From IMG/VR virus record IMGVR_UViG_3300045988_159115: DNA of 64,000 nucleotides, one strand, 5' to 3'. The stretch comes from a virus. Positions 1 through 64,000 of this stretch are shown here, in pieces. A model generated the notes under the pieces. That model searched no databases and was not told where the DNA came from. It saw only the letters and a list, made by a program, of their open reading frames with translations. A program made the position numbers and the translations under genes. How positions within the stretch are numbered: position 1 is the first letter of the stretch; every line of letters begins with the position of its first letter.

Positions 1-25
1 TAAGATATTCAATCACAAATTATAG

Positions 26-39
26 TTATATATTATATC
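26..39 (+). promoter_or_regulatory. AT-rich TATATTATA-type box (class II promoter-like motif) upstream of first early gene
   Basis: TTATATATTATATC; the same core TATATTATA recurs in gene orientation upstream of at least 8 other genes/tRNAs. Confidence 0.35.
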
Positions 40-44
40 AGTAG

Positions 45-70
45 AAGGAGGTGGAAATACTATGTAGAAT
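45..70 (+). promoter_or_regulatory. SD-like AAGGAGGTGG followed by ATG-TAG (ATGTAGAAT box), about 60 nt upstream of gene 129
   Basis: ATGTAGAAT at 62-70 is identical to the core of the 35-bp repeats at 1891 and 2579; GAGGTG lies 8 nt upstream of the ATG. Confidence 0.4.
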
Positions 71-128
71 CCACTATTTTAGCAGCCAATGAAAAGAAAC
101 CGAAATTTCAAAGAGAAAGGAAAAGAAA

Positions 129-797
129 ATGGAATATTCTATCAAACCAGATGCTGAGCACATGATCGTTACTCATTGCGAGCTCGTTTTTATGACTCCC
201 AACGGAAAGCATATGTACAGCATCTTTGGTGACGGTGTTCGTCCGGACGATTATCTCGTTTGGTCGGTTGGTGTTAAGCACATGAAGTATCAGGAGGAGA
301 TCGAGAAGTTCTTGAAAGAGAACGACTGCATTGACACCACTTTCAAGTGCCACAGGTTCTACATGACGGACAGTGATTCCGAAAAGGGAACCAACAACTG
401 CTATCCGTTCATCATGAACGCTGTGACTGGCGAGCATGGAAGCATCTATCAGCCGAGCCTCTTCACGATCCTGACCGCATATCTCGGGTCTGATGTGAAC
501 GACTGGATCGTCTTTGCTGAGCAGATCAAGAGTGGCAAGCCGTTTGAAGGTACTGTATACTTCCTTCACAATACCACCGTTGAGGGTGAGACGGAATACG
601 CTTATGACAAGAGTCGCTGGCGTAACGACTATCACCTTCAGTTCCTTCCTTACGATATGAACAGCACGTTTTCTAATCCGATGCCGACTCATATCTATCG
701 GAACAGCAAAGACACCGTCCGCCCCTACTACAACGAGAACTACAACACGAAGCTGATCGAAAAGAAAAAGAAAATGGAGGAAAAGAAAAATGGGTAA
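129..797 (+). CDS. hypothetical early protein, paralogue family with 1967..2566
   Basis: 222-aa ORF with a GAAAGGAAAAG SD; shares RFYxxD, AYLGxD, W..FA..IK...PFEGxVY and RxDxHLxFxPY with 1967..2566. Confidence 0.75.
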   Translation: MEYSIKPDAEHMIVTHCELVFMTPNGKHMYSIFGDGVRPDDYLVWSVGVKHMKYQEEIEKFLKENDCIDTTFKCHRFYMTDSDSEKGTNNCYPFIMNAVTGEHGSIYQPSLFTILTAYLGSDVNDWIVFAEQIKSGKPFEGTVYFLHNTTVEGETEYAYDKSRWRNDYHLQFLPYDMNSTFSNPMPTHIYRNSKDTVRPYYNENYNTKLIEKKKKMEEKKNG

Positions 798-1377
798 GCA
801 CGATAATAAGAAGGCCACATACATTCAGGTGAAGTACAGCAAGAAGAAGGGCTACAGCCTGGCGTTCGGTGATCACAAGTTGACCGAAGATGGCCCTTAC
901 AGCGAGTTCAAGAACGATGTCTTCTGCTCGCGGTCCTATTTCTTCAGCGAGAAGGAAACCGGCCGTGCTGCATCCATCATCCTTCGTGGATTTGATGGTT
1001 ACAAGAGGAAGAACCTTGAGCTCGATTACGTGTTCAATATGATCGACGTCATTGATCCCATGTTCAGCTGCGTATCCTGCATCATGGATAGCATCAAGGC
1101 CGGTATCGAGAACAACGATGTTTCGGCAGTTGTCACCGTTTGCGTTGACATTTTCAGCGATCGTGTTGAGATCTCTGACAGCTTGGAAAACAGCGATAAG
1201 ATCGTTGTCAAAAGCGATCTCATCATGAAATCCAAGAAGAAGCGCGAAAAGGCTGCTCTGAAGGAAGCAGTCGCAAACACCATTGAGCAGAATGCTCAGT
1301 CCAACTATCAGGCTGCACCGGCTAATCCGATGGGTGACGCCGTTCTGCTCGCAGAAGGCTACAAATCCGGTATGTAA
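790..1377 (+). CDS. hypothetical protein
   Basis: 195-aa ORF; GGAGGA SD; 8-nt overlap with the upstream gene suggests translational coupling. Confidence 0.7.
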   Translation: MGKHDNKKATYIQVKYSKKKGYSLAFGDHKLTEDGPYSEFKNDVFCSRSYFFSEKETGRAASIILRGFDGYKRKNLELDYVFNMIDVIDPMFSCVSCIMDSIKAGIENNDVSAVVTVCVDIFSDRVEISDSLENSDKIVVKSDLIMKSKKKREKAALKEAVANTIEQNAQSNYQAAPANPMGDAVLLAEGYKSGM

Positions 1378-1396
1378 TTTAAGGAGGAAATGAAAA

Positions 1397-1876
1397 ATGG
1401 GTAAAAAGATTGAGATCAAGAACTTAGGATATGAGGTGGTTCACAAGAGCCACCAGATCGACCGCATCGGCGGAAACAACATCATGACGATGTTCAACGT
1501 CCGCGCAACGGATGTGTATGTCCTGATGCCCTATGGCCGTGTGAGCAACGTTGCTCCGTTCGCAACCACCGTCACGATCACCGATGTGATCTCTTGTTCC
1601 ACCGACACCGAGGTCAAGAGTGTCAAGCGCAAGCTCCAGCCGCTGCTGAATCGTATTGACTTCAGCAGCATCCCCATTGATGAGATCGTATCTCTCTACA
1701 TCGACCTTCACAAGAAGGATGATCAGGGTGGTGCAACTCCTATGGCTCATATCCAGTACGTTGCTCGTACGGATATGACCGTTGCCGATGTCCCCCTGAA
1801 GCCGAAGTTCGATGACGATATCGTCCAGAAGGCAAAGAAGGGCAAAAAGAAGGATAAGAAGAAGAGCAAGAAGTAA
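1397..1876 (+). CDS. hypothetical protein with Lys-rich C-terminal tail
   Basis: 159-aa ORF; AAGGAGG SD; C-terminus KAKKGKKKDKKKSKK. Confidence 0.7.
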   Translation: MGKKIEIKNLGYEVVHKSHQIDRIGGNNIMTMFNVRATDVYVLMPYGRVSNVAPFATTVTITDVISCSTDTEVKSVKRKLQPLLNRIDFSSIPIDEIVSLYIDLHKKDDQGGATPMAHIQYVARTDMTVADVPLKPKFDDDIVQKAKKGKKKDKKKSKK

Positions 1877-1890
1877 TTTCTATGCTCCGA

Positions 1891-1925
1891 AAAGAAATGA
1901 GGTGATTCCAATGTAGAATTTATCT
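1891..1925 (+). repeat. 35-bp intergenic repeat, copy 1 (AAAGAAATGAGGTGATTCCAATGTAGAATTTATCT)
   Basis: Exact 35-nt copy also at 2579..2613; contains GAGGTG, 6 nt, then ATG-TAG; lies 42 nt upstream of the ATG at 1967. Confidence 0.9.
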
Positions 1926-1966
1926 TTCGTCTACATCCACGTATTCTTACAAAAGGAGATTATATT

Positions 1967-2566
1967 ATGAGCGACATGATTGAGCTCGCGCACATCCAAT
2001 TCAATGCAATCGCTAGTCGTACCATCACATTCGCGAAAGATGGAAAACCCGTATATGTCATCGAAGCTGTTAGCGATCGTTGCAGCGATGCATTCCTTCC
2101 GATCAATTCGATCAACCACAACAGCGAGTTCTATGACGTTATCGCTAACTTCGTTAAGAAGTATAATGGTAATGCTGAGGTTCCCTTCAATTATGTGAGC
2201 CGTTTCTATCTGAAGGATATGTCGTCTGGTAAGGAATATGCGTTTATTCTAAATGATACCGCGTATTATGCGAAGAATCGCGTATTCACCAGCATGGATT
2301 ATATCAAAGCATATCTTGGCGATGATCCTGAGAAATGGAATGAATTCGCAAAGATGATCAAGACAGAAACCATGCCATTTGAAGGTATCGTGTACTCCGT
2401 TAGCCGTGACGGCGATCACGTTATTCGTGAGAAGAATGATTGGAAGAGAGACCGTCATCTCCTGTTTGCTCCTTATGGCGAAACCGAATTCCGTCCTAGC
2501 AAATTTAAGCATCTATTAACCAACAGCCTCGAAGGTGTTGAGGTTAAAGATCAAAATGATGCATAA
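1967..2566 (+). CDS. hypothetical early protein, paralogue of 129..797
   Basis: 199-aa ORF; AAAGGAG SD; conserved blocks shared with 129..797. Confidence 0.75.
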   Translation: MSDMIELAHIQFNAIASRTITFAKDGKPVYVIEAVSDRCSDAFLPINSINHNSEFYDVIANFVKKYNGNAEVPFNYVSRFYLKDMSSGKEYAFILNDTAYYAKNRVFTSMDYIKAYLGDDPEKWNEFAKMIKTETMPFEGIVYSVSRDGDHVIREKNDWKRDRHLLFAPYGETEFRPSKFKHLLTNSLEGVEVKDQNDA

Positions 2567-2578
2567 CTAATATGCATC

Positions 2579-2613
2579 AAAGAAATGAGGTGATTCCAAT
2601 GTAGAATTTATCT
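2579..2613 (+). repeat. 35-bp intergenic repeat, copy 2
   Basis: Identical to 1891..1925; lies 37 nt upstream of the ATG at 2650. Confidence 0.9.
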
Positions 2614-2649
2614 ACTTCAGTCAAACTAAAAAGAGAAAGGAAAAATAAA

Positions 2650-3507
2650 ATGTCAAACGAACATGCGTGGAAATTTACCACTGAAGCCTCCAGTGGTAAG
2701 AAAAACTATGATATCGTCTGGGAAGGCTTACCCCACATCTACTTCTACGATGCAGATGGTTGCCATTGCGAGTGTGATGACAATGAGCCCGACGAGAAGC
2801 AGGTCGAGTTCGATCAAGAGATGCATCTGGATGGCAGATACAACCAGTACCAGCGTGACTACATCGTCAACACGTTCGAATTTCCCATGACGAAAGACCT
2901 GCGTGGTGAGAATGATGGTCATGCTATCAATATCAGCCTCCGGGTGTACTATCCCATGGTCCTTCCGAATATGATTCAGCCGAAAGACTTTGATGTCAAT
3001 CTGTGCCATATTCTGGAAGCAATCGAGCATTTCAATCATCTCGAAACCTGCGCGAGCATCAACGACATCAGCATTGATCTTGCTCCCACCCAGAAAGATG
3101 GCGTCTTCATGAAGACCACCTTCAATTTCAAACCTGCGGCTGGCGAATGCATGGCCGCAACGGATCGCTGGGAAAAATTCAGAAAAGACTCCGAGGAACG
3201 GCGGCTTGTAAGTGCGAAGGAGGCTATGACTGCTGCCATTTTCGGCGACGAAGTTTCCTGGAGACTCTATGAGAAGAGTTTCAAGCGGGACATCACTCGT
3301 ACTCGCATTCTGACTCAGTATCCTGAGTTGACTGAGTGGTTCACCGATATGGAACGGGACTGCACAAAGAAGTGGTCTCTTTTTGCGGAGAATAAGGATA
3401 CGGAAGGAAAAATCCCTATCATGACTCCGAAAACTCAGAGCGTTCTTGATGAGATTCAGAAGACTCCCGAGCCCACTTATGGTACCGGCCCCTCGAAGAA
3501 AAACTAA
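2650..3507 (+). CDS. hypothetical protein
   Basis: 285-aa ORF; GAAAGGAAAA SD. Confidence 0.7.
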   Translation: MSNEHAWKFTTEASSGKKNYDIVWEGLPHIYFYDADGCHCECDDNEPDEKQVEFDQEMHLDGRYNQYQRDYIVNTFEFPMTKDLRGENDGHAINISLRVYYPMVLPNMIQPKDFDVNLCHILEAIEHFNHLETCASINDISIDLAPTQKDGVFMKTTFNFKPAAGECMAATDRWEKFRKDSEERRLVSAKEAMTAAIFGDEVSWRLYEKSFKRDITRTRILTQYPELTEWFTDMERDCTKKWSLFAENKDTEGKIPIMTPKTQSVLDEIQKTPEPTYGTGPSKKN

Positions 3508-3570
3508 CCCTATGGCAGGGCAGTCCGTGTGGATTGTCCTGCTTCTTTTCTTATAAGGAGGAGAAAGATT

Positions 3571-3927
3571 ATGGCATTCTTTAATGCAATGGCTGATCAG
3601 TTCGAAGAGATCACGGTTTGTGGAAAGCCTGCGTTGTTCACCAGCATCCGTCTTGATAGGAATACTATCCCGGATTGTCTGTATGCCTACGACGTCCGGC
3701 ATGATGATGACTGTGAGGGTATCCCTTGTGAGATCGCACCCTATGTGCTTGTCAACCACTGGGGAACCATCATCCTTGCAGAGCCTCTGGAACTGCCGGA
3801 CGATGGTCGGCGGTACATCGACGAGGAAGACGACTGGAACTACTCCCCGTTTGATGGCGCCGAGAAAAATCAAAAGCCGTGCACCACAATAGAAGAATTC
3901 ATGAAGACCTATGTGAAGCAGAAATAA
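3571..3927 (+). CDS. hypothetical protein; possibly an LPD28-like domain as found in polyvalent proteins of conjugative elements and phages
   Basis: ATG at 3571 preceded by AAGGAGGAG. The sequence ...CGKPALFTSIRLDRNTIPDCLYAYDVRHDDD...VNHWGTIIL resembles, from memory, the LPD28 pattern. Not verified. Confidence 0.55.
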   Translation: MAFFNAMADQFEEITVCGKPALFTSIRLDRNTIPDCLYAYDVRHDDDCEGIPCEIAPYVLVNHWGTIILAEPLELPDDGRRYIDEEDDWNYSPFDGAEKNQKPCTTIEEFMKTYVKQK

Positions 3928-3956
3928 CGGCATTTGATATAGGAGGTTAAAACCTG

Positions 3957-4550
3957 ATGAGAATCAAATTCTCTCAGGCAGTCTCCGGTAAAGTTCCTGC
4001 CAGTATCGGGATTGTGAGTGGATGTGATTATGCAAAACTCACAATTCTCGGTGATGGCAGTTTTATCAATTCGGATGGTTCCGAATGGTATGGTGAAAAA
4101 GTAACCCTCCCGAGAGGTATCTACCAAAAGGTATATCTCTCTAGGAAGGTTACTTCTTTTTCCATTAACGGTATCATTTCTGAGTTGGATTTATCAGGAC
4201 TGCCGATCGTTAATAATGTCTCGGAATTCTTTAGCTTAAGAGGACTGGCTCATTTGAATCTTCGGAATACTCCAACCTATGGAGATCTTTCCGAAGCAAA
4301 GAAATTGAGAGATTCTCTCACGTATCTGGATCTTGCTTTCACAAAAGTGGATGGTGATATCCATGATTTAAATCCACTAAAGAAGCTAAAGTTTCTAGAC
4401 ATAAGTGGTACCACAATTAAAGGAGATCGAGAAGAGCTCGTCGGCTTAAAAGATATTATCACTTTGCGGTTAAATGCAAACGTAGCCGATCATGATTTAG
4501 GGCTCAATGATAAAATAATGAGCTATATTAAACGCTCGTTGGAGGTGTAA
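3957..4550 (+). CDS. leucine-rich-repeat (LRR) protein
   Basis: 197 aa; successive LxxLxLxx(N/T) units (LDLSGLP, LAHLNLRNTP, LTYLDLAFTKV, LKFLDISGTTI, IITLRLNAN); AGGAGG SD. Confidence 0.65.
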   Translation: MRIKFSQAVSGKVPASIGIVSGCDYAKLTILGDGSFINSDGSEWYGEKVTLPRGIYQKVYLSRKVTSFSINGIISELDLSGLPIVNNVSEFFSLRGLAHLNLRNTPTYGDLSEAKKLRDSLTYLDLAFTKVDGDIHDLNPLKKLKFLDISGTTIKGDREELVGLKDIITLRLNANVADHDLGLNDKIMSYIKRSLEV

Positions 4551-4553
4551 TAG

Positions 4554-5465
4554 ATGGCTGCTTATCATCGTGTAGTAATAAAGATCAACGGAAGAGAAAT
4601 GTCACTCAAGGATGCATGTGACGAGTATGATATTGGCATCCAAAATCTTATTCCGTCAAGTGTAAAGAATTCGCCCTATGTGTCCAGAGAAGAGAAACTG
4701 ATCAGCATGATCTATAAAAAGTATAACCGGCATATCTCGGTTGGCGGCATCTTCTATTTGGATTCTCTTCACCTGGCATTGGAACTTGGTCTCGATCGTA
4801 CAAGCACTGCTAAGTATATTCTGAATGAGGACAGAGTAAGCTATAGCCCATCTGAATTTTCGAGATTCAAGATTGATTGTCCTCTCACTCTTCAGGACCA
4901 TTTTAATCCTGATAATCCGAACCATATTCGGTATTATAAGAGAGGAGAAGAGATTGCTCGAATCTATGGATTCAAATGCTATCAATCTTTCAAGAACGCC
5001 ATTGCTAATAACTCAATCAATGCCGCAAGGCGATATTTTACCGAGAAAGATTGCACCTATGCAATCACTCATACTCCAAAATCTAGGGAAGGTTCCCGTA
5101 TGAAACGGAAGGAGAATAGTATTCTCGGTATTACGGGACTAGGCAGTAAAGAATACAAAGAATCCTTTGCAAAAGAATGTGGTGATCAGACACTCGTAAA
5201 TTATCGTATGGGAAACGGAATGAGTGTTGAGGAAGCCATGACATTTGCTCCATACCTTCCGGAAGATTGCAACATCAAAATCTATCGGTATAGCTTTATG
5301 AGAAATCTCTGTGGTTATACCGTAACCAGATTCGCATACAAAGACGATCGCGGGAATGCATATTATGAATGCAAGAACCGTGCGAATGGAGAGATCAAGA
5401 TTCTTTCCAAAGAACTCGTCACGAAGATGTTCTATCTTCAGAAAGAGATTGATAAAGAGGGTTAA
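4554..5465 (+). CDS. hypothetical protein, possibly with repeated small HTH/NUMOD-like DNA-binding modules
   Basis: 303-aa ORF; GGAGGTG SD; repeated pattern 'I.G..f.Sl..A..e.gi....i' (weak, judged by eye). Confidence 0.6.
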   Translation: MAAYHRVVIKINGREMSLKDACDEYDIGIQNLIPSSVKNSPYVSREEKLISMIYKKYNRHISVGGIFYLDSLHLALELGLDRTSTAKYILNEDRVSYSPSEFSRFKIDCPLTLQDHFNPDNPNHIRYYKRGEEIARIYGFKCYQSFKNAIANNSINAARRYFTEKDCTYAITHTPKSREGSRMKRKENSILGITGLGSKEYKESFAKECGDQTLVNYRMGNGMSVEEAMTFAPYLPEDCNIKIYRYSFMRNLCGYTVTRFAYKDDRGNAYYECKNRANGEIKILSKELVTKMFYLQKEIDKEG

Positions 5466-5470
5466 AAGAT

Positions 5471-6865
5471 ATGGATATAACAGATGCAAGAAATCAAACC
5501 TCGCACGAAGTTCAGCTGATGCTCCAGAACTATAAGAAGTGCTGCCTCGTAAAGCCTTGCAGTTTTGGTAAAACTTATATGGCAGCAGGAATTGCGTTGA
5601 TGTATCATGCGGTTGTTATCATCACGACTGCATCCGCATATCGCAATTCGATTCAGCCGAACTATCCCAATCTGGATGAGGACAAGCACGAGACGATCAA
5701 GTTCATGAGCTACTACTCTTTGGCAAGAGATCCGGAAAAGAGTCTCGGTGAGATCCATGACGCGGTGAAGAACCATACCGGAAACATGCTCGTCATCTTG
5801 GATGAAATCCATCGTGGTGGCGCGATTGGTGTTGCTGGTGCCATCTTAAAGCTGATGGAAACCTATCCGAGTGCTCATTATCTCGGTCTTACCGCAACGC
5901 CTTATCGAGCAGATGGATACGATGTCTTGAAGATGTTCTTTGACAATCATGTCATTGGAACGGAAGATGACGCTCCGATCACCGACTACTGCCCTGAGAG
6001 GCATCATTACGTCATAAGCCGCTTTAACTCAAAGCAGTTCATTGACGACTCTCCATGGAAAGAGCGCATCAATGGAAACGCGGCATCGTTCGATCACATC
6101 TATTCGAAGATTTCTCAGAAGTATTATTCTTCGAGTAATCTCGTTACCACTCTCCGTCGGTATAAAGATCTCTATCATCAGGAAAGCTACTTCAAGGTCA
6201 TTGTATTCTATCCGACGATTGAAAAGATGAAGGTGATGATCCCAAAACTCGCAAGTGCATTCGAGACTCTATATCCTGAGAGGAAGATTCGTGTCACTCA
6301 GTTCTATTACAAGAACTCTGCGAGAGTTGAGTCGTGCACGAGAGAGCCGAACACGATCGACATCATGGGCTCTATCAACATGCTTGGCATGAGCTATCAT
6401 GATGACGACGTGACTTGTGTGATCATGTTCCGGAAGACTCGTTCTAATAACGTCTATACTCAGGAGATTGGGCGAGTCATGAACTACACCTCGACGGATA
6501 AAAATACTTGCGTGTTTGACTTCGTTGAAAACTGCGATTCCACTCAGTATAAAGTTAGACGTCGTCATGACGTCGATCCAGAAACCACCTATGCTGGCGC
6601 TGTCGGTATCCAGGACGAACTCGAGAAGTTTACTGAGAAGATCGCAAAGCAGGTGACCGTTCACAATGAAGTTCTCGAAATCAAAAATGTCGTTCGTCTT
6701 CAGCAGGCTTTCTCCGATGCTAAGTATGCCAATATTCGCAGCGCAGTTGTCAATGCGTATTTGACAAAAGGAGCACCACTTGAATACTGCTGCAAGAGGT
6801 TGAATGTATCCGAGGAGTTATTCCTTGAATATATTGATCTCTATAAGAAAGCGGAAGTTGAATAA
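5471..6865 (+). CDS. SF2 (DEAD/DEAH-like) helicase/ATPase
   Basis: Walker A-like SFGKTYMAAG, DEIH box (VILDEIHRGG) and motif III-like GLTATPYR. Confidence 0.7.
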   Translation: MDITDARNQTSHEVQLMLQNYKKCCLVKPCSFGKTYMAAGIALMYHAVVIITTASAYRNSIQPNYPNLDEDKHETIKFMSYYSLARDPEKSLGEIHDAVKNHTGNMLVILDEIHRGGAIGVAGAILKLMETYPSAHYLGLTATPYRADGYDVLKMFFDNHVIGTEDDAPITDYCPERHHYVISRFNSKQFIDDSPWKERINGNAASFDHIYSKISQKYYSSSNLVTTLRRYKDLYHQESYFKVIVFYPTIEKMKVMIPKLASAFETLYPERKIRVTQFYYKNSARVESCTREPNTIDIMGSINMLGMSYHDDDVTCVIMFRKTRSNNVYTQEIGRVMNYTSTDKNTCVFDFVENCDSTQYKVRRRHDVDPETTYAGAVGIQDELEKFTEKIAKQVTVHNEVLEIKNVVRLQQAFSDAKYANIRSAVVNAYLTKGAPLEYCCKRLNVSEELFLEYIDLYKKAEVE

Positions 6866-6908
6866 AAGATATGCTATTATAAAATCTCATGAAAGGAGAC
6901 TACGCCAT

Positions 6909-7415
6909 ATGTGCGATACAAAAAATACAATTAATAGTCTAGGAATATCAGATGACGATATCGTCATTGCGGTGAACGCACCAACGCTTGCTCTGCAATG
7001 GCACGTCTATTGGTGTGATTTCAGCACCGTTATTCCTGGATGCAAAACACATCCTGCTCTCGTCGTAAGCCCTGATGAATGGAATGGAACCATGCCGTTC
7101 GTTAAGGTTGCCATGCTTACTTCGAAGTTGATCAGCACAAGCAATCCTGAATTTGCAGCAGCAAATGATCTTCGTGTTTACGTTGATCTTGGAACCGATC
7201 GTCTCAGCTGCATTAAGCTTGACAGGTTCTATGATGTACCTCTCTCTGCAATTCGGAGCCATATGAAAAGACTTCCGAATGATGAAATCCTGGAATCATA
7301 TATCACGCAGTGCATTGATGCACAGACAAAGAAAGACGTGAAGGCTCCTGGCCAGTATACCACTTATAAAAAGAACTGGCTCGAAGCCCATAACAACAAG
7401 GATTTCGTCTCATAA
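6909..7415 (+). CDS. MazF/PemK-like (CcdB/MazF SH3-fold) toxin-family protein with C-terminal extension
   Basis: WHVYWCDF...GCKTHPALVVSPDEWNG...VKVAMLTS...CIKLDRFYDV parallels E. coli MazF GDLIWVDF...AGHRPAVVLSP..YN...CVPCTT...ADQVKSI; ATG at 6909 after GAAAGGAG. Confidence 0.55.
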   Translation: MCDTKNTINSLGISDDDIVIAVNAPTLALQWHVYWCDFSTVIPGCKTHPALVVSPDEWNGTMPFVKVAMLTSKLISTSNPEFAAANDLRVYVDLGTDRLSCIKLDRFYDVPLSAIRSHMKRLPNDEILESYITQCIDAQTKKDVKAPGQYTTYKKNWLEAHNNKDFVS

Positions 7416-7421
7416 GAGATG

Positions 7422-7472
7422 AAAATAATCCGTTGGAAATCCTTAAATGGAATCCAACGGATTATTTTTTTG
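7422..7472. terminator. bidirectional rho-independent terminator
   Basis: Perfect 16-bp stem AAAATAATCCGTTGGA / TCCAACGGATTATTTT (7422-7437 / 7453-7468); A-run on one side and T-run on the other; sits between convergent genes. Confidence 0.85.
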
Positions 7473-7473
7473 A

Positions 7474-10400
7474 TTAAGATTCGTAAATCTCTTTCAGTTT
7501 GCGTTTCAGTTCAACGATCACCTTATTGCCAAGAACGGTTATCAGAATTGAAGGAACCTGGCGTTTCAAGATTGAAGACGGTGGGATAAGGGAAGACACC
7601 TCTTCTTCAGGTCTGAATTCACTATAAGGCTCGTAGCCTTCAGGTATAATTTCACCAACGATACCCTTCAAAGCGGTGAAGTAGGCCACCTTGTCTCCTA
7701 CACCAAGGATATCACCGTGTTCGATATAGAATTCGATCAGTACGCTATCATCAACTTTCTGTCCTTTGATGACGCCGTAGATGTTCGGCTCGATCTTACC
7801 GGTGGTCTCATTGACAAGCAGGCCACACTTCACGATAGAAGAGTCCTCTTCAGCGTACTTGTCGAGGAATCCCTTTTTCTCTTTCACCGTCTTGTAGTAG
7901 TCGTTAACGACTTTACGAAGACTCGGACTCATCTCATCCAGTTCGACAGCTGAATAGATCTTGATCCCAACGATTGTACCGGCATACTTAGATCGAACGA
8001 CATTCTTACTTTCATTCTCCATGAGCTCTTTATTCTCATCAGAAAGAGTAGCAAGCAATTTATTCAGATCACTATCTTCGAATGATGTATCGTAGGAAAG
8101 CAGAGGATCGCCAATATGGACATGATCACCCACCTTACGCATATCATACACATTTGAGTTCTTACCAACAACTACTGATTTGCAGAAAGTCATATTGGCT
8201 TGTGCATCTCCAGCAAGTTTACGGGTAATAACGGTACAGTCGTTGTATGTGTTATAAGAAGAGATAATAGCAACTTTTTCCAGAACACCGACATTCATAC
8301 GAAGGCCATTGAGTTTATCTTCCTTGAAGAAGTCTTTGTGCCAAGCAAGGGCAGCATCTTTTTTGAAAGAATCACCCACTTTATACTTGGTCACAAGTTC
8401 ATTGGAAAGATAGAAACCACCGCCGCCGTTCTTTACGATATTCGGTGCAAGATTGATTGCTTGATGTTTACCGCTCTTATATTCAACCATGAGGATCTTG
8501 CTCTTCGGATCATAGTCAATGACTTTGCCATCCTCGGCAGCATTGACAACGAAATCCGTAGAAAGATCGAAGCGGATTGCTTCATCAGATCCATTTGAAA
8601 TAAGAGCAGGAGATGCATTCTGCACAGGAATAACATGCTTTGACTGCTTCACAGCCATTGCAATACGAACAGAGTCATCTCGAGTATTACCAAGAGGATA
8701 AAGAAGTTCAGCAGGAGAGAACAGGTTCACATCCTTCAGATCTTCTCGTTCGTTTTCTTTGATATCAACGTATCCACGTGCAGATGTGATATTCGGCTCC
8801 ATTGTAAGAGTACGATTAATACCACAGTTACCATCAGGAGAAGTGCTCATACCGATAACACCGATCATAGACGGGTCATAAGAACGCTTTTCCTCGGAAT
8901 ATGCACGATCAACGTTGACACCACGATATCCCTTTGCAGTGATATTACGATCTTTCTCAAGTTCAACGACAGGATTCAGTGTAGAATAATCTTCTACTGT
9001 CTGGAGACCCATCAATTCCTTGATAACGCAGTTTCTAGGAAGTGTCAGTTTCTTTTTACCGCCGCTATTCTTATAATCGAGATAAGCATTGGAAATCTGA
9101 TAATACAGAATAGCGGGAATGACTTCAGAAGAACGGACACGAGCAATACGCTGGCTAGACTCAAAGGTATAGCTATCGTCAACGAGTAAGCTATTTGCAT
9201 AAATGCAAAGCTCGATGAGATCAGTAGGAAGACCAATGTCACGAAGAATCTCTTCTGTGATAGGATCAATCATGAACTCATAATAGTTACCGATAGCGGA
9301 CATGATAGCCACTTTACCGTAGACTTTCTTGAAATAATCCACGTATGCTTCCGCACTATTATACTCATTGAGATCATGAGACTCTGTATCCAGAACCTTC
9401 ATGCCATTCATCAAGAGAGCTGTTGCCATATCCGCGTCATACAGCATATAGCAATCCTTAAACCGAATGACACCCTGACTTGCTTTTACCTGCTTCGGAT
9501 AAGACTTACTGAATTCATACTTCAGATTCATCTTCTTGAAGACTGATGTAATTCCTTCCCAATAGAGCATGTAGACAATTAGAGGCATTGTCTGACTCAT
9601 CATCGTCGCAGTTGAATACATGACCTTCTTGGTATTACGAGTCTTCAGATACTCATTTCGAATATCAGGAGGAAGCTGATCGACAAGAATATCGCAGATG
9701 GATTCACCATCACTTGCGGACTGAGTTTCGGAGTTAATCCAAATCTCTTTATTCTTATCTCTCCAACCAATAAAGATCATACTGCCATTATTGGTTTTAG
9801 GAGCTTCCAGATCATGATCTTCCACATACTTCTGTGCGTCTTCCTGACTAAAGAAAATCGTACAGGTAGGAGTTTCGAATTTTCGAATAACCTTGGAGAA
9901 CTCATCGTATTCCAAAGTAGTCAAATACTGCTTATTGGTGACATATACGTTACCAACTGTGAAATGCTTCATAGCATTCTCATTAGACGTAATGAGTTTC
10001 ATGAGACGCTCAACAGCAGAAATAGATTTTGCACCGGTACGACGGACGAAAATCTTATTGTAGTTGGAAACGATCTGTACTGTATCAGGGCCAGTCTTTA
10101 CGACAGGATATAAGAAATTCTGCTTATTGATCAGCTTCTTATTACCGCCGAGATACAGGAATTTATCGTCAAGGAACTTCGGAATATCAACCGTAACAAC
10201 ATGACGCTGATGCTTCTCATCTTCCAGAGTAACTTTCATCGTCATCTTGTAGTTTAACTCATCCGACGTATCTTCACTCTTGATATCAATGACATAGAAA
10301 GGCATACCCTTCTTATTCAGACAAGTAAAGTCGTTCATCAAATCAGCAGGCATAACATTTTCGATGTAATCCTTATTGATATTTGAGAACTTCACTGTCT

Positions 10401-11832
10401 TCATATTATCATTGATCGTATGAAGAGATCCAGAAATGTCTTTTTTCGGGATAGGACGCTTTGCAGCATTCATCGCTTTCACATCTTGGAAAGTCATATT
10501 CTCAAGAGTAATGGATTCCTGCTTCTTACGCATTTGAGCGTCACGTGCTGTACTAATAGGTTTTGACGGAACCGTGGTAGCTTGCATTACCTTATACATG
10601 CTTTCCACAAGTTCCTTATCATTATCAAGATCCATCTCAGACTTTGCCTTGATATAATCAACGGCAGCTTTACTTTCAGTAGGATCTTTTCCATTTGATA
10701 CAGCTTCGATCTCTTTTGTAGTCTCTTCGACTTTCTGATTGATCTTCTTATTGATCGTATCCTTAGCAATCTCAACTTCTGCTTTTCGAGCAATATCATT
10801 TCCGATATAAGAAGTCTTAGACCCTTGAGTATTCGTGATAGGCTTCGCTACCACAACTTTCTTTGAAGAAGTATTCTTCACCGTCACCGGGTTCTTTTTT
10901 GCCGCGGGCTCGTTCGATACTTTAATCGTCGAAGCTGCTTCAGGAGGCAACTCTTTTTGAACAACCGGCGTGGTATTATTACCAGTAAGATTATATCTAG
11001 TAGAAAGAGTAGCCTTAATAACATCTCTTTGCTCTTCATCTTTGACAGCCTTCGTATCTGATACTTCATCCCAGCGAGTAGACTTCTTAAATACACGATT
11101 CAGAGATGTTCTGAACTGTGATGCATTAACTTTCGCCATTTTACTAGGATTTACACGTAAGATATAAGAATCTGAATAAAAATAGAAATCAATATCCAGT
11201 TTCTTAAATGAAGGAACCTCATTCAGAATAGAATAATAAAATTTGAAAAGAATATTATTGATATTCTGAGTGAAATTCGTTCCAAAGTTATCAAAGAGGT
11301 CAACATCAACGAGGACAAACTTTTGCGGATACTGGGAGCACTGTTCTCCATTGATGATGCTGTAAAGGTAAGCCCAGAATAAGCTTACTTTTTTCTTTGG
11401 CTGCTGATTAATGGTACACTGGTCAAATACTTTCAGATACATTGAGAGATCAAAAAAAGTATTATAGTCGGGAGTCTTATTCAGAAGCATAGGAGGATGC
11501 TCATGAAGAGAACTACTATGAATTCTATCATAAAGATCCTTTTTTCCAGCTGCATCTCTGACATTGTAAGTTCGCCCACCAATTGTACCATGATATCGGA
11601 TGTTGTGGTACAGATAACGGTATTTACCATCTGCTGAGCAATTCTTCGTATTGGTTGCTACATGGATTACTTCAGCAGGCGTGGTAGCCATAATGAATGC
11701 AAGATTTCCATGCCCGGGTTGAAGTTTCTTCATCTTTCCAGGATGCTCTGGATCAGGAATGACAACTTCTTTCGGCAGATATGCTTTTCGAGCAACTGCA
11801 TTCATATATGGGAGAGACGTAATATATACCAT
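7474..11832 (-). CDS. phage multisubunit RNA polymerase beta-like subunit with a non-homologous N-terminal ~470 aa
   Basis: NPVVELEKDRNITAKGYRGVNVDRAYSEEKRSYDPSMIGVIGMSTSPDGNCGINRTL parallels RpoB ...ALGPGGL..ERAGFEVRDVH.sHYGR.CPIETPEG.NIGL. MAVKQSKHVIPV parallels MGANMQRQAVP. GDKVAYFTALKGIVGEIIPEGYEP parallels GDKMAGRHGNKGV.S.I.P.EDMP. Confidence 0.85.
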   Translation of the reverse strand: MVYITSLPYMNAVARKAYLPKEVVIPDPEHPGKMKKLQPGHGNLAFIMATTPAEVIHVATNTKNCSADGKYRYLYHNIRYHGTIGGRTYNVRDAAGKKDLYDRIHSSSLHEHPPMLLNKTPDYNTFFDLSMYLKVFDQCTINQQPKKKVSLFWAYLYSIINGEQCSQYPQKFVLVDVDLFDNFGTNFTQNINNILFKFYYSILNEVPSFKKLDIDFYFYSDSYILRVNPSKMAKVNASQFRTSLNRVFKKSTRWDEVSDTKAVKDEEQRDVIKATLSTRYNLTGNNTTPVVQKELPPEAASTIKVSNEPAAKKNPVTVKNTSSKKVVVAKPITNTQGSKTSYIGNDIARKAEVEIAKDTINKKINQKVEETTKEIEAVSNGKDPTESKAAVDYIKAKSEMDLDNDKELVESMYKVMQATTVPSKPISTARDAQMRKKQESITLENMTFQDVKAMNAAKRPIPKKDISGSLHTINDNMKTVKFSNINKDYIENVMPADLMNDFTCLNKKGMPFYVIDIKSEDTSDELNYKMTMKVTLEDEKHQRHVVTVDIPKFLDDKFLYLGGNKKLINKQNFLYPVVKTGPDTVQIVSNYNKIFVRRTGAKSISAVERLMKLITSNENAMKHFTVGNVYVTNKQYLTTLEYDEFSKVIRKFETPTCTIFFSQEDAQKYVEDHDLEAPKTNNGSMIFIGWRDKNKEIWINSETQSASDGESICDILVDQLPPDIRNEYLKTRNTKKVMYSTATMMSQTMPLIVYMLYWEGITSVFKKMNLKYEFSKSYPKQVKASQGVIRFKDCYMLYDADMATALLMNGMKVLDTESHDLNEYNSAEAYVDYFKKVYGKVAIMSAIGNYYEFMIDPITEEILRDIGLPTDLIELCIYANSLLVDDSYTFESSQRIARVRSSEVIPAILYYQISNAYLDYKNSGGKKKLTLPRNCVIKELMGLQTVEDYSTLNPVVELEKDRNITAKGYRGVNVDRAYSEEKRSYDPSMIGVIGMSTSPDGNCGINRTLTMEPNITSARGYVDIKENEREDLKDVNLFSPAELLYPLGNTRDDSVRIAMAVKQSKHVIPVQNASPALISNGSDEAIRFDLSTDFVVNAAEDGKVIDYDPKSKILMVEYKSGKHQAINLAPNIVKNGGGGFYLSNELVTKYKVGDSFKKDAALAWHKDFFKEDKLNGLRMNVGVLEKVAIISSYNTYNDCTVITRKLAGDAQANMTFCKSVVVGKNSNVYDMRKVGDHVHIGDPLLSYDTSFEDSDLNKLLATLSDENKELMENESKNVVRSKYAGTIVGIKIYSAVELDEMSPSLRKVVNDYYKTVKEKKGFLDKYAEEDSSIVKCGLLVNETTGKIEPNIYGVIKGQKVDDSVLIEFYIEHGDILGVGDKVAYFTALKGIVGEIIPEGYEPYSEFRPEEEVSSLIPPSSILKRQVPSILITVLGNKVIVELKRKLKEIYES

Positions 11833-11880
11833 CTATTTCGTATCTCCTTTCTTAAATTACGTAATTCTAGAGGCTTACAA

Positions 11881-11895
11881 GTTTGTTTTCAGGCC
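11881..11895 (-). promoter_or_regulatory. class I promoter-like motif GGCCTGAAAACAAAC
   Basis: Sits between terminator 11912-11946 and the SD/ATG of the beta gene (48 nt upstream); one of at least 10 similar sites. Confidence 0.5.
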
Positions 11896-11911
11896 ATATT
11901 TCTATGATCCG

Positions 11912-11946
11912 AAAAAAGGGATACCTAACTGGCTGTTAGGTCCCTT
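11912..11946 (-). terminator. rho-independent terminator after gene 11994..12524
   Basis: On the - strand: AAGGGACCTAAC-loop-GTTAGGTATCCCTT followed by TTTTTTCGG. Confidence 0.7.
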
Positions 11947-11993
11947 CTTTTGATTATGCCACGCAAGGACTATCATCCTCACTGGCAACCTCA

Positions 11994-12524
11994 TTAGAAT
12001 TTGATTTCCTCAATGCGGTACAGCTTGTACATCGAAATGTCCTGCTCATACCGCATGAGGTAGCTGACAGACTTCACATTCCGGCTGGCGACCTTAATAT
12101 TGATAATACGGTCCTTGCCATCAATGTCATCATCAATGCTAAATGCGGATTCATCAAAATCGTCATCAGCAAACCAACTGGTCATGCTGAGGAGATTAAG
12201 GAAATCCTGAACATCGTGCGGATGGAAGTACGTGACATCGTCGTACTCCATATGATTGGTATCGGTATCGCCGACCCACTGGCCGCGATACATTTGCTCA
12301 ACCTTATGGTAGCCATCCAGCTTCATAATAGGCGTCGTAAACTTAGCCCGCGGAGAATCGGTTGGGCAATTGATCGGAGTAAGAATGGTGTAACCATTGG
12401 TCTCCACGGTATCAGACTTGGAACGCGCGATATACAGCACAGTAGTTCCGCAGTCCTCAACCTTCATCAACCGAGTCTTTGCGCGGTCGTCGATGATATT
12501 TTCCGATACATAAACCTTCTTCAT
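11994..12524 (-). CDS. hypothetical protein
   Basis: ORF 11994..12566; preferred start is the ATG at 12524, which has an AAGGAG SD 6 nt upstream. Confidence 0.65.
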   Translation of the reverse strand: MKKVYVSENIIDDRAKTRLMKVEDCGTTVLYIARSKSDTVETNGYTILTPINCPTDSPRAKFTTPIMKLDGYHKVEQMYRGQWVGDTDTNHMEYDDVTYFHPHDVQDFLNLLSMTSWFADDDFDESAFSIDDDIDGKDRIINIKVASRNVKSVSYLMRYEQDISMYKLYRIEEIKF

Positions 12525-12608
12525 AATGAACTCCTTCCGATCCTTTTTATCTTGAGGATCATACAAATGATATTTGACAGAGTACTCTTCTTCCTCTATC
12601 TTCTACCT

Positions 12609-12624
12609 GTATAATATATCATTA
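12609..12624 (-). promoter_or_regulatory. exact 16-mer TATAATATATCATTAT (class II AT-rich box), copy 1 of 3
   Basis: Identical 16-mers at 20825-20840 and 21163-21178; each lies upstream of a - strand gene and after a hairpin. Orientation is uncertain because the sequence is near-palindromic. Confidence 0.45.
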
Positions 12625-12645
12625 TACTAATAGGATATACGGCCA

Positions 12646-12690
12646 TAACATCCGCATGGACAACTTACGGGAAAGCGTCCATGCGGATGT
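12646..12690 (-). terminator. 15-bp perfect hairpin downstream of nrdG (no clear U-tract)
   Basis: AACATCCGCATGGAC / GTCCATGCGGATGTT. Confidence 0.45.
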
Positions 12691-12722
12691 TACTTTGTAT
12701 AAAAAAACAAGGAGAAAGTTAA

Positions 12723-13400
12723 TCAAAGAGATTTCTGGTCAATCTCGACGATTACGTTTTTGTTAATGTAATCAACGATGTTCTGAATCTCAGCTGCATT
12801 CATCGAATTATGATTTCCACGAACGTAGCACATCACTTCATTATTGATGTAGTTATAATGGGTTTTCTTCATATCAATGATTCTCTGGTTGCTACTTCCA
12901 CAGAACTTCAAATGAAAGTCTTTCTTATCTTCTTCATACTGACCATCAACCAAATGATCTACGAAATACAGCATGCTCATAATCTGAGCTTCTTTATCAT
13001 CCGTAGTATATTTGGATCTCTGATTCAGAGATTTAAACTCCAGAAGTGCTTTAAGAATGATATCAGTAAGAGAATACCCAGTATAAAGCCAGATATCCAT
13101 TTTCTTATAGATAAGATCGGCATCTTCTTTAATATGAAGAACGAGATTTGTCAGATCGTAGATATTACACCATTCCAGAGGTTCTCCACCCAGAATGGAG
13201 AATCTATGGATATAAGGTCTATCAACGAGGGAACGGATTTTTGTTTCCGTTTCTGTGGTGTATTCTTTACCACCATTGAAATCCCATGTGACTTGATTAA
13301 AGCAATTCTTACAATGGAAGTGGCATCCTTGTGTGAAGAGGGAAACTCCAACGCCGTAGCCATTGCTAACATCCATTTCTCGAATAGATGCATATCTCAT
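12723..13400 (-). CDS. nrdG: anaerobic ribonucleotide reductase activating protein (radical SAM)
   Basis: N-terminal ...VSNGYGVGVSLFTQGCHFHCKNCFN contains the CxxxCxxC cluster; lies immediately downstream of nrdD; its SD GAGGAGAAAGAG lies inside nrdD exon 2. Confidence 0.85.
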   Translation of the reverse strand: MRYASIREMDVSNGYGVGVSLFTQGCHFHCKNCFNQVTWDFNGGKEYTTETETKIRSLVDRPYIHRFSILGGEPLEWCNIYDLTNLVLHIKEDADLIYKKMDIWLYTGYSLTDIILKALLEFKSLNQRSKYTTDDKEAQIMSMLYFVDHLVDGQYEEDKKDFHLKFCGSSNQRIIDMKKTHYNYINNEVMCYVRGNHNSMNAAEIQNIVDYINKNVIVEIDQKSL

Positions 13401-13404
13401 AAAA

Positions 13405-13514
13405 TCACTCTTTCTCCTCTACTTCTTCACCATCAGCAGCAATATCTGTCAGATGCACATAACGGTTTCTAATCTCATCGGTACGACCCTGAGACCAGAA
13501 GTGAGTTCCAATAT
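13405..13514 (-). CDS. nrdD: nrdD exon 2 (C-terminal tail following the glycyl-radical Gly)
   Basis: Encodes (Y)IGTHFWSQGRTDEIRNRYVHLTDIAADGEEVEEKE*. Joined to 13826 it gives RRTCG-Y-IGT, which parallels the canonical RRxCGYLG...GK..E...R..H. Exon lengths are 3205 + 110 = 3315 nt, which is in frame. Confidence 0.85.
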
Positions 13515-13825
13515 CCTTTATACCCTCGGTTTCCCGATATTTAAGTACGGGAGTAGACTATACCATACTTGCTTAGTGACTTCACTAAGTAGCGCCCGTA
13601 TTATAGTCGTTGAACGTCCTTCCCTAAGTGGAATAAATCCATACGAGTATTTCTACTCGCAGAAGTTTCGATGCGATGATTATCCAATCTCTAAGTCTTT
13701 TTACCATACCTGATTCTGTTAAAATCAGCCATATAGTTGTCGCCATATCTATACTTGGTAACCTAGAGCTCTAAGGAACTTCCCGCAGTTTAACAGGTTT
13801 AACGTGGACTATATTGAATAATTCA
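13515..13825 (-). ncRNA. group I self-splicing intron in nrdD (311 nt, no ORF)
   Basis: The 5' exon ends GUGGAU. The internal guide sequence CAAUAU-A-GUCCAC (13816-13804) can form P1 with the exon (U.G at the splice site) and P10 with the 3' exon AUAUUG. The intron ends in G. There is a P7-like pair GACUA (13608-13604) / UAGUC (13560-13556). Confidence 0.85.
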
Positions 13826-16800
13826 ATCCACAGGTGCGTCGAGCGACGCTCATCTTATGCTGATCACGATTGCCGCAATTCGGGCATTCCCAAACCAACT
13901 TGCCACCATCATCAACTACTTTGATTTCTCCATCGTAGCCGCAGTTCATGCAATAGTCAGACTTGATATTGAGCTCTGCATACATGATATTCTCATAGAT
14001 ACACTGCATAACTTCAAGAACTGCAGGAATATTATGAGTCAAATCAGAGCATTCAATATAACTGATAGCACCGCCCGGAGAAAGCTTCTGGAATTCAGCT
14101 TCCTGAATGAGCTTATCGAACGGATTAATCTTTTCAAAGACGGCAGTGTGATAGCTATTAGTGATATAATTACGATCTTTGCCATCAAGCTTAATAAAAA
14201 CGTCATCCCCAAAACGTTTCTTAAGGCAGCGAGCGAACTTGTAAGTGGTATTCTCAATCGGGGTACCATACAGAGAATAATCAATATGCTCTGCTGTCTT
14301 CCACTGATTGCACTTATCATTCAGAGCCTGCATGACCTTAAGGCCAAATTCTCTACCAACGCCTTTATCCATATGAGAATGGCCAGTCATATACTTGACA
14401 CACTCATACAGACCCGCATAGCCAAGCGAGATAGTAGAGTATCCATTAAACATGATATCGCCGATCTTAGCATCCATAGGAAGTCGTGCGAATGCACCAT
14501 GACGCCAAAGAATAGGAGCAACATTAACAGATGTATCCTTGATACGATCAATACGTGCACGCAATGCTCGATGGCAAAGCTCAGTACGCTCTTCAAAGAG
14601 CTGCCAGAATTTATCGTAGTCTCCACCAGAAGAGAAAGCCAGATCAGGGAGAGAAATGGTTACGACGCCACAATTAAATCTTCCATAATACTTTCCCTTG
14701 CCGGTTTTCGGATCTTTATATGGAGTAAGGAAACTGCGGCAGTTATGGCTGTAAATACCAGAAATAGTGAAATGCTCACTTCCAGTTGTTACGTCATAAG
14801 TATCTTCTTTCCGTTCAAGCATATGAGATTCTACGATATGGCACTGAAGTTTATTATTTAAACTAGCAAGATTCATTTCGTGCTTGATATAGTGATTCCG
14901 CTTTTTCTCAGACACGAGATTTTTGACAATTTCATCTGTAGCAATAAAGCAAACTTGATAACGAATGGTATCATACCGGCCAGTGCCTTTATAATGATTT
15001 TGATACATCGTAGCAGGGATGCCCAGCGACTGCGCCAGCATCATTTGCTGAATAGCAAGCTCTTTATTGGTCGATCCAATTTGGACAGCAGTGAATTTCC
15101 CATTCGAATTATTAAGGTATCCATCAGCATCAATCATGCCGCAAAGGAAACCAATGCGAGCAGATCTATTCGATGTAAAGATATCGGACGGAATATGACG
15201 GTTTAACTTAATAATTCCGCCGAATTCTTTAATCATTATATCAGCAAATTTAGGAATGGCAATTCCATCATCGGTAGCCACAGAAACGATATCTTTGTAA
15301 ATTCCTTTTCTTTCACGATTCTGATTTACTACTTTCGTGGTAATTCCATAGAATCGCTTCAGCCGCTCTTGGAGAGCTCCGATAATATCATCTTCACCCT
15401 CATTTGCTAACGAAACCGCCAGCTTTTTAATGTAAGACGAATCGCAAATCAGAATGCCAAGAAGCCAAGCCAACTCAGGATCATAATCATTATTTTCATC
15501 ACTGATATGAGATTTGATATCAACCTGAATCATGTCGTCTTCTTTTAAATCTTTTGCAAAAACGACTCCACGGTTTTCCGTTTCAAACGGATGATCCGGT
15601 GTGACATCGAGGCATCTTCCGTTATTGAACTTGATTCTCATAACGTCGCACTTCGAATTTCGAATGATTCGATAACACAGAGTCCAACCGTTCACATGAT
15701 CATAGATCATCACGTCTTTCAAATCCATGTACCAATCATTTTCACGACCGGGCTGAAGCTTTACTTCAAAGAAGGGCATGAGGCGCCACCACATTCGGCC
15801 AATTCCTTCAACGTAAGTATTCTTCATGAATTTATAGGTTACTACTTCATCACCGACCGCACATCCCATGCATGGATACACGTCGCCCTTCAGCTGTTTC
15901 ATTACTTTTGCTGAAATATAGTCAGGAACCATGCGTTTGGCCGTGCATTGTGCAGCTAAAACAGTGGTACTCCAGTACTTTGTGCCAGGTTTAATATTGT
16001 CTTCATCGAGGACATAGATGAGCTTCGGGAATGCAGGAGTAATCCATGCACCCTGCTCATTCTTCATGCCCTGAATACGCTGGCGGAGGAATTCTTCGAT
16101 GATCATGACAAGTTCGTCACGGTATTCATCAGTTTCATCAATATACATGAAGACGGTGAGGAACGGAGCCTGTCCATTGGTTGTAGACATAGAGTTCACC
16201 TGATAGATAAAAGTCTGGCAACCATCTTCGACTTCTTTACGAGTATCAAGCTCAGCAAACTTAGCTGCTTTTCGTTCATCAAAGCCCCAGCTAAGATATT
16301 TCTTCAGATAGATATTATAGGAGTCTCTCACGAACGGTGCGAGATGTGTCAGAGTGATAGATATGCCACCGTACTGGGAAGAAGTGACTGCCGTAATGAT
16401 CTGAGTAGAGATCGTGGCGGCAGTAATAAAACGATGCGGTTTGTCGATTTTGGTACCATTGATAACAGTACCATTCTGAAGCATATCATCAAGATTGCAG
16501 AGTGAGCAGTTGGTAAGAACACTCTGTGCATAATAATCCGCATCATGGAAATGAATAATTCCGGCGTCATGTGCATCCACAACTTCCTTGGGAAGCAGAA
16601 TACGCCGGGTAACATCCTTTGAAGTAATACCAGCGATATAATCACGCTGGACAGAAACGATTTCGGGGTCCTTATTGGAATTCTCTTCGTTCACTTCTTC
16701 ATTCGTGTGATTGAGAAGTTCCATAATTGCATTATCCGTGGTATTGTGAGAATCACGGACAAGAGATCTCTTAAAACGATACTCCGTATAGGCCTTCGCA

Positions 16801-17030
16801 ACATCCTTACGGTCAGTACCCATGAGATCATAAATGACGAGATCCTGAATCTCCTCTACAGACTTATCTTCAGGAATAGCAGCGATCTCATCTGCGATAT
16901 TATTCGCAATTTTGGTGGAAGAATCGGATAGTGAACCATCGACCTCAATAAATGCCCGCTGAATTGCGGATACAATTTTTGATCTGTCGAACTCCACTAC
17001 CCGGTTATCACGTTTCTTCACAGATTTCAT
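13826..17030 (-). CDS. nrdD: nrdD exon 1: anaerobic ribonucleoside-triphosphate reductase (contains an intein)
   Basis: N-terminal ATP-cone (KRDNRVVEFDRSKIVSAIQRAF); YPCMG|...|CRSFL loop; C-terminal Zn ribbon CMNCG...CPNCG; ends RRTCG at the splice site. The annotated ORF instead runs on to a stop at 13809 inside the intron. Confidence 0.9.
14742..15863 (-). mobile_element. intein with LAGLIDADG homing-endonuclease domain (374 aa) inside NrdD
   Basis: Starts CAVGDEVV after YPCMG; TxxH block (VTPDHPF); two dodecapeptide motifs (WLLGILICDSS, FLCGMIDADGY); ends IYSHN|C, followed by the extein RSFL. Confidence 0.85.
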
Positions 17031-17145
17031 TTTAGGACCATTTCCTTTCTTATAGGTTTTCTCATTTCGAAACCTTCGGTTAGCTTACTGTCGCCTAACT
17101 ATTGGATCTCAATGGTTTTTCCGATGTTTCAAATCAGCAAAATTT

Positions 17146-17160
17146 GACCTGAAAACAATA
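17146..17160 (+). promoter_or_regulatory. class I promoter-like motif GACCTGAAAACAATA
   Basis: 37 nt upstream of the ATG at 17198. Confidence 0.45.
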
Positions 17161-17197
17161 TCCTAATTATCCAAAAAATGAGAGGAGAAAGTAGTTT

Positions 17198-17410
17198 ATG
17201 AGCGTATCAAGTATGATGACTCTGAAGATGAAGATCGAAGAGTTGCGTGCACTGGAAGGCGTTCTTGGCGCTGGTGGAGTAACCACTGAGAGTTACTCTG
17301 GTAAAGTGGTCAAGAGCCTCGACGAGATTTATAAGATTCTTCAGGAGCACGATACGACAATCACCGCAATTAAGACTGCTCTTGGCTCCATCGGAATCAC
17401 AATCCCCTGA
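17198..17410 (+). CDS. small hypothetical coiled-coil protein
   Basis: 70-aa ORF; GAGAGGAGAAAG SD. Confidence 0.6.
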   Translation: MSVSSMMTLKMKIEELRALEGVLGAGGVTTESYSGKVVKSLDEIYKILQEHDTTITAIKTALGSIGITIP

Positions 17411-17417
17411 GAAAAAT

Positions 17418-17471
17418 ATAAACCAAAAGTATACGAATATAATGAATCTATAGACGATACTTTTGGTTTAT
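17418..17471 (+). terminator. 15-bp hairpin terminator candidate
   Basis: ATAAACCAAAAGTAT / ATACTTTTGGTTTAT directly after the stop at 17410. Confidence 0.55.
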
Positions 17472-17593
17472 TAGTGCCCTGGTAACACTTTGATAGCTTT
17501 TAGACCCTCCAAAATAAATAGAGTGTGTCATTAATCAAAGCGTTTCCCTAGACTTTTGCGACCCCATTGAAATTCTTAGGAGGGATTCTCAGT

Positions 17594-19369
17594 ATGGCAA
17601 GCAAGGCAACAGCAGAGAAAAAAGAACGCAAAGTTGAATATGTCAAAGTCAACGGCGTTGAGATGCGGAAAATAAAGATTAAGATGAATATGGAAGTTTT
17701 AAATTCCATTATTTCTCTTATCTATACCCCAAGTGCATTAAGAACTCGAAAAGTTCTTGATAATACATATAAGCTGTTCAATATGATTGATTTCAGGGTC
17801 TATGAAAAAAGTGATGAGTTGATGGCGCGCGTAAAACTCATTCACTATACCCTTGAAGCAAGATTTGAACGTGGAATCAGTGGACTCACAATGATCAAGC
17901 AATACGTTGCTGATCAGAACCAAGAGAACGATAATAATCCGCTGATTCCAGAAATTTTGGACAATATTCCAAAAAATATGGAGCCGCTTGATTATGAGGA
18001 TACAAAGTATCTGATTAAAAGTATTCAAGACCGTGTCCGTTATGGCTATATCGTTAATTTAAAGGAAGAGTATGATAGAATTATTGGCAGTATGACTTTT
18101 GAGAATGCAGATAGCTCTGCTTATCAAAAGAATTGCGAGCTTCTCTATGAAGTCGCTAGTAATATTGTCAATATGAAGCGCAAGACTGAAGCTCTTGATT
18201 CGAGCAATCAGACTTTCTCGCTGGATCAGGATACATTCAATAATGTCATCATTGATTCAGTGAGAAAACTTCAGGATAAGAACCGAGTGTTTAAAACTGG
18301 CATTCGGTTCTTAAATAATATCCTTGCACCAGGTTACCAGAGCAAGCGTCTTTATTGCTACTTGGCATTGCCTGGTGGTGGTAAAAGTTTGATGCTTCTG
18401 AAATCCGCTTTGGATATTAAGAAGTATAACCCGGATATTAAGCCAAAAAATCCTGGTAAGATTCCCTGTGTATTGCTGATTACGATGGAGAACGATATTG
18501 ATGAGACCGTGGAACGTATCTTCAATATGAGAGTTACCAATCGTGATATCCGTAATTACAAACCGCAGGAAGTTGCAGACCTGCTTCGTAATGAAGGTGG
18601 ACTTACATTGACCGATGAGAATAATATTGATATCGTCATTAAGTACTACCCGAACCGAAGCATTGATACAAATGATCTTCGCACGATTATCCAAGATGAA
18701 TTCGACGATGGTCGTGAGGTCATTACTTTAATCCTGGACTACTTAAAGAGAATTAGACCTGCTGAAAAAGCAGATAGTGAAAAAGAAGAGCTCAAGAATA
18801 TTACCAATGAGCTAAAGACCTTAGCAAAGGAACTTGATATTGCTGTCATTACTGCACAGCAGTTGAATCGTGCAGCAGCTTCTGTCGTTGATGCTGCTCT
18901 CCAATGCAATAAACAGGATGTTACAAAACTGGTTGGTCGTGATGGTATTGCTGGCGCTTGGGAAATCCAAGAGAACTGTGATATGACCATCATTATCAAT
19001 AAAGAAATGAAAGCAGATTCTGGTCGTAATTATATGACCTTTAAGATGCTGAAGCGTCGTTACCGTTGTAATAGTGAAGAAAAAGATCCTCGTTACGGAA
19101 TCCCGGTCCGTGATATTGATTACTTCTCACATCCGTATGATGATAATGACAACGCACTGATTGACGACATCAATATGCCTCAGGCAATCAGTGTTATTTC
19201 GCTCATGTCGTCGTTTGACGATATGCAAAGTGCAGGCGGTGCACGAACTGTCATTGATAGACCCAAAGTAAAATCAAAAAAGAAAAATTCTGAAATGGGT
19301 CAGCTCGATGATGGTAGTGGATTTGACCTTTTCAATGAAGATTCTAATGGAGACATTGGAGACTTCTAA
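17594..19369 (+). CDS. DnaB-family replicative DNA helicase
   Basis: Walker A LALPGGGKSLMLL; Walker B-like VITLILDYL; ITAQQLNRAA (DnaB H3-like motif); start ATG 17594 after TAGGAGGG. Confidence 0.75.
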   Translation: MASKATAEKKERKVEYVKVNGVEMRKIKIKMNMEVLNSIISLIYTPSALRTRKVLDNTYKLFNMIDFRVYEKSDELMARVKLIHYTLEARFERGISGLTMIKQYVADQNQENDNNPLIPEILDNIPKNMEPLDYEDTKYLIKSIQDRVRYGYIVNLKEEYDRIIGSMTFENADSSAYQKNCELLYEVASNIVNMKRKTEALDSSNQTFSLDQDTFNNVIIDSVRKLQDKNRVFKTGIRFLNNILAPGYQSKRLYCYLALPGGGKSLMLLKSALDIKKYNPDIKPKNPGKIPCVLLITMENDIDETVERIFNMRVTNRDIRNYKPQEVADLLRNEGGLTLTDENNIDIVIKYYPNRSIDTNDLRTIIQDEFDDGREVITLILDYLKRIRPAEKADSEKEELKNITNELKTLAKELDIAVITAQQLNRAAASVVDAALQCNKQDVTKLVGRDGIAGAWEIQENCDMTIIINKEMKADSGRNYMTFKMLKRRYRCNSEEKDPRYGIPVRDIDYFSHPYDDNDNALIDDINMPQAISVISLMSSFDDMQSAGGARTVIDRPKVKSKKKNSEMGQLDDGSGFDLFNEDSNGDIGDF

Positions 19370-19402
19370 TTAAATTTAGCCATGCTATCCCACAGAGTAG
19401 AT

Positions 19403-19417
19403 GCCCTTGAAACAAGA
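19403..19417 (+). promoter_or_regulatory. weak variant of class I motif (GCCCTTGAAACAAGA)
   Basis: 37 nt upstream of the ATG at 19454; it has three A's rather than four. Confidence 0.3.
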
Positions 19418-19453
19418 CTATAAGCTTCAAGACATGAAAGGAGTTGAGATAGC

Positions 19454-19861
19454 ATGGCTAAATCTAAGTTAACGAAGCTCGTTACAGTTTCCAGTCTTGG
19501 CCAGTTCTGGGAGCTCGGCGGTGTCAGCGGCCCCATCAGCAATGTAATGCGGATGAGTGTTGATGACATCTATATTCTTCTGATCCACAACCGTATTGTG
19601 TGGGCACATAATCCGGAGAACCTGAAGCAGAAGAAGCGCCTGACTCTGAAGAACTATCGGATCAAGGATATCTTTGCCCCCGATGCAGATGAGCCGAAGG
19701 GTGATCTTGTTATGGGCATCGAAGGTATGCCGGACGATGATGAGATTAACGATAACGATATGATCTATGTCGATATCGGTAAGACCCTGAAGAAGGATGG
19801 CGTCGTCCAGCCTCATGCAATGAGTCTTTCAGACGAAGAGCCTGTCGAAATCTCCGTATAA
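19454..19861 (+). CDS. hypothetical protein, ELGG(V/I)SGPIS family (paralogue of 21657..22031)
   Basis: 135 aa; shares TKLV.V...G...ELGGxSGPIS....v......i......vV.e.NP......K.RLT..N with 21657..22031; acidic C-terminal half. Confidence 0.7.
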   Translation: MAKSKLTKLVTVSSLGQFWELGGVSGPISNVMRMSVDDIYILLIHNRIVWAHNPENLKQKKRLTLKNYRIKDIFAPDADEPKGDLVMGIEGMPDDDEINDNDMIYVDIGKTLKKDGVVQPHAMSLSDEEPVEISV

Positions 19862-19865
19862 ATAC

Positions 19866-19912
19866 AAAAAAGACAACGTGAATTCCGTGTTTGGTCTTCA
19901 CGTTGTCTTTTT
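19866..19912. terminator. bidirectional terminator
   Basis: AAAAAGACAACGTGAA / TTCACGTTGTCTTTTT between convergent genes. Confidence 0.8.
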
Positions 19913-19913
19913 A

Positions 19914-20780
19914 TCATTTCAGATCATAGAGCATCTTACCGAGATTGGAATCGTTGAAGAGAAGCTTCATATACGAGAATGCCAGAGATCCCATCATCAG
20001 ATCGACATTCTCGTCGTACCTAACCCGCGGATAGTTGCTGGTTACTTTCGGATCAGACATAAGATATGCCTGGAAGATCGGATCGAGGCCATATACCGAA
20101 GCCGATGCATAGATATATTGGCCCAATGTCTCCAAAGTACTCTGCGTACTTGCCTTATACTTCCATTCATATCCAGAAAGATCCATCGTAACGTGCTTGC
20201 AATTCTTCGCATTCGTGCAAAGCATATAAGCAACTCGTACCATCGTTTCCAAACTTGTTTCGGGGCTTGCTTTACTGAGGTACACCTTCAATCCTGCAAT
20301 GGACTGAGATACTACCTCGACTCTCTCTTCTTTCTTTTTCTTCGGAATCCGATCGTTGAGAAGAATCGACAGAAGAGCAAAGTAATATGCATCTGCATTG
20401 AAGTTGGACTTCTTATTGATGCAAGCGTTTGCCATATCAACGAGATGCCCATAAATGTAGTCTGCATATTGCTCATTGCTCTTCATGTCATCGTCATCAA
20501 CGTCCGTATACATCTTAGGAGCTTCCAGTATCTTTTCAAAATTCTTTGCTACCCACGAAACGATATAGGTAGTAAACCGAACCTTAAATTCTCTGGAAGT
20601 CGGTGCAACGGATTCATCCGTCCAAATCACAGATTTCGATTTCCGTAAAGCTGCCCCAAGCTTTTCAGGATCGTAAATCCTCTTTCGGACGACCATGGGA
20701 TCTACACCATTGAGTTTCACAATCATGTCGATTGCATAGTTGGTGTATCTCTTATGGAGTTTTTCTAAGTTATCTGCCAT
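19914..20780 (-). CDS. hypothetical protein
   Basis: ORF 19914..20837; preferred start is the ATG at 20780 (MADNLEKL...) with an AAGGAGAG SD. Confidence 0.65.
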   Translation of the reverse strand: MADNLEKLHKRYTNYAIDMIVKLNGVDPMVVRKRIYDPEKLGAALRKSKSVIWTDESVAPTSREFKVRFTTYIVSWVAKNFEKILEAPKMYTDVDDDDMKSNEQYADYIYGHLVDMANACINKKSNFNADAYYFALLSILLNDRIPKKKKEERVEVVSQSIAGLKVYLSKASPETSLETMVRVAYMLCTNAKNCKHVTMDLSGYEWKYKASTQSTLETLGQYIYASASVYGLDPIFQAYLMSDPKVTSNYPRVRYDENVDLMMGSLAFSYMKLLFNDSNLGKMLYDLK

Positions 20781-20824
20781 AAATTCATCACTCTCCTTTA
20801 TTGCTTTAACCTTTAACTCATAAG

Positions 20825-20840
20825 TATAATATATCATTAT
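20825..20840 (-). promoter_or_regulatory. exact 16-mer TATAATATATCATTAT, copy 2 of 3
   Basis: 45 nt upstream of the ATG at 20780 and just downstream of terminator 20860-20917. Confidence 0.45.
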
Positions 20841-20859
20841 AAACTTAAAGGTTGTGTAA

Positions 20860-20917
20860 CAAAAAAGAAAGCTAAAGGATTTTTGTTGGGCCGCGTTTAC
20901 TTTATCCTTTAGCTTTC
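20860..20917 (-). terminator. rho-independent terminator after gene 20925..21110
   Basis: GAAAGCTAAAGGAT / ATCCTTTAGCTTTC followed on the - strand by TTTTTTG. Confidence 0.75.
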
Positions 20918-20924
20918 AAGTATT

Positions 20925-21110
20925 TTATCTGCTATTTCTCATAGCAGATGGATCGCTAGGTGTTTGATCTTTCTTAACGGCGAAGGTTTCAAAAGACCAT
21001 TCATCACCTGTTGGTAACGGTAACTCCGCACCATTTGAGCGATCTATCACAAAGCCTCCTTTCATATGATAATATGCGAATGCTGCCAATTCGTTTCTGA
21101 AAATTTTCAT
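20925..21110 (-). CDS. small hypothetical protein (61 aa)
   Basis: Preferred start is the ATG at 21110 (MKIFRNEL...) after AAAGGAAG; the longer 92-aa form has no SD. Confidence 0.55.
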   Translation of the reverse strand: MKIFRNELAAFAYYHMKGGFVIDRSNGAELPLPTGDEWSFETFAVKKDQTPSDPSAMRNSR

Positions 21111-21162
21111 AGAATCTTCCTTTCTATGTAAAATTCCCATCATCCTAACTAGCATTCGAATA

Positions 21163-21178
21163 TATAATATATCATTAT
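21163..21178 (-). promoter_or_regulatory. exact 16-mer TATAATATATCATTAT, copy 3 of 3
   Basis: 53 nt upstream of the ATG at 21110; the flanking CGAATATATAATATAT is shared with 58561-58576. Confidence 0.45.
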
Positions 21179-21200
21179 GAAAGGAGGCTTCCTTATTAGG

Positions 21201-21215
21201 CACTCTAAAAACAAT
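21201..21215 (+). promoter_or_regulatory. class I-like motif CACTCTAAAAACAAT
   Basis: Upstream of gene 21289 (+); close to CACCTAAAAACAATT at 44715-44729. Confidence 0.4.
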
Positions 21216-21288
21216 AGCTTAATCTAACGAGTATTATGTCCAAGACATAAATCGTTCATACTAATATTATGAAAGGACTGGACTAACC

Positions 21289-21639
21289 ATGTTTGAAGCA
21301 TTTAAGTCTGTGCGTAAAGAACGTGCTGAGATTGAGCGTGATCGCCTTTATCTCGAGTCTATGGCTGCTGATGATATGATTGAAAACTACATGAACCTGA
21401 TTCCTGGGTCCATGATGGAAGATGTCGACGTCAGCGATGCAGAGATTGAAGCTCTGATCGACAAGATTCCTGATTCTGACAACGTCGATCAGGAGGTTGA
21501 GGATATTCTGAAGTCCAAGAAGAATATTTCCATCGACGATCTCATCGGTATCACAAATGGCCGTGAGGAAGACAGCGAAGGCCTGATGGCTGCTGCCGAC
21601 CATGACGATGACGACGATGATGATGAGGATGACGACTAA
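21289..21639 (+). CDS. highly acidic protein with poly-Asp tail
   Basis: 116 aa, very D/E-rich, C-terminus DHDDDDDDDEDDD. Confidence 0.7.
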   Translation: MFEAFKSVRKERAEIERDRLYLESMAADDMIENYMNLIPGSMMEDVDVSDAEIEALIDKIPDSDNVDQEVEDILKSKKNISIDDLIGITNGREEDSEGLMAAADHDDDDDDDEDDD

Positions 21640-21656
21640 GAAAGGTCGATAAGTAT

Positions 21657-22031
21657 ATGAACACGAACGTTAAGAGAGCAAACACGAAACTCGTTGTGAT
21701 CGGTACCACAGGTCCTATCCCTGAACTGGGTGGAATCAGTGGCCCTATTTCAAGCCCGAGCCGTGTCGAAGTTTCAACCCTTATTCGCATGGTGAATGCT
21801 CGCCGTGTTGTGTACGAGGTTAATCCGAAGGACTATGACCAGAAGGTTCGCCTGACTGTGTCAAACGTTGCTCGTGATAACTTCGTAGAAGATCTGGATG
21901 AAGAGATTCATTCCGCAAAGTCTCCTCTGAATTCTGTCACTCGGACAAAAAAGAAGGAAGATAAGTCTTCCGTCTTCGATCCAGACGATATCGACGTCGA
22001 GCTCACTGGTGATTTTACCAAGATCAAATGA
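21657..22031 (+). CDS. hypothetical protein, ELGG(V/I)SGPIS family (paralogue of 19454..19861)
   Basis: 124 aa; conserved N-terminal block shared with 19454..19861. Confidence 0.7.
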   Translation: MNTNVKRANTKLVVIGTTGPIPELGGISGPISSPSRVEVSTLIRMVNARRVVYEVNPKDYDQKVRLTVSNVARDNFVEDLDEEIHSAKSPLNSVTRTKKKEDKSSVFDPDDIDVELTGDFTKIK

Positions 22032-22036
22032 AAAAA

Positions 22037-22081
22037 ATAAGCTACATATGAGATTCTTTTCGAATTCCATATGTAGCTTAT
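22037..22081. terminator. bidirectional terminator
   Basis: 14-bp stem ATAAGCTACATATG / CATATGTAGCTTAT with an A-run before it and a T-rich stretch after it. Confidence 0.8.
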
Positions 22082-22109
22082 TTCATTTATCACTGATTCT
22101 TTTTAATTT

Positions 22110-22151
22110 CTAATCATCGTCAGCGATAGTGGTTTCTTCTGTTTCCATCAT
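22110..22151 (-). CDS. candidate 13-codon micro-ORF (MMETEETTIADDD)
   Basis: AAAGGAGG SD 7 nt upstream of the ATG; AT-rich box upstream (22174-22193); terminator downstream. Too short to assess coding potential. Confidence 0.25.
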   Translation of the reverse strand: MMETEETTIADDD

Positions 22152-22173
22152 ATAGTCCTCCTTTCTTTTCTTC

Positions 22174-22193
22174 AGATATATAATATCTAAATA
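22174..22193 (-). promoter_or_regulatory. AT-rich class II-like box (plus strand AGATATATAATATCTAAATA)
   Basis: Upstream of the micro-ORF at 22151. Confidence 0.3.
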
Positions 22194-22219
22194 AAAATGG
22201 AGGATATACGGATTTTCAT

Positions 22220-23767
22220 TTATGATGCAGATTTCGGAGCATCCTTTGTCAATACATAGAATGTCTGAATAGCTTCAAGGTCAATGACACGGCAATTCGA
22301 ACCGTTCGGATTCAAAGCAAAGTTCTTGCTATTGATAACCTTCTCACACTCAGCATTGGCTTCTTGAGTCCAGAAAATCTTCGAAGTAATCTGGTCACCA
22401 TCGTAGTCGCCGTCAAGGCCAGCCAGATATGCATCTGAGAACTTGGTTGTATCAATAAAGTTGTTTGCAACCTCTTCTCTTGGCATATTCAGATCAATGA
22501 CAGGATACCATTTATACACGGTATCGTTTACCTTCATAGGAACGGTATGAAGTGTGGAAGAAACATTGATTTTCGCCACAAACATACCAAAACTATTCAG
22601 AACCGGATAGCGTGTAATCATACAATGCTTATCCTTTGTCACTTCAACGCATGCCATATAAAGAAGATCACACCATGTCATATAACGATGGACAAGGGAT
22701 TTATCAGCAGGCTGATTTACCATGATGCCGTCGAAATACAGAGGAAGATCCTTTCCTTCTACAGTAGGAACTGTAATCAAGTCAAATCGACTGGAAGGAT
22801 CTTTTGCAAACTGATTCAGGCGCTTCTTGATATATTCATCATTGAACGTAGCTTCCGGATCTTTCAGAGTATAATTCGAGTTTACACCAGTCTTATTATT
22901 CTGAACTTCCAAAATTTCACGCTCAATGAAGTTTCTCACCCATGCAACAACGAAAGGATACGCTTCAACGATGACCTGGGACATCGGAAGAGCGGCATGT
23001 CTAAAATCGACAATGTTGTCTTTCGGATCATCACAGTTGTAAAGAGGAGCAGAGATAACGGTACGGACACAATAGTCAACGTTTTTACCAAGCAGGTATT
23101 TACGAAGCATACCGTTTTTCTTATCCAGACTATTCTTAAAATAGTCATAGACTTCCACAAGAGTATTCTGAATAGATGCATTCGTTGAATGGAAGGAGAA
23201 ATCAAACATATCAGCATCTTGTAGAAGCGCACTCATACGAATCAGTCGAGCATAAAGTGTATTCAGCTCAGATGATTCACCGCCACCGCCTTTATTGGAC
23301 TTAATGTCTCGATAAAAAGCAGGGATGACGATTGCTTTTGTCGTAAAGATTTCATTCTTCTTCGTTTTACCAATAAGGTCACAACGCTCTGAAGACATGC
23401 CACCGTTGCCTTCCCATTTTAACTTACTCCAATTATTATAGATAAACTCGATTCCGGTATTACCATTCGGATCTTTTACGAGCTTTCCATCTTTAATGGA
23501 GAAAGTCTGACTACCATCAACGATCTGATCAATGTTACGAAATACTCGTTTCAAGATCTTGTAGATATGAGGATGGAAGAAATGCCCGTGAAGGTCAATG
23601 TATGCAAATGTCTCTTTACGACTCTTAACAGAGACGCCAAAAATTTCATTTGAAATCAATCCATTTGGATTCGGAATACCGCCACGCTCAAACAAAATAG
23701 GAGACGTGACTGGTTGTAAATTATTGATCTTCACAAATTCATCGACGTCAAATAGATCAATTTTCAT
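22220..23767 (-). CDS. phage RNA polymerase beta-prime-like subunit, N-terminal half (catalytic DxDGD)
   Basis: AGLDGDYDGDQIT parallels the universal NADFDGDQM Mg-binding motif; FAYIDLHGHFFHPHIYKIL parallels MGHIELAAPVAHIWF. Confidence 0.8.
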   Translation of the reverse strand: MKIDLFDVDEFVKINNLQPVTSPILFERGGIPNPNGLISNEIFGVSVKSRKETFAYIDLHGHFFHPHIYKILKRVFRNIDQIVDGSQTFSIKDGKLVKDPNGNTGIEFIYNNWSKLKWEGNGGMSSERCDLIGKTKKNEIFTTKAIVIPAFYRDIKSNKGGGGESSELNTLYARLIRMSALLQDADMFDFSFHSTNASIQNTLVEVYDYFKNSLDKKNGMLRKYLLGKNVDYCVRTVISAPLYNCDDPKDNIVDFRHAALPMSQVIVEAYPFVVAWVRNFIEREILEVQNNKTGVNSNYTLKDPEATFNDEYIKKRLNQFAKDPSSRFDLITVPTVEGKDLPLYFDGIMVNQPADKSLVHRYMTWCDLLYMACVEVTKDKHCMITRYPVLNSFGMFVAKINVSSTLHTVPMKVNDTVYKWYPVIDLNMPREEVANNFIDTTKFSDAYLAGLDGDYDGDQITSKIFWTQEANAECEKVINSKNFALNPNGSNCRVIDLEAIQTFYVLTKDAPKSAS

Positions 23768-23813
23768 TTTGTACCATCAGTCCTTTCTCATAGAATATAG
23801 TGTCAAATTACGG

Positions 23814-23828
23814 TACTGTTTTCTGGAC
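23814..23828 (-). promoter_or_regulatory. class I promoter-like motif GTCCAGAAAACAGTA
   Basis: 46 nt upstream of the ATG at 23767 and immediately downstream of a terminator. Confidence 0.5.
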
Positions 23829-23877
23829 TAAAATAAGAGAGCCAAGTATAGCTATGATTTCTATACTTGGCTCTCTT
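23829..23877 (-). terminator. rho-independent terminator after gene 23890..24219
   Basis: 17-bp stem AAGAGAGCCAAGTATAG / CTATACTTGGCTCTCTT followed on the - strand by ATTTTAG. Confidence 0.75.
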
Positions 23878-23889
23878 TGCGCGCTGTTA

Positions 23890-24219
23890 TTAGTATTCGT
23901 CAGCCTCTATCGTGATTGATATGTAATTTGAGTCAATGGATGTGATTACAGTAATATCTCCATAATCATGTGATTCAAGATTCTTATCAATCATTGAAAG
24001 CAACTTACGTGCAGCCTTTTTGTCACTCATCTCAATCTTTACGTAAAGAGAAGAATCATCATCGTAATCGGATGTAATATCTTCGATGAGATCAAATTGG
24101 CTTTTGATCAAGCGATATAAAAAGAGAATCTTTTTATACTGATACTGCAGTAAGCATTCTAGACCTTCTAATGATTCACAGCTGAGAGTGTTGACGAGTA
24201 CGTCTAAAGTTTGTGTCAT
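23890..24219 (-). CDS. hypothetical protein
   Basis: 109-aa ORF; TAGGAG SD. Confidence 0.65.
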   Translation of the reverse strand: MTQTLDVLVNTLSCESLEGLECLLQYQYKKILFLYRLIKSQFDLIEDITSDYDDDSSLYVKIEMSDKKAARKLLSMIDKNLESHDYGDITVITSIDSNYISITIEADEY

Positions 24220-24284
24220 CTTATTTCAAAACTCCTATTTACTGATAAAGTGATTTTCATCGTAATAGGAACTAATGTGTGTGA

Positions 24285-24413
24285 TTATTTAGAAGACCGC
24301 ATCTCACGATTACGACGCTCTGCTTCTTTTTCTGACTCTTCTCGCTCTTTGATAAGTTGATCTACTCTGGCGTCTCTCAAAGCAATCATATCCTTGTATG
24401 TCATATTTCTCAT
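24285..24413 (-). CDS. possible small charged coiled-coil ORF (42 aa from the ATG)
   Basis: MRNMTYKDMIALRDARVDQLIKEREESEKEAERRNREMRSSK fills the gap between two genes. There is no good SD and the frame stays open upstream (possible TTG start at 24431). Confidence 0.3.
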   Translation of the reverse strand: MRNMTYKDMIALRDARVDQLIKEREESEKEAERRNREMRSSK

Positions 24414-24460
24414 GATATCGTTGAAGGACAATTCGCCCTTGAAGAGAGTAAGAACTTCGC

Positions 24461-26155
24461 TTATAAAACTGCTACGTTGCTTGTGTCGAAGCTCGTATTC
24501 CCCAGACGCTGATATTTGAGAAAAACCAGGTAGGTGACATCAATCGGAATTCGCTTTGTCAGCTGACCGCAGTGAGGGCAACGGACATTGGTCAGCGCAA
24601 ACTGTGCGGTGTAACCACGCATGTAACGCTGAAGCAATGATGCAACCAGAGTGATCTCATCGGGCTTGATGGAATAAATAGCTTCCACCATGTCCTCGAA
24701 CTTGTCGTACATTGTCCATGTGCCATCAGCATTCGGCACATAAACGGCACGGACCATAGTAAGTGCACCAGCATTATCCTTCAGGATACCGTTGACATCG
24801 TTGGGATGATTCTCTTCGAACACATCACCAGCGATATTGTCAACGATGGTATACAGATAATCGTATGCAGATGCAACGCCGATCTCCAGAATGTACTTGG
24901 ACTGAGGAAGCTGAACGCGCTTATTCTTCAGAACAGGGCCGTTAGCCATCAGCTCACGCTCTTTGCCTGCAGGACAGTCGATGACTTCCTTCATAGCGTC
25001 CAGGAACTTTTCATCGCAATCAGCAAACTGAATCAGAGAACGAGGAGCAAACTTCTGATAGAAGCTCTGCTTACACTCAGGATTATTGCAGTTCAGGCTG
25101 ATCTCGTCGATCTCAGGGAAGGTTGCGATGATCAGGCCATAGATTGCGATATTGATGTCAGTATGAGCAAACTTCTTCAGGAAGTCCTCATAGTTCTCGA
25201 ACTTACCACAAGAGGGATTGACCATCTTGTTGTAGATGATAGACAGCTGCTTATTGATACGATCGTAGTTGCCAGCTTCACCATTCATGATGATGTCGCC
25301 CATCTCACCGTAAGACAGACCTGTCATATATGCACGGAAACGAGATGCAGGGAACGTAACAGGAACACGGCTGGAAGAACCCTGATACTCATTCACATAC
25401 TCTGCGAAAGACTTATCAGCCTTCTTGATCGTGATTGCAGACAGATCAACGTCCTCGATCTCCTTGACACGGATCTCAGTAGAGGTAGTCAGCTTTTCCT
25501 TCTCATCATCGGTGAAGTTGACCTCAGCGCCAAGACCAGTCTTGTCGATCAGAATTTCGACGACCTTCTTGCGCATTTCCGCACGCTCCGCATCAGCAGC
25601 CGCCTTAGCCTCAGCTTCAGGATCAGGAGTCTCCACAGGAGCGTCGTTGGAAGTATCTTCCGCATCAGTGCTCTTATCGGTCGTTTCTGTTTCATCGGAA
25701 GGAGTCTCCTTCGTTTCAGACACTTCGCCATGCTCCAGAATGGAAGGATCGTTAGATGCACGGTCAAGTGCATCCATCAGGCCAACCATCTGCTCAGGTT
25801 TCTGAATGGGAGCAGAAAGCTTGATCTTCTTTGCAACTTCCATCTGCTTATCCATGTCAGACATGTAACGATCAATCTCGTCGGTAGCATCGGTTTCGGT
25901 CTTATTCTTCAGAGCCTTCTGATCATGATTCAGATCAGCATTATCGACAACCAGACCCTTTGTCTGGTTTGCCTTTTGCTCCTTCATCTGCTCCAGAGGG
26001 GTCTTCTCACGAGGAGCTTCCTCAACAGGCTCCTCGGCAACAGGAGCTTCTGTTGTATTAGTTTTTGCAGTCTTGATCAGAGATGCGATATCCATGTTGC
26101 TGTCTCGACGAATACCATTACCCCGATCTTGAGTAATATCATTATTTTCGATCAT
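24461..26155 (-). CDS. hypothetical structural-module protein: acidic disordered N-terminal third plus two CxxC pairs
   Basis: 564-aa ORF; AAAGGA SD; CNNPEC...and...RCPHCG; directly downstream of the gp25-like gene. Confidence 0.7.
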   Translation of the reverse strand: MIENNDITQDRGNGIRRDSNMDIASLIKTAKTNTTEAPVAEEPVEEAPREKTPLEQMKEQKANQTKGLVVDNADLNHDQKALKNKTETDATDEIDRYMSDMDKQMEVAKKIKLSAPIQKPEQMVGLMDALDRASNDPSILEHGEVSETKETPSDETETTDKSTDAEDTSNDAPVETPDPEAEAKAAADAERAEMRKKVVEILIDKTGLGAEVNFTDDEKEKLTTSTEIRVKEIEDVDLSAITIKKADKSFAEYVNEYQGSSSRVPVTFPASRFRAYMTGLSYGEMGDIIMNGEAGNYDRINKQLSIIYNKMVNPSCGKFENYEDFLKKFAHTDINIAIYGLIIATFPEIDEISLNCNNPECKQSFYQKFAPRSLIQFADCDEKFLDAMKEVIDCPAGKERELMANGPVLKNKRVQLPQSKYILEIGVASAYDYLYTIVDNIAGDVFEENHPNDVNGILKDNAGALTMVRAVYVPNADGTWTMYDKFEDMVEAIYSIKPDEITLVASLLQRYMRGYTAQFALTNVRCPHCGQLTKRIPIDVTYLVFLKYQRLGNTSFDTSNVAVL

Positions 26156-26185
26156 TAGTTTGTGCCCATCCTTTCTATATTGAAG

Positions 26186-26599
26186 TTATACGTAGACGTA
26201 GTTGTATGTCGTATTACCATTTTTATCCTTGGTAATACCAATGGACAATGTCTCCTTACCGTCAATTACTTTTGTCGGTAATACGATAAGAAGAAGCGGT
26301 TGGTTATTGTACATAGTCTTTTGCACGTCGAGAGAACCAGCATTGATGTAATCAGCAAATTCAGAGCATTGCTCTGCAATACGCGCTTTCAATGCGCTTG
26401 TATCGACGTCATCCCAGAAGGAATACAAAATCTCTTGGATATTGATTCCAAGATTTGGCATGGATGGGAAGAAGCCAGGTTTCCCAAATAGCAAATTCAA
26501 AACTGCATTTGCGATTGCTTCTGTTTCATTTGCATATTTTGCTCTTCCGAAATTATCCAAGCCAAAATTCGGCTCTACTTTACCTTTTGTGGCAGCCAT
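26186..26599 (-). CDS. baseplate wedge protein, gp25/GPW-like
   Basis: TEAIANAVLNLLFGKPGFFPSMPNLGINIQEILYS parallels T4 gp25 LRSIKNSLLGIITTRKGSRPFDPEFGCDLSDQLFE; preferred start is the ATG at 26599, 11 nt after AGGAGG. Confidence 0.6.
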   Translation of the reverse strand: MAATKGKVEPNFGLDNFGRAKYANETEAIANAVLNLLFGKPGFFPSMPNLGINIQEILYSFWDDVDTSALKARIAEQCSEFADYINAGSLDVQKTMYNNQPLLLIVLPTKVIDGKETLSIGITKDKNGNTTYNYVYV

Positions 26600-26681
26600 A
26601 AGTATCATCACCTCCTGCTGTATTGTCTCATATACATAGCCAAACTTAGTAAAGTGTATTTTGACTAGGTTATAATTTTGA

Positions 26682-26696
26682 CCCCTAAAAACACTG
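26682..26696 (+). promoter_or_regulatory. class I-like motif CCCCTAAAAACACTG
   Basis: 37 nt upstream of the ATG at 26734. Confidence 0.4.
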
Positions 26697-26733
26697 GAAT
26701 AAGCTTATAAACTAGAGAAAGGACGTGGTGAAA

Positions 26734-27507
26734 ATGGCTACACTAAAGTGCAAATTTTGCTCAAAAGTGTTTAATGATCCAGATGCCATGGCTGCCCATT
26801 TGGAAAATTATCACGCTGATATGATTCCTCCGGATATGGAACCGTATCAGTTTTATTACTATCTGAAGACTGGTAAAACCCATGGCAATTGTGTCATGTG
26901 CAAACAGCCTACTGGATGGAATCCTAAGACGAAAAAATATAAGCGATTCTGCGAAAACCCAAAGTGCAAAATCGCTTATCGAAATATGTTTAAGACCCGT
27001 ATGATTGGTACATACGGAAAGGTTACTCTTCTGAATGATCCTGATCAGCAGAAGAAAATGCTTGCGAATCGAAGCATCAGTGGACTCTATGAATGGAGTG
27101 ACCACAGCAAGAAACTTCCGTATACTGGTAGCTATGAACTTTCTTTTCTGAAGTTCTTAGACGAAGTAATGGATTTCGATTCAAGTGATGTTATGGCTCC
27201 ATCTCCTCATACTTACAACTACATGTATGAAGGGAAGCAGCATTTCTATATCCCTGATTTCTTCATCCCTTCTCTTAACCTTGAGATTGAGATCAAGGAT
27301 GGTGGAGACAATCCCAATATGCATTATAAGATTCAAGACGTTGATAAAGAAAAAGAACGTCTGAAGGATGAAGTGATGCGGACCAACAGCAGTAACTTCA
27401 ATTATCTCAAAATCGTAAATAAGCAGAATGAAATCTTCTTTAAGTATCTGGAACTCGCTAAGAAGAAATTCGCTGCTAATGATAATACGCCTATTTTTAT
27501 GGTATAA
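26734..27507 (+). CDS. C2H2 zinc-finger protein with a PD-(D/E)xK-like nuclease core
   Basis: N-terminus KCKFCSKVFNDPDAMAAHLENYH (C2H2); C-terminal part YIPDF...LEIEIKDG fits the D...E.K nuclease motif. Confidence 0.55.
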   Translation: MATLKCKFCSKVFNDPDAMAAHLENYHADMIPPDMEPYQFYYYLKTGKTHGNCVMCKQPTGWNPKTKKYKRFCENPKCKIAYRNMFKTRMIGTYGKVTLLNDPDQQKKMLANRSISGLYEWSDHSKKLPYTGSYELSFLKFLDEVMDFDSSDVMAPSPHTYNYMYEGKQHFYIPDFFIPSLNLEIEIKDGGDNPNMHYKIQDVDKEKERLKDEVMRTNSSNFNYLKIVNKQNEIFFKYLELAKKKFAANDNTPIFMV

Positions 27508-27529
27508 AGAATAAGGAGGATTATGAAAA

Positions 27530-28819
27530 ATGGATTATGGTTTTCTTTCCGATTGTGGCATTGCTCTACTGTGTGATATCGTAGACTGCCTTCCCAGCAT
27601 GCCTGGTGATCTTCGCCAGTGGGTAAATTACCATATCACAGATCCGTATTTTGATATGGCCATTTTTAAGACCAATAAGCGGCGTTTAAGTAGGTACTGC
27701 ACCGTACTTGCTCCCCTTCAGAGAGTGGATGACGTTACTATTCTTTCTGACCCTCAAGCACACGCTTCTAATTATCAAGGCCGATATAGCCTCTACCGCT
27801 ATATGATTGATGATCTGAAAGCTAATGGTGGATTTGCAAAATTCCCTGATGCATATGGCTGGGCAAAAGACGTTATCAATTCTCCGTCGAGTAATTATGA
27901 GTCTCTGTATCAGCTGGAGGAAAAAATCGACTATATGCTCGCAAATCTGGATGGAGCTAAGGAACTTCAGCATCGACTTGCCGCGTTCTTCACCAAGGAT
28001 GTTATGCCTTGGAAGGCTCGTGCATGCGATATCTATACATCTATTTCGTGGCGAGCAAACAATGGTCCAGAAGCATGTGTTGACAGTAACTACATGCTCA
28101 GTGATATCGTCTATGGTCTGAGCAATATTCCTCGTATCAAATATCTGAGCGTGGCTGATGTGAATGACATCGCTATTCAGATCGCTGCATATTTCCATAC
28201 CATCAATCCCGATAAGCCGCCTAAGATCAATCGGTTCCTCTGTGCTCTTGAAATTCCTGTGCAGACTACGGAACTTGTGGATGCTGTGTGGCATTGTGTC
28301 GAAAATAAAGATACGATCGGTTGCTTAAGCAATCTGGTTTATCCTGAAAAGTATGGGTATTCCAGCAGTGATGAAAAGCTTAAGAGCACAGAAGTAAATA
28401 CGATCAACGGATATTCTATCATTCAGAACTATCATAGCAATCGTATTGCGAATAAAGAGGACCTGTTCAATATCACAAATGATCTGCGTTTCATGAATAA
28501 TGCAGAAATCGCTGCATATCAGAAAGATGATATCTGTGGTCCTGATATTGAGCTTCATCTCGATGCTGTTGATATTGGAACTCTTCGAGATACCAATCTC
28601 TCCGTATTCGTCGCAGTTGATATGAATAACAACATGGATACTCGATACGTTGCTCTTACTATGGAGGACGGCGAAGCATTCCTGCTTTATACATTCAAGT
28701 TTGAAAAAGCTCATAAGGTTTATGGTATCTCTCTCAAGAAGTATCCTGACAATTCTCGAAAAATCATTACTGTCAATGGACGTAACGTGGATTCCTTCTT
28801 ATATAAATCAGGTTTTTGA
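27530..28819 (+). CDS. hypothetical protein
   Basis: 429-aa ORF; AAGGAGG SD. Confidence 0.7.
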   Translation: MDYGFLSDCGIALLCDIVDCLPSMPGDLRQWVNYHITDPYFDMAIFKTNKRRLSRYCTVLAPLQRVDDVTILSDPQAHASNYQGRYSLYRYMIDDLKANGGFAKFPDAYGWAKDVINSPSSNYESLYQLEEKIDYMLANLDGAKELQHRLAAFFTKDVMPWKARACDIYTSISWRANNGPEACVDSNYMLSDIVYGLSNIPRIKYLSVADVNDIAIQIAAYFHTINPDKPPKINRFLCALEIPVQTTELVDAVWHCVENKDTIGCLSNLVYPEKYGYSSSDEKLKSTEVNTINGYSIIQNYHSNRIANKEDLFNITNDLRFMNNAEIAAYQKDDICGPDIELHLDAVDIGTLRDTNLSVFVAVDMNNNMDTRYVALTMEDGEAFLLYTFKFEKAHKVYGISLKKYPDNSRKIITVNGRNVDSFLYKSGF

Positions 28820-28821
28820 TT

Positions 28822-28836
28822 TATATATTATATAAT
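28822..28836 (+). promoter_or_regulatory. AT-rich class II box TATATATTATATAAT
   Basis: Lies in the 160-nt gap upstream of gene 28983. Confidence 0.3.
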
Positions 28837-28982
28837 TAGGATGAGATGATTGTATTATTTAATTCCCCATGTCTACACATACAAACATCTAATCCAAAAG
28901 ATTATGAGTGGGTTTAAATGTCCGGCTGTCTAAACGGACATCCACTTGTAAAAATTATATATTTATAAAGGAGCAAAAAACA

Positions 28983-29804
28983 ATGGAAAACATGAAAGTG
29001 AATTTGGGCGTGACCCGCATTGATAACGAGGTCAAATATGTGTCCAATACCGCTAAAGCCCAGCAGTTCCTGACCCAGCGCCTGCGTAAGGCGATCGCTG
29101 GTTGGAACCGTTCGAATCCCAATGGACCTCAGTTCAATCCGAACGCTGAGCTGGCGCTGATTTCCCGCCCCTGGTGCGGAAACCCTGGTAAAGCAACTAA
29201 GCTGTTTGTTCCTATCTGGCTGATGCTGCCCACTGAGGCAGTTGAGGGCAATGAGAACTTCGGTCGCCGTAAGAAGAACAACAGTAATGGTTCCGTTTAT
29301 CTGCCGACGTTCGTGAATGTGTACGGCAGCGACGGCGATGGCGATAACGGCAACTCCAGCATTAAGCTGAAGGGACCCTACAGTGCACTCGTCGATCAGT
29401 ACAGCTTCGGCGATCCTGAAGAGGCTATCAAGAGTCTGCGTAAGCCCAAGAATATGATGGACATGCAGCTGACTCAGAAGCATCTCTCTGAGATCCGTCG
29501 TGGTATGACTCCTCATTTACATCGGTTTGGCAAGCATTGCACCCGTGTGGAGGTTCTGATCAATCCGACGAAGCTCTTTGAGGATATGATCGAGTCCACC
29601 ATCAAGGAGAACAACCTGCCGAACGATCGTCCCTATGACGTTCTCACTCATGCAAGCCAGAAGGTCAGCAACGGCGTCTGGAACTACGAGATTTGCTGCC
29701 GCTATATCGACATGGCCGATGACAATGGCGGCAAGAAGAAGCACAAGAAAGACCGTCGCAGCATCGACGAGAACGAACTGATTCGTCGTGAGATGACGCG
29801 GTAA
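28983..29804 (+). CDS. hypothetical protein (monocistronic unit), basic C-terminus
   Basis: Start ATG 28983 after AAAGGAG; followed by a strong terminator. Confidence 0.7.
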   Translation: MENMKVNLGVTRIDNEVKYVSNTAKAQQFLTQRLRKAIAGWNRSNPNGPQFNPNAELALISRPWCGNPGKATKLFVPIWLMLPTEAVEGNENFGRRKKNNSNGSVYLPTFVNVYGSDGDGDNGNSSIKLKGPYSALVDQYSFGDPEEAIKSLRKPKNMMDMQLTQKHLSEIRRGMTPHLHRFGKHCTRVEVLINPTKLFEDMIESTIKENNLPNDRPYDVLTHASQKVSNGVWNYEICCRYIDMADDNGGKKKHKKDRRSIDENELIRREMTR

Positions 29805-29855
29805 GTAACTAACACAAATGGCACTACTTATCGGGTGTAGACAGTAAGTAGGTTA

Positions 29856-29907
29856 AAGGAAGGACCTTATGCTCGGTGATGAGTGTAAGGTCCTTCCTTA
29901 TTTTTTG
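29856..29907 (+). terminator. rho-independent terminator
   Basis: AAGGAAGGACCTTA / TAAGGTCCTTCCTT followed by ATTTTTTG. Confidence 0.85.
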
Positions 29908-29925
29908 TATGAAGAGGTGATTTGA

Positions 29926-31038
29926 ATGGGAGAAGTAAAACCGTTCTCCGACGATAATCCTTTATATGATAATCCCTTTGAAGTTGCATTCTCTGGAATG
30001 AAGATTCGCTATGTGACATACGCTTCTATGATCCGAAGTGCAAAGTTCTTACAACCAAAAGACAAAGTATCCGTATTCATCAATGTTGAGACTCTGCTGA
30101 ATAGTCTTTCCAGTATTAAAGATATTGGTAATCTCGTTTTGAAAGAGCAATTCTTTCCAGTCATTATGGAATCTGGAATCATCAATCTCTCTGCTCATTA
30201 TAAACGATTCTTTCGTAAGTTCAATCTGGATGTGAAGGTGTTCTTGTATTACACAGACCTTTCCAGAGAGTCTTACAAGAATAATCAATATGAGCATTAC
30301 TACAGAAGCTACTATCAGAATAAATTCATGGAGAATCCAAACTACTATCTCATCGGAGAACGAATGGTAAAAGATATCGTTCCAATGGTAAGTAAGATTC
30401 TTGAATTCATCCCTGATGTGTACTTCATTAAAACAGAGAGTATGGATTCGTCGCTCGTTCCATACGTGATCAGCAAGATGTACCAAGATAGAAAAAATTT
30501 CATCATCACTGGAGATAACTACGATACCCAATATATGAACTATCCGAATTTCTTCGTTTCCATTATCCGAAGAACTGGTACTGGAAATCTTGCTATCTGT
30601 AGCCTTGATAAAATCATCCCATTGATTTTCCGTGATAATATGGCAGTCGTGAATAACGTGGATATTTTCTACAATAAGATGTTTTATTCCATGTGCTTGG
30701 CTGTTACTGGAGATCATAGACGTAGTATTAAATCCATTCGAGGAGTTGGACCAAAGACTCTATCTAATAAAATAAAGAAGGCAATTGACAATGGAGACCT
30801 TACTCGAGATTGCACCTCTATTGATGTATGCTGTACTGTACTTGATCGAGACAATGACCTCTTAGCACAAAATTGCAGATGCATCAATTTGGATAGTCAA
30901 TATGCTGACCTTACAGATTCTGATTTCTTTGCAATCAAGAATCAGATTGTAGATCGGTATGACCAAAACTCTCTTGAAGAGTTAAATACTACACGGTATC
31001 AGTATTTCCCACTGATGCTAAATGAACTCACACATTGA
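29926..31038 (+). CDS. 5'-3' exonuclease / flap endonuclease (T4 RNase H-like)
   Basis: VFINVETLLNS parallels the N-terminal acidic block; IITGDNYDTQY parallels S.D.D..QL; GVGPKTLSNKIKKAI parallels the H3TH motif GIGPKTA. Confidence 0.55.
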   Translation: MGEVKPFSDDNPLYDNPFEVAFSGMKIRYVTYASMIRSAKFLQPKDKVSVFINVETLLNSLSSIKDIGNLVLKEQFFPVIMESGIINLSAHYKRFFRKFNLDVKVFLYYTDLSRESYKNNQYEHYYRSYYQNKFMENPNYYLIGERMVKDIVPMVSKILEFIPDVYFIKTESMDSSLVPYVISKMYQDRKNFIITGDNYDTQYMNYPNFFVSIIRRTGTGNLAICSLDKIIPLIFRDNMAVVNNVDIFYNKMFYSMCLAVTGDHRRSIKSIRGVGPKTLSNKIKKAIDNGDLTRDCTSIDVCCTVLDRDNDLLAQNCRCINLDSQYADLTDSDFFAIKNQIVDRYDQNSLEELNTTRYQYFPLMLNELTH

Positions 31039-31073
31039 AATCATCAAACTAGAAAGGAGATGATTTTTTTCTT

Positions 31074-32357
31074 ATGGGTAGTCTATCTACAGTTACAATT
31101 GACCTGAAGAAAGATCGGTTCCTTGAATATAAGTATCGGATTACAGAATTTCATATCGTGACAGATGGGAAAGATGACAAATTTCCAGTAGAAAGAATTC
31201 AATCTGTGAAGATTGAGAATTACTACGAAAATGCATCATTCCCTATCTTCCGTGTTTCTCTCCTGATGGAAGCATCCAGATACTATAATCTCATCAAGAA
31301 TAAAGATAAAGTTGAAATCATCGTCCGTATGCAGCACTTTATCCGGAAATATGATCATGAACGAAAAATGGAAGAAATGAGTGATCTCCGTGATACGTTC
31401 ACAGAAACTTTCGTCTTATTCAGCGATGACGATAATGCTGATTATCAGACGGATTTGAAACTGGAAGCAAATAAGAAGGATGACAAGAATAAACTGGAAG
31501 AACTCAAGAATATGGTAGAGCTATTCCTGTTTAAGAAAGATTGGGTCACTGGGCTTCGTTCACAAGCAAACGTGATTGTGAATAATGCTGATATGACTAC
31601 AACGATTGCCTATCTTCTCAATAAAGCGAAAGTTACAAATGTCTTGATGTCTCCTCTCCAGAATACGAAGAGCTATGAAGAAATGGTTCTTCCTCCGCAG
31701 TCAATTGACAAACAGCTCCGATACCTCAATAACAACGTCGGATTCCATCAATACGGAACGATGATTTATTTTGGTATTAGCGATGGCTATATTCTCGACT
31801 GTAAAGGTGGATGCACCGCATATAGAGATAAAGAATGGAAGGAATCTGTTTTTTATATCACAGACACTTCAAACCATATCTCTATGATGTCCAATATGCT
31901 TGAGAAGTATAAGGAAGAGAGATACTACTACAACATCGCAAATACATCCATCAATATCGTTGCTGGTGGTGTCTCAGATAACGTCGTTTCTGGTACGGAT
32001 GCTACAGTCATTGATATGAAAGGGAATAGTTCAACGACTGCAAGTTCTAATGCAAAAACAGTGGAATCTGCAAATAAGTCGACTCTATATAATTATTCCT
32101 CGAATCCATACAAGGCAACCGTCTATCAATCACTTCAGACTGGTGATAATATGACGATTTATATTGGCATGCGAAATGTCAATATTCTCGGTCTCGCACC
32201 AAATAAAGACTTTACTGTCGTCTTTGAGAATCAGCTTCTCAATGGTAAGTATAAAGGCACCTACAGATTAGCAAGTTCCATTTTCCTGTTTAATGGAAAT
32301 AATGCAGAGCTTGACTTAGACGCTGTGGTTGAACTCAAGAAAACAGTTACACCTTAA
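31074..32357 (+). CDS. hypothetical protein
   Basis: 427-aa ORF; AAAGGAG lies 14 nt upstream, which is a long spacing. Confidence 0.6.
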   Translation: MGSLSTVTIDLKKDRFLEYKYRITEFHIVTDGKDDKFPVERIQSVKIENYYENASFPIFRVSLLMEASRYYNLIKNKDKVEIIVRMQHFIRKYDHERKMEEMSDLRDTFTETFVLFSDDDNADYQTDLKLEANKKDDKNKLEELKNMVELFLFKKDWVTGLRSQANVIVNNADMTTTIAYLLNKAKVTNVLMSPLQNTKSYEEMVLPPQSIDKQLRYLNNNVGFHQYGTMIYFGISDGYILDCKGGCTAYRDKEWKESVFYITDTSNHISMMSNMLEKYKEERYYYNIANTSINIVAGGVSDNVVSGTDATVIDMKGNSSTTASSNAKTVESANKSTLYNYSSNPYKATVYQSLQTGDNMTIYIGMRNVNILGLAPNKDFTVVFENQLLNGKYKGTYRLASSIFLFNGNNAELDLDAVVELKKTVTP

Positions 32358-32358
32358 A

Positions 32359-32408
32359 AATACAGGTAAGAATCAAGATACTTTAATATCAAGATTCTTA
32401 CCTGTATT
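32359..32408. terminator. bidirectional terminator
   Basis: 16-bp stem AATACAGGTAAGAATC / GATTCTTACCTGTATT between convergent genes. Confidence 0.8.
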
Positions 32409-32412
32409 TTAT

Positions 32413-35157
32413 TTAGCCCTTATTCTCGTCGTTCTTAGGCTCATTATTGGACTCTTCGTTCTTGCCATTTTTGCCATTATCGGCATTCTCTTCTTCTTTA
32501 GGCTTCTTTACGTCAGGAGCAAGCTTCTGGAGCTTATCCATGAAATCATAATACTTTGCCTCAGTGATAGTAAGAGTTGCACGAACGAATTCCTCAACTA
32601 CCTTGGTGATTACCGTAGTAGTGGTCTGCTTTTCAGCATCATTCGTCTGTTGAGCAGTCTGCTGCTCAGGCTTCTGACCAGAATTATTGATCTCTTCCTG
32701 CTTTTTAGCAGCTGCATCATTCAGCTCATCAAGATCTGCCTGAAGATCCTTGGAGAACTGCTCATAGCCTTCGCAATAATTTACCATCTCACGAATCTTA
32801 CGAGAAGCAGCGCCACCAGAATAGGTAGGAAGCTTTACATCCGAAGCATTCGTGTTGTTGTAAATCATCCAATGGCGAACCTTCTCCTGGAAACCACCTT
32901 TTCCAACACCAGTAACATTCGGAATATCTTTGAAGATAAACCGAGCTGTATTACTCTTTGTAGAAGTGAGCTGAGAAGGAAGAGCCTTTGCGTTAATACC
33001 ATTGATGACTGATGCTGCATGACCAATAATCTGAGAAAGATTATTCTGGTTCACGACTGTATACGGAGCCACAGTGATACTAACCTTAGAGCAGTCCATA
33101 TCAATAAGCTTAGGCTTAGCCTCTTCAAGCCATGCCTTATGCTTACCTGTGATACGGCGAGCCTTCTCAAGGAAGCCGTTAATCAGCTTCTTAATCATCT
33201 CAATAAATCTTTGGATGGCACCCTTGATACCATCGTCTTTATTGTCGCCATTCTTATTGGCGTTATTGTCATTGGCAGTCTTTGCGTTGGCACTAACAGA
33301 GACTTCGCCAGTGACACCGCCCTTATTGGCCTTCTCAGCTTCCTTATCCGGAGTATTACCACCATTAGCATCATCTGCCTCAAAGACAACGTTGACGCCA
33401 CGGTACTTCTTCTCCTTAGCAGAAGTATATTCCTTCATCAGACCGGTGAAGATATTCTTTTCTGCTTCCACAAGCTGAGCATACTCGATAATGAATGCGC
33501 CATAATCGTAGTCATACCATGCTTCAGGAATGATACTAGGATGAATATCATTTCCGTCGCCATAACCACGATCAGAGTCACACATAATGTGAGACAGGGA
33601 GTCAAGACGATCCATCAGTACACGAGCAACTGACAGGCAATAATCCTTATAAGCTCCACTGAGATTTTCCATAATCTCAATAGCTTCCTTATAGGTAGGA
33701 TCAGGCATCTTGCCAGAATTAAACTCGTAAGTCTTCTGAAGAGTTTCGATGTACTTCATGCAAGTACGAGCTGCAGTGCAGATCATTGCACAATTGTCTT
33801 CGAAACTGGAGATCTCGGCATAGAGTTCCTTAGTGGCTTCATCCGCCATATGGTTCGTCACAAGAGAATCATATGCGGAGATATCTCTTGCCTTATTGAG
33901 AACCTCAGCATAGCGTGTGACAAAAGATTGGTTAAGGCCAAGCTCATTCATCACATCATCCATGACGATATCACCGCTACGAATCTTCAGCTCAAACTGA
34001 TGAAGCTGATCTGCAATCATCAGAATCGAATTCTTCAGATTGAGATACGGAGACTTATCATAGTTCTGGCTATTGTTATCAATCGGATCAATCGCATTCG
34101 TCTTGATGTTGTAAATCTTTGCAGCAGCATTGGAAAGCTCGATTTTCTTCCAATTGATAATCTCTCGAATCTTAGGAAGAATGATAGAAAGATTATCATT
34201 CAGCATAGAATTCAGGAGATCAGCAGATTCGATGTCGTTGATATTCCCATCCATGACAGACTCATGGAGAACTGCCTGCGGATCCGGGAAGAATTCATTG
34301 ATCGCGTTGTAAAGATTCTGAATGGTACGCATATTATAGCTGTAATAGCCCATCTTACGAATAAGCATTGCAGACAGATATGCGCACAGGCTCATGTAAG
34401 TACGCTGGAAATTGAATGCAAAATACTTCACGGTATTTTCTGTCTTATAGTCAAGACTACCGGAAGAAATGACCTCATTCAGCGCTTCAATGGAAGCCTG
34501 CATATCATTCCTGGTTTGACCGAGTACAGCAATGGTACGAGTTGCAAGTCGATTCAGGAAATCAACATCAGACGGGAAAGACCGAATAAACGGAATTACA
34601 TTATTCATGAGGAATTCCGTATTGACCTTCACCATAGTAGGAGAATCGAGCTTCATCAGATCACGAGTATCATTGATGACAAGCGTGGTCTTAACCAGCT
34701 GCTTCTTTACTTTCTCCTTGTAAACAGAGGAGACAACCTCTTTATCAATGTCAGATTTCTTCTTCTTACCTGCAATAATATCACGACTATATGCATCAAA
34801 GAACTGAGGAACGAGAGCAAGATATTCGGGACGAATCTTCTCGATCTCATTAACATCCTGAAGAGCAATCGTGATATTCTTATCAGCAAGAGACTCTGAA
34901 GCATAGATGGTTGAGAAAAACGTATTAAGATACGAATAATCCATCGCACGCATTGCATTCAGATTTTCCGTACCTTTTGCAATATACTGGGAATAGATGG
35001 AGCCGTCTGCATAAGCAGAAGCTACCTTAAGATCCCACGTAGATCCTTCCGTAAGAACTGAGTTCATATTGGAAACGAAACTGCGTGATTCAAAATCCGT
35101 AAGTGCTTTCTTGTAGTCAAGCACGAACGAATTTAATACACGGAGACCGCTATCCAT
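32413..35157 (-). CDS. large hypothetical (virion?) protein carrying an internal copy of the helical-family motif
   Basis: 914-aa ORF; AAAGGAGGG SD; internal ...GIKGAIQRFIEMIKKLINGFLEKA... and a K/E/N-rich tail. Confidence 0.75.
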   Translation of the reverse strand: MDSGLRVLNSFVLDYKKALTDFESRSFVSNMNSVLTEGSTWDLKVASAYADGSIYSQYIAKGTENLNAMRAMDYSYLNTFFSTIYASESLADKNITIALQDVNEIEKIRPEYLALVPQFFDAYSRDIIAGKKKKSDIDKEVVSSVYKEKVKKQLVKTTLVINDTRDLMKLDSPTMVKVNTEFLMNNVIPFIRSFPSDVDFLNRLATRTIAVLGQTRNDMQASIEALNEVISSGSLDYKTENTVKYFAFNFQRTYMSLCAYLSAMLIRKMGYYSYNMRTIQNLYNAINEFFPDPQAVLHESVMDGNINDIESADLLNSMLNDNLSIILPKIREIINWKKIELSNAAAKIYNIKTNAIDPIDNNSQNYDKSPYLNLKNSILMIADQLHQFELKIRSGDIVMDDVMNELGLNQSFVTRYAEVLNKARDISAYDSLVTNHMADEATKELYAEISSFEDNCAMICTAARTCMKYIETLQKTYEFNSGKMPDPTYKEAIEIMENLSGAYKDYCLSVARVLMDRLDSLSHIMCDSDRGYGDGNDIHPSIIPEAWYDYDYGAFIIEYAQLVEAEKNIFTGLMKEYTSAKEKKYRGVNVVFEADDANGGNTPDKEAEKANKGGVTGEVSVSANAKTANDNNANKNGDNKDDGIKGAIQRFIEMIKKLINGFLEKARRITGKHKAWLEEAKPKLIDMDCSKVSITVAPYTVVNQNNLSQIIGHAASVINGINAKALPSQLTSTKSNTARFIFKDIPNVTGVGKGGFQEKVRHWMIYNNTNASDVKLPTYSGGAASRKIREMVNYCEGYEQFSKDLQADLDELNDAAAKKQEEINNSGQKPEQQTAQQTNDAEKQTTTTVITKVVEEFVRATLTITEAKYYDFMDKLQKLAPDVKKPKEEENADNGKNGKNEESNNEPKNDENKG

Positions 35158-35171
35158 TGGATATCCCTCCT

Positions 35172-36380
35172 TTACGATCTTTTAATCTCAACAAATGCAG
35201 ACGGGGTTTTCACCTTGATAACTGTAGCAAGACGAAGGGCCGCTCTCTGATATGCAGGATCACTGTCAAGGCCGTCTTTACTTGTATGAAAATCGTCACA
35301 CTGACTCAGGAAATTTGAATAGTTTGCCTTCATGTCATCAAGACCATCTACGTAACTATAGAGATTATCCGAGATCGTTCGATATTTTGTAATATAATCC
35401 GCTCTAGCAGCGCTGTACTCTTTATCATCAGCATGCTTAATTGCGGCGTCAAGTAATGCAGATGCAGCACTATTATACGCTTTAACTGCATCAGCAGCAT
35501 CCTGCCTTGCCTTAGTATCAGCTTCAGAATTGACTTCATTCACAGCCGCATCTGTCTTCTTAGCTTGCTTCTTCAACTCAGCAGCTTTATTTTTCAACTC
35601 ATCTGCGGCTGCATCTTGCTCCTGATCAATACCTACGATAACTTTGAGAGCGTTCGTGAGAATTTTCACTTGCGTACTGATACTCTTTGGGTTTTTGCCG
35701 GCTTTGGTAGTAGCGTCCTTGATCTCTTCCGCGCTTTTACGAAGATCATCTGCCAGTTTTTTATTTTCGGTTCGAAAATTATTGATATTACTAGCAAGCT
35801 TCATAGCACCGCTAATGGTAAGTGATGCAATAGCAGCATTTTTAGCGCCGTTAACAAATTTCTTTGTTGCGTCGTTAAACTTTTCTATTGCACTTTCATT
35901 ATCAATCTTGCCCTGATCGAGCATATTGATCAGACCAACGATGTCGTTCTTATAAGCAGCAACGTCGTGCTTTGTGAACCATTCCTTCTTAATACCCTTC
36001 ACGATGGTATTCTTCAGTTCAGGATTCTCTGCAATGATCTTATTGACAGCCTTTGTATCGGCGTCAATATCTCGCTGCTTACCAGTAATGGCTGCACCGA
36101 TATCCTTAATGAAATCAGTGATCTTCTTGATAAGATCAGAGATTGCCTTACCGATCTTTGCAAAGAAATTATCTTCTGCAGTATCAGCTTTCTTCACAAT
36201 AGGATCCTTCTTCTTACCAAAAAGACTTGCTTCGAAGAAAGAATTAAGGTATGCATCCCGCTGACTCTTTCGGAGAAGGTAATCAGCTTCAATGCAAGCA
36301 CGTTCACATTCGTCGCATGCTTCGAAAACCAGGTCATACGTCAGATACTGATTAATGTACGACTGATCAGTTTTCACCAT
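35172..36380 (-). CDS. alpha-helical paralogue family member 1
   Basis: Preferred start is the ATG at 36380; Ala/Lys-rich helical protein with motif AKIGKAISDLIKKITDFIKDIGAAITG. Confidence 0.7.
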   Translation of the reverse strand: MVKTDQSYINQYLTYDLVFEACDECERACIEADYLLRKSQRDAYLNSFFEASLFGKKKDPIVKKADTAEDNFFAKIGKAISDLIKKITDFIKDIGAAITGKQRDIDADTKAVNKIIAENPELKNTIVKGIKKEWFTKHDVAAYKNDIVGLINMLDQGKIDNESAIEKFNDATKKFVNGAKNAAIASLTISGAMKLASNINNFRTENKKLADDLRKSAEEIKDATTKAGKNPKSISTQVKILTNALKVIVGIDQEQDAAADELKNKAAELKKQAKKTDAAVNEVNSEADTKARQDAADAVKAYNSAASALLDAAIKHADDKEYSAARADYITKYRTISDNLYSYVDGLDDMKANYSNFLSQCDDFHTSKDGLDSDPAYQRAALRLATVIKVKTPSAFVEIKRS

Positions 36381-36425
36381 ATTAAACACCTTCCTTTGTA
36401 TTAGATTTTGTTAGGAGTATTAAAG

Positions 36426-36440
36426 ATGTGTTTTCACGCC
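36426..36440 (-). promoter_or_regulatory. class I promoter-like motif GGCGTGAAAACACAT
   Basis: 45 nt upstream of the ATG at 36380; preceded by ATATGG, as at sites 11881 and 61671. Confidence 0.45.
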
Positions 36441-36445
36441 ATATC

Positions 36446-36628
36446 TTACGAGGCAATATCATTCCAAATAATCATCAGAGATATTCCTCGTTCTGAGTCA
36501 CTTACTTCTTCTTCACTGATATATGAGCATTTCATGCATCCATACCAGATGTCTATATATCCAGTTTTATTATTCAACTTACTACATTTATAAACTCTAT
36601 TGGATTTACACATGGGGCACTCTCTCAT
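36446..36628 (-). CDS. small zinc-ribbon protein
   Basis: 60 aa with CPMC...GCMKC; AAGGAG SD. Confidence 0.6.
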   Translation of the reverse strand: MRECPMCKSNRVYKCSKLNNKTGYIDIWYGCMKCSYISEEEVSDSERGISLMIIWNDIAS

Positions 36629-36661
36629 AACACAGCCACTCCTTATTTTTTCGATGTGTGT

Positions 36662-36712
36662 ATTGATACATGAAGCACAAACGGCTTATACGAATGTGCT
36701 TCATGTATCAAT
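36662..36712 (-). terminator. 17-bp perfect hairpin (no U-tract)
   Basis: ATTGATACATGAAGCAC / GTGCTTCATGTATCAAT. Confidence 0.45.
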
Positions 36713-36788
36713 GTAAGATTAGAATAGATTCTTAGCGTCTTTAGCAAAATCGTTTGCTTTACGCGCAGTATTTGCTCCTTGAATAGCT

Positions 36789-37694
36789 CTATGCATAAAA
36801 TCTGTCACTGACGATTTTTTTACCATCAGGATTTGCGCCATTCATAGCAGCATTGATCACGCCAGCATTCTTATAGACACCTTTCATAAAACTACCTTTT
36901 GTCACAGAAACATTACCAGCAGCATCTACTTTGAAGAACGAAGTGATATTATTGATAAGCCCCTGCCCAACAGCAACCAAATCTTTCTGCTTTCTGCAAA
37001 GAAGATTTACTTTCATTCGATGGAAGACGCCATCACGAGCGTAACTGTCGACCTTCTTCTTAAACTTTGCAGCTTCCTTATCACCAACAGAATCTGCAAT
37101 CGACTGAAGTAAGCCATTTTCAGATTCCAGAGCTTTCTGAATGGCTTTTGCTGCAACCATATTACGATCAGCAAGTTCAAGAGCAGCTTGAAGCGTCATC
37201 GTAGTAACTCCAGCAGATGCTCCACCCTTTGCCGCTTTCTTCAGATTTCGGAGGGTGCCATTCAATTCAGCCATTACAGCTTCTGCTTCATCAGCACTAC
37301 CACCGCTACGATAGATCTTATCAATGCGAGAGATAGCATTGTCGTACTGCTTTTCGTATTCCCTAAAGTCGGAAACACGAATCTTTTTTCCAGCATATCT
37401 CTTATCTTTTGCTGCCTTCTGCTTAAAAGCATTGAACTTGGCACGCTGATCTCTTGACATAAATGCTTCTTGAATGAAGTTCACTACAGCACCAATTGAA
37501 TTCTTTACCAGATTGATAAGAGACTGGATAGCGTTCTTAATCGCATTTAAAGCGCCACCACCAGCTTTTTCATTATTGGCATTTGCTTCTTTGGCTTTAT
37601 CCGTAGCTTCCATGATAGCATCGAGATCAGAGATTTCTACGTATTGATCAAGATAATCATATGCTTCTGCTAAGAAGAATAAAGATTCATCCAT
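36789..37694 (-). CDS. alpha-helical paralogue family member 2 (C-terminus possibly extended by a frame change at an A7 run)
   Basis: 301-aa ORF with motif NAIKNAIQSLINLVKNSIGAVVNFIQEAF; the +1 frame after the A7 run (36815-36821) stays open to 36719. Confidence 0.7.
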   Translation of the reverse strand: MDESLFFLAEAYDYLDQYVEISDLDAIMEATDKAKEANANNEKAGGGALNAIKNAIQSLINLVKNSIGAVVNFIQEAFMSRDQRAKFNAFKQKAAKDKRYAGKKIRVSDFREYEKQYDNAISRIDKIYRSGGSADEAEAVMAELNGTLRNLKKAAKGGASAGVTTMTLQAALELADRNMVAAKAIQKALESENGLLQSIADSVGDKEAAKFKKKVDSYARDGVFHRMKVNLLCRKQKDLVAVGQGLINNITSFFKVDAAGNVSVTKGSFMKGVYKNAGVINAAMNGANPDGKKIVSDRFYA

Positions 37695-37713
37695 TTCAGA
37701 TGCCTTCCTTTCT

Positions 37714-37766
37714 TATAAAATAAACGTGAGTGAGTGACTAGAATATTTCTTTCACTCACTCACGTT
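37714..37766 (-). terminator. rho-independent terminator after 37776..38936
   Basis: 15-bp stem AACGTGAGTGAGTGA / TCACTCACTCACGTT followed on the - strand by TATTTTAT. Confidence 0.75.
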
Positions 37767-37775
37767 ATGAGAGTT

Positions 37776-38936
37776 TTACAGAGTACGAATCTTGGACATC
37801 AGGCGATTCACTACAACATTATCGCTGTAGTCGTTGGTGGACTCGAAAGTCTCCACACCGGCCAGTGCAGCCAGATAATGATCAGACTCACACTGACTAC
37901 CACACTCCTCAGCGTCGCCGCCGAAATTTGTGTCGTCCAGAGTAGAATCATCGTCAGCATCCAGATCATCGTCATCATAGCCCAGACCAGAGGTCAGAGC
38001 ATCGTTACCGACAATACTGAATGCATCGTCAATATCAACATCCTCATTGGAAGAATCGTCAGAATCAAAGTTCTGCTTCTGCTTCATCAGCTCTTCCATC
38101 TTCTTATCGGACTCATCGGTTGACTCCTTGGTAACCTTATCAGGATTTTCCTTCTTAAAGCCACCAATAGCAGCAGAGATGCTGGTGATCATACCAGCAA
38201 CGCAGCGATGATAGTCGTTCTGTGCAGTCTTGCAGAAATGAACGATGGCGTTTGCAATCTGGTTTGCAACATTGGCGTTACCCTTAGTTGCATCCTTCTT
38301 AGCATCATCACATGCGGTAAGAGCAGTCTTCTCGTGATCCTTCAGAGTAGAATTGGCAACGCTGAGCAGCTTCTTTGCCTGAGAGATTGCGTCAGAGACA
38401 GTCATCTTGATCGCATTGGACGCACCGATGGTGTCCTCATGCTTATCATCATACTTCTTCACGACAGCTGCAACGTCATCCGCAGTAACTTCCTGATTAC
38501 CACGGAACTTTGCCAGAAGCTTATTGATAGACTTCATGGCATCGTCATACAGCTCGGTCTCGCTCTTATAGTTCTCGACCATGATCTTCTTATGAGAAAC
38601 CAGAGGCATCAGCTTAACCTTCTTCTCAAGAGCGTCAAGCTTACCATCCTGATTCACACGGTTCAGAAGATCCATCAGGCGATCACGGCAGTCGGAATAA
38701 AACTTCACGACAGCCTCACGGAGCTTATCCAGAGCCTTCTGAATATTCTCAACGAAATCACTCTCAGCTGCTTCGTACAGCATGGAGAGCTCATCATCAG
38801 TACCATGTTCCTTCATAACCTTCAGCTCAGCTTCACGAAGGTTAATGTTGTACTGACGATTGGCCGCTTCGGTAATAGCGTTCAGCTTCATCGAAGCGAT
38901 ATCAAAAGCACTATTGGCTTCAGTTAAGATACCCAT
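37776..38936 (-). CDS. alpha-helical paralogue family member 3 (acidic C-terminal region)
   Basis: 386 aa with motif ENIQKALDKLREAVVKFYSDCRDRL; D-rich segment DDDDLDADDDSTLDD. Confidence 0.7.
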   Translation of the reverse strand: MGILTEANSAFDIASMKLNAITEAANRQYNINLREAELKVMKEHGTDDELSMLYEAAESDFVENIQKALDKLREAVVKFYSDCRDRLMDLLNRVNQDGKLDALEKKVKLMPLVSHKKIMVENYKSETELYDDAMKSINKLLAKFRGNQEVTADDVAAVVKKYDDKHEDTIGASNAIKMTVSDAISQAKKLLSVANSTLKDHEKTALTACDDAKKDATKGNANVANQIANAIVHFCKTAQNDYHRCVAGMITSISAAIGGFKKENPDKVTKESTDESDKKMEELMKQKQNFDSDDSSNEDVDIDDAFSIVGNDALTSGLGYDDDDLDADDDSTLDDTNFGGDAEECGSQCESDHYLAALAGVETFESTNDYSDNVVVNRLMSKIRTL

Positions 38937-38982
38937 AGTATTACAACTCCTTTATCTTAGATTTAGTAGCTAAAACTTAGCT

Positions 38983-38997
38983 AATTGTTTTTTGGCG
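38983..38997 (-). promoter_or_regulatory. class I-like motif CGCCAAAAAACAATT
   Basis: 46 nt upstream of the ATG at 38936. Confidence 0.4.
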
Positions 38998-39000
38998 GCA

Positions 39001-39975
39001 TTAATATGCGCCGTGATGATCAACGTTATACTTTCCAGCCTTCTGTCCAGAAGTCGCAAGCATTCCTTCGTACTTTTTGATCTGCGCATCAAGCTTAGCA
39101 ATCTTATGCTTAACCTGAGCTCGTCCAGCAGCATTATAAGCTTTAGAATAATTGCTATTATTCCCAAGGTTAGAAACACTGCGAATTGCAGACCTAACAA
39201 CTCCGTTTTGACTACGAAGACTGTTGCGCTGCTGCTTAAGGTTATTAAGTGTCTCAACAATTTGCTCGCGGGTCATACCGCCGACGTCGGCGGCATGCTT
39301 ATCGAGAGCATCCTGGTATTTCGGATCTGTGTTTGTACCAAGGATGCAAGAAACAACAGTACCAAGACGAGACATGATACCACTGTATTCCTTTACATAC
39401 TTCTTGGCGTCATCCATATTCTTACCAGCTTTTTCGCCTTCTTCGATCTGCTCCTTAAAACGGTTCAGATCATCATCGACAGTACCCATGTACTCTCGAA
39501 TAGCACGAATCGTATCACCAGCTGTGGACGCTTTCAGAATGAAATTACCAGCAGCTGTAGCTACGGCTGCACCAGCAGCAACTCCAGCAACAACACCTTT
39601 ATGACCAGTAAGGCACTGAGTAATCTGCTTAGCCAGATCCTTACCACGCTGCATCAAAGCTTTCGGATTGTGCTCAAGCTTGATGTCTTCCTTCGGAGCT
39701 TCTTCCAAAGGCTTACCGGTAATCTTAGAAATAAGATTTCGGACGAACTTCTGAATTGCTTCAATCATTCGAACGAAAATATTCTTCTTCTTACCGGTTG
39801 TCTCTTCTGCTTCAGCAAGATACAGCTCAGTGGCTTCTTCCATGATGGCATTTTCCAAAACCATCTTGTTATGAATTCGACGGAGATTCAGATCATGCTC
39901 AATGCAAGCCTGCTCATAAGCAACATCGAAATGCATCATCCGATTCTCAAATTCCAGAATAGTCATATCCGTCAT
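39001..39975 (-). CDS. alpha-helical paralogue family member 4
   Basis: 324 aa with motif FVRMIEAIQKFVRNLISKITG. Confidence 0.7.
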   Translation of the reverse strand: MTDMTILEFENRMMHFDVAYEQACIEHDLNLRRIHNKMVLENAIMEEATELYLAEAEETTGKKKNIFVRMIEAIQKFVRNLISKITGKPLEEAPKEDIKLEHNPKALMQRGKDLAKQITQCLTGHKGVVAGVAAGAAVATAAGNFILKASTAGDTIRAIREYMGTVDDDLNRFKEQIEEGEKAGKNMDDAKKYVKEYSGIMSRLGTVVSCILGTNTDPKYQDALDKHAADVGGMTREQIVETLNNLKQQRNSLRSQNGVVRSAIRSVSNLGNNSNYSKAYNAAGRAQVKHKIAKLDAQIKKYEGMLATSGQKAGKYNVDHHGAY

Positions 39976-39990
39976 TGGGATTACCTCCTA

Positions 39991-41328
39991 TTACATAGAA
40001 TCAAGAATCTTCAGCATATCGTCGATACGCTCATCGTCCGACTTCAGGAAATAGCTTGTGTCAGACTTCGGCATCATATCGGTGCTCTCAAAGAACTGAG
40101 AGTATACCGTATCGTCATCAAGGTCTGAAGATGCTGACTCGGTCTTATGCCCAACACCAAGTCGATTTGCAACCTGGCTAAAAAGACCTTCTTTTGGAGC
40201 ATGTGAATCGTGAGGGATCTTATTCAGTGCGTCCCTAAGCTTTGCGATAATGGGAGAAGCTTCCTTAGGAGTTGCCTTGGAAATTGCTTCGTCGCAATCG
40301 CTAATAAAGCTTGTGCAATTGAATCCCTCAACATTGACGGTGCTAGAAATATCCTGAAGAGCAGTTTTCGCTGTTTCATACGGAGTTTTGAGACGAGTCT
40401 TAATTGCGTCAGTCTTAGCACCACAAAGCTGAGTGGTCTTACTGAGAAGAGTGTTTGCCTTAGCGTAAACATCGCTTGCAGACGCATTAGCCTTTTTCTC
40501 AGCGTCCTTAGCAGCTTTTGCCTCTTCATGCTTTTTCGCAGCAGCTTCGATATTCTTTCCAATACCAGGAATATGCTTACCAATTGATGTTGCGAAGCCA
40601 CTTACTTTTGTAGTCATAGATTGGAGGGTGCCCAGGATGCCGCCGAGATCGACACCGGTATTCTCAGCAATTGCCTCAGAAAAACGCTGAACGACCTTGG
40701 TAAAGTCGAATGCCTTGCGAATGCCATTTGCCACAGTACCAACAGTCACAACAGTTGCTGTAGGAATTGCAAACACCATCATGAGACTTGTGCACGCATC
40801 CAGAAAGCGATCAATGAGCGGAGTATGGTTCGTGTTATGAACACGCTGCTTGCCATAGTCAACCTTCAGATTAACCTTGATACCTTTCTTAGAAAGATTA
40901 TCAACGTCCTTCATCAGGCGCTTTGCGTAAGCAGGAGTCATAAGATTGGAACACTTATCCATTTCCTTAACTGCTTTATCGACATCAATAGGAGCCTTGA
41001 CACCCTGAGGGTTTGCTTCCTCAGCAGCCTTTACATCAGCTTCCTTCGGCTGAAGATTAAAGATTGCAGAGATGATGCCCTGAAGCCACTTGTAGAACTT
41101 ATCCCAAACCTGCTTGATCTTTGCTGTGAAATCGTTTGCTTCCTCAGTATACATCTGAGTCATAGCATCCATATCATAGTCTTCTGATTCGAACTTGAAA
41201 TCCAGATCAGCCAGATTCAGCTTATGAGTGGCATTTGCACTTTCGATCATGTAGTCGATATCAGCCATGACATTGTCTGCCTTGGCTTCCTCGATCTCCA
41301 TGACACGTGAATACTCACTAAAAGTCAT
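39991..41328 (-). CDS. alpha-helical paralogue family member 5
   Basis: 445 aa with motif TAKIKQVWDKFYKWLQGIISAIF. Confidence 0.7.
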   Translation of the reverse strand: MTFSEYSRVMEIEEAKADNVMADIDYMIESANATHKLNLADLDFKFESEDYDMDAMTQMYTEEANDFTAKIKQVWDKFYKWLQGIISAIFNLQPKEADVKAAEEANPQGVKAPIDVDKAVKEMDKCSNLMTPAYAKRLMKDVDNLSKKGIKVNLKVDYGKQRVHNTNHTPLIDRFLDACTSLMMVFAIPTATVVTVGTVANGIRKAFDFTKVVQRFSEAIAENTGVDLGGILGTLQSMTTKVSGFATSIGKHIPGIGKNIEAAAKKHEEAKAAKDAEKKANASASDVYAKANTLLSKTTQLCGAKTDAIKTRLKTPYETAKTALQDISSTVNVEGFNCTSFISDCDEAISKATPKEASPIIAKLRDALNKIPHDSHAPKEGLFSQVANRLGVGHKTESASSDLDDDTVYSQFFESTDMMPKSDTSYFLKSDDERIDDMLKILDSM

Positions 41329-41427
41329 AGGATTTACCTCCTTAGTTATTTAAATTAGTTTCTTTAGTAATGAAAAGCTTGAGCCTTCATTAGCTAAAGA
41401 ATAACTATCATAGCTCAAACTTTAACT

Positions 41428-41442
41428 CATTGTTTTCAAGGC
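41428..41442 (-). promoter_or_regulatory. class I promoter-like motif GCCTTGAAAACAATG
   Basis: Downstream of terminator 41459-41502 and upstream of gene 41328. Confidence 0.45.
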
Positions 41443-41458
41443 TATCTCTATACTACAA

Positions 41459-41502
41459 AGGAAAAGGCTATACCCATAGGTATAAAATCTATGAGTATAG
41501 CC
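41459..41502 (-). terminator. rho-independent terminator after 41514..42224
   Basis: GGCTATAC / GTATAGCC stem followed on the - strand by TTTTCCTTTG. Confidence 0.55.
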
Positions 41503-41513
41503 CTTTATTTGTA

Positions 41514-42224
41514 TTAGAAGATTTGATATTCCGGAGTTTCTTTCTTCGGAATGAAGTCAGAACCAGTACGATCCTTCATGCTGACAACGATCTGATGATA
41601 GGTATAAACGATCTTCATGATCATATCCATCAGGAAAGATGCAACGGATTGCATGTACATCGAAACACCAGATTCTTTCACATCGTTATACTTTGCAGAG
41701 AAAGAATCAAACGATGCTTTCATAGCGTCGATGTCAGTCTTCAGCTTCTCTTCGAATGCAACGAGATCGGAGATCATCTCCACGTTCTTCATGGCATCGT
41801 TCAGATTCATAGAATCATAAGACTCCATAAAAAAGATAGAATCGACGAACTTCTTGTCTCGCCCAATAACAGTATCCACTGTGGACACTGCGGATTCAAC
41901 GACAATGTCATCACTGTCAGTAAGAGATACAGTAGCCTCGCAAAACTCAAGCATACCAGGATAATAATCCATATACTTGGAATAAGCGATAGGAAGATCA
42001 ATTACTTCCACACGATTGAACGGATACGCATTCTCCTTGATCGCAGTATAGATTCTATGAATCTGATCTGCCTTATCAGAGAAAAATCCATCCAGAATAT
42101 TGATGGACTCCGTAATGAACCGATGCCCTGCATCGAACGAAGAACCATCCTTCTTACCATCCCAAATTTCGCATGACTCATCATACAGTGATTTCAGAGA
42201 GTCTTTCACATCTGTCCATTCCAT
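41514..42224 (-). CDS. hypothetical protein
   Basis: 236-aa ORF; AAAGGTGGGG SD. Confidence 0.7.
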   Translation of the reverse strand: MEWTDVKDSLKSLYDESCEIWDGKKDGSSFDAGHRFITESINILDGFFSDKADQIHRIYTAIKENAYPFNRVEVIDLPIAYSKYMDYYPGMLEFCEATVSLTDSDDIVVESAVSTVDTVIGRDKKFVDSIFFMESYDSMNLNDAMKNVEMISDLVAFEEKLKTDIDAMKASFDSFSAKYNDVKESGVSMYMQSVASFLMDMIMKIVYTYHQIVVSMKDRTGSDFIPKKETPEYQIF

Positions 42225-42238
42225 ACTTCACCCCACCT

Positions 42239-43258
42239 TTACAAAAGCTGGAGTGAAGAAGTGGAACCATTGTCTCCATGCTTCATGTTATCCAGCGTCA
42301 TGTACTTCGAATCATTTCGGATAGCAGCTTCACCAGCACTCATTGCCTTAGCATGAGTTACACGAAGCTTATCAGAGACGCGCAGGCAAAGATTCTTCAC
42401 CTTCTCCTGCTTCATCAGAATATCGGCTTTCTTTTCCTTTGAGAAATCAGAGTTTGCCTCAACAACGCTCTTATTCAGTTCAAGGAAATAAGCCTGCTGA
42501 GCAAGAGCATCGCTAATATTCGACTTGATATTATAGTACTGATAGACCAGTTCACGCATGACAGGAATAATTGCAAGTGCAACAGCAACCACAGCAGTAA
42601 CGCCAATTGCTGTATATGCACCAATGAAATTATCCTCACCGTCTTTCAGCATACCGTCGAGGAACTTTGCATACTGCATCTTCTTATTGACAGCGTTGTA
42701 CTTTGCAAGCTGATCAATGTAGAATGTGTTAGCGCGGTACTTCGTATTCTTCAGAGTGATCTTAATGGTAGCAGCATCAGGGCGCTTCACATAATCGACG
42801 AACTCATACAGAATCGTAGAAGTTGCCTGAACACATGCGTACACAAACGTATTGTACTCAAGCATCACGTACTCATTCTTCATCATAAAGCCCTTCTTAT
42901 ACAGAGGAGCCAGTTTCCGAATGTTGTTGATTGCTTCCTTCACTGTCATTACGTACTGCTGAACCTGCTTATTATTCAGATTCGACGCAAGTGCATTGAC
43001 ATTGTCAAGAACATCAATCATATTCTTGTAGCCTACGTATTTCTCAATATCACCAGCAGACACAGGGATATTGTCGAAATCAATATGAGCCTTTGAAATA
43101 ACGCTCATATACAGGCGCTCAAGATACTTACTCGTAACAGAAGAATTTGCATCTTCAAAATATGTGAGAACTTCACGTTCCTGACGCATTGTTGGGTGAT
43201 CAGTTCCACACAGAATACGCACAGACTCTTTTACGAGTCGCGGCTCAATCATCGCCAT
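42239..43258 (-). CDS. hypothetical protein with one central transmembrane-like segment
   Basis: Preferred start is the ATG at 43258 after AAGGAGG; hydrophobic GAYTAIGVTAVVAVALAIIPV. Confidence 0.65.
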   Translation of the reverse strand: MAMIEPRLVKESVRILCGTDHPTMRQEREVLTYFEDANSSVTSKYLERLYMSVISKAHIDFDNIPVSAGDIEKYVGYKNMIDVLDNVNALASNLNNKQVQQYVMTVKEAINNIRKLAPLYKKGFMMKNEYVMLEYNTFVYACVQATSTILYEFVDYVKRPDAATIKITLKNTKYRANTFYIDQLAKYNAVNKKMQYAKFLDGMLKDGEDNFIGAYTAIGVTAVVAVALAIIPVMRELVYQYYNIKSNISDALAQQAYFLELNKSVVEANSDFSKEKKADILMKQEKVKNLCLRVSDKLRVTHAKAMSAGEAAIRNDSKYMTLDNMKHGDNGSTSSLQLL

Positions 43259-43291
43259 TGTTATAACCTCCTTATTCAAAATTTTTATATA

Positions 43292-44647
43292 TTAGTGACT
43301 GATCATGCGGGTGAGCTCTCTGCCGATCTTATTGGAATTCATCGTAACTTCACGTTCCAGTGATTCGAGGGCATACGTCTCAAATGTATTATTCCCATCA
43401 TAGAGAATATCAACAGTACGATTGCCGTCATCGACAATGATGAATGTCATAAGGAAGAGAGACCGCATCATCGGAACTGCAAACTTCGGATTCCGAAGAT
43501 CATAGCCGGTCTTATTCTTGATCAGGTCTGCTTCATAACCGTTAATGACAACGGTTGCCTGAGGAACCAGCTGAGTACGACTCATCGTAGCCATCTGAGC
43601 CTTTGCAGTAGAACGCATACGCTTCAGAGTATTCCACCAAGGAGATGCACCCATTGAACGGTTTGCAACATCCAGTTTCACATCGTTGATATGGAGCAGA
43701 AGATCCTTAACCAGAGACTTCTCGCCGGTCGTCCAACGAATAAAGTTAAAGAGAACGCCACGATTCTGCATGGTATTCGTAAGATTCACAATCATTTCAT
43801 CCGAATGGACAGAATGGAGAATCACCTTAATACCAACGACGAAATCGACGAACTGGACAAACTCCTCCTCGTCATTGATTGCAGAAAGACGAACCTGCAT
43901 CATGTAAGGCTGCATGTCGTTCTGCTTCTTCACGTCGTTATCCTTCAGAAGCTGAGGCACGGTCTTATTGAAACTCTGCTTATACTTTTCCTTATCCAGA
44001 TCATTTGCAGCACGATAGCGATCGAACTGCATGTCTGTGATCTTCTTATTCATATAATCAGAATCGACTTCTGCCTCACGAGCATAGAACGGATTATTAC
44101 CGACATTCGGGATCGGAGAATAATCCAGATCCTTCAGAGCAGAACTCATCTGAGCCTTATGGGATTCAAAAATAGCCTTCGGGAACTTTTCAGAGAAATT
44201 GAAAGCAAGAATCTGACCGGTTGACTCATTGATATATGCCTTAGTAGAGCCATCATAGATACGAGCAAAAAGAGCATCGTAGTCCGGATCCGGTTCCACG
44301 CAGTTTTCAAGATAGGTATCAATTGCGGTAGACTCGAGCTTCACGTTCTTATGAAAACGCTGAATATACTGATTCACATCCTTATAGTCAGCGATATTCA
44401 TGATATTTTGGGTAGAAAGATAGGTCTGCACAAAAGACGCATACACTCGTTCCATAGTCTTTGCAAGTGTGCTGGCCATATCAATGGGAATAGAATCACT
44501 AATCAGGCAAGGAAACTGCATTGTCGTGTCCATCGCGCCACGAGCAAAACTCTTACGAACCATCTGATTACTCACATGGGTAACATCTGCCCCGACACGG
44601 CCGGCATCACGAACAGCAGCAATGATATCACTAATCGGTGATGACAT
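43292..44647 (-). CDS. hypothetical (structural module) protein
   Basis: About 451 aa; ATG at 44647 after GAAAGGACAGG. Confidence 0.7.
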   Translation of the reverse strand: MSSPISDIIAAVRDAGRVGADVTHVSNQMVRKSFARGAMDTTMQFPCLISDSIPIDMASTLAKTMERVYASFVQTYLSTQNIMNIADYKDVNQYIQRFHKNVKLESTAIDTYLENCVEPDPDYDALFARIYDGSTKAYINESTGQILAFNFSEKFPKAIFESHKAQMSSALKDLDYSPIPNVGNNPFYAREAEVDSDYMNKKITDMQFDRYRAANDLDKEKYKQSFNKTVPQLLKDNDVKKQNDMQPYMMQVRLSAINDEEEFVQFVDFVVGIKVILHSVHSDEMIVNLTNTMQNRGVLFNFIRWTTGEKSLVKDLLLHINDVKLDVANRSMGASPWWNTLKRMRSTAKAQMATMSRTQLVPQATVVINGYEADLIKNKTGYDLRNPKFAVPMMRSLFLMTFIIVDDGNRTVDILYDGNNTFETYALESLEREVTMNSNKIGRELTRMISH

Positions 44648-44714
44648 ACATACCACCTGTCCTTTCTCTCATGAATTTAGTTTTAGCCTTAGATTCCTAT
44701 TGGAAAACTTACCT

Positions 44715-44729
44715 AATTGTTTTTAGGTG
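44715..44729 (-). promoter_or_regulatory. class I-like motif CACCTAAAAACAATT
   Basis: Between terminator 44750-44805 and gene 44647. Confidence 0.45.
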
Positions 44730-44749
44730 CTTTTTGGCATGGGATTCCA

Positions 44750-44805
44750 ATAAAAAATAAAAAAATACAGATGATAATCCATGCATCCGACCACCATCTG
44801 TATTT
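44750..44805 (-). terminator. rho-independent terminator after 44819..45052
   Basis: AAATACAGATG / CATCTGTATTT followed on the - strand by TTTTTTATTTTTT. Confidence 0.75.
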
Positions 44806-44818
44806 TTCTTACTGAAGA

Positions 44819-45052
44819 TCAGTCATCATAATTCCAGATGCTTTTCTTCTTTTTCTTGTGCTTCTTTTTCTTCTTCTTTCCTTTCAGATATTTCTCTCTG
44901 TCCTTCCCAGAAAGAAACTCTCCGCTGAGTGCATCAACGACGTTCCTGGTGGTGCCATCCGTATATGTACCGAGGACAACTTTTTGTACCTTCTTATCCC
45001 CGGCAATATCCATGACTGCACTTCCAAGAGCTTTCAGAACTTTGGGATCCAT
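44819..45052 (-). CDS. small protein with poly-Lys tail
   Basis: 77 aa; C-terminus KGKKKKKKHKKKKKS; AAGAGGTG SD. Confidence 0.6.
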   Translation of the reverse strand: MDPKVLKALGSAVMDIAGDKKVQKVVLGTYTDGTTRNVVDALSGEFLSGKDREKYLKGKKKKKKHKKKKKSIWNYDD

Positions 45053-45100
45053 TATTTTTCACCTCTTTAAAATTGATAGAAAGATATATCTCAATCTTCC

Positions 45101-45126
45101 CTCATTAATATAATATATAAATAAAA
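45101..45126 (-). promoter_or_regulatory. AT-rich class II box (- strand TATATATTATATTAAT)
   Basis: Upstream of the ATG at 45052 and adjacent to a terminator. Confidence 0.3.
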
Positions 45127-45181
45127 ATATTGAAACCCTCATATCTCAGGTGTAAACTTCACCAAGATATGAGGGTTTCAA
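45121..45181 (-). terminator. rho-independent terminator after 45228..45485
   Basis: 17-bp stem TTGAAACCCTCATATCT / AGATATGAGGGTTTCAA followed on the - strand by TATTTTTATTT. Confidence 0.8.
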
Positions 45182-45227
45182 TTATAAAATAGAGAGGATC
45201 CTTACCAACGAAAGCAAATGAATCTTA

Positions 45228-45485
45228 TCAAGATGTTGCGACCAAAGCAGTCAGAGTTGCCGCTGCCAGAGTCAGACCAGCACCGTAAGTGATAGCGCAC
45301 AGAGGCGCGCCAACCTTCGTTTCGGAGTCCGTGACAGTGGGCAGATACTCAGTCAGAGTATTCATACTCTCGTCGCATACAACATCATCCGCAGTATTTG
45401 TGTAATACACCGGATGCACATTCTTCTGCTTGTCGATTTTGTTCATGAGGGCATGGATGCCATCAGTAGATTGTGTAAGGAGCAT
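45228..45485 (-). CDS. small protein with hydrophobic C-terminus
   Basis: 85 aa; C-terminus GAPLCAITYGAGLTLAAATLTALVATS. Confidence 0.6.
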   Translation of the reverse strand: MLLTQSTDGIHALMNKIDKQKNVHPVYYTNTADDVVCDESMNTLTEYLPTVTDSETKVGAPLCAITYGAGLTLAAATLTALVATS

Positions 45486-45668
45486 ATGAGTAATACCATC
45501 CTTTCATTACGATATTGAGTAATCTAATGCCGAAGCATCTTTAAGATTTGTCCTGAGATATTACTCCTTAGTTACAAGAACTTCTCCATATTCCAATTAC
45601 CAGGCTTTCCATGCACACTGGGATTACCATTATCTGTCCATATAATGATAGCGCCAGTGCAATAAGAT

Positions 45669-45845
45669 TTAACTTTTTTGGTCCGCCTGTACCGATGATC
45701 CTTCAGGAATATCTTTAGTAGCTCCATTACTTTCAGAGCCAAAGATAAGGACGCCCTTGATATTATATGCTCTTTTCAGAGGATTTCCTTTTGAATCAAA
45801 TGCCGATTTAAGTAAGGATGAGCTCGATACATCATAGATAGCCAT
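45669..45845 (-). CDS. small ORF (58 aa) missed by the ORF track; possibly continues in the +1 frame to 45572
   Basis: AAGGGAGGG SD 8 nt upstream of the ATG at 45845; the ORF stops just after an A6 run; the +1 frame encodes a further 33 protein-like codons (...IWTDNGNPSVHGKPGNW...). Confidence 0.45.
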   Translation of the reverse strand: MAIYDVSSSSLLKSAFDSKGNPLKRAYNIKGVLIFGSESNGATKDIPEGSSVQADQKS

Positions 45846-45858
45846 ATATTGCCCTCCC

Positions 45859-46842
45859 TTACTGCTTAGGTGTAGTATCTCCAGGAGTTACTGTTGTATT
45901 CAAGAATGCCTGAATCATATCATCGGGGCAAATACCAGAGTACACTTTAAAACGGTTAATTGTGCCGTTAAAATATCTATCTGTGTTGCCGCTAGTATCT
46001 CTGTAAGCTCCAAGAATAAGAGACTCGTCGACTGTAGTTGTCATACCCTTTATATCAACCCAGCCTGTATCTGGTTTAGCTTCAGTAGCAACAGCGTCCT
46101 GCTCTAAAGTACCTGAATAAACTATACTTGCTGCTGTCGGGCACACAACACGCATCTGTGAGCCTTTAAAACAAATTACGGCTTTTGTATTACGACCAGC
46201 AAATGCAGTAGATGCTGTGGTTTTCGTCAAAATTTGCTGATTATTATAGGTTGCCATAATTGTATTACCGGTATTAGGTAAAACGGTAATGGCTGTTCCA
46301 GGCCACGGTTGAATTTCCCTCATGCAATGCATGACAGTTCTCATGGCCGTACCAACAGACGCATTCTCACCATTCGAGAAATCAATCATGATGGTAAATT
46401 GCTCATCAGTAATACTTTCGAACAGCTTAATGCCGGTGTCAATGAATTGCTTTTTACTCGGATCAAAGGTAACCGGATTTTCGAGATTATACAGAATATT
46501 GAGAGTATTATTCAAAACCTCATCGGACGGAGTAAGACCCCATTCAGTGCAAAGAGCGTTAAACACCGGAGTCATCTTGTTATTCCCATATGCTGCTCCA
46601 GCAAAAAGATTGATTAACATCTGCTTCACATTATCAGGAAGCTCAGGAGTTTTATTTTCAACAGAAGTGATTTTCTTTGTATTGGCGTCAATTGTATTGC
46701 ACATGGTGACGAGCATGTCAGAAAGAGCATGGTCGTCATCAATCTGAATTTGATTTACAGAAGTTTTCGGATATAAAGGAAGTGCTACATCATCCACAAG
46801 CGTTTTGAAGATAATATTTTTTGAAGTGCTAGGATTACTCAT
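45859..46842 (-). CDS. LamG/concanavalin-like domain protein (tail fibre/receptor-binding module?)
   Basis: C-terminal ...NTDRYFNGTINRFKVYSG is typical of LamG-fold domains; preferred start is the ATG at 46842 after GGAGGA. Confidence 0.55.
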   Translation of the reverse strand: MSNPSTSKNIIFKTLVDDVALPLYPKTSVNQIQIDDDHALSDMLVTMCNTIDANTKKITSVENKTPELPDNVKQMLINLFAGAAYGNNKMTPVFNALCTEWGLTPSDEVLNNTLNILYNLENPVTFDPSKKQFIDTGIKLFESITDEQFTIMIDFSNGENASVGTAMRTVMHCMREIQPWPGTAITVLPNTGNTIMATYNNQQILTKTTASTAFAGRNTKAVICFKGSQMRVVCPTAASIVYSGTLEQDAVATEAKPDTGWVDIKGMTTTVDESLILGAYRDTSGNTDRYFNGTINRFKVYSGICPDDMIQAFLNTTVTPGDTTPKQ

Positions 46843-46870
46843 AATCATATCCTCCAAAACGCGTTTATTA

Positions 46871-46911
46871 TAAAAAAGGATACTGTCAGTTACGTGTAAC
46901 TGACAGTATCC
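46871..46911 (-). terminator. rho-independent terminator after tail-fibre gene
   Basis: GGATACTGTCAGTTAC / GTAACTGACAGTATCC followed on the - strand by TTTTTTAT. Confidence 0.8.
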
Positions 46912-46994
46912 ATTCATTACTTTGATCTATTACACGCAATCAAAGTTTTTAAGTAACTCTATTGATCAGAATGTATGCTTACACTCTATAGAAA

Positions 46995-48068
46995 TTACTC
47001 AATGATCTGTGCCCAGATATCGGTATCAGCCAGATCAGCAGGCTGCTCAGCCTGGCAGAAGAAGCGAGCACGAGCATTGACGGCAGCTGTCAGAGTACCC
47101 TCGACGCCCTTTGCACGAGCAGCCTCAGCGTCGGCAGCCTTCTGTGCGTTGTCAGCAGCAGTCTTTGCGGTAGCAGCAGAAGCACTTGCAGCATCTGCAA
47201 CAGCCTTAGCGTATGCAACAACAGAAGTAGCGTTAGCACCGGTACCAGCGGTGGGGATTGTACCAACCTTGGTAGTCAGGGCATTGATCTTATCGGTGTT
47301 TGCCTTCTCTGCAGCCTTTGCACGAGTTGCCTCATCGTTAGCTGCCTTCTGAGCTGCTGCAGCTGCGGTGTTAGCGTTTGTACCAGCAGCCTTTGCATCG
47401 GCTGCCAGAGCTGCTGCGTATGCAACGACAGTAGCGGAATTAGCGCCGGTGCCGGTTGTAGGGATCGCACCAACCTTAGTGGTCAGGTCGGTGATCTTCT
47501 TGTTCATCGCAGATGCGTCATCGGGGTGGCTCTGAATCCAAGCAGCGATCTCGCCCAGAGTATCCAGAGACTCCTTAGCACCATCGGGGATCAGCTGTGC
47601 AGCCAGCTCCTCGTTAGCGATGGTACGGACAGACTTGTTTGCATCCTTGCCAACCAGAGTGGTGATCTTACCCTCGGCAGCAGTCATGCGCTCGCCAAGC
47701 TTGGTGATGTTGCCAGCATTAGCAGTCTCAGCAGCCTTTGCTCGAGCAATCTCACCAGCCAGATCGGTAGTAACCTTTGCGATCTTACCAGCCAGAGAAG
47801 TAGCGTCCTTCTCATTAGTCAGCTCAGCCTTCAGAGCAGCGACCTTGTCGTCGATCTGCTTAGAAATAGAGGTTGCATCGTCAGTGCCAAGCAGCTTATC
47901 CAGCTTAGCCTTTGCAGCAGCAACGTCAGCATCGACAACAGCCAGCTTCTGAGTCAGAGTCTGACTGTCAGTGACCATGACCAGCTCTGCAGAAGTCTTA
48001 ACATACAGATCGTAAACGACCTTGTTAAGCTGCTTCTTCAGAAGGACCTTCTTAATATTAGATGCCAT
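46995..48068 (-). CDS. tail-fibre-like protein (coiled coil, Ala-rich, internal tandem repeat)
   Basis: Ala/Lys/Thr-rich coiled-coil text; two ~69-aa repeats; C-terminus ...EQPADLADTDIWAQIIE resembles common phage fibre tips; start ATG 48068 after AAGGAG. Confidence 0.65.
   Translation of the reverse strand: MASNIKKVLLKKQLNKVVYDLYVKTSAELVMVTDSQTLTQKLAVVDADVAAAKAKLDKLLGTDDATSISKQIDDKVAALKAELTNEKDATSLAGKIAKVTTDLAGEIARAKAAETANAGNITKLGERMTAAEGKITTLVGKDANKSVRTIANEELAAQLIPDGAKESLDTLGEIAAWIQSHPDDASAMNKKITDLTTKVGAIPTTGTGANSATVVAYAAALAADAKAAGTNANTAAAAAQKAANDEATRAKAAEKANTDKINALTTKVGTIPTAGTGANATSVVAYAKAVADAASASAATAKTAADNAQKAADAEAARAKGVEGTLTAAVNARARFFCQAEQPADLADTDIWAQIIE
47082..47495 (-). repeat. in-frame tandem duplication (2 x ~207 nt) within the tail-fibre gene
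   Basis: I(T/N)(D/A)LTTKVG(A/T)IPT(T/A)GTGAN..(T/S)VVAYA.A.A....A......A...AQKAA(N/D).EA.RAK occurs twice. Confidence 0.8.
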
Positions 48069-48186
48069 ATTAAAAATCACTCCTTAAAAAGTTATTTCTA
48101 TAGATATAAACTGGGATAGCCGAGTCGCTATCCCTTGTTTGTATCATAGCATTTAATAAGATGTTTATGGTTAATCTGGAGGCTGG

Positions 48187-48224
48187 CAAAATGACCCATA
48201 TCCAACACAAGATATGGGTCATTT
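48187..48224 (-). terminator. hairpin terminator candidate after 48230..49135
   Basis: AAATGACCCATATC / GATATGGGTCATTT. Confidence 0.5.
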
Positions 48225-48229
48225 AAAAT

Positions 48230-49135
48230 TTACTCTTTCTGCTCGATAATCTTTCCCCAGATGCATTCCGTATTCGGATTTTCTTTCTGGATAACGATTT
48301 CGTATTTACCAATACCACCAACAGAAGCAACTGCTGCATTCTGAGCAGTATAAGTAGTGGATGCAGTCTTGCTGTTTGTGACAGTCTTGATCAGCACACC
48401 ATCAGTGTTCTCGTCAGCAAGAAATCTGATATCATTTGCATAACCGATCACATCAATCGTGTTGATCTCAAACGTTTCGTTACCGTTATTGATATCCTGC
48501 AAAGTAGTTTTATCAACCGGTCTTGCAGCTGTATATGCTGCCTTGAACAGCGGGAATGAAACGGACACAATCTTCACAATGTAATTTGTGGGATTTGTGA
48601 AACCAGTGAACTTGATAAAATTGACCTTATCAAGAATTGTGTTGACCGTGTAAGTCTGCTCACTTGCTCCATTATTTGAAACAGCAATCTTCACCGTAAC
48701 TTCCGGATCAGTACCATTTGCAACACGACTTGCGTAAATGGACTTCAAGATTGCAGCAGCAGAAGATACTTCCTTGTTACCACGAATTCTAAAGAAGAAT
48801 CCGGGAATGTTAGGAGACATTGTGAATCGACGTTCAATAGCGACGTCAGAACTTGACACAAGATCCAGCTTACCAGTTGTATCAATCGTACGGTAGACGA
48901 TATATTCTTTTTCCGGAAGAACCAAACCGTCGATGCCCATAAGGACACCCATGGTATTGGAAATGACCTCATCTTCGCTAAGGTCTTTATCAGCATATGC
49001 TACGATTACGCCGTCTGTACGTTTATAGTACATACGGCCATCATCGCCACGTACCATAAGCTCGTCGTCTTGCGCATACTCTTTATGGCCAAGATCAAGA
49101 GCAGAGATACCATAGCGTGCCTGAATACCAGCCAT
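48230..49135 (-). CDS. hypothetical tail-associated protein
   Basis: 301 aa; C-terminus NPNTECIWGKIIEQKE echoes the (D/C)IW..IIE end of the neighbouring fibre gene. Confidence 0.65.
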   Translation of the reverse strand: MAGIQARYGISALDLGHKEYAQDDELMVRGDDGRMYYKRTDGVIVAYADKDLSEDEVISNTMGVLMGIDGLVLPEKEYIVYRTIDTTGKLDLVSSSDVAIERRFTMSPNIPGFFFRIRGNKEVSSAAAILKSIYASRVANGTDPEVTVKIAVSNNGASEQTYTVNTILDKVNFIKFTGFTNPTNYIVKIVSVSFPLFKAAYTAARPVDKTTLQDINNGNETFEINTIDVIGYANDIRFLADENTDGVLIKTVTNSKTASTTYTAQNAAVASVGGIGKYEIVIQKENPNTECIWGKIIEQKE

Positions 49136-49215
49136 TTATTTAGCCACCTTTCTCTTTGATTGTCTCTCTAGGAATCTTAATGATAAGTTTCTTGTATAAG
49201 GTGACAATCATCGTA

Positions 49216-52185
49216 TTAAACCTCAGTATATCTACTGAGCATCATCACCATCAAGCCATTATAATTGAAGTTCGGACGGATAACGATCTTATTATTCTTC
49301 TGGTAGTTTGTCCAGACAGCAGGATAGTTGTTTTGGACATTCGTACCATCAAGAATCCAAGACTGAGGCTTCGTAACTCCACGCGGAATGATGATATCCG
49401 TATAGAATCGCTTCATATCCGTAGTATCTGCATCCGGAGTAACTGCATCATTGACATTAGGCTCAAGATTCTCACCCGGTTTACCACCAAGCTCGCCATA
49501 TTTATCTTTGATAAGCCAGTCAAGAAAATCATCCTTCGTCTTATTATCAATACCCGGATTATTGAGAAACTCATCCATCGGAGTGTTTTCTTTATTCGGC
49601 TTATTGGTAGAGAAAATGGAAGGATCCATATCCTTTTTATAAATGGCAAGATTCAAACGAGATGCGACATTATAAAGCTTGATAAATCTACCAGTGATGC
49701 ATTCAATGTTATAATGGAACAGTCGACGACCATTCAGATAGACTTCGTAATAGTCGAGACTAAACGGAGTATCCAAATAATCTGCTGTATCAATCATATA
49801 GTTTTCCGGAATTTCCGGAATGAATGCAACACGCTTGTACGAATACGGTGTAACATCAGTTGATTGCACGTACTCTGTTGTAGTCGGGAAATAGTCCGTT
49901 CGTGCTACAAGCTTGTACGGGCCATCGCTTTCAATCTTGATATTACAAACGATTCGACGTCTATCCACAAATGTACGAAGATAAGAAGCTTCCTCGATCC
50001 AAGGGATAGCATTCTTCAGAATACCATATCGCTGGACATTCATCATCGGAGGAGTGACATCATGACGAATGAAAGAATCCTTATTCACGATGAAGGTATA
50101 AGTCACATTGACTTTACTAGCATCATTCAGTTTCACTTTCATTCGAGTGAGATGCATATATTTCGGAAGATCTTTCTCCACATTCGGAGTGATCTTCATA
50201 TACATTTCACCCTTTTCACCATCAATAACTTCGACATTTGCGGGAATACCGCATTTTTCTTTTCTCTCAGCAAGACTGAGCTTCTTATTATAGTCGCTCA
50301 TATTCACTAAGGTATAGAAGGAGAAAAGATCTTTATCAATCTTCTCAACTTCATCCTTGCGAACGAACAGGTCATGCCAAGTAGGAATCATGGACGATGC
50401 ATCCGTGAAATCCATATCCCACACTTCATCTGTGGATTTGAAAGCATGCTTCTTATAATAAGAATAGTAGTCAAACCGTTCGATTACGATGTGAGAGATC
50501 GGTGTGATAAACTCCTTAGGAATATAAATATAATCAAACTCGCCGACGTGAATCTGAAGATATTTTGTACACAGGAGTCCATCAATAAAGTATCGAAGTT
50601 GCAGACTATTCGGACCGTCATTTCGGAAGACAAGCAGATATCTAGTTTCCTCGAATTGGATCGGATTCTTCGGATCTTCTTTTGCAGTGCTAGTACGCTC
50701 ACGCTTCGGAAGGTCAACGTTACCAGCATACATGTAATAGAGATCGGAAGTAGGATTCGTAGTACCGATGTATTTTTCCTGCGGCTTCGGCTCAAGAAGA
50801 CCCCATTGTTTTGCCTTATCAATCTTGTAGTCATACGAATCCGGATACTGATTCGACTTGATGAAATCACCATGATTATAAATATAATCGGGGTCTTCAT
50901 ACTCGAACGTAGTCTCAAAATACTTCTTAGTAGGATCAAGAGACGGATCTACCTTATCATACAGAAGCTTATTGAGAGCACCTTCCAGATTAGTTTCACC
51001 ATACTTATCACTCATTTGCTTTTTGAAGAACTTGTGAATGTAGTCAAACTGATTGGTATATCTCAGATACCTCTCCATCGGACGATACAGATAAAAGAGT
51101 TTTACATCATATTTATCTGCAACATCTTTTGTCGTAACGATTTCATAGATATTCGGGTAATGCAGTCTGGTCAGATCACTGTAGTTAAAGTAGGTTACCT
51201 CACCAGTTGCCTTATCCTTAAAGAAAATAATGATATTCTCTTCAGGAATCGGCATATTGTAAGGAATACCTTCTTCTTCCTGAATGACAGCAATACATGA
51301 GTAATTCTCATTACTCGTACGCTTTCTCAGTGTCCGAAGTCCTTCCACCTCGTACATGTAGTTCGGATGGAAGAAAGTGATCTCAAACGTATTACCGCCA
51401 TGATGAGCAAAATAGTTTTTCAGCCAATCTGTTGCAGGAATAACCAGATTACCCTCGTCATCGACTCTACCATAGTTCAGGCTGTTACCCATGATCTCAT
51501 AACAGTTTTTCGTTGTCTTATTCACGCAACGGACTGTGTAGAAAATCGGGGTTCCTTTCATCAGGACACCAGTCAGAGTCTTACTGAAGATATAATTCTC
51601 AGCCTTTGCATCAAGAATATTCTTCAGTACGATTGTATTTGTCAGGAAGCTATGCGTCCAAGTATTTCGAAGCATAAATACTTCGATATTATGCTTTTCC
51701 TTGAAATAAGATGGCTTTGCAGGAAGATCGTGGAACACAATCTCGGTACGGCCATCCAGAGTACACTTAAAGCACACATTCAATGCAACCCGATTATCTA
51801 CGATTGCACACGGTGTAAATTCAAACACCGTTTCCGGAGAATACTCGGGTTTAAATTGCTTCTCTGATAAGTCTTCGGCAATGTCAGCATAAGTGATATA
51901 CTTACCGAAATACTTACTGTATTTATATACCTTACGCTTAGTCGCGTCAATAAAGTCTTTCGGAACAGAGATGCAAAGTTCCGTAGGGTAATTCTTATCC
52001 ACAAAGAAATTGGCTTGTGTGAAGTGGAATCGTTCCATACAACTGTAACTCTTTTGAACTCGCTTCAGAAACTGAAAAGAGTTCTCAACGGTTGTATGGA
52101 GCAATTTATTCAGCTCTTCTTCGTCATACGTACTATTCAGAATATTATCGTAATTCGGAGTGAGCTCACCGGTTAATTTACCCAT
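49216..52185 (-). CDS. large structural protein (baseplate/tail?)
   Basis: 989-aa ORF; GAAAGGGGAG SD; heads the fibre gene block. Confidence 0.75.
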   Translation of the reverse strand: MGKLTGELTPNYDNILNSTYDEEELNKLLHTTVENSFQFLKRVQKSYSCMERFHFTQANFFVDKNYPTELCISVPKDFIDATKRKVYKYSKYFGKYITYADIAEDLSEKQFKPEYSPETVFEFTPCAIVDNRVALNVCFKCTLDGRTEIVFHDLPAKPSYFKEKHNIEVFMLRNTWTHSFLTNTIVLKNILDAKAENYIFSKTLTGVLMKGTPIFYTVRCVNKTTKNCYEIMGNSLNYGRVDDEGNLVIPATDWLKNYFAHHGGNTFEITFFHPNYMYEVEGLRTLRKRTSNENYSCIAVIQEEEGIPYNMPIPEENIIIFFKDKATGEVTYFNYSDLTRLHYPNIYEIVTTKDVADKYDVKLFYLYRPMERYLRYTNQFDYIHKFFKKQMSDKYGETNLEGALNKLLYDKVDPSLDPTKKYFETTFEYEDPDYIYNHGDFIKSNQYPDSYDYKIDKAKQWGLLEPKPQEKYIGTTNPTSDLYYMYAGNVDLPKRERTSTAKEDPKNPIQFEETRYLLVFRNDGPNSLQLRYFIDGLLCTKYLQIHVGEFDYIYIPKEFITPISHIVIERFDYYSYYKKHAFKSTDEVWDMDFTDASSMIPTWHDLFVRKDEVEKIDKDLFSFYTLVNMSDYNKKLSLAERKEKCGIPANVEVIDGEKGEMYMKITPNVEKDLPKYMHLTRMKVKLNDASKVNVTYTFIVNKDSFIRHDVTPPMMNVQRYGILKNAIPWIEEASYLRTFVDRRRIVCNIKIESDGPYKLVARTDYFPTTTEYVQSTDVTPYSYKRVAFIPEIPENYMIDTADYLDTPFSLDYYEVYLNGRRLFHYNIECITGRFIKLYNVASRLNLAIYKKDMDPSIFSTNKPNKENTPMDEFLNNPGIDNKTKDDFLDWLIKDKYGELGGKPGENLEPNVNDAVTPDADTTDMKRFYTDIIIPRGVTKPQSWILDGTNVQNNYPAVWTNYQKNNKIVIRPNFNYNGLMVMMLSRYTEV

Positions 52186-52250
52186 AACTTCTATTATCTC
52201 CCCTTTCTTTTAGTATTTATCAATACAAGTGAAAGTCTAACTGATTAGAA

Positions 52251-52265
52251 TACTGTTTTCAGGTG
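52251..52265 (-). promoter_or_regulatory. class I promoter-like motif CACCTGAAAACAGTA
   Basis: 65 nt upstream of the ATG at 52185 and immediately downstream of hairpin 52272-52316. Confidence 0.5.
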
Positions 52266-52271
52266 GTATGT

Positions 52272-52316
52272 AAGATAGACACTGATACCCAATGAAGAAA
52301 TATCAGTGTCTATCTT
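52272..52316 (-). other. 16-bp perfect hairpin (terminator-like, no U-tract)
   Basis: AAGATAGACACTGATA / TATCAGTGTCTATCTT. Confidence 0.5.
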
Positions 52317-52352
52317 TGTCGGAAGTGCCAAAATGTGAAAGGAACATAGTGG

Positions 52353-52443
52353 TCCCCCACCGGGGTATCGGGCCCCATCTCACACCTATCTAGTGTCAAT
52401 GGAGGGGTATAGAGCCTCCTGCTTTCCTTAAGCTAATGGGGGA
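52353..52443. ncRNA. compact multi-hairpin element (candidate small structured RNA)
   Basis: A 7-bp closing stem TCCCCCA / TGGGGGA encloses three local hairpins (GGGG..CCCC, ACAC..GTGT, GGAGG..CCTCC). It does not fit a tRNA. Confidence 0.25.
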
Positions 52444-52462
52444 TATCTATCTAATTGTATCT

Positions 52463-52510
52463 ATAATAAAAATGCAGAGTAAGTTCACTGTTACGAAACT
52501 TACTCTGCAT
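52463..52510 (-). terminator. rho-independent terminator ending the transcript that covers 53922->52511
   Basis: 14-bp stem ATGCAGAGTAAGTT / AACTTACTCTGCAT followed on the - strand by TTTTATTAT. Confidence 0.8.
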
Positions 52511-53226
52511 AGTAATGCCAAAATCGAGTTACTCCAAACTTCGTGGCTCCATGCATTCGCGATCGTTATAACGTCGCCGATCGTTGGACAACTCTATCGT
52601 TGCTTTCTAAAAACCTTACCGGAATCAAACCGATAAGTTGAGAAGCACTTACACGAGCGCCTACGGCGGCGATATAATCTTTATGGGAATACACTTTAAC
52701 CGGGAGCATGAGAAATTTTACTCAACCCTATGGGACGGCCAAATATAGCCGTGAATCCATAATCGAACTCCTTTTCATACATGCCATGGCATACAGGCCC
52801 GACATTTCTACAGAAGCGTTGGCCAATGGCCTCTGTACCTCGAGCACTGTAAACGTTAATCAGTATTTTGAAGTCCACAACCGAAAGCAAATAACGATGC
52901 AAAGTCAAAAACTCAAATGACAATTGGAGGCAACCAAAAGCAACAAGAAAAAGACTGAAGTTACATGCCATATGATACTTCATACTGATTCCCCAGAATC
53001 TTACTGGGCCCGATATAGTTATGTGGAAGCTATATCATCGAACTTCGGGCGCTCGAGCGCGTCCTAACATAGAACGGAGGTCTATGTCTATCCAGTAGCC
53101 ACTACTCAAATGACCGGCGTCACTGACGGCGTCAGCCAACATGGGGCTACCAAGACCGAATGAGAAAAACTCATAGACACTGTCTACGATAAAAAACTCA
53201 TTCATACCATATAGTTGAGAAGATTT
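52511..53226 (-). ncRNA. candidate large structured non-coding RNA (or very long structured 3' UTR), ~715 nt
   Basis: No convincing ORF; visibly higher G+C than flanking genes; many local hairpins and palindromes (GCGCTCGAGCGC, TATGCCATGGCATA, GATATAG..CTATATC, ACATAGA..TCTATGT); bounded by the stop of gene 53227 and a terminator. Confidence 0.45.
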
Positions 53227-53922
53227 TTATTTATTTATATCATAATCCGGAGGGAGCTCTCCGTTCAGCTTAGCTGCTTTCAATTCAGCTTTCGCTTCAC
53301 GATTCCTCTTTATGAACATTGTGGTTCCGTGCTTTTCACGATACGGAAGCTTTATTTGGCCAAGATCAGTTACGCTATTTAACTCAGCCTTATTATACGT
53401 CTTTATTTTATCGCTATTATGCAGAGCAACGTCGACGAAGCGGCCTTCATTGATGATGTAGTTACCAGAGATCGAAGCATTCTCAAGATATGCACCAATC
53501 ATACAAGATTTCTCATAAAGATTGATGCAATTCCCTTTCTTCAAAACACAGTTCATCACTTTAGAGCTACAACCAACTACGCTATCATATATGGTAGAGT
53601 CTTCAATTGTAGCATCTTCCATAATAGCACTTTTCTTATCAATGATCGAATTTTTAACTTTTGCATTACCGGATACAAAACCAAACCGAACGACCGAGTT
53701 CACGATCTTTGCATTGGCACAAACGAAACCATTTGCCGCAAACACCCAACTCTTATCAGAATGAGTATTCGGAATTGCATCTTTGCTTGATACAAATCCT
53801 CCTTGTGTTCCACAAGGAATAAATGTCCCATCCATAGCAACAAAATCTTCCTGTGCAACGATCGTATACAACTCTTTGGAAAATGACGTTGCCGCAGCGG
53901 GAAGAAGCTTATACTTCGGCAT
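53227..53922 (-). CDS. beta-helix repeat protein (hexapeptide-like repeats)
   Basis: Repetitive ...ANAKIVNSVVRFGFVSGNAKVKNSIIDKKSAIMEDATIEDSTIYDSVVG...; start ATG 53922 after GAAGGGTG. Confidence 0.6.
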   Translation of the reverse strand: MPKYKLLPAAATSFSKELYTIVAQEDFVAMDGTFIPCGTQGGFVSSKDAIPNTHSDKSWVFAANGFVCANAKIVNSVVRFGFVSGNAKVKNSIIDKKSAIMEDATIEDSTIYDSVVGCSSKVMNCVLKKGNCINLYEKSCMIGAYLENASISGNYIINEGRFVDVALHNSDKIKTYNKAELNSVTDLGQIKLPYREKHGTTMFIKRNREAKAELKAAKLNGELPPDYDINK

Positions 53923-54699
53923 TTTCAACACCCTTCTTTCATGATTCAATAGAATACCAAGCCTAAATTAAGTACCTGTCTTTGCTATGGTAGATAATCA
54001 CTACTACACACGGAAATTGAAAGAACCGTATGTAGTAGTGATTACCCATGTAGGATGTGGATGTGTTACCTGCGTTCTGATCGCTCAAAACAGAAAGGTT
54101 ACTATGATGAGAGAAACTCATTGTATCTGTGTGCCCTTCATCCACTTAGGGCGGAAATAACTAAGAGAGGGAGGTTTAACCTTTCGTCTAATCCCATATG
54201 CGCCCTCAAAAACAGTACGAGGAACGCCACAGTAATTAGCCTTATGCAGCCAGGTCTGTGTCAACCTGGCACTCCAGCCTACCAAAGGATGCGTATACAT
54301 CTGTCTCTCCGAAGAGTCCGCATTTACTCCTCTGGCTGTTTTCGGAACCACAATGGCACATGCGAGAAAACCAGCCAACTCGGGCTATATGCACCAAGCC
54401 CACGCGTCCCTGTTATGAGCCATTATTGTTCACAATCCCCGTTTCCGGTAACTAAAGCCAGCTAAGCTATAGCGGATCATGGTCGGCTACACCTATCATA
54501 AAAGGGCAATAAGCGTTACATCTGTCGTCACGACAGTTGCTTCGGGATTTCACCGAATAAAAACCTTGCTTAGAATGAATTCTTTAATCCATTCTATCTC
54601 AATGTTAGAAGGTTGATTATTTATAAAAAAGATTCCATTCTAATTCCTGAGATTACGTTAGTGTAAGAAACTCAGTAGAAAAGAAAGGATTGGAATGAT
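53923..54699. ncRNA. candidate large structured non-coding RNA in a 777-nt divergent gap
   Basis: ORFs here are R/S/C/P-rich and lack an SD. The region is G+C-rich relative to its surroundings. It has a ~20-bp hairpin at 53994-54044 and nested helices (GCCAGGT..ACCTGGC at 54249-54270; TGGCTGTTTT 54334-54343 / AAAACCAGCCA 54367-54377; CTGTCG..CGACAG 54521-54536). Confidence 0.4.
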
Positions 54700-55188
54700 A
54701 TGAGCAACTATTTTCGTACGACATATTTTCCACATCATGATGATACATGGACGGGTGATTTTCATCCCAAGTTCTATAAAGGGATTCCTGGTGCTACCAT
54801 GGATGACTTTCTTACGCATATTGATTCACGATATGATGATGTATATTCATATTTCTTTGAAGTGGTTGATGCAGACGGAGTCGTTGACTGGACAGATAAG
54901 AATCTGGTTGAAGACTATCTCGACTACGTCCGGTATTACTACTTCAAAGAACATGACTGCGTGAGAGCACACCACAGAAGTAAATGCTGCTATTTGTGCA
55001 AGCATTTCATTTCCAATGGAAAAAATAGAAAATTCCTTGGGAGCTGTCTCTATGGACTTGAGAAACCTGATCAATTCCCTCGTCGTCATGTTGGAAATTA
55101 TCATGCAAAGCATGGATTTGAAACATGCAAAAACTTCGAGATGAAGCAATATTATCTCGATAAAAGAGAAGTCAAATTAAAGAGATAA
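54700..55188 (+). CDS. hypothetical Cys/His-rich protein
   Basis: 162-aa ORF; AAAGGA SD; contains HHRSKCCYLCKH...C...H..H...CKNF. Confidence 0.65.
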   Translation: MSNYFRTTYFPHHDDTWTGDFHPKFYKGIPGATMDDFLTHIDSRYDDVYSYFFEVVDADGVVDWTDKNLVEDYLDYVRYYYFKEHDCVRAHHRSKCCYLCKHFISNGKNRKFLGSCLYGLEKPDQFPRRHVGNYHAKHGFETCKNFEMKQYYLDKREVKLKR

Positions 55189-55191
55189 AAA

Positions 55192-55234
55192 AATAACCGC
55201 TGTGGAAGATTTTATTCTATCCACAGCGGTTATT
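55192..55234. terminator. bidirectional terminator
   Basis: AATAACCGCTGTGGA / TCCACAGCGGTTATT between convergent genes. Confidence 0.8.
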
Positions 55235-55235
55235 A

Positions 55236-56015
55236 TCACCAGAAGAATCTTCTAGCGAAATAAATCAGGGTGCCGATGCCAGCGGCAATGATATCCATAT
55301 AGTTCTCACGAACCCATTCACAGATGATATCCCATTGCGTCATAGATGCATCAAAGATGAGTCTACGATACGGGTCAATCTGATAAATGCAATCAGAGTG
55401 AGAATCATAGTGGACGTCATAAGACTGGAAGTTATATCCAAATCCATCCGAAGTAGCTACCTTTGTTTTTCCTTTGAGCTTAGCAAGCATGACATACTTG
55501 AACTGCGAGATATAGGTGTTACCTCTTTTCGGAAGAAGGATATAAACTTGTCCATCCTCAGGATCATAGAAAAGGTTATGCGAACGACCTGCGCCATCCC
55601 ATTGGATTTGACTAGAAATATCCTTCGTTTTACCACGTGCTGCAACATCCAAATGGTAGTAATGCTTTACAGTATTTCCACTATTCTGCTCAAGGCAAAC
55701 TTCGCCGTCATCATCATAGACCCAGTAGAACTCACCAATCGTTTCTCCAAAAACATTCGTGTTATTGGAGATGCCATACATATTATGGACTTTCCAACGT
55801 TTGATTTTCTCCGCTTTCCGTTGGTCTTCATGAAATTCATGAGCCATTCGAGCCGCTTCTTTCCGCTGACCTTCATGAAGCTCACGGGTCATTCGAGCTA
55901 CTTCGTCTTCCTGATCCTTCGTAAGACCGGAATCGTAAACCTTCTTCGTAATATACCCATCTTCATGAGCCTGATTTATAAGGCCTTCTGCAATACGAAG
56001 GTTCCAATCACTCAT
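55236..56015 (-). CDS. hypothetical protein with C-terminal membrane anchor
   Basis: Start ATG 56015 (MSDWNLRI...); internal repeat ARMTRELHEGQRKEA / ARMAHEFHEDQRKAE; C-terminus IIAAGIGTLIYFARRFFW. Confidence 0.65.
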   Translation of the reverse strand: MSDWNLRIAEGLINQAHEDGYITKKVYDSGLTKDQEDEVARMTRELHEGQRKEAARMAHEFHEDQRKAEKIKRWKVHNMYGISNNTNVFGETIGEFYWVYDDDGEVCLEQNSGNTVKHYYHLDVAARGKTKDISSQIQWDGAGRSHNLFYDPEDGQVYILLPKRGNTYISQFKYVMLAKLKGKTKVATSDGFGYNFQSYDVHYDSHSDCIYQIDPYRRLIFDASMTQWDIICEWVRENYMDIIAAGIGTLIYFARRFFW

Positions 56016-56277
56016 TGCGATTCCACCATCGGATGTTTTTTTCAAATAAATCAGTCTTAGATGCAAGCTCATCTTCAGACATATCTTTTTCAGGCTCATC
56101 TTTGGATCCGTCGTTCACAGTAATGCCAACTACAGTATTGCCATCGCCGCTAATCGTCTGTGTAATATTGATACTTTGAGCTTGAACGATATTATCGCCA
56201 CCGGTTTGCGTCTGGTTGATATTGATTACGTTACGGGTAGCACCCACAAGACGATGAAACATGCTATTATCTGCCAT
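56008..56277 (-). CDS. small hypothetical protein
   Basis: Start ATG 56277 after AGGAGGTG; 8-nt overlap with the downstream gene. Confidence 0.6.
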   Translation of the reverse strand: MADNSMFHRLVGATRNVININQTQTGGDNIVQAQSINITQTISGDGNTVVGITVNDGSKDEPEKDMSEDELASKTDLFEKNIRWWNRNE

Positions 56278-56291
56278 TCTATACACCTCCT

Positions 56292-56338
56292 AAAAGAAAA
56301 ATAAGCCTGACTACGATTTACTCTATAGTCAGGCTTAT
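56292..56338 (-). terminator. rho-independent terminator after the beta-prime C gene
   Basis: ATAAGCCTGACTA / TAGTCAGGCTTAT followed on the - strand by TTTTCTTTT. Confidence 0.75.
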
Positions 56339-56343
56339 ATTAT

Positions 56344-58449
56344 TTATTCCTCATCGTTGACTTCATCAATCACCGAATCAGAATCGGTGGACATTGCATG
56401 GTCCTCGATGAACCGTTCCGTAGAAGTGGTCTTCTTGAAGTATGCGTCAATGTAAGAAGGAGCGTTCTTGATCGTAACCAAGTTATCGCTCATCAACTGA
56501 CGCTTGATGTCCTGACCAGCAAAGCCGAGCAGAGGAGACTTATTGTGCTCGATTGCACGAGAGACGGTAAGAATCTTGTACTTACCAACCTCATCCTTCG
56601 TAAAATCAGGACGCTCAAAATCAACATCTGGATCCTTACGAATCAGACGACTGATGATCAGCTCACCAGACAGTGCAGTTGCACCAATCTTTGCATCAAG
56701 CAGAAGGTCGGTAAACTTCTGTGCCATCTCATGATAGTTGGACGTGACGTTCTGATCTGCTTTCGCCTTACTATTCAGAAGACTCATCAGAGAGTACAGC
56801 GGCTTCGTCAGCTCGTTGTTCATGATGACGATACTGAACAGAGTAGTCAGTTCATTCATCTCAGAGAAACGAGCATAACCACGACCCTTACGAACGAGAT
56901 CAATCAGGTCATCCGTCAAGAACAGCTCACGGTCTTCATCCGTAGAAATCCAGATAGACTCATGAGTTTTCATGTTCTGCACATAGAAGCCGCCGAGCAC
57001 GTAGCTGTTGAACGAAGAATCTTCGTCCAGTTCATCTGCTTTCTGAATGGAAGTAGGATCAATCCAAACTGCCCAGTCTTCAATATCGGGAATTGCGTCA
57101 TCCCCAATCTTCGGACTCACCTCGCCACAGTACAGCTTGAAGAAACGATTGAACTCTTCAGAGAAGTTGATCTTCTCAGATACCGTGGTAAGCAGATGCT
57201 TTGCAGACAGAATCATCTGGTTCACAACCTTAGTGAACTCCTCAACTTCAAAGCCAACGACGCCAGCAGAAATATCGAAGTTCATCGTAGACGTACGGCC
57301 AAAACAAACATGACACACTTCATCATGACACGAACAAGTAATCGGACTACGGAAATTAACCCAAGTACCAATCAACTGCGTATCCTTTCTTGCATTCACA
57401 AGACGGATTTCGCCATTTGCATCAACGTAGTACCGGTTGTTATACTTCTGAAGCATCTGAGGAGTTTTGATATAAATCTTCAGATAATGCTTCGTTCCAC
57501 AATCCGACACGGTCTTGGACAGAGACAAAGTACGTGCCAACAGAAGGACAAGCTTACCGAAATAGCCAGCATTGCCCATGACCTTCTTATTCATAATCAG
57601 AGATTTGCGAGCGCCCAATGCATCAATGTAATGAGAACTCGGTTTATCCAGACCACGAATCAGAGTAGAAGAGTTGATAGGAAGCGGGATGGTAATACCA
57701 GCAAGGTCAGGTTTCAAGCCCATATGAGCAGTGAACTCAACGAGCTGCTTGTGCTTAATGCCCGTATCCGCACGAAGAATCGTACCAACGGGATCATCCT
57801 TCCGAGATTTGATCTCAGCGATCAATCTCTTCTGAATATCAGCCAGAGAATCTTCAATCTCACTCGGCTGCATATCAAGCGGGAATCTGGTTTCCATCAG
57901 CTCACGAAGGGTAGGATCATCACGATACCAATGCAGGAACGTTTCACTGGACATCGTCAGACCCATAATCAGAGAGAAGTTGATCGAAATGCTTCGCAGA
58001 TCATGAAGCACATTCGAAATAGAGTTGTTGACTGTGGTATTTCGCACACTGTAATCTCTCAGTGCAGTGACGATTTTCTGATCAATGTAGTCCTTCAGAT
58101 GAGGAACTTCATTCCAGCAGTCAAAGATATAGTTTTCATCCATCTCGAAGTCCGTATCATACAGATTCACGAGAGGATGCCACATGAAAAGATTGATGAG
58201 AAAGTGACGCAGTTGAAGCGTATGAATCTTCTCATCACGGTTCTCTTTATAAAACTTGAAAGGCACCATATACTCACGGCAATCTTTCTTTTCAAAGCAC
58301 CCTTTTACGATCATGTAGATTTGATCAACCAGCGCACTATAATCTTCGTCGCACCTCATATAGTCGTTGATGAAATAAATTGGGCGTAAAAACGTCTTCA
58401 GTTCTTCAACGTCATGAATCTCAGGGACAATGTTGCTGTTGCTACTCAT
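56344..58449 (-). CDS. phage RNA polymerase beta-prime-like subunit, C-terminal half (bridge helix)
   Basis: IDALGARKSLIMNKKVMGNAGYFGKLVLLLAR parallels the beta-prime bridge helix G.RKGL.DTALKTA.SGYLTRRLV. Confidence 0.7.
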   Translation of the reverse strand: MSSNSNIVPEIHDVEELKTFLRPIYFINDYMRCDEDYSALVDQIYMIVKGCFEKKDCREYMVPFKFYKENRDEKIHTLQLRHFLINLFMWHPLVNLYDTDFEMDENYIFDCWNEVPHLKDYIDQKIVTALRDYSVRNTTVNNSISNVLHDLRSISINFSLIMGLTMSSETFLHWYRDDPTLRELMETRFPLDMQPSEIEDSLADIQKRLIAEIKSRKDDPVGTILRADTGIKHKQLVEFTAHMGLKPDLAGITIPLPINSSTLIRGLDKPSSHYIDALGARKSLIMNKKVMGNAGYFGKLVLLLARTLSLSKTVSDCGTKHYLKIYIKTPQMLQKYNNRYYVDANGEIRLVNARKDTQLIGTWVNFRSPITCSCHDEVCHVCFGRTSTMNFDISAGVVGFEVEEFTKVVNQMILSAKHLLTTVSEKINFSEEFNRFFKLYCGEVSPKIGDDAIPDIEDWAVWIDPTSIQKADELDEDSSFNSYVLGGFYVQNMKTHESIWISTDEDRELFLTDDLIDLVRKGRGYARFSEMNELTTLFSIVIMNNELTKPLYSLMSLLNSKAKADQNVTSNYHEMAQKFTDLLLDAKIGATALSGELIISRLIRKDPDVDFERPDFTKDEVGKYKILTVSRAIEHNKSPLLGFAGQDIKRQLMSDNLVTIKNAPSYIDAYFKKTTSTERFIEDHAMSTDSDSVIDEVNDEE

Positions 58450-58529
58450 AAATTCACTTCAGTCCTTTCAATGATTTCTCATGGGTTATGTGTCTGTAAC
58501 CTAACCCATTCTTTTCTAATGAATACGTA

Positions 58530-58549
58530 CTACATATTATAATCCTCCT
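58530..58549 (-). promoter_or_regulatory. SD (AGGAGG), 8 nt, then an ATG-TAG start-stop unit in the leader of the beta-prime C gene
   Basis: - strand AAAGGAGGATTATAATATGTAGTAC, about 80 nt upstream of the ATG at 58449. Confidence 0.3.
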
Positions 58550-58557
58550 TTAATAAG

Positions 58558-58583
58558 CATCGAATATATAATATATAATCATA
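58558..58583 (-). promoter_or_regulatory. AT-rich class II box (CATCGAATATATAATATATAATCATA)
   Basis: Shares CGAATATATAATATAT with the box at 21157-21172. Confidence 0.35.
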
Positions 58584-58636
58584 AAGAATTATAAGATAGA
58601 ACAAATAGGTATCGCTTAGATAGGCGATAAGATAAG

Positions 58637-58646
58637 TATATAATAT
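58637..58646 (+). promoter_or_regulatory. AT-rich box TATATAATAT abutting tRNA-Leu
   Basis: Ends 2 nt before the tRNA 5' end. Confidence 0.3.
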
Positions 58647-58648
58647 GC

Positions 58649-58736
58649 GTCACCGTGGTGGAATTTTGGCAGACACGTAGCTCTGAGGCGGCTATCCGTT
58701 TAATTATGGGTCCCGGTTCAAGCCCGGGCGGTGACA
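58649..58736 (+). tRNA. tRNA-Leu (anticodon GAG), class II with long variable arm, no encoded CCA
   Basis: Acceptor GTCACCG/CGGTGAC; U8; anticodon stem TAGCT/GGCTA with loop CTGAGGC; long variable arm; T arm CCCGG-TTCAAGC-CCGGG. Confidence 0.8.
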
Positions 58737-58741
58737 CTCAC

Positions 58742-58819
58742 GCTAGATTAGCTCAGTTGGCAGAGCGATTGATTTGTAATCAATAGGTTCCTAGGGTTCG
58801 AGCCCCTAATCTAGCTCCA
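58742..58819 (+). tRNA. tRNA-Thr (anticodon UGU), CCA encoded
   Basis: Acceptor GCTAGAT/ATCTAGC; D arm GCTC-AGTTGGCA-GAGC; anticodon stem ATTGA/TCAAT with loop TTTGTAA; T arm TAGGG-TTCGAGC-CCCTA; 7-nt variable region. Confidence 0.75.
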
Positions 58820-58862
58820 AAAAATACCAGGTGGATAGATAATATTCTACCTGGTATTTTTA
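58820..58862 (+). terminator. rho-independent terminator after the tRNA-Leu/Thr pair
   Basis: AAATACCAGGT / ACCTGGTATTT followed by TTTATT. Confidence 0.8.
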
Positions 58863-58909
58863 TTCATTTAAATGCAATAGACGATTTATAATAAATTATA
58901 AATCTATAA

Positions 58910-58927
58910 CTATATTATATCATATAT
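58910..58927 (+). promoter_or_regulatory. AT-rich class II box CTATATTATATCATATAT abutting tRNA-Ser
   Basis: Ends at the tRNA 5' end; contains the TATATTATA core. Confidence 0.35.
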
Positions 58928-59019
58928 GCCAGTGTGGTGGAGTTGGTCGAACACACCGGTCCTGAAAACCGGCATACGCTAATAACGTATCCTCGGATCG
59001 TACCCGAGCGCTGGCGCCA
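58928..59019 (+). tRNA. tRNA-Ser (anticodon UGA), class II, CCA encoded, atypical loops
   Basis: Acceptor GCCAGTG/CGCTGGC; U8; anticodon stem CCGGT/ACCGG with loop CCTGAAA (C at position 33); variable arm ATACG..CGTAT; T arm CTCGG-ATCGTAC-CCGAG (A at position 54). Confidence 0.65.
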
Positions 59020-59020
59020 T

Positions 59021-59047
59021 AGAGGATGACAACATCCTCTCATTTTT
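59021..59047 (+). terminator. rho-independent terminator after tRNA-Ser
   Basis: AGAGGATG-ACAA-CATCCTCT followed by CATTTTT. Confidence 0.8.
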
Positions 59048-59180
59048 GATATCACCGTGACAGTAATCTTCATTGTTGTGTCATGGATTGGACATATATT
59101 TGACCTCCTAAAAATCAGATACTTTCACCTACCATATCTTCTGCTTGACCTGGATGTGGTAGGTGTTAGTATCCCAATAA

Positions 59181-59254
59181 TGAGGCGTAGGCCAATGGTA
59201 AGCCAGTGTTCTTTGAAAGCACTGAATCCGGATCGTAACCGGGCGCCTCAGCCA
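59181..59254 (+). tRNA. tRNA-Gln (anticodon UUG), CCA encoded
   Basis: Acceptor TGAGGCG/CGCCTCA; U8; anticodon stem GTGTT/AGCAC with loop CTTTGAA; T arm TCCGG-ATCGTAA-CCGGG (A at position 54). Confidence 0.7.
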
Positions 59255-59262
59255 ATAAACGT

Positions 59263-59310
59263 AATATACCCTATACTGGATGAAATACTCTCAGTATAGG
59301 GTATATTATT
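59263..59310 (+). terminator. 16-bp hairpin terminator candidate after tRNA-Gln
   Basis: AATATACCCTATACTG / CAGTATAGGGTATATT. Confidence 0.6.
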
Positions 59311-59381
59311 CTGCTAAGTGGTTCACAAACACTTAACGACGTTTCACTATTATTCTTACCAAAGAAAGGAAATGTAAACTT

Positions 59382-59903
59382 ATGATGTACGTTGCTAACT
59401 TCCAAAGAATCAGTGATCATGCATGGGATGAAATTCGTCGTAATACGGAAGACGGCTATGAGCGTCTTTGCCGTTACGACGAGATCAAACTTCCTACTCG
59501 TGCAACGAAGGACAGTGCAGGATTTGACTTCTATCTGACCGAAGATATCTCCCTGAAGAGCGGTAAATCTATTGTCATCAACACTGGCGTTCGTTGCAAG
59601 ATTGATCCGGGTTGGATGTTGATGCTGTGCCCTAAGAGTGGGCTCGGCTTTAAGTTCCACATGAGTCTTGCAAATACCGTAGGAATCGTGGATGGCGATT
59701 ATTACAACACTCATTGTGAAGGTCCTTCTGACGAGGGTCATATCATGGTGAAGATCTATAATGGCGGAGAATACGGAAAAGAAATCAACCTGAAGAAAGG
59801 TGATAAGTTCTGCCAAGGCATCTTCCTCCAGTATGGTCTTGCATATACTACAGATACTGAGTATGTAACTCGGAATGGTGGTTTTGGCTCTACTGGTCGA
59901 TAA
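59382..59903 (+). CDS. dut: dUTP diphosphatase (trimeric dUTPase)
   Basis: Motifs SAGFDF, PKSGLG, GIVDGDY, and C-terminal GGFGSTGR. Confidence 0.85.
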   Translation: MMYVANFQRISDHAWDEIRRNTEDGYERLCRYDEIKLPTRATKDSAGFDFYLTEDISLKSGKSIVINTGVRCKIDPGWMLMLCPKSGLGFKFHMSLANTVGIVDGDYYNTHCEGPSDEGHIMVKIYNGGEYGKEINLKKGDKFCQGIFLQYGLAYTTDTEYVTRNGGFGSTGR

Positions 59904-59915
59904 GGAGGAATTCCC

Positions 59916-60365
59916 ATGCAAAAAGAAAAAGGGTATGAAGACAAGAAGCCTTGTTATTGCGGGTTTTCGGAGTGCATGTTTCATGATCAGGGAACCATAG
60001 ATGATGATGGTATGGTTGGCATTGAAATGTGCCGCCTCGGAATGTATGAGATTCCCGAAAATGAAATCAAGAATGCTTGCCTTCATGGATACATTTACGG
60101 GAAATGTCCCTTCTACGTTGATTGGGTGAATTCTCTTACTAAGAATAAACTCACAATGGCTGGTATGAGAAATGCATGTCAGATCCTCCTGAAGCGAATC
60201 AAAGAACACCCTGAGGATTTCATCACACAGTTCCTTGGTGTTAAGGCGAACTTCGCTGAGAAGCTTGTATTAAAGCATCTTGCCAATAAAGCGTTGGATA
60301 AGAAATATAACGACTTTATTGCAAATAGTAGAAAAGAGGGAAACGACAATGACAAATCAAAATAA
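59916..60365 (+). CDS. Cys-rich hypothetical protein (paralogue of 60349..60750)
   Basis: 149 aa; AAGGAGG SD; shares C.C..C.FH...C....CP.Y and LL(K/E)RIK(E/K)HP(E/D)DF..QFLG with the next gene. Confidence 0.7.
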   Translation: MQKEKGYEDKKPCYCGFSECMFHDQGTIDDDGMVGIEMCRLGMYEIPENEIKNACLHGYIYGKCPFYVDWVNSLTKNKLTMAGMRNACQILLKRIKEHPEDFITQFLGVKANFAEKLVLKHLANKALDKKYNDFIANSRKEGNDNDKSK

Positions 60366-60750
60366 TCAGCCGGAACTCATTCCTACCACTTGTCTGTGTG
60401 ATGAATGCCTTTTTCATATCAAGCGAAAAAACGACGATCATCAATATTGCAAGTATAATCTCTATCCGTATCGAACGGATAATATCGAAGCTACTCTGTC
60501 CTATCATCGTTGTGCAGAATGCCCTCTTTACATCAACCGAAATAAAGAAGCTCACGATGATCGTAGCTCTCGTCGTCTCCGTTCTTACACCACAAAGCTT
60601 CTGGAACGTATCAAGAAGCATCCCGATGACTTTGCTATCCAGTTCCTCGGATTTGAGGATTTCCCGAAGGAACCTCCTAAGTCTCTGAACCGTCTCGAGC
60701 TCTATTTCTACAAAAGAATTCAAAAGAAGAATCCCCATCCGAAAAAGTAA
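60349..60750 (+). CDS. Cys-rich hypothetical protein (paralogue of 59916..60365)
   Basis: Start ATG 60349 after AAGAGGGAAA; 17-nt overlap with the upstream gene. Confidence 0.65.
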   Translation: MTNQNNQPELIPTTCLCDECLFHIKRKNDDHQYCKYNLYPYRTDNIEATLSYHRCAECPLYINRNKEAHDDRSSRRLRSYTTKLLERIKKHPDDFAIQFLGFEDFPKEPPKSLNRLELYFYKRIQKKNPHPKK

Positions 60751-60751
60751 A

Positions 60752-60796
60752 AGAAAGCACCAATGAAGAAAAAATAAATCTTCATTGGTGCTTTCT
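60752..60796. terminator. bidirectional terminator
   Basis: 17-bp stem AGAAAGCACCAATGAAG / CTTCATTGGTGCTTTCT. Confidence 0.8.
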
Positions 60797-60797
60797 A

Positions 60798-61628
60798 TCA
60801 CAGTGCAATTGCAACGACAATAAGAGCAAGTGTTGCAAACGGATGTTTTGCCATAGTACGAAGAATTGCTTTGATAACTGATGAAAGTTGATTGCAGAAT
60901 CCAATAATTGCAGAATTCTTCATGGAGAAAAGACTTGCATCCTTATCACTCAGGTCAACATAGGAAGTTCCCATATCTCGCTTATGATATTCGCTCTTCA
61001 TATCAGAGATCATTTTGTCTCCATATGCATGAGCGAGCTTCAAGTTCTTCTTATAGTTCTGGGCCTCATCTTCTGTCATATGAATTGCAGAATTCACAGA
61101 GACAGAGAGTTTCCACTGCTCTTCGTCTGTCAGCTTATAGTTGAAATCAGCAAGATCGTTCTGCATCTTATCTCGCCACTCTTCATACTCTTCAAATGAC
61201 TTAAATTCCCGAGCACTCATCTTCTTGATCTCAGCAGTATATCGGTCAATAAAGTCAGTATAAAACTTCTTATACTTGGCCATATCGAAAATGCTGATAT
61301 TATGATTAAGAAGCTCGGAACGATCTTTTGCCATGACAGACTTAATTTCGGCAAGACGCTCATTCAGCTTCTTTGCTTCGATCCGAGCACTCATCTCGGT
61401 AATCAAGTTGGTTGTAAAATCTGACAGAGCATCCAGAATCTTCTGAATCGCCGAAATAAATGCTTCGCGAAGATCTTCAGCATCTTCAGTATATACTGAC
61501 ATGTAGTCAAAGTCATCACAGTGCTCATAATATGAAATCAGGAACTGTGAGTTCGCAGCTTCAAATTCTGCAACAGCTTTTTCGCAATCCAGATCAAATT
61601 TCTTTGAACTGATCAAATATGCATTCAT
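60798..61628 (-). CDS. alpha-helical paralogue family member (dispersed copy) with C-terminal TM segment
   Basis: Motif REAFISAIQKILDALSDFTTNLITEM; C-terminus HPFATLALIVVAIAL; start ATG 61628. Confidence 0.65.
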   Translation of the reverse strand: MNAYLISSKKFDLDCEKAVAEFEAANSQFLISYYEHCDDFDYMSVYTEDAEDLREAFISAIQKILDALSDFTTNLITEMSARIEAKKLNERLAEIKSVMAKDRSELLNHNISIFDMAKYKKFYTDFIDRYTAEIKKMSAREFKSFEEYEEWRDKMQNDLADFNYKLTDEEQWKLSVSVNSAIHMTEDEAQNYKKNLKLAHAYGDKMISDMKSEYHKRDMGTSYVDLSDKDASLFSMKNSAIIGFCNQLSSVIKAILRTMAKHPFATLALIVVAIAL

Positions 61629-61670
61629 CTTGATCATCTCCTTTACTATAGAGTTACTAGAGGCTTAATG

Positions 61671-61685
61671 GTTTGTTTTCTGACC
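61671..61685 (-). promoter_or_regulatory. class I promoter-like motif GGTCAGAAAACAAAC
   Basis: 42 nt upstream of the ATG at 61628. The extended similarity CATATGG.C.GAAAACAAAC....TAAGCCTCTAG is shared with the site at 11860-11900. Confidence 0.5.
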
Positions 61686-61693
61686 ATATGCTT

Positions 61694-61739
61694 ACAAAAA
61701 ATAACCAGCACACGTTTTTGAATTCGTGTGCTGGTTATT
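61694..61739 (-). terminator. rho-independent terminator after 61751..62122
   Basis: AATAACCAGCACACG / CGTGTGCTGGTTATT followed on the - strand by TTTTTG. Confidence 0.8.
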
Positions 61740-61750
61740 ATTACCACTGA

Positions 61751-62122
61751 TTACCAGTTGTTGCTGTTGTGGTCAGCCAACTGACGGTTGACCTTTTCCA
61801 TGAAGCTGACGGTGAGCGAGAACAGATATCCCGCCTCATTGTTACGCATGTCCTTGATGCTCATGGAGATGTTGCTGTCAAGATCAATCTGATAGGCGAT
61901 ATCAGATGCAGGGTCGGTGAAGATCACCAGCTTATCCGACAGCGTCTTGTTCTGAGAACGCAGAGTGACCTTCTTGCCTCTCACATTACGTTCCTTGTTG
62001 GAAGAACGGAGCTTCGAGATGGGGTCAATGCCGAGGATAAGCATTGCAGTGCCATCCTTCATCATCCACACCTGGCTCATGGCGTAACGCTCAACGTCGT
62101 TGTACTTTTCGGTTAATAACAT
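61751..62122 (-). CDS. hypothetical protein
   Basis: 123-aa ORF; AAAGGAGAAAG SD. Confidence 0.65.
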   Translation of the reverse strand: MLLTEKYNDVERYAMSQVWMMKDGTAMLILGIDPISKLRSSNKERNVRGKKVTLRSQNKTLSDKLVIFTDPASDIAYQIDLDSNISMSIKDMRNNEAGYLFSLTVSFMEKVNRQLADHNSNNW

Positions 62123-62150
62123 AATACTTTCTCCTTTGTGTTTTTATGGG

Positions 62151-62846
62151 TTAAAAGAATCCGTTCAGGCTTTTCTTCCATTCCGGATGCTCATCGAAAC
62201 ACCTGCGTGCAGTCAAATCATGCAGCGCTAAGATATCGTTTGTATAGAAATAGGTAAAGAGAGCGTAATACTTATCTTCATCATTTCTAAGGATTGGATA
62301 TTTCTTCCTCTTGTAAAACTTCTGTTTCCAATGGCCACAAGTATATTGAGTCTCGGTATCCATCGTCTCAATCTCGCTACCAGATACGATAAAGATACGC
62401 TTCTTTGGAATAGACAGAACCAATACACAGGCATCGTCGTCAGTCAGTTCCGTATCATGGTACCAGTCACACGTGAACTGGTTGTCAACAGGTCTACCGA
62501 CGATTCCAACGAATGGGAACGGATATACTACTGCAGGATCAACAGGTCTCCGAATTGGGTGACTGAGATTGTGAAGGAGCTGCCTTATATCCACGTAGCA
62601 ATAATGTGGCAGTCGCTTAGGTCCTTCCGGCTTCACAGGATTATAGTAACGATGAAAGAATTCTCTAGAATTACCAGTGCTGAACTTCTGTAGAGCATTT
62701 GGATCACCTAGAGAAGACATTACTGCGCCTTGTATCTTCTTAGAAACCGGGAGATACACAATCACTCGGTTTGCGCGCTTCCACCACATACCGAGATAAA
62801 ATCCAAGATAAATTGCAAGGATAATCCATATTACATGGAGAATCAT
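62151..62846 (-). CDS. membrane-anchored hypothetical protein
   Basis: Start ATG 62846; N-terminal TM segment MILHVIWIILAIYLGFYLGMWW. Confidence 0.6.
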   Translation of the reverse strand: MILHVIWIILAIYLGFYLGMWWKRANRVIVYLPVSKKIQGAVMSSLGDPNALQKFSTGNSREFFHRYYNPVKPEGPKRLPHYCYVDIRQLLHNLSHPIRRPVDPAVVYPFPFVGIVGRPVDNQFTCDWYHDTELTDDDACVLVLSIPKKRIFIVSGSEIETMDTETQYTCGHWKQKFYKRKKYPILRNDEDKYYALFTYFYTNDILALHDLTARRCFDEHPEWKKSLNGFF

Positions 62847-62894
62847 TGGGGTCACTTCCTTTCTTCGTATTAGAAATACGTTGAAAGGTCACTC

Positions 62895-63164
62895 TCAATC
62901 AAAAATCTCAGACCAATCCGGATTATCGCTGGAAGCAATCGCACGGATCGTCTCGTACGTATAGGTCTTAGTTCCTTTCACAAAATAAGTCCCGCCATAC
63001 TTATCGCAATGAACTTCATAGCCAGCGGAACGCATCTCATCTGTCAGATGCTCCTTCGCAAGCGTAGCCAAATCATGGCCATACTTCCAATTCTTATACA
63101 GAGCAACTCCAGCCGATCCAAGAATTACCGCAGTTCCAATAGAATAAGCATTCAATTCAATCAT
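62895..63164 (-). CDS. small membrane protein
   Basis: Preferred start is the ATG at 63164 after AAGAGG (alternative at 63191); TM segment YSIGTAVILGSAGVALY. Confidence 0.55.
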   Translation of the reverse strand: MIELNAYSIGTAVILGSAGVALYKNWKYGHDLATLAKEHLTDEMRSAGYEVHCDKYGGTYFVKGTKTYTYETIRAIASSDNPDWSEIFD

Positions 63165-63178
63165 AGCATTATACCTCT

Positions 63179-63610
63179 TTATGCATTCCAAGATTTAAAT
63201 TCGTATTCCCAGTAGTAGTCACTCTTCATATTCCGATTATTCAGAACGACTTGATACGCGTTGTGAAAAGTGATCTTAAAATGACGCTTACTGATCCACA
63301 TCCAATTAGAGTTCTCATATCTGAGTTTCCAACCGTAGAATCTCAGGTACTTATAGAGATAATAGTACGCATAGTATCTGTGGTAGTTTCGTCCTCCAAT
63401 CTCTTTATCTTTACCGGATTCAACATCCAACCAGAGATAATACCAATCTCCGTCAGATAAATCTTTATAGTTGTCACCTTCATCTCTGCGGAATGAATAC
63501 TTGATCCAAATATCAAAAATCGGATCAATGAGAAGAAGTGCTAGGCTGCAGAGGAACAGGAGAGCTGCTGAAATGAATATAAGGAGTCTTCCAAAATCGT
63601 ATGATGTCAT
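63179..63610 (-). CDS. small membrane protein
   Basis: 143 aa; N-terminal TM segment LLIFISAALLFLCSLALLLI; ATGA overlap with the upstream gene. Confidence 0.6.
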   Translation of the reverse strand: MTSYDFGRLLIFISAALLFLCSLALLLIDPIFDIWIKYSFRRDEGDNYKDLSDGDWYYLWLDVESGKDKEIGGRNYHRYYAYYYLYKYLRFYGWKLRYENSNWMWISKRHFKITFHNAYQVVLNNRNMKSDYYWEYEFKSWNA

Positions 63611-63912
63611 TTTTCAAACTCCTCAAGCATTTTATTTAACTCAGAAAAGGAAAGGCCATGATCAAGATCCAGAATCCACTTACGCAAATACCTGTAACTC
63701 ATGCATTTCCCAGTCGGACTAATCCATCTGAGGGTGAAAAACGAACCTTTCTGGGTCCATCCTTCACGACTCCTAAGATATAGCCCGACGTATTTCATGA
63801 CGTCTTTGTCCTTCGATGTATAGCCCATGCATTCAAGAACTGTCGGAGCAATGAATTTACCAATGATCGCGCCGACTATAAAACCGATGAGCATCGAGTA
63901 TAAGCCTGTCAT
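63607..63912 (-). CDS. small membrane protein
   Basis: 101 aa; N-terminal TM segment LYSMLIGFIVGAIIGKFIAP. Confidence 0.6.
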   Translation of the reverse strand: MTGLYSMLIGFIVGAIIGKFIAPTVLECMGYTSKDKDVMKYVGLYLRSREGWTQKGSFFTLRWISPTGKCMSYRYLRKWILDLDHGLSFSELNKMLEEFEK

Positions 63913-64000
63913 TTGTCTTCGCTTCCTTTCTTCTTTATTTCTTCTTCGATGAAGTTATTCATCTCCTGAAAGGCAAGTCTTTCTGGGATAATCTCATCGC
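63909..64000 (-). CDS. 3' end of an upstream gene, truncated by the window edge
   Basis: Open frame ...DEIIPERLAFQEMNNFIEEEIKKKGSEDK* with an ATGA overlap to the next gene. Confidence 0.4.
   Translation of the reverse strand, partial: DEIIPERLAFQEMNNFIEEEIKKKGSEDK

What the first reader, a model, noticed from the sequence alone, without database searches (positions are those of the whole stretch)
53923..54699. Second ORF-poor structured region (777-nt divergent gap): candidate large ncRNA B
Between the divergent genes 53922(-) and 54700(+) lies the longest gap in the window. The only ORFs (for example 54055-54465) are R/S/C/P-rich, have no SD, and look like translated non-coding sequence.

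The sequence is G+C-rich relative to its surroundings and shows nested helices:
- a hairpin of about 20 bp at 53994-54044
- GCCAGGT/ACCTGGC at 54249-54270
- TGGCTGTTTT (54334-54343) pairing with AAAACCAGCCA (54367-54377) with one bulge
- AGGGCG (54149-54154) pairing with CGCCCT (54202-54207)
- CTGTCG/CGACAG at 54521-54536

Together with region A it brackets a single beta-helix gene, forming an 'RNA island' of about 2.5 kb. Strand and ends are unknown.
Basis: partly seen in the sequence, partly recalled or inferred. Interest (0 to 1): 0.68.

Follow-up and report, generated by a model that had tools for sequence, protein, structure and literature searches.

The report
New large structured phage RNA
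The 777-base gap holds a previously undescribed, elaborately folded non-coding RNA of about 600-670 bases, on the minus strand of an uncultured jumbo phage, which adds a new family to the very short list of large "ornate" phage RNAs whose function is still unknown.

Summary

I resolved the strand as minus. The evidence is MFE z -7.3 against -3.4, 80 G-U against 19 A-C cells in paired columns, and a G-rich transcript.

The window is a distant AR9/PBS1-like jumbo phage. The same gap occurs, in the same gene order, in five sequence lineages from IMG/VR, ENA and Logan assemblies. Flanking sequence has diverged to about 55% identity. Invariant single-stranded islands alternate with helices that keep pairing through compensatory changes. 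In one domain 24 of 43 pairs show double changes; 82.7% of cells are paired against 37-50% for slid controls. Elsewhere, 9 of 36 pairs show double changes.

The fold has at least 18 helices:
- a leader hairpin;
- a 286-nt 5' domain with a multi-branch junction and a likely pseudoknot;
- a three-way-junction 3' domain;
- a terminal hairpin of 15-20 bp.

No Rfam 15 family matches even at E=10. No ORF is conserved, and there is no copy in GenBank phages or in 185,579 representative genomes.

The best reading is a new trans-acting ornate RNA of the GOLLD/ROOL kind. One hairpin loop switches palindrome (UAGCUG to UUGCAA), which hints at self-association. Promoter, ends and function remain inferred.

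The parts
54649..54666 (-). Invariant box TTACACTAACGTAATCTC at the 5' edge. It contains a TTAC-N6-GTAA palindrome and the 5' strand of the leader hairpin. It may be the 5' end of the RNA, or a promoter/operator shared with the divergent gene.
   Evidence: The box is identical in lineages C1-C4 and reads TTACAGTAACGTAATCC in C5, while surrounding sequence diverges. It is unique in the window.
54596..54653 (-). Leader hairpin L0. The base is AUCUC...GAGAU. The inner pairing is AGAAUGG/CCUUCU in this window and GUAG/CUAC in lineages C2-C4.
   Evidence: L0 is predicted independently in all five lineages. C5 keeps it as GUAAUCCGG...UCGGAUUAC, with changes on both sides, and the apical part covaries within C2 and C3.
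54572..54595 (-). Lineage-C1-specific 25-nt insertion forming the hairpin AGAAUGGAUUAAAGAAUUCAUUCU. It starts at the +1 of a minimal AR9-type AACA-N6-TA motif.
   Evidence: The insertion is present only in C1. The inverted repeat is I4. The motif hit has +1 at 54595, but it scores poorly against the phage's strong late-promoter family.
54518..54557 (-). H1 (54541-54557) has a 5-bp stem and the 7-nt loop UGNAAUC. H2 (54518-54540) is GCA-CUGUCG-UGA-CGACAG-UGU.
   Evidence: H1 is invariant. H2 is 100% paired, with compensatory changes at two pairs (A-U/G-C; A-U/C-G/U-A).
54376..54519 (-). Multi-branch core of the 5' domain.
- Closing helix GCUU/GAGU
- P3: 54496-54506 with 54408-54418
- P3a: 54481-54493
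- P4: 54474-54480 with 54432-54438
- P4a: 54451-54473
- P4b: 54439-54448 (GAAA loop in C1)
- P5: 54382-54401
   Evidence: Covariance model R1 and alignment A8 give 43 pairs, 82.7% of cells paired against 37-50% when partners are slid. Twenty-four pairs have changes on both sides. The covariation score is 0.375, against 0.17 in shuffles with 0 of 500 reaching it. Separate MFE folds of each lineage give the same branches. R1 also finds the non-seed C5 sequence L030 (E 0.0013) and the non-seed L040 and L041.
54459..54465 (-). P4a hairpin loop UUAGCUG, carrying the self-complementary hexamer UAGCUG (AGCU core). It is a candidate symmetric kissing-loop contact between two copies of the RNA.
   Evidence: The loop is (U/G)UAGCUG in C1-C4 and AUUGCAAG (palindrome UUGCAA) in C5, while the stem below it covaries. 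Palindrome-to-palindrome switching is the signature used to support intermolecular kissing loops in OLE and GOLLD (PMC12286853). This rests on a single evolutionary event.
54333..54377 (-). P6 pairs 54372-54377 with 54333-54338. It encloses a variable insert and the conserved, apparently unpaired GAAAAC (54338-54343).
   Evidence: Four of 6 pairs have compensatory changes: UGGCUG/CAGCCA, UGCUAG/CUAGCA, UGCCAG/CUGGCA, UGCUAA/UUAGCA.
54285..54332 (-). P7 hairpin (54311-54332) with the invariant 8-nt loop AAAUGCGG.
- Candidate pseudoknot: loop AUGCG (54319-54323) with CGCAU (54289-54293).
- CCUU (54285-54288) can pair with AAGG (54564-54567) to close the 5' domain.
   Evidence: In P7, three of 7 pairs are compensatory. 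The pseudoknot and the AAGG/CCUU pairing are complementary in every sequence but never vary, so they are neither supported nor contradicted.
54164..54310 (-). Three-way-junction 3' domain.
- S0: GGAGAG 54305-54310 with CUCUCU 54164-54169
- S1: GGUAGG 54278-54283 with CCUCC 54170-54174
- S2 hairpin: 54249-54270
- S3 long hairpin: 54188-54239
- Conserved linker: GGUUAAAC 54174-54181
   Evidence: S1 changes on both sides between lineages: GG(U)AGG/CCUCC, GGAGG/CCUCC, GACGAGU/ACUCGUC, GGCAAGU/ACUUGUC, AGGUGG/CUGCCU. S0 has A-U to G-U in two sequences. The S2 + S3 architecture recurs in folds constrained only at S0.
54069..54152 (-). Three hairpins after the junction: S4 54133-54152, S5 54107-54121 and S6 54069-54094.
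   Evidence: A hairpin is present at the S4 position in all lineages, with compensatory differences: GCCCU/AGGGC, GCCAC/GUGGC, CUGUAAAUG/CAUUUGCAG, GCCCU/GGGGC. S5 and S6 are seen in C1 and, in altered form, in the other lineages. This is weaker evidence.
53991..54047 (-). Terminal hairpin T. The stem is 20 bp and the loop 12 nt. The basal AAUCAC.AC/GU.GUGAUU is invariant and the apical half covaries. It probably defines or protects the 3' end. No U-tract follows it.
   Evidence: T is inverted repeat I1. The stem is 15-20 bp in all five lineages.
53966..53981 (-). Conserved motif GACA-GGUACU-UAAU between T and the beta-helix gene. It resembles the phage's AACA-N6-TAA late promoters, with 3 of 4 matches in the AACA box.
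   Evidence: The general form nACr-N6-TAAT is kept at the same spacing in all five lineages. The late-promoter family is defined. The AR9 consensus is AACA-(6N)-TA/G, with the last base as the start site (PMC5312081 and PMC5449584).
53227..53922 (-). Downstream gene on the same strand: a 231-aa left-handed beta-helix (hexapeptide-repeat) protein. This is context, not part of the RNA.
   Evidence: Pfam gives Hexapep_GlmU at E 1.6e-5. PDB profile hits cover LbH domains only. Protein identity between lineages is 51%.

Best explanation
The gap encodes a previously undescribed large structured non-coding RNA. It is read from the minus strand, from about 54657 (at least 54570) to 53991, roughly 580-670 nt. 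It belongs to a clade of uncultured AR9/PBS1-like jumbo phages.

**Shown**
- The sequence folds into at least 18 helices.
- Most helices that vary keep pairing through compensatory substitutions across five lineages.
- Invariant unpaired islands lie between the helices.
- No ORF is conserved.
- No known RNA family matches.

**Inferred**
- It is an independent, trans-acting 'ornate' RNA of the same kind as GOLLD and ROOL, rather than a leader of the next gene (about 0.6).
- A leader hairpin (L0) and a 20-bp terminal hairpin (T) cap and protect the two ends. T is either a termination signal for the phage RNA polymerase or a double-strand-specific processing site.
- The compact core is held together by long-range helices: GCUU/GAGU, AAGG/CCUU, S0 and S1. 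A loop-to-strand pseudoknot (AUGCG/CGCAU) also contributes.
- The palindromic P4a loop lets two copies pair loop-to-loop, so the active form would be a homodimer or larger assembly (about 0.3).

What the RNA acts on is unknown. Its position is suggestive: it sits beside a second large structured RNA and an odd tRNA-like gene, and four ordinary tRNA genes lie 4 kb away. That points, weakly, to translation or tRNA biology, as has been proposed for GOLLD and ROOL.
For: **Strand**
- MFE is -251.6 kcal/mol (z -7.3) on the minus strand and -210.3 (z -3.4) on the plus strand.
- Paired columns hold 80 G-U cells against 19 A-C cells.
- The plus strand is C-rich across the element.

**Conservation**
- The same gap, in the same gene order, appears in 5 IMG/VR contigs (four of 250-262 kb, one of 145 kb) and in more than 15 ENA/Logan contigs.
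- These fall into five lineages that are 53-75% identical across the element, with invariant islands.

**Structure**
- R1/A8: 43 pairs, 82.7% of cells paired against 37-50% for slid controls. Twenty-four pairs show changes on both sides, and 0 of 500 shuffles reach the covariation score.
- H1, H2, P6, P7, the pseudoknot and the closing helix on A6: 99.1% paired against 35-40% slid. Nine pairs show changes on both sides.
- S1, S0, P6 and P7 pair tables. T hairpin. L0.
- Each lineage folded on its own gives the same branch pattern.

**Not coding**
- No shared open frame.

**Not a known family**
- Rfam 15 finds nothing at gathering cut-offs. At E<=10 it lists only miRNA, snoRNA and similar noise.

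**Restricted to this phage clade**
- blastn against 50,697 phage records finds nothing.
- Three motif scans of IMG/VR return the same five contigs, plus one chance hit in a coding region.
- Genome contigs gives 0 matches with one motif. The second motif gives 9 hits, about the number I estimate by chance, and none matches R1.

**Resemblance to GOLLD/ROOL**
- The size and ornateness are comparable, it is phage-encoded, and tRNA genes lie nearby.
- The P4a loop switches palindrome, the signature reported for OLE and GOLLD kissing loops (PMC12286853).

**Independent transcript**
- A conserved late-promoter-like motif lies between T and the beta-helix gene.
Against: - There is no expression evidence of any kind. 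The phage is uncultured and no transcriptome could be consulted.
- Neither of the two promoter classes I could define in this phage lies upstream. Those classes are 12 strong CCTGAAAACA-N6-TAA sites and the TATAATATAT-type sites. The only matches, AACA-N6-TA at +1 = 54595 and a sigma-70-like TTACA-N19-TAGAAT, fall inside the conserved leader hairpin.
- The terminal hairpin has no U-tract, so the 3' end is inferred.
- All five lineages are related phages with identical gene order. Linkage to the beta-helix gene therefore cannot be separated from shared ancestry, and a cis-acting role is not excluded.
- Five lineages are few. Several key contacts never vary: H1, the pseudoknot, AAGG/CCUU, and S0 apart from one A-U/G-U position. 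The palindrome switch is one event, in one partial sequence (L030).
- Alignment A8 was fitted to the model, which inflates the paired percentage somewhat.
Confidence: 0.72

Rival explanations
1. It is a very long cis-acting 5' leader of the beta-helix (hexapeptide) gene. In this reading the fold senses a ligand, protein or tRNA and controls transcription read-through or translation of 53227-53922. One possible mechanism is alternative pairing of the pyrimidine tract CCUCCCUCUCU with the downstream Shine-Dalgarno region.
For: - The RNA has the same strand and orientation as the gene, and always lies directly upstream of it, in all five lineages.
- No intrinsic terminator separates them.
- RNAalifold on the first five-sequence alignment paired CCCUCUCUU with the AAGAAGGG ribosome-binding region.
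Against: - At 580-670 nt with at least 18 helices, it is several times larger than known riboswitches or T-boxes. None of those models match.
- The CCUCC-CUCUCU tract is already held in S0/S1, where S1 covaries. Any pyrimidine tract is complementary to a Shine-Dalgarno sequence, so that pairing carries no information.
- A conserved promoter-like motif sits between the terminal hairpin and the gene.
- A 20-bp perfect hairpin with an invariant base is not a typical expression platform.
- Gene order is uninformative, because the whole neighbourhood is syntenic among these close relatives.
Confidence: 0.18
2. It is a catalytic or self-processing RNA, or the RNA part of a mobile or ribonucleoprotein element. 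Possibilities are a new ribozyme class, a degenerate group I or group II intron, or a guide-like RNA for a neighbouring protein.
For: - AR9-type phages are rich in group I introns; the AR9 record annotates an HNH endonuclease as 'group I intron' within the vRNAP gene.
- The fold has a pseudoknot candidate, long-range helices and strictly invariant unpaired nucleotides, as ribozymes do.
- The divergent neighbour is a conserved Cys/His-rich protein of unknown function.
Against: - There is no match to any intron, RNase P, HEARO/omega-type or ribozyme model, even at E=10.
- The element lies between complete genes, so there are no exons to join.
- No intron-type ORF lies inside it.
- There are no terminal repeats and no second copy in the window or elsewhere.
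- The Cys/His protein has no Pfam, PHROG or PDB relative, and its predicted structure was unusable at pLDDT 41.
Confidence: 0.06
3. The conservation acts at the DNA level. In this reading the region is an origin, a packaging signal, or a set of protein-binding inverted repeats between divergent promoters, and not an RNA.
For: - It lies between divergently transcribed genes.
- It contains an invariant TTAC-N6-GTAA palindrome and a 19-20-bp inverted repeat whose arms are conserved in sequence.
- An AT-rich stretch lies at 54600-54640.
Against: - Pairing is strand-asymmetric, with 80 G-U against 19 A-C cells, and the fold z-score is -7.3 against -3.4. DNA hairpins or duplex binding sites would not produce that asymmetry.
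- Long-range helices 90-140 nt apart (P3, S0/S1) covary.
- There are no iterons or direct-repeat families.
- The invariant box could still be a DNA operator in addition to being part of the RNA.
Confidence: 0.03
4. It is an unannotated or decaying protein-coding gene, possibly with frameshifts.
For: The window has a 136-aa ORF at 54055-54465(+), which lies within a 155-codon stop-free frame.
Against: - The frame is broken in a 94%-identical relative, where the longest is 87 codons. It is absent in lineages C2 and C4, at 61 codons or fewer.
- Indels between lineages are not multiples of three.
- Pfam and PHROG searches of the ORF find nothing.
- Substitutions are pairwise-compensatory rather than codon-periodic.
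Confidence: 0.01

Closest known systems
ROOL RNA (rumen-originating, ornate, large; about 580 nt)
   Same: - It has the same size class and is phage- or prophage-encoded.
- ROOL often sits near tRNA genes.
- It has a many-helix fold with pseudoknots and no known protein partner.
- Quaternary kissing loops hold its octameric cage together (PMC12286853).
   Different: - There is no sequence or structure match to the Rfam ROOL model, even at E=10.
- The helix topology is different.
- Here the family is confined to one jumbo-phage clade.
- Oligomerisation here is only hinted at by one palindromic loop.
[quoted passage not shown]
   Same: - It is a large phage-borne structured RNA of unknown function.
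- It sits next to or among tRNA genes.
- It has one better-conserved half and one more variable half.
- Symmetric kissing loops in it covary between palindromes (PMC12286853). Here the P4a loop goes from UAGCUG to UUGCAA.
   Different: - There is no match to the Rfam model.
- This RNA is smaller.
- Here the 5' half is the conserved one, whereas in GOLLD it is the 3' region.
- No tRNA is embedded in it.
OLE RNA (ornate, large, extremophilic; about 600 nt)
   Same: - The length is similar.
- It has a dense array of conserved helices and invariant single-stranded nucleotides.
- It forms a dimer through a palindromic kissing loop that covaries GGCC/GAUC/AGCU.
   Different: - OLE is a cellular RNA of anaerobic Bacillota, tied to the partner proteins OapA, OapB and OapC.
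- There is no model match here.
- No such partner genes lie nearby.
phi29 pRNA
   Same: It is a phage-encoded structured RNA that works as a multimer built by loop-loop base pairing. This comparison rests on my own knowledge.
   Different: - pRNA is about 120-174 nt.
- It uses two different complementary loops, not a palindrome.
- It is part of the packaging motor of small podophages.
- The Rfam scan found no such match here.
Long cis-regulatory leaders (T-box, riboswitches, ribosomal-protein leaders)
   Same: It is a structured RNA immediately upstream of a gene and on the same strand.
   Different: - It is three to five times larger.
- There is no model match.
- There is no recognisable terminator/antiterminator or Shine-Dalgarno-sequestering switch.
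- A promoter-like motif separates it from the gene.

Membership tests
GOLLD / ROOL / OLE (individual Rfam families) | Match to the family covariance model (shared sequence and secondary structure) | tested here: not met
   cmscan of the window at gathering thresholds found only one tRNA. cmscan of 51900-55000 at E<=10 listed 11 chance-level hits (miRNA, snoRNA, ctRNA and similar), and none was to these families.
Large 'ornate' phage ncRNAs as a class (what it works like, not homology) | More than 500 nt, with many helices supported by covariation and conserved unpaired nucleotides | tested here: met
   The RNA is 580-670 nt with at least 18 helices. Of the 79 pairs counted, 33 have changes on both sides.
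Large 'ornate' phage ncRNAs as a class | Encoded by phages or prophages, commonly near tRNA genes | tested here: met
   - The genome is a jumbo phage. PHROG identifies an RNAP beta subunit, and tblastn finds AR9/PBS1 at 29% identity.
- Relatives are contigs of 250-263 kb.
- A tRNA-like gene lies about 1.5 kb away.
- Four tRNA genes lie 4 kb away.
Large 'ornate' phage ncRNAs as a class | RNA-only homo-oligomeric assembly | not testable with these tools
   The only hint is that the P4a loop stays self-complementary across a three-base change, UAGCUG to UUGCAA. That criterion is the one used in PMC12286853.
Riboswitch / T-box / leader | Match to a known aptamer or leader model, with an expression platform that alternates with a terminator or Shine-Dalgarno helix | tested here: not met
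   - There is no Rfam match.
- No terminator-like site lies between the element and the gene. One weak 5-bp candidate lies inside P5/P6.
- The pyrimidine tract is occupied by the covarying S1 and by S0.
Group I / group II introns | Match to intron models; insertion within a gene with exon continuity | tested here: not met
   There is no model match. The flanking genes are complete and divergent, and both are conserved as whole proteins in relatives.
tRNA, tmRNA, RNase P, 6S, SRP and other housekeeping RNAs | Match to the respective model | tested here: not met
   ARAGORN and Rfam find nothing in 53923-54699.
AR9-type late transcription unit | AACA-(6N)-TA/G promoter with the last base as start site (PMC5312081, PMC5449584) | tested here: inconclusive
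   - The window has 12 strong CCTGAAAACA-N6-TAA sites upstream of genes.
- The RNA has only a minimal AACA-N6-TA (+1 = 54595). It scores -4.1 against at least 20 for the strong sites, is TACA in C2-C4, and lies inside the conserved leader hairpin.

The most novel reading that the evidence does not exclude
RNA B is the founding member of a new class of self-assembling phage RNAs. Copies would pair through the palindromic P4a loop into a dimer or larger RNA-only particle. With the neighbouring structured RNA A (about 720 nt) and the unusual long-arm tRNA-like gene, it would form a dedicated 'RNA island'. A jumbo phage would use that island to capture or reprogramme part of the host translation or tRNA machinery.
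Probability: 0.2. Interest if true: 0.88.

Novelty: new variant of a known kind. Interest (0 to 1): 0.72.

Why it matters
Only a handful of bacterial or phage RNAs above 500 nt with ornate conserved folds are known: GOLLD, ROOL, OLE, and a few more if HEARO and raiA are counted. None of the three has a settled function. In 2025 all three were shown to form unexpected RNA-only assemblies.

A further, unrelated family would widen that sample.
- It comes from a different phage type, a jumbo phage with its own multisubunit RNA polymerases.
- It offers a compact, well-delimited construct for cryo-EM and probing.
- It sits next to a second large structured RNA and an odd tRNA-like gene, which gives a concrete genetic context in which to ask what such RNAs do.

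It also shows that large-RNA discovery in viral metagenomes is not exhausted. The largest survey of IMG/VR reported candidates of only 29-151 nt (PMC10690425).

Tried and rejected
1. **Rfam on both strands**, at gathering thresholds and at E<=10: nothing relevant.
2. **blastn against 50,697 GenBank phage records**: no match.
3. **My first metagenome DNA scan** used a wrong spacer (N7 instead of N6), so its zero result is meaningless.
4. **The motif TTCGGTGNAATCCCGAAGC in IMG/VR** gave one extra locus (L031). It is a chance hit inside a GC-rich coding region.
5. **Two motif scans of 185,579 representative genomes.**
   - The first gave 0 hits.
   - The second gave 9 hits, close to the roughly 14 I estimate by chance. 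None matches model R1, and the one I read is coding sequence.
6. **Synteny in AR9 around its nvRNAP beta' gene**: no comparable gap and no beta-helix gene, so AR9 transcriptome data cannot be transferred.
7. **Promoter search.**
   - I defined a strong late-promoter family and a TATAATATAT-type family in the window. Neither lies upstream of the RNA.
   - The sigma-70-type scan gave fewer sites than shuffles.
   - GTAGAAT words are not a class.
8. **Iterons or origin**: no direct-repeat families.
9. **Paralogy or complementarity between region B and region A**: none.
rejected (see observation check).
11. **The RNAalifold suggestion that ACGC pairs with GCGU**: rejected. It breaks in lineage C3 and in two of the three C2 sequences. 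GCUU/GAGU fits better but hardly varies.
12. **An intramolecular partner for the P4a loop** (AGUUG of the GAGUUG box): it pairs in C1-C4 but fails in C5.
13. **Structure prediction of the divergent 162-aa Cys/His protein**: pLDDT 41, unusable, so no fold search was run. Pfam, PHROGs and PDB give nothing.
14. **A covariance model of the 3' domain** was not attempted. MAFFT seed alignments across lineages were too poor there. That domain rests on anchored pair tables and per-lineage folds instead.
Full report
**1. What is at the coordinates.** The stretch 53923-54699 separates two divergent genes.
- 53227-53922(-) encodes a 231-aa protein with a weak GlmU-type hexapeptide (left-handed beta-helix) match.
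- 54700-55188(+) encodes a 162-aa Cys/His-rich protein with no family.

G+C rises to 0.45-0.50 inside the gap, against 0.35-0.41 around it. The plus strand is C-rich there. The only sizeable ORF, 54055-54465(+), has no Pfam or PHROG relative. This is not the longest gap in the window. Region A, 52186-53226, is longer.

**2. Genome context.** The window is a phage.
- 56344-58449(-) matches PHROG 'RNA polymerase beta subunit'.
- By tblastn it matches the non-virion RNAP beta' subunit of Bacillus phages AR9, PBS1 and relatives, at about 29% identity.
- Four tRNA genes lie at 58649-59254.
- Relatives are IMG/VR and ENA contigs of 250-263 kb.
- Twelve intergenic sites carry CCTGAAAACA-N6-TAA. This is an extended form of the AR9 late promoter AACA-(6N)-TA/G, whose last base is the start site (PMC5312081, PMC5449584).
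- TATAATATAT-type words, reminiscent of AR9 early promoters, recur in other gaps.

The genome is therefore an uncultured, distant AR9-like jumbo phage.

**3. Strand.** Three results agree on the minus strand.
- The gap folds to -251.6 kcal/mol on the minus strand (z -7.3 against dinucleotide shuffles). On the plus strand it folds to -210.3 kcal/mol (z -3.4).
- In the paired columns of the best-aligned domain there are 80 G-U cells and 19 A-C cells.
- Base composition points the same way.

RNA position n, counted from the conserved AGCAAGG, equals window 54571-n.

**4. Relatives.** Four searches gave syntenic loci in five lineages.
- Searches anchored on each of the two flanking proteins in IMG/VR.
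- A search anchored on the 162-aa protein in JGI/ENA metagenomes.
- Two searches of the 5.8-billion-protein collection, followed by contig look-ups.

The lineages are:

| Lineage | Members |
|---|---|
| C1 | window, L002-L007, L019-L023, L041 (93-99% identical among those compared) |
| C2 | L008, L025, L037, L040 |
| C3 | L013, L024, L026, L032, L033, L036 |
| C4 | L029 |
| C5 | L030 (first 253 nt) and L039 (last two-thirds), two strains from one sample |

Across the element the lineages are only 53-75% identical. Invariant islands stand out, including:
- AGCAAGGUU, UUCGGUGNAAUCCCGAAGC, GUAACGCU and UAGCUG;
- GAGUUG, GUAAAUGCGG, GGAGAG and AUACGCAUCCUU;
- GGUUAAC, CCUCUCU and the base of the last hairpin.

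The family seems confined to this clade.
- Only ten 90%-identity clusters of the 162-aa protein exist in that collection.
- Three motif scans of IMG/VR return the same five contigs, plus one chance hit.
- GenBank phages give nothing.
- 185,579 representative genomes give nothing beyond chance.
- AR9 itself has no comparable locus.

**5. Structure of the 5' domain (RNA 1-286).** RNAalifold and hand analysis of a 16-sequence alignment (A6) gave these helices:
- H1 and H2;
- a closing helix GCUU/GAGU around a multi-branch core (P3, P3a, P4, P4a, P4b, P5);
- P6, then P7 with an invariant 8-nt loop.

MAFFT mis-registered some helices by one column. I therefore built a covariance model of the core (R1, 151 positions, 43 pairs) and realigned all sequences to it. 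On that alignment:

| Measure | Observed | Control |
|---|---|---|
| Cells forming standard pairs | 82.7% | 37-50% with 3' partners slid by 1-3 columns |
| Pairs with changes on both sides | 24 of 43 | 6-12 slid |
| Covariation score | 0.375 | 0.17 in shuffles (0 of 500 reach it); 0.07-0.13 slid |

The alignment is fitted to the model, so the paired percentage is somewhat flattered. Three results argue against an artefact.
- Each lineage folded alone gives the same P3/P4/P4a/P4b/P5 branches.
- R1 recovers L030, which was not in the seed (E 0.0013).
- R1 also recovers the non-seed L040 and L041.

For H1, H2, P6, P7, the AAGG/CCUU closing helix and a candidate pseudoknot (P7-loop AUGCG with CGCAU), counted on the plain MAFFT alignment:
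- 99.1% of cells pair, against 35-40% slid;
- 9 of 36 pairs have changes on both sides (4 in P6, 3 in P7, 2 in H2).

H1, the pseudoknot and AAGG/CCUU never vary. They are compatible with the model but untested by it.

**6. Structure of the 3' domain.** GGAGAG (261-266) pairs with CUCUCU (402-407); this is S0. The bases just after CCUU pair with those just before CUCUCU; this is S1. S1 changes on both sides between lineages:
- C1: GG(U)AGG/CCUCC
- C2: GGAGG/CCUCC
- C3: GACGAGU/ACUCGUC
- C4: GGCAAGU/ACUUGUC
- C5: AGGUGG/CUGCCU

Inside S1 every lineage has a short hairpin (S2), a purine-rich linker, a long hairpin (S3) and the conserved GGUUAAC. After S0 comes a hairpin S4 with compensatory differences, then more variable hairpins. 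The RNA ends in hairpin T, which is 15-20 bp with an invariant base and a covarying apical half.

Upstream of the core, a leader hairpin L0 is predicted in all lineages. C5 keeps it with different bases on both strands. The element therefore probably starts at or before 54657. C1 alone has an extra 25-nt hairpin between L0 and the core.

Four of the five are components of this model: T, S2, P6 and H2. The fifth, AGGGCG with CGCCCT, is not. Each arm belongs to a local hairpin found at the matching place in the other lineages (S3, S4), and the proposed pairing would cross S0/S1.

**8. Not coding, not a DNA repeat element.**
- The open frame of the window is broken in a 94%-identical relative and absent in C2 and C4.
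- Indels are not in threes.
- There are no iterons, and no second copy in the window.
- The strand asymmetry of pairing and the covariation of helices 90-140 nt apart argue against a purely DNA-level role.
- The invariant TTAC-N6-GTAA box at 54649-54666 could additionally be an operator.

**9. Transcription signals remain unresolved.** None of the strong late or early-like promoters precedes the RNA. Two weak candidates both lie inside L0:
- a minimal AACA-N6-TA with +1 at 54595, which is TACA in C2-C4;
- a sigma-70-like TTACA-N19-TAGAAT in this window (N18 in C2-C4).

T lacks a U-tract. Between T and the beta-helix gene all lineages keep nACr-N6-TAAT at fixed spacing. This is a plausible weak late promoter for that gene, and it favours two separate transcripts. 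A convergent hairpin at 55185-55234 makes read-through from upstream minus-strand genes unlikely. This point is inference.

**10. What it most likely is.** Several features place it functionally with the large 'ornate' RNAs GOLLD, ROOL and OLE:
- its size;
- the number of covarying helices;
- the invariant unpaired nucleotides;
- the phage origin and the tRNA neighbourhood.

It is not a member of any of those families, because the model matches were tested and failed.

One further parallel concerns the P4a loop. It carries the self-complementary UAGCUG in C1-C4 and UUGCAA in C5. That is three substitutions that preserve self-complementarity, while the stem beneath covaries. Kretsch et al. used exactly this palindrome-to-palindrome covariation as evidence for symmetric intermolecular kissing loops in OLE and GOLLD (PMC12286853).

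An intramolecular partner (AGUUG) fits C1-C4 but not C5. I therefore propose loop-loop self-association. This rests on a single evolutionary event seen in one partial sequence, and I give it about 0.3.

The main rival is a giant cis-acting leader of the beta-helix gene. It cannot be excluded, because all carriers share gene order. I give it about 0.18.

**11. Novelty.** Rfam 15 has no such family. The largest published survey of structured RNAs in IMG/VR reported motifs of 29-151 nt only (PMC10690425), so at most fragments could have been listed there. Full-text searches for large structured RNAs in jumbo phages found nothing comparable. I rate it a new family within a known kind.

**12. Limits.**
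- There is no expression data.
- There are five lineages from one phage clade.
- The 3' domain is supported by anchored pair tables and per-lineage folds, not by a calibrated model.
- The ends and promoter are inferred.
- The function is unknown.

Noticed in passing
window 52465-53226 (minus strand), 'region A': This is a second conserved, ORF-free structured block of about 720-760 nt, just downstream of the beta-helix gene.
- Invariant islands (GAGAGCCCGAAGUUCGA, CCAGUAAGAUUCUGG, GAUCAACGUUCACAG, GGAGUUCGAUGAU, GUAAAAUUCC, AGUAACUC) are shared by lineages C1-C4.
- MFE z is -6.5 on the minus strand and -5.3 on the plus strand.
- There is no Rfam match.
- It is not a paralogue of RNA B.
   Followed up: partly
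window 52470-52520 (minus strand): A strong intrinsic terminator (AUGCAGAGUAAGUU...AACUUACUCUGCAUUUUU) ends region A. Its stem sequence differs between lineages while staying paired.
   Followed up: partly
window about 52350-52445 (minus strand); L008 1525-1618, L032 581-674, L029 298-389, L041 4481-4580: An unusual tRNA-like gene has a long variable arm and, in this window, a 9-nt anticodon loop. It ends ...GGGGGACCA.
- ARAGORN and Rfam miss it in the window.
- ARAGORN calls the homologous position tRNA-Ile(TAT) in C2 and C3.
- It calls a CTA (amber-reading) anticodon, labelled 'tRNA-Pyl', in C4.
- It calls a 4-base anticodon in a divergent C1 phage.

This may be a suppressor or recoding tRNA.
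   Followed up: partly
window, transcription start sites (+1) of 12 sites: 11876(-), 17165(+), 19422(+), 21221(+), 23809(-), 26701(+), 36421(-), 38978(-), 41423(-), 44710(-), 52246(-), 61666(-): A sharply defined promoter family, CCTGAAAACA-N6-TAA, lies upstream of genes. It is an extended version of the AR9 late-promoter consensus AACA-(6N)-TA/G. PWM scores are at least 20, against 8.5 or less for everything else.
   Followed up: yes
window 12610, 20825, 21163, 22179, 28824, 45109, 58567 and other sites: AT-rich TATAATATAT(C/A)A(T/A)TA words recur in intergenic gaps. They resemble AR9 early promoters (AAATATATATTAT-N6-G). None lies upstream of RNA B.
   Followed up: partly
window 55185-55234: A palindromic hairpin lies between the convergent genes 54700-55188(+) and 55236-56099(-). 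It is conserved in other lineages, as shown by BLAST hits in both orientations. It is probably a bidirectional terminator.
   Followed up: no
window 54700-55188 (+): The divergent 162-aa protein is 61-92% identical across all lineages. It has invariant Cys/His clusters (EHDCV..HH...CC..C, H.GNYHAKH..E.C).
- It has no Pfam, PHROG or PDB relative.
- Only ten 90%-identity clusters exist among 5.8 billion proteins.
- The AlphaFold model is unusable at pLDDT 41.
   Followed up: partly
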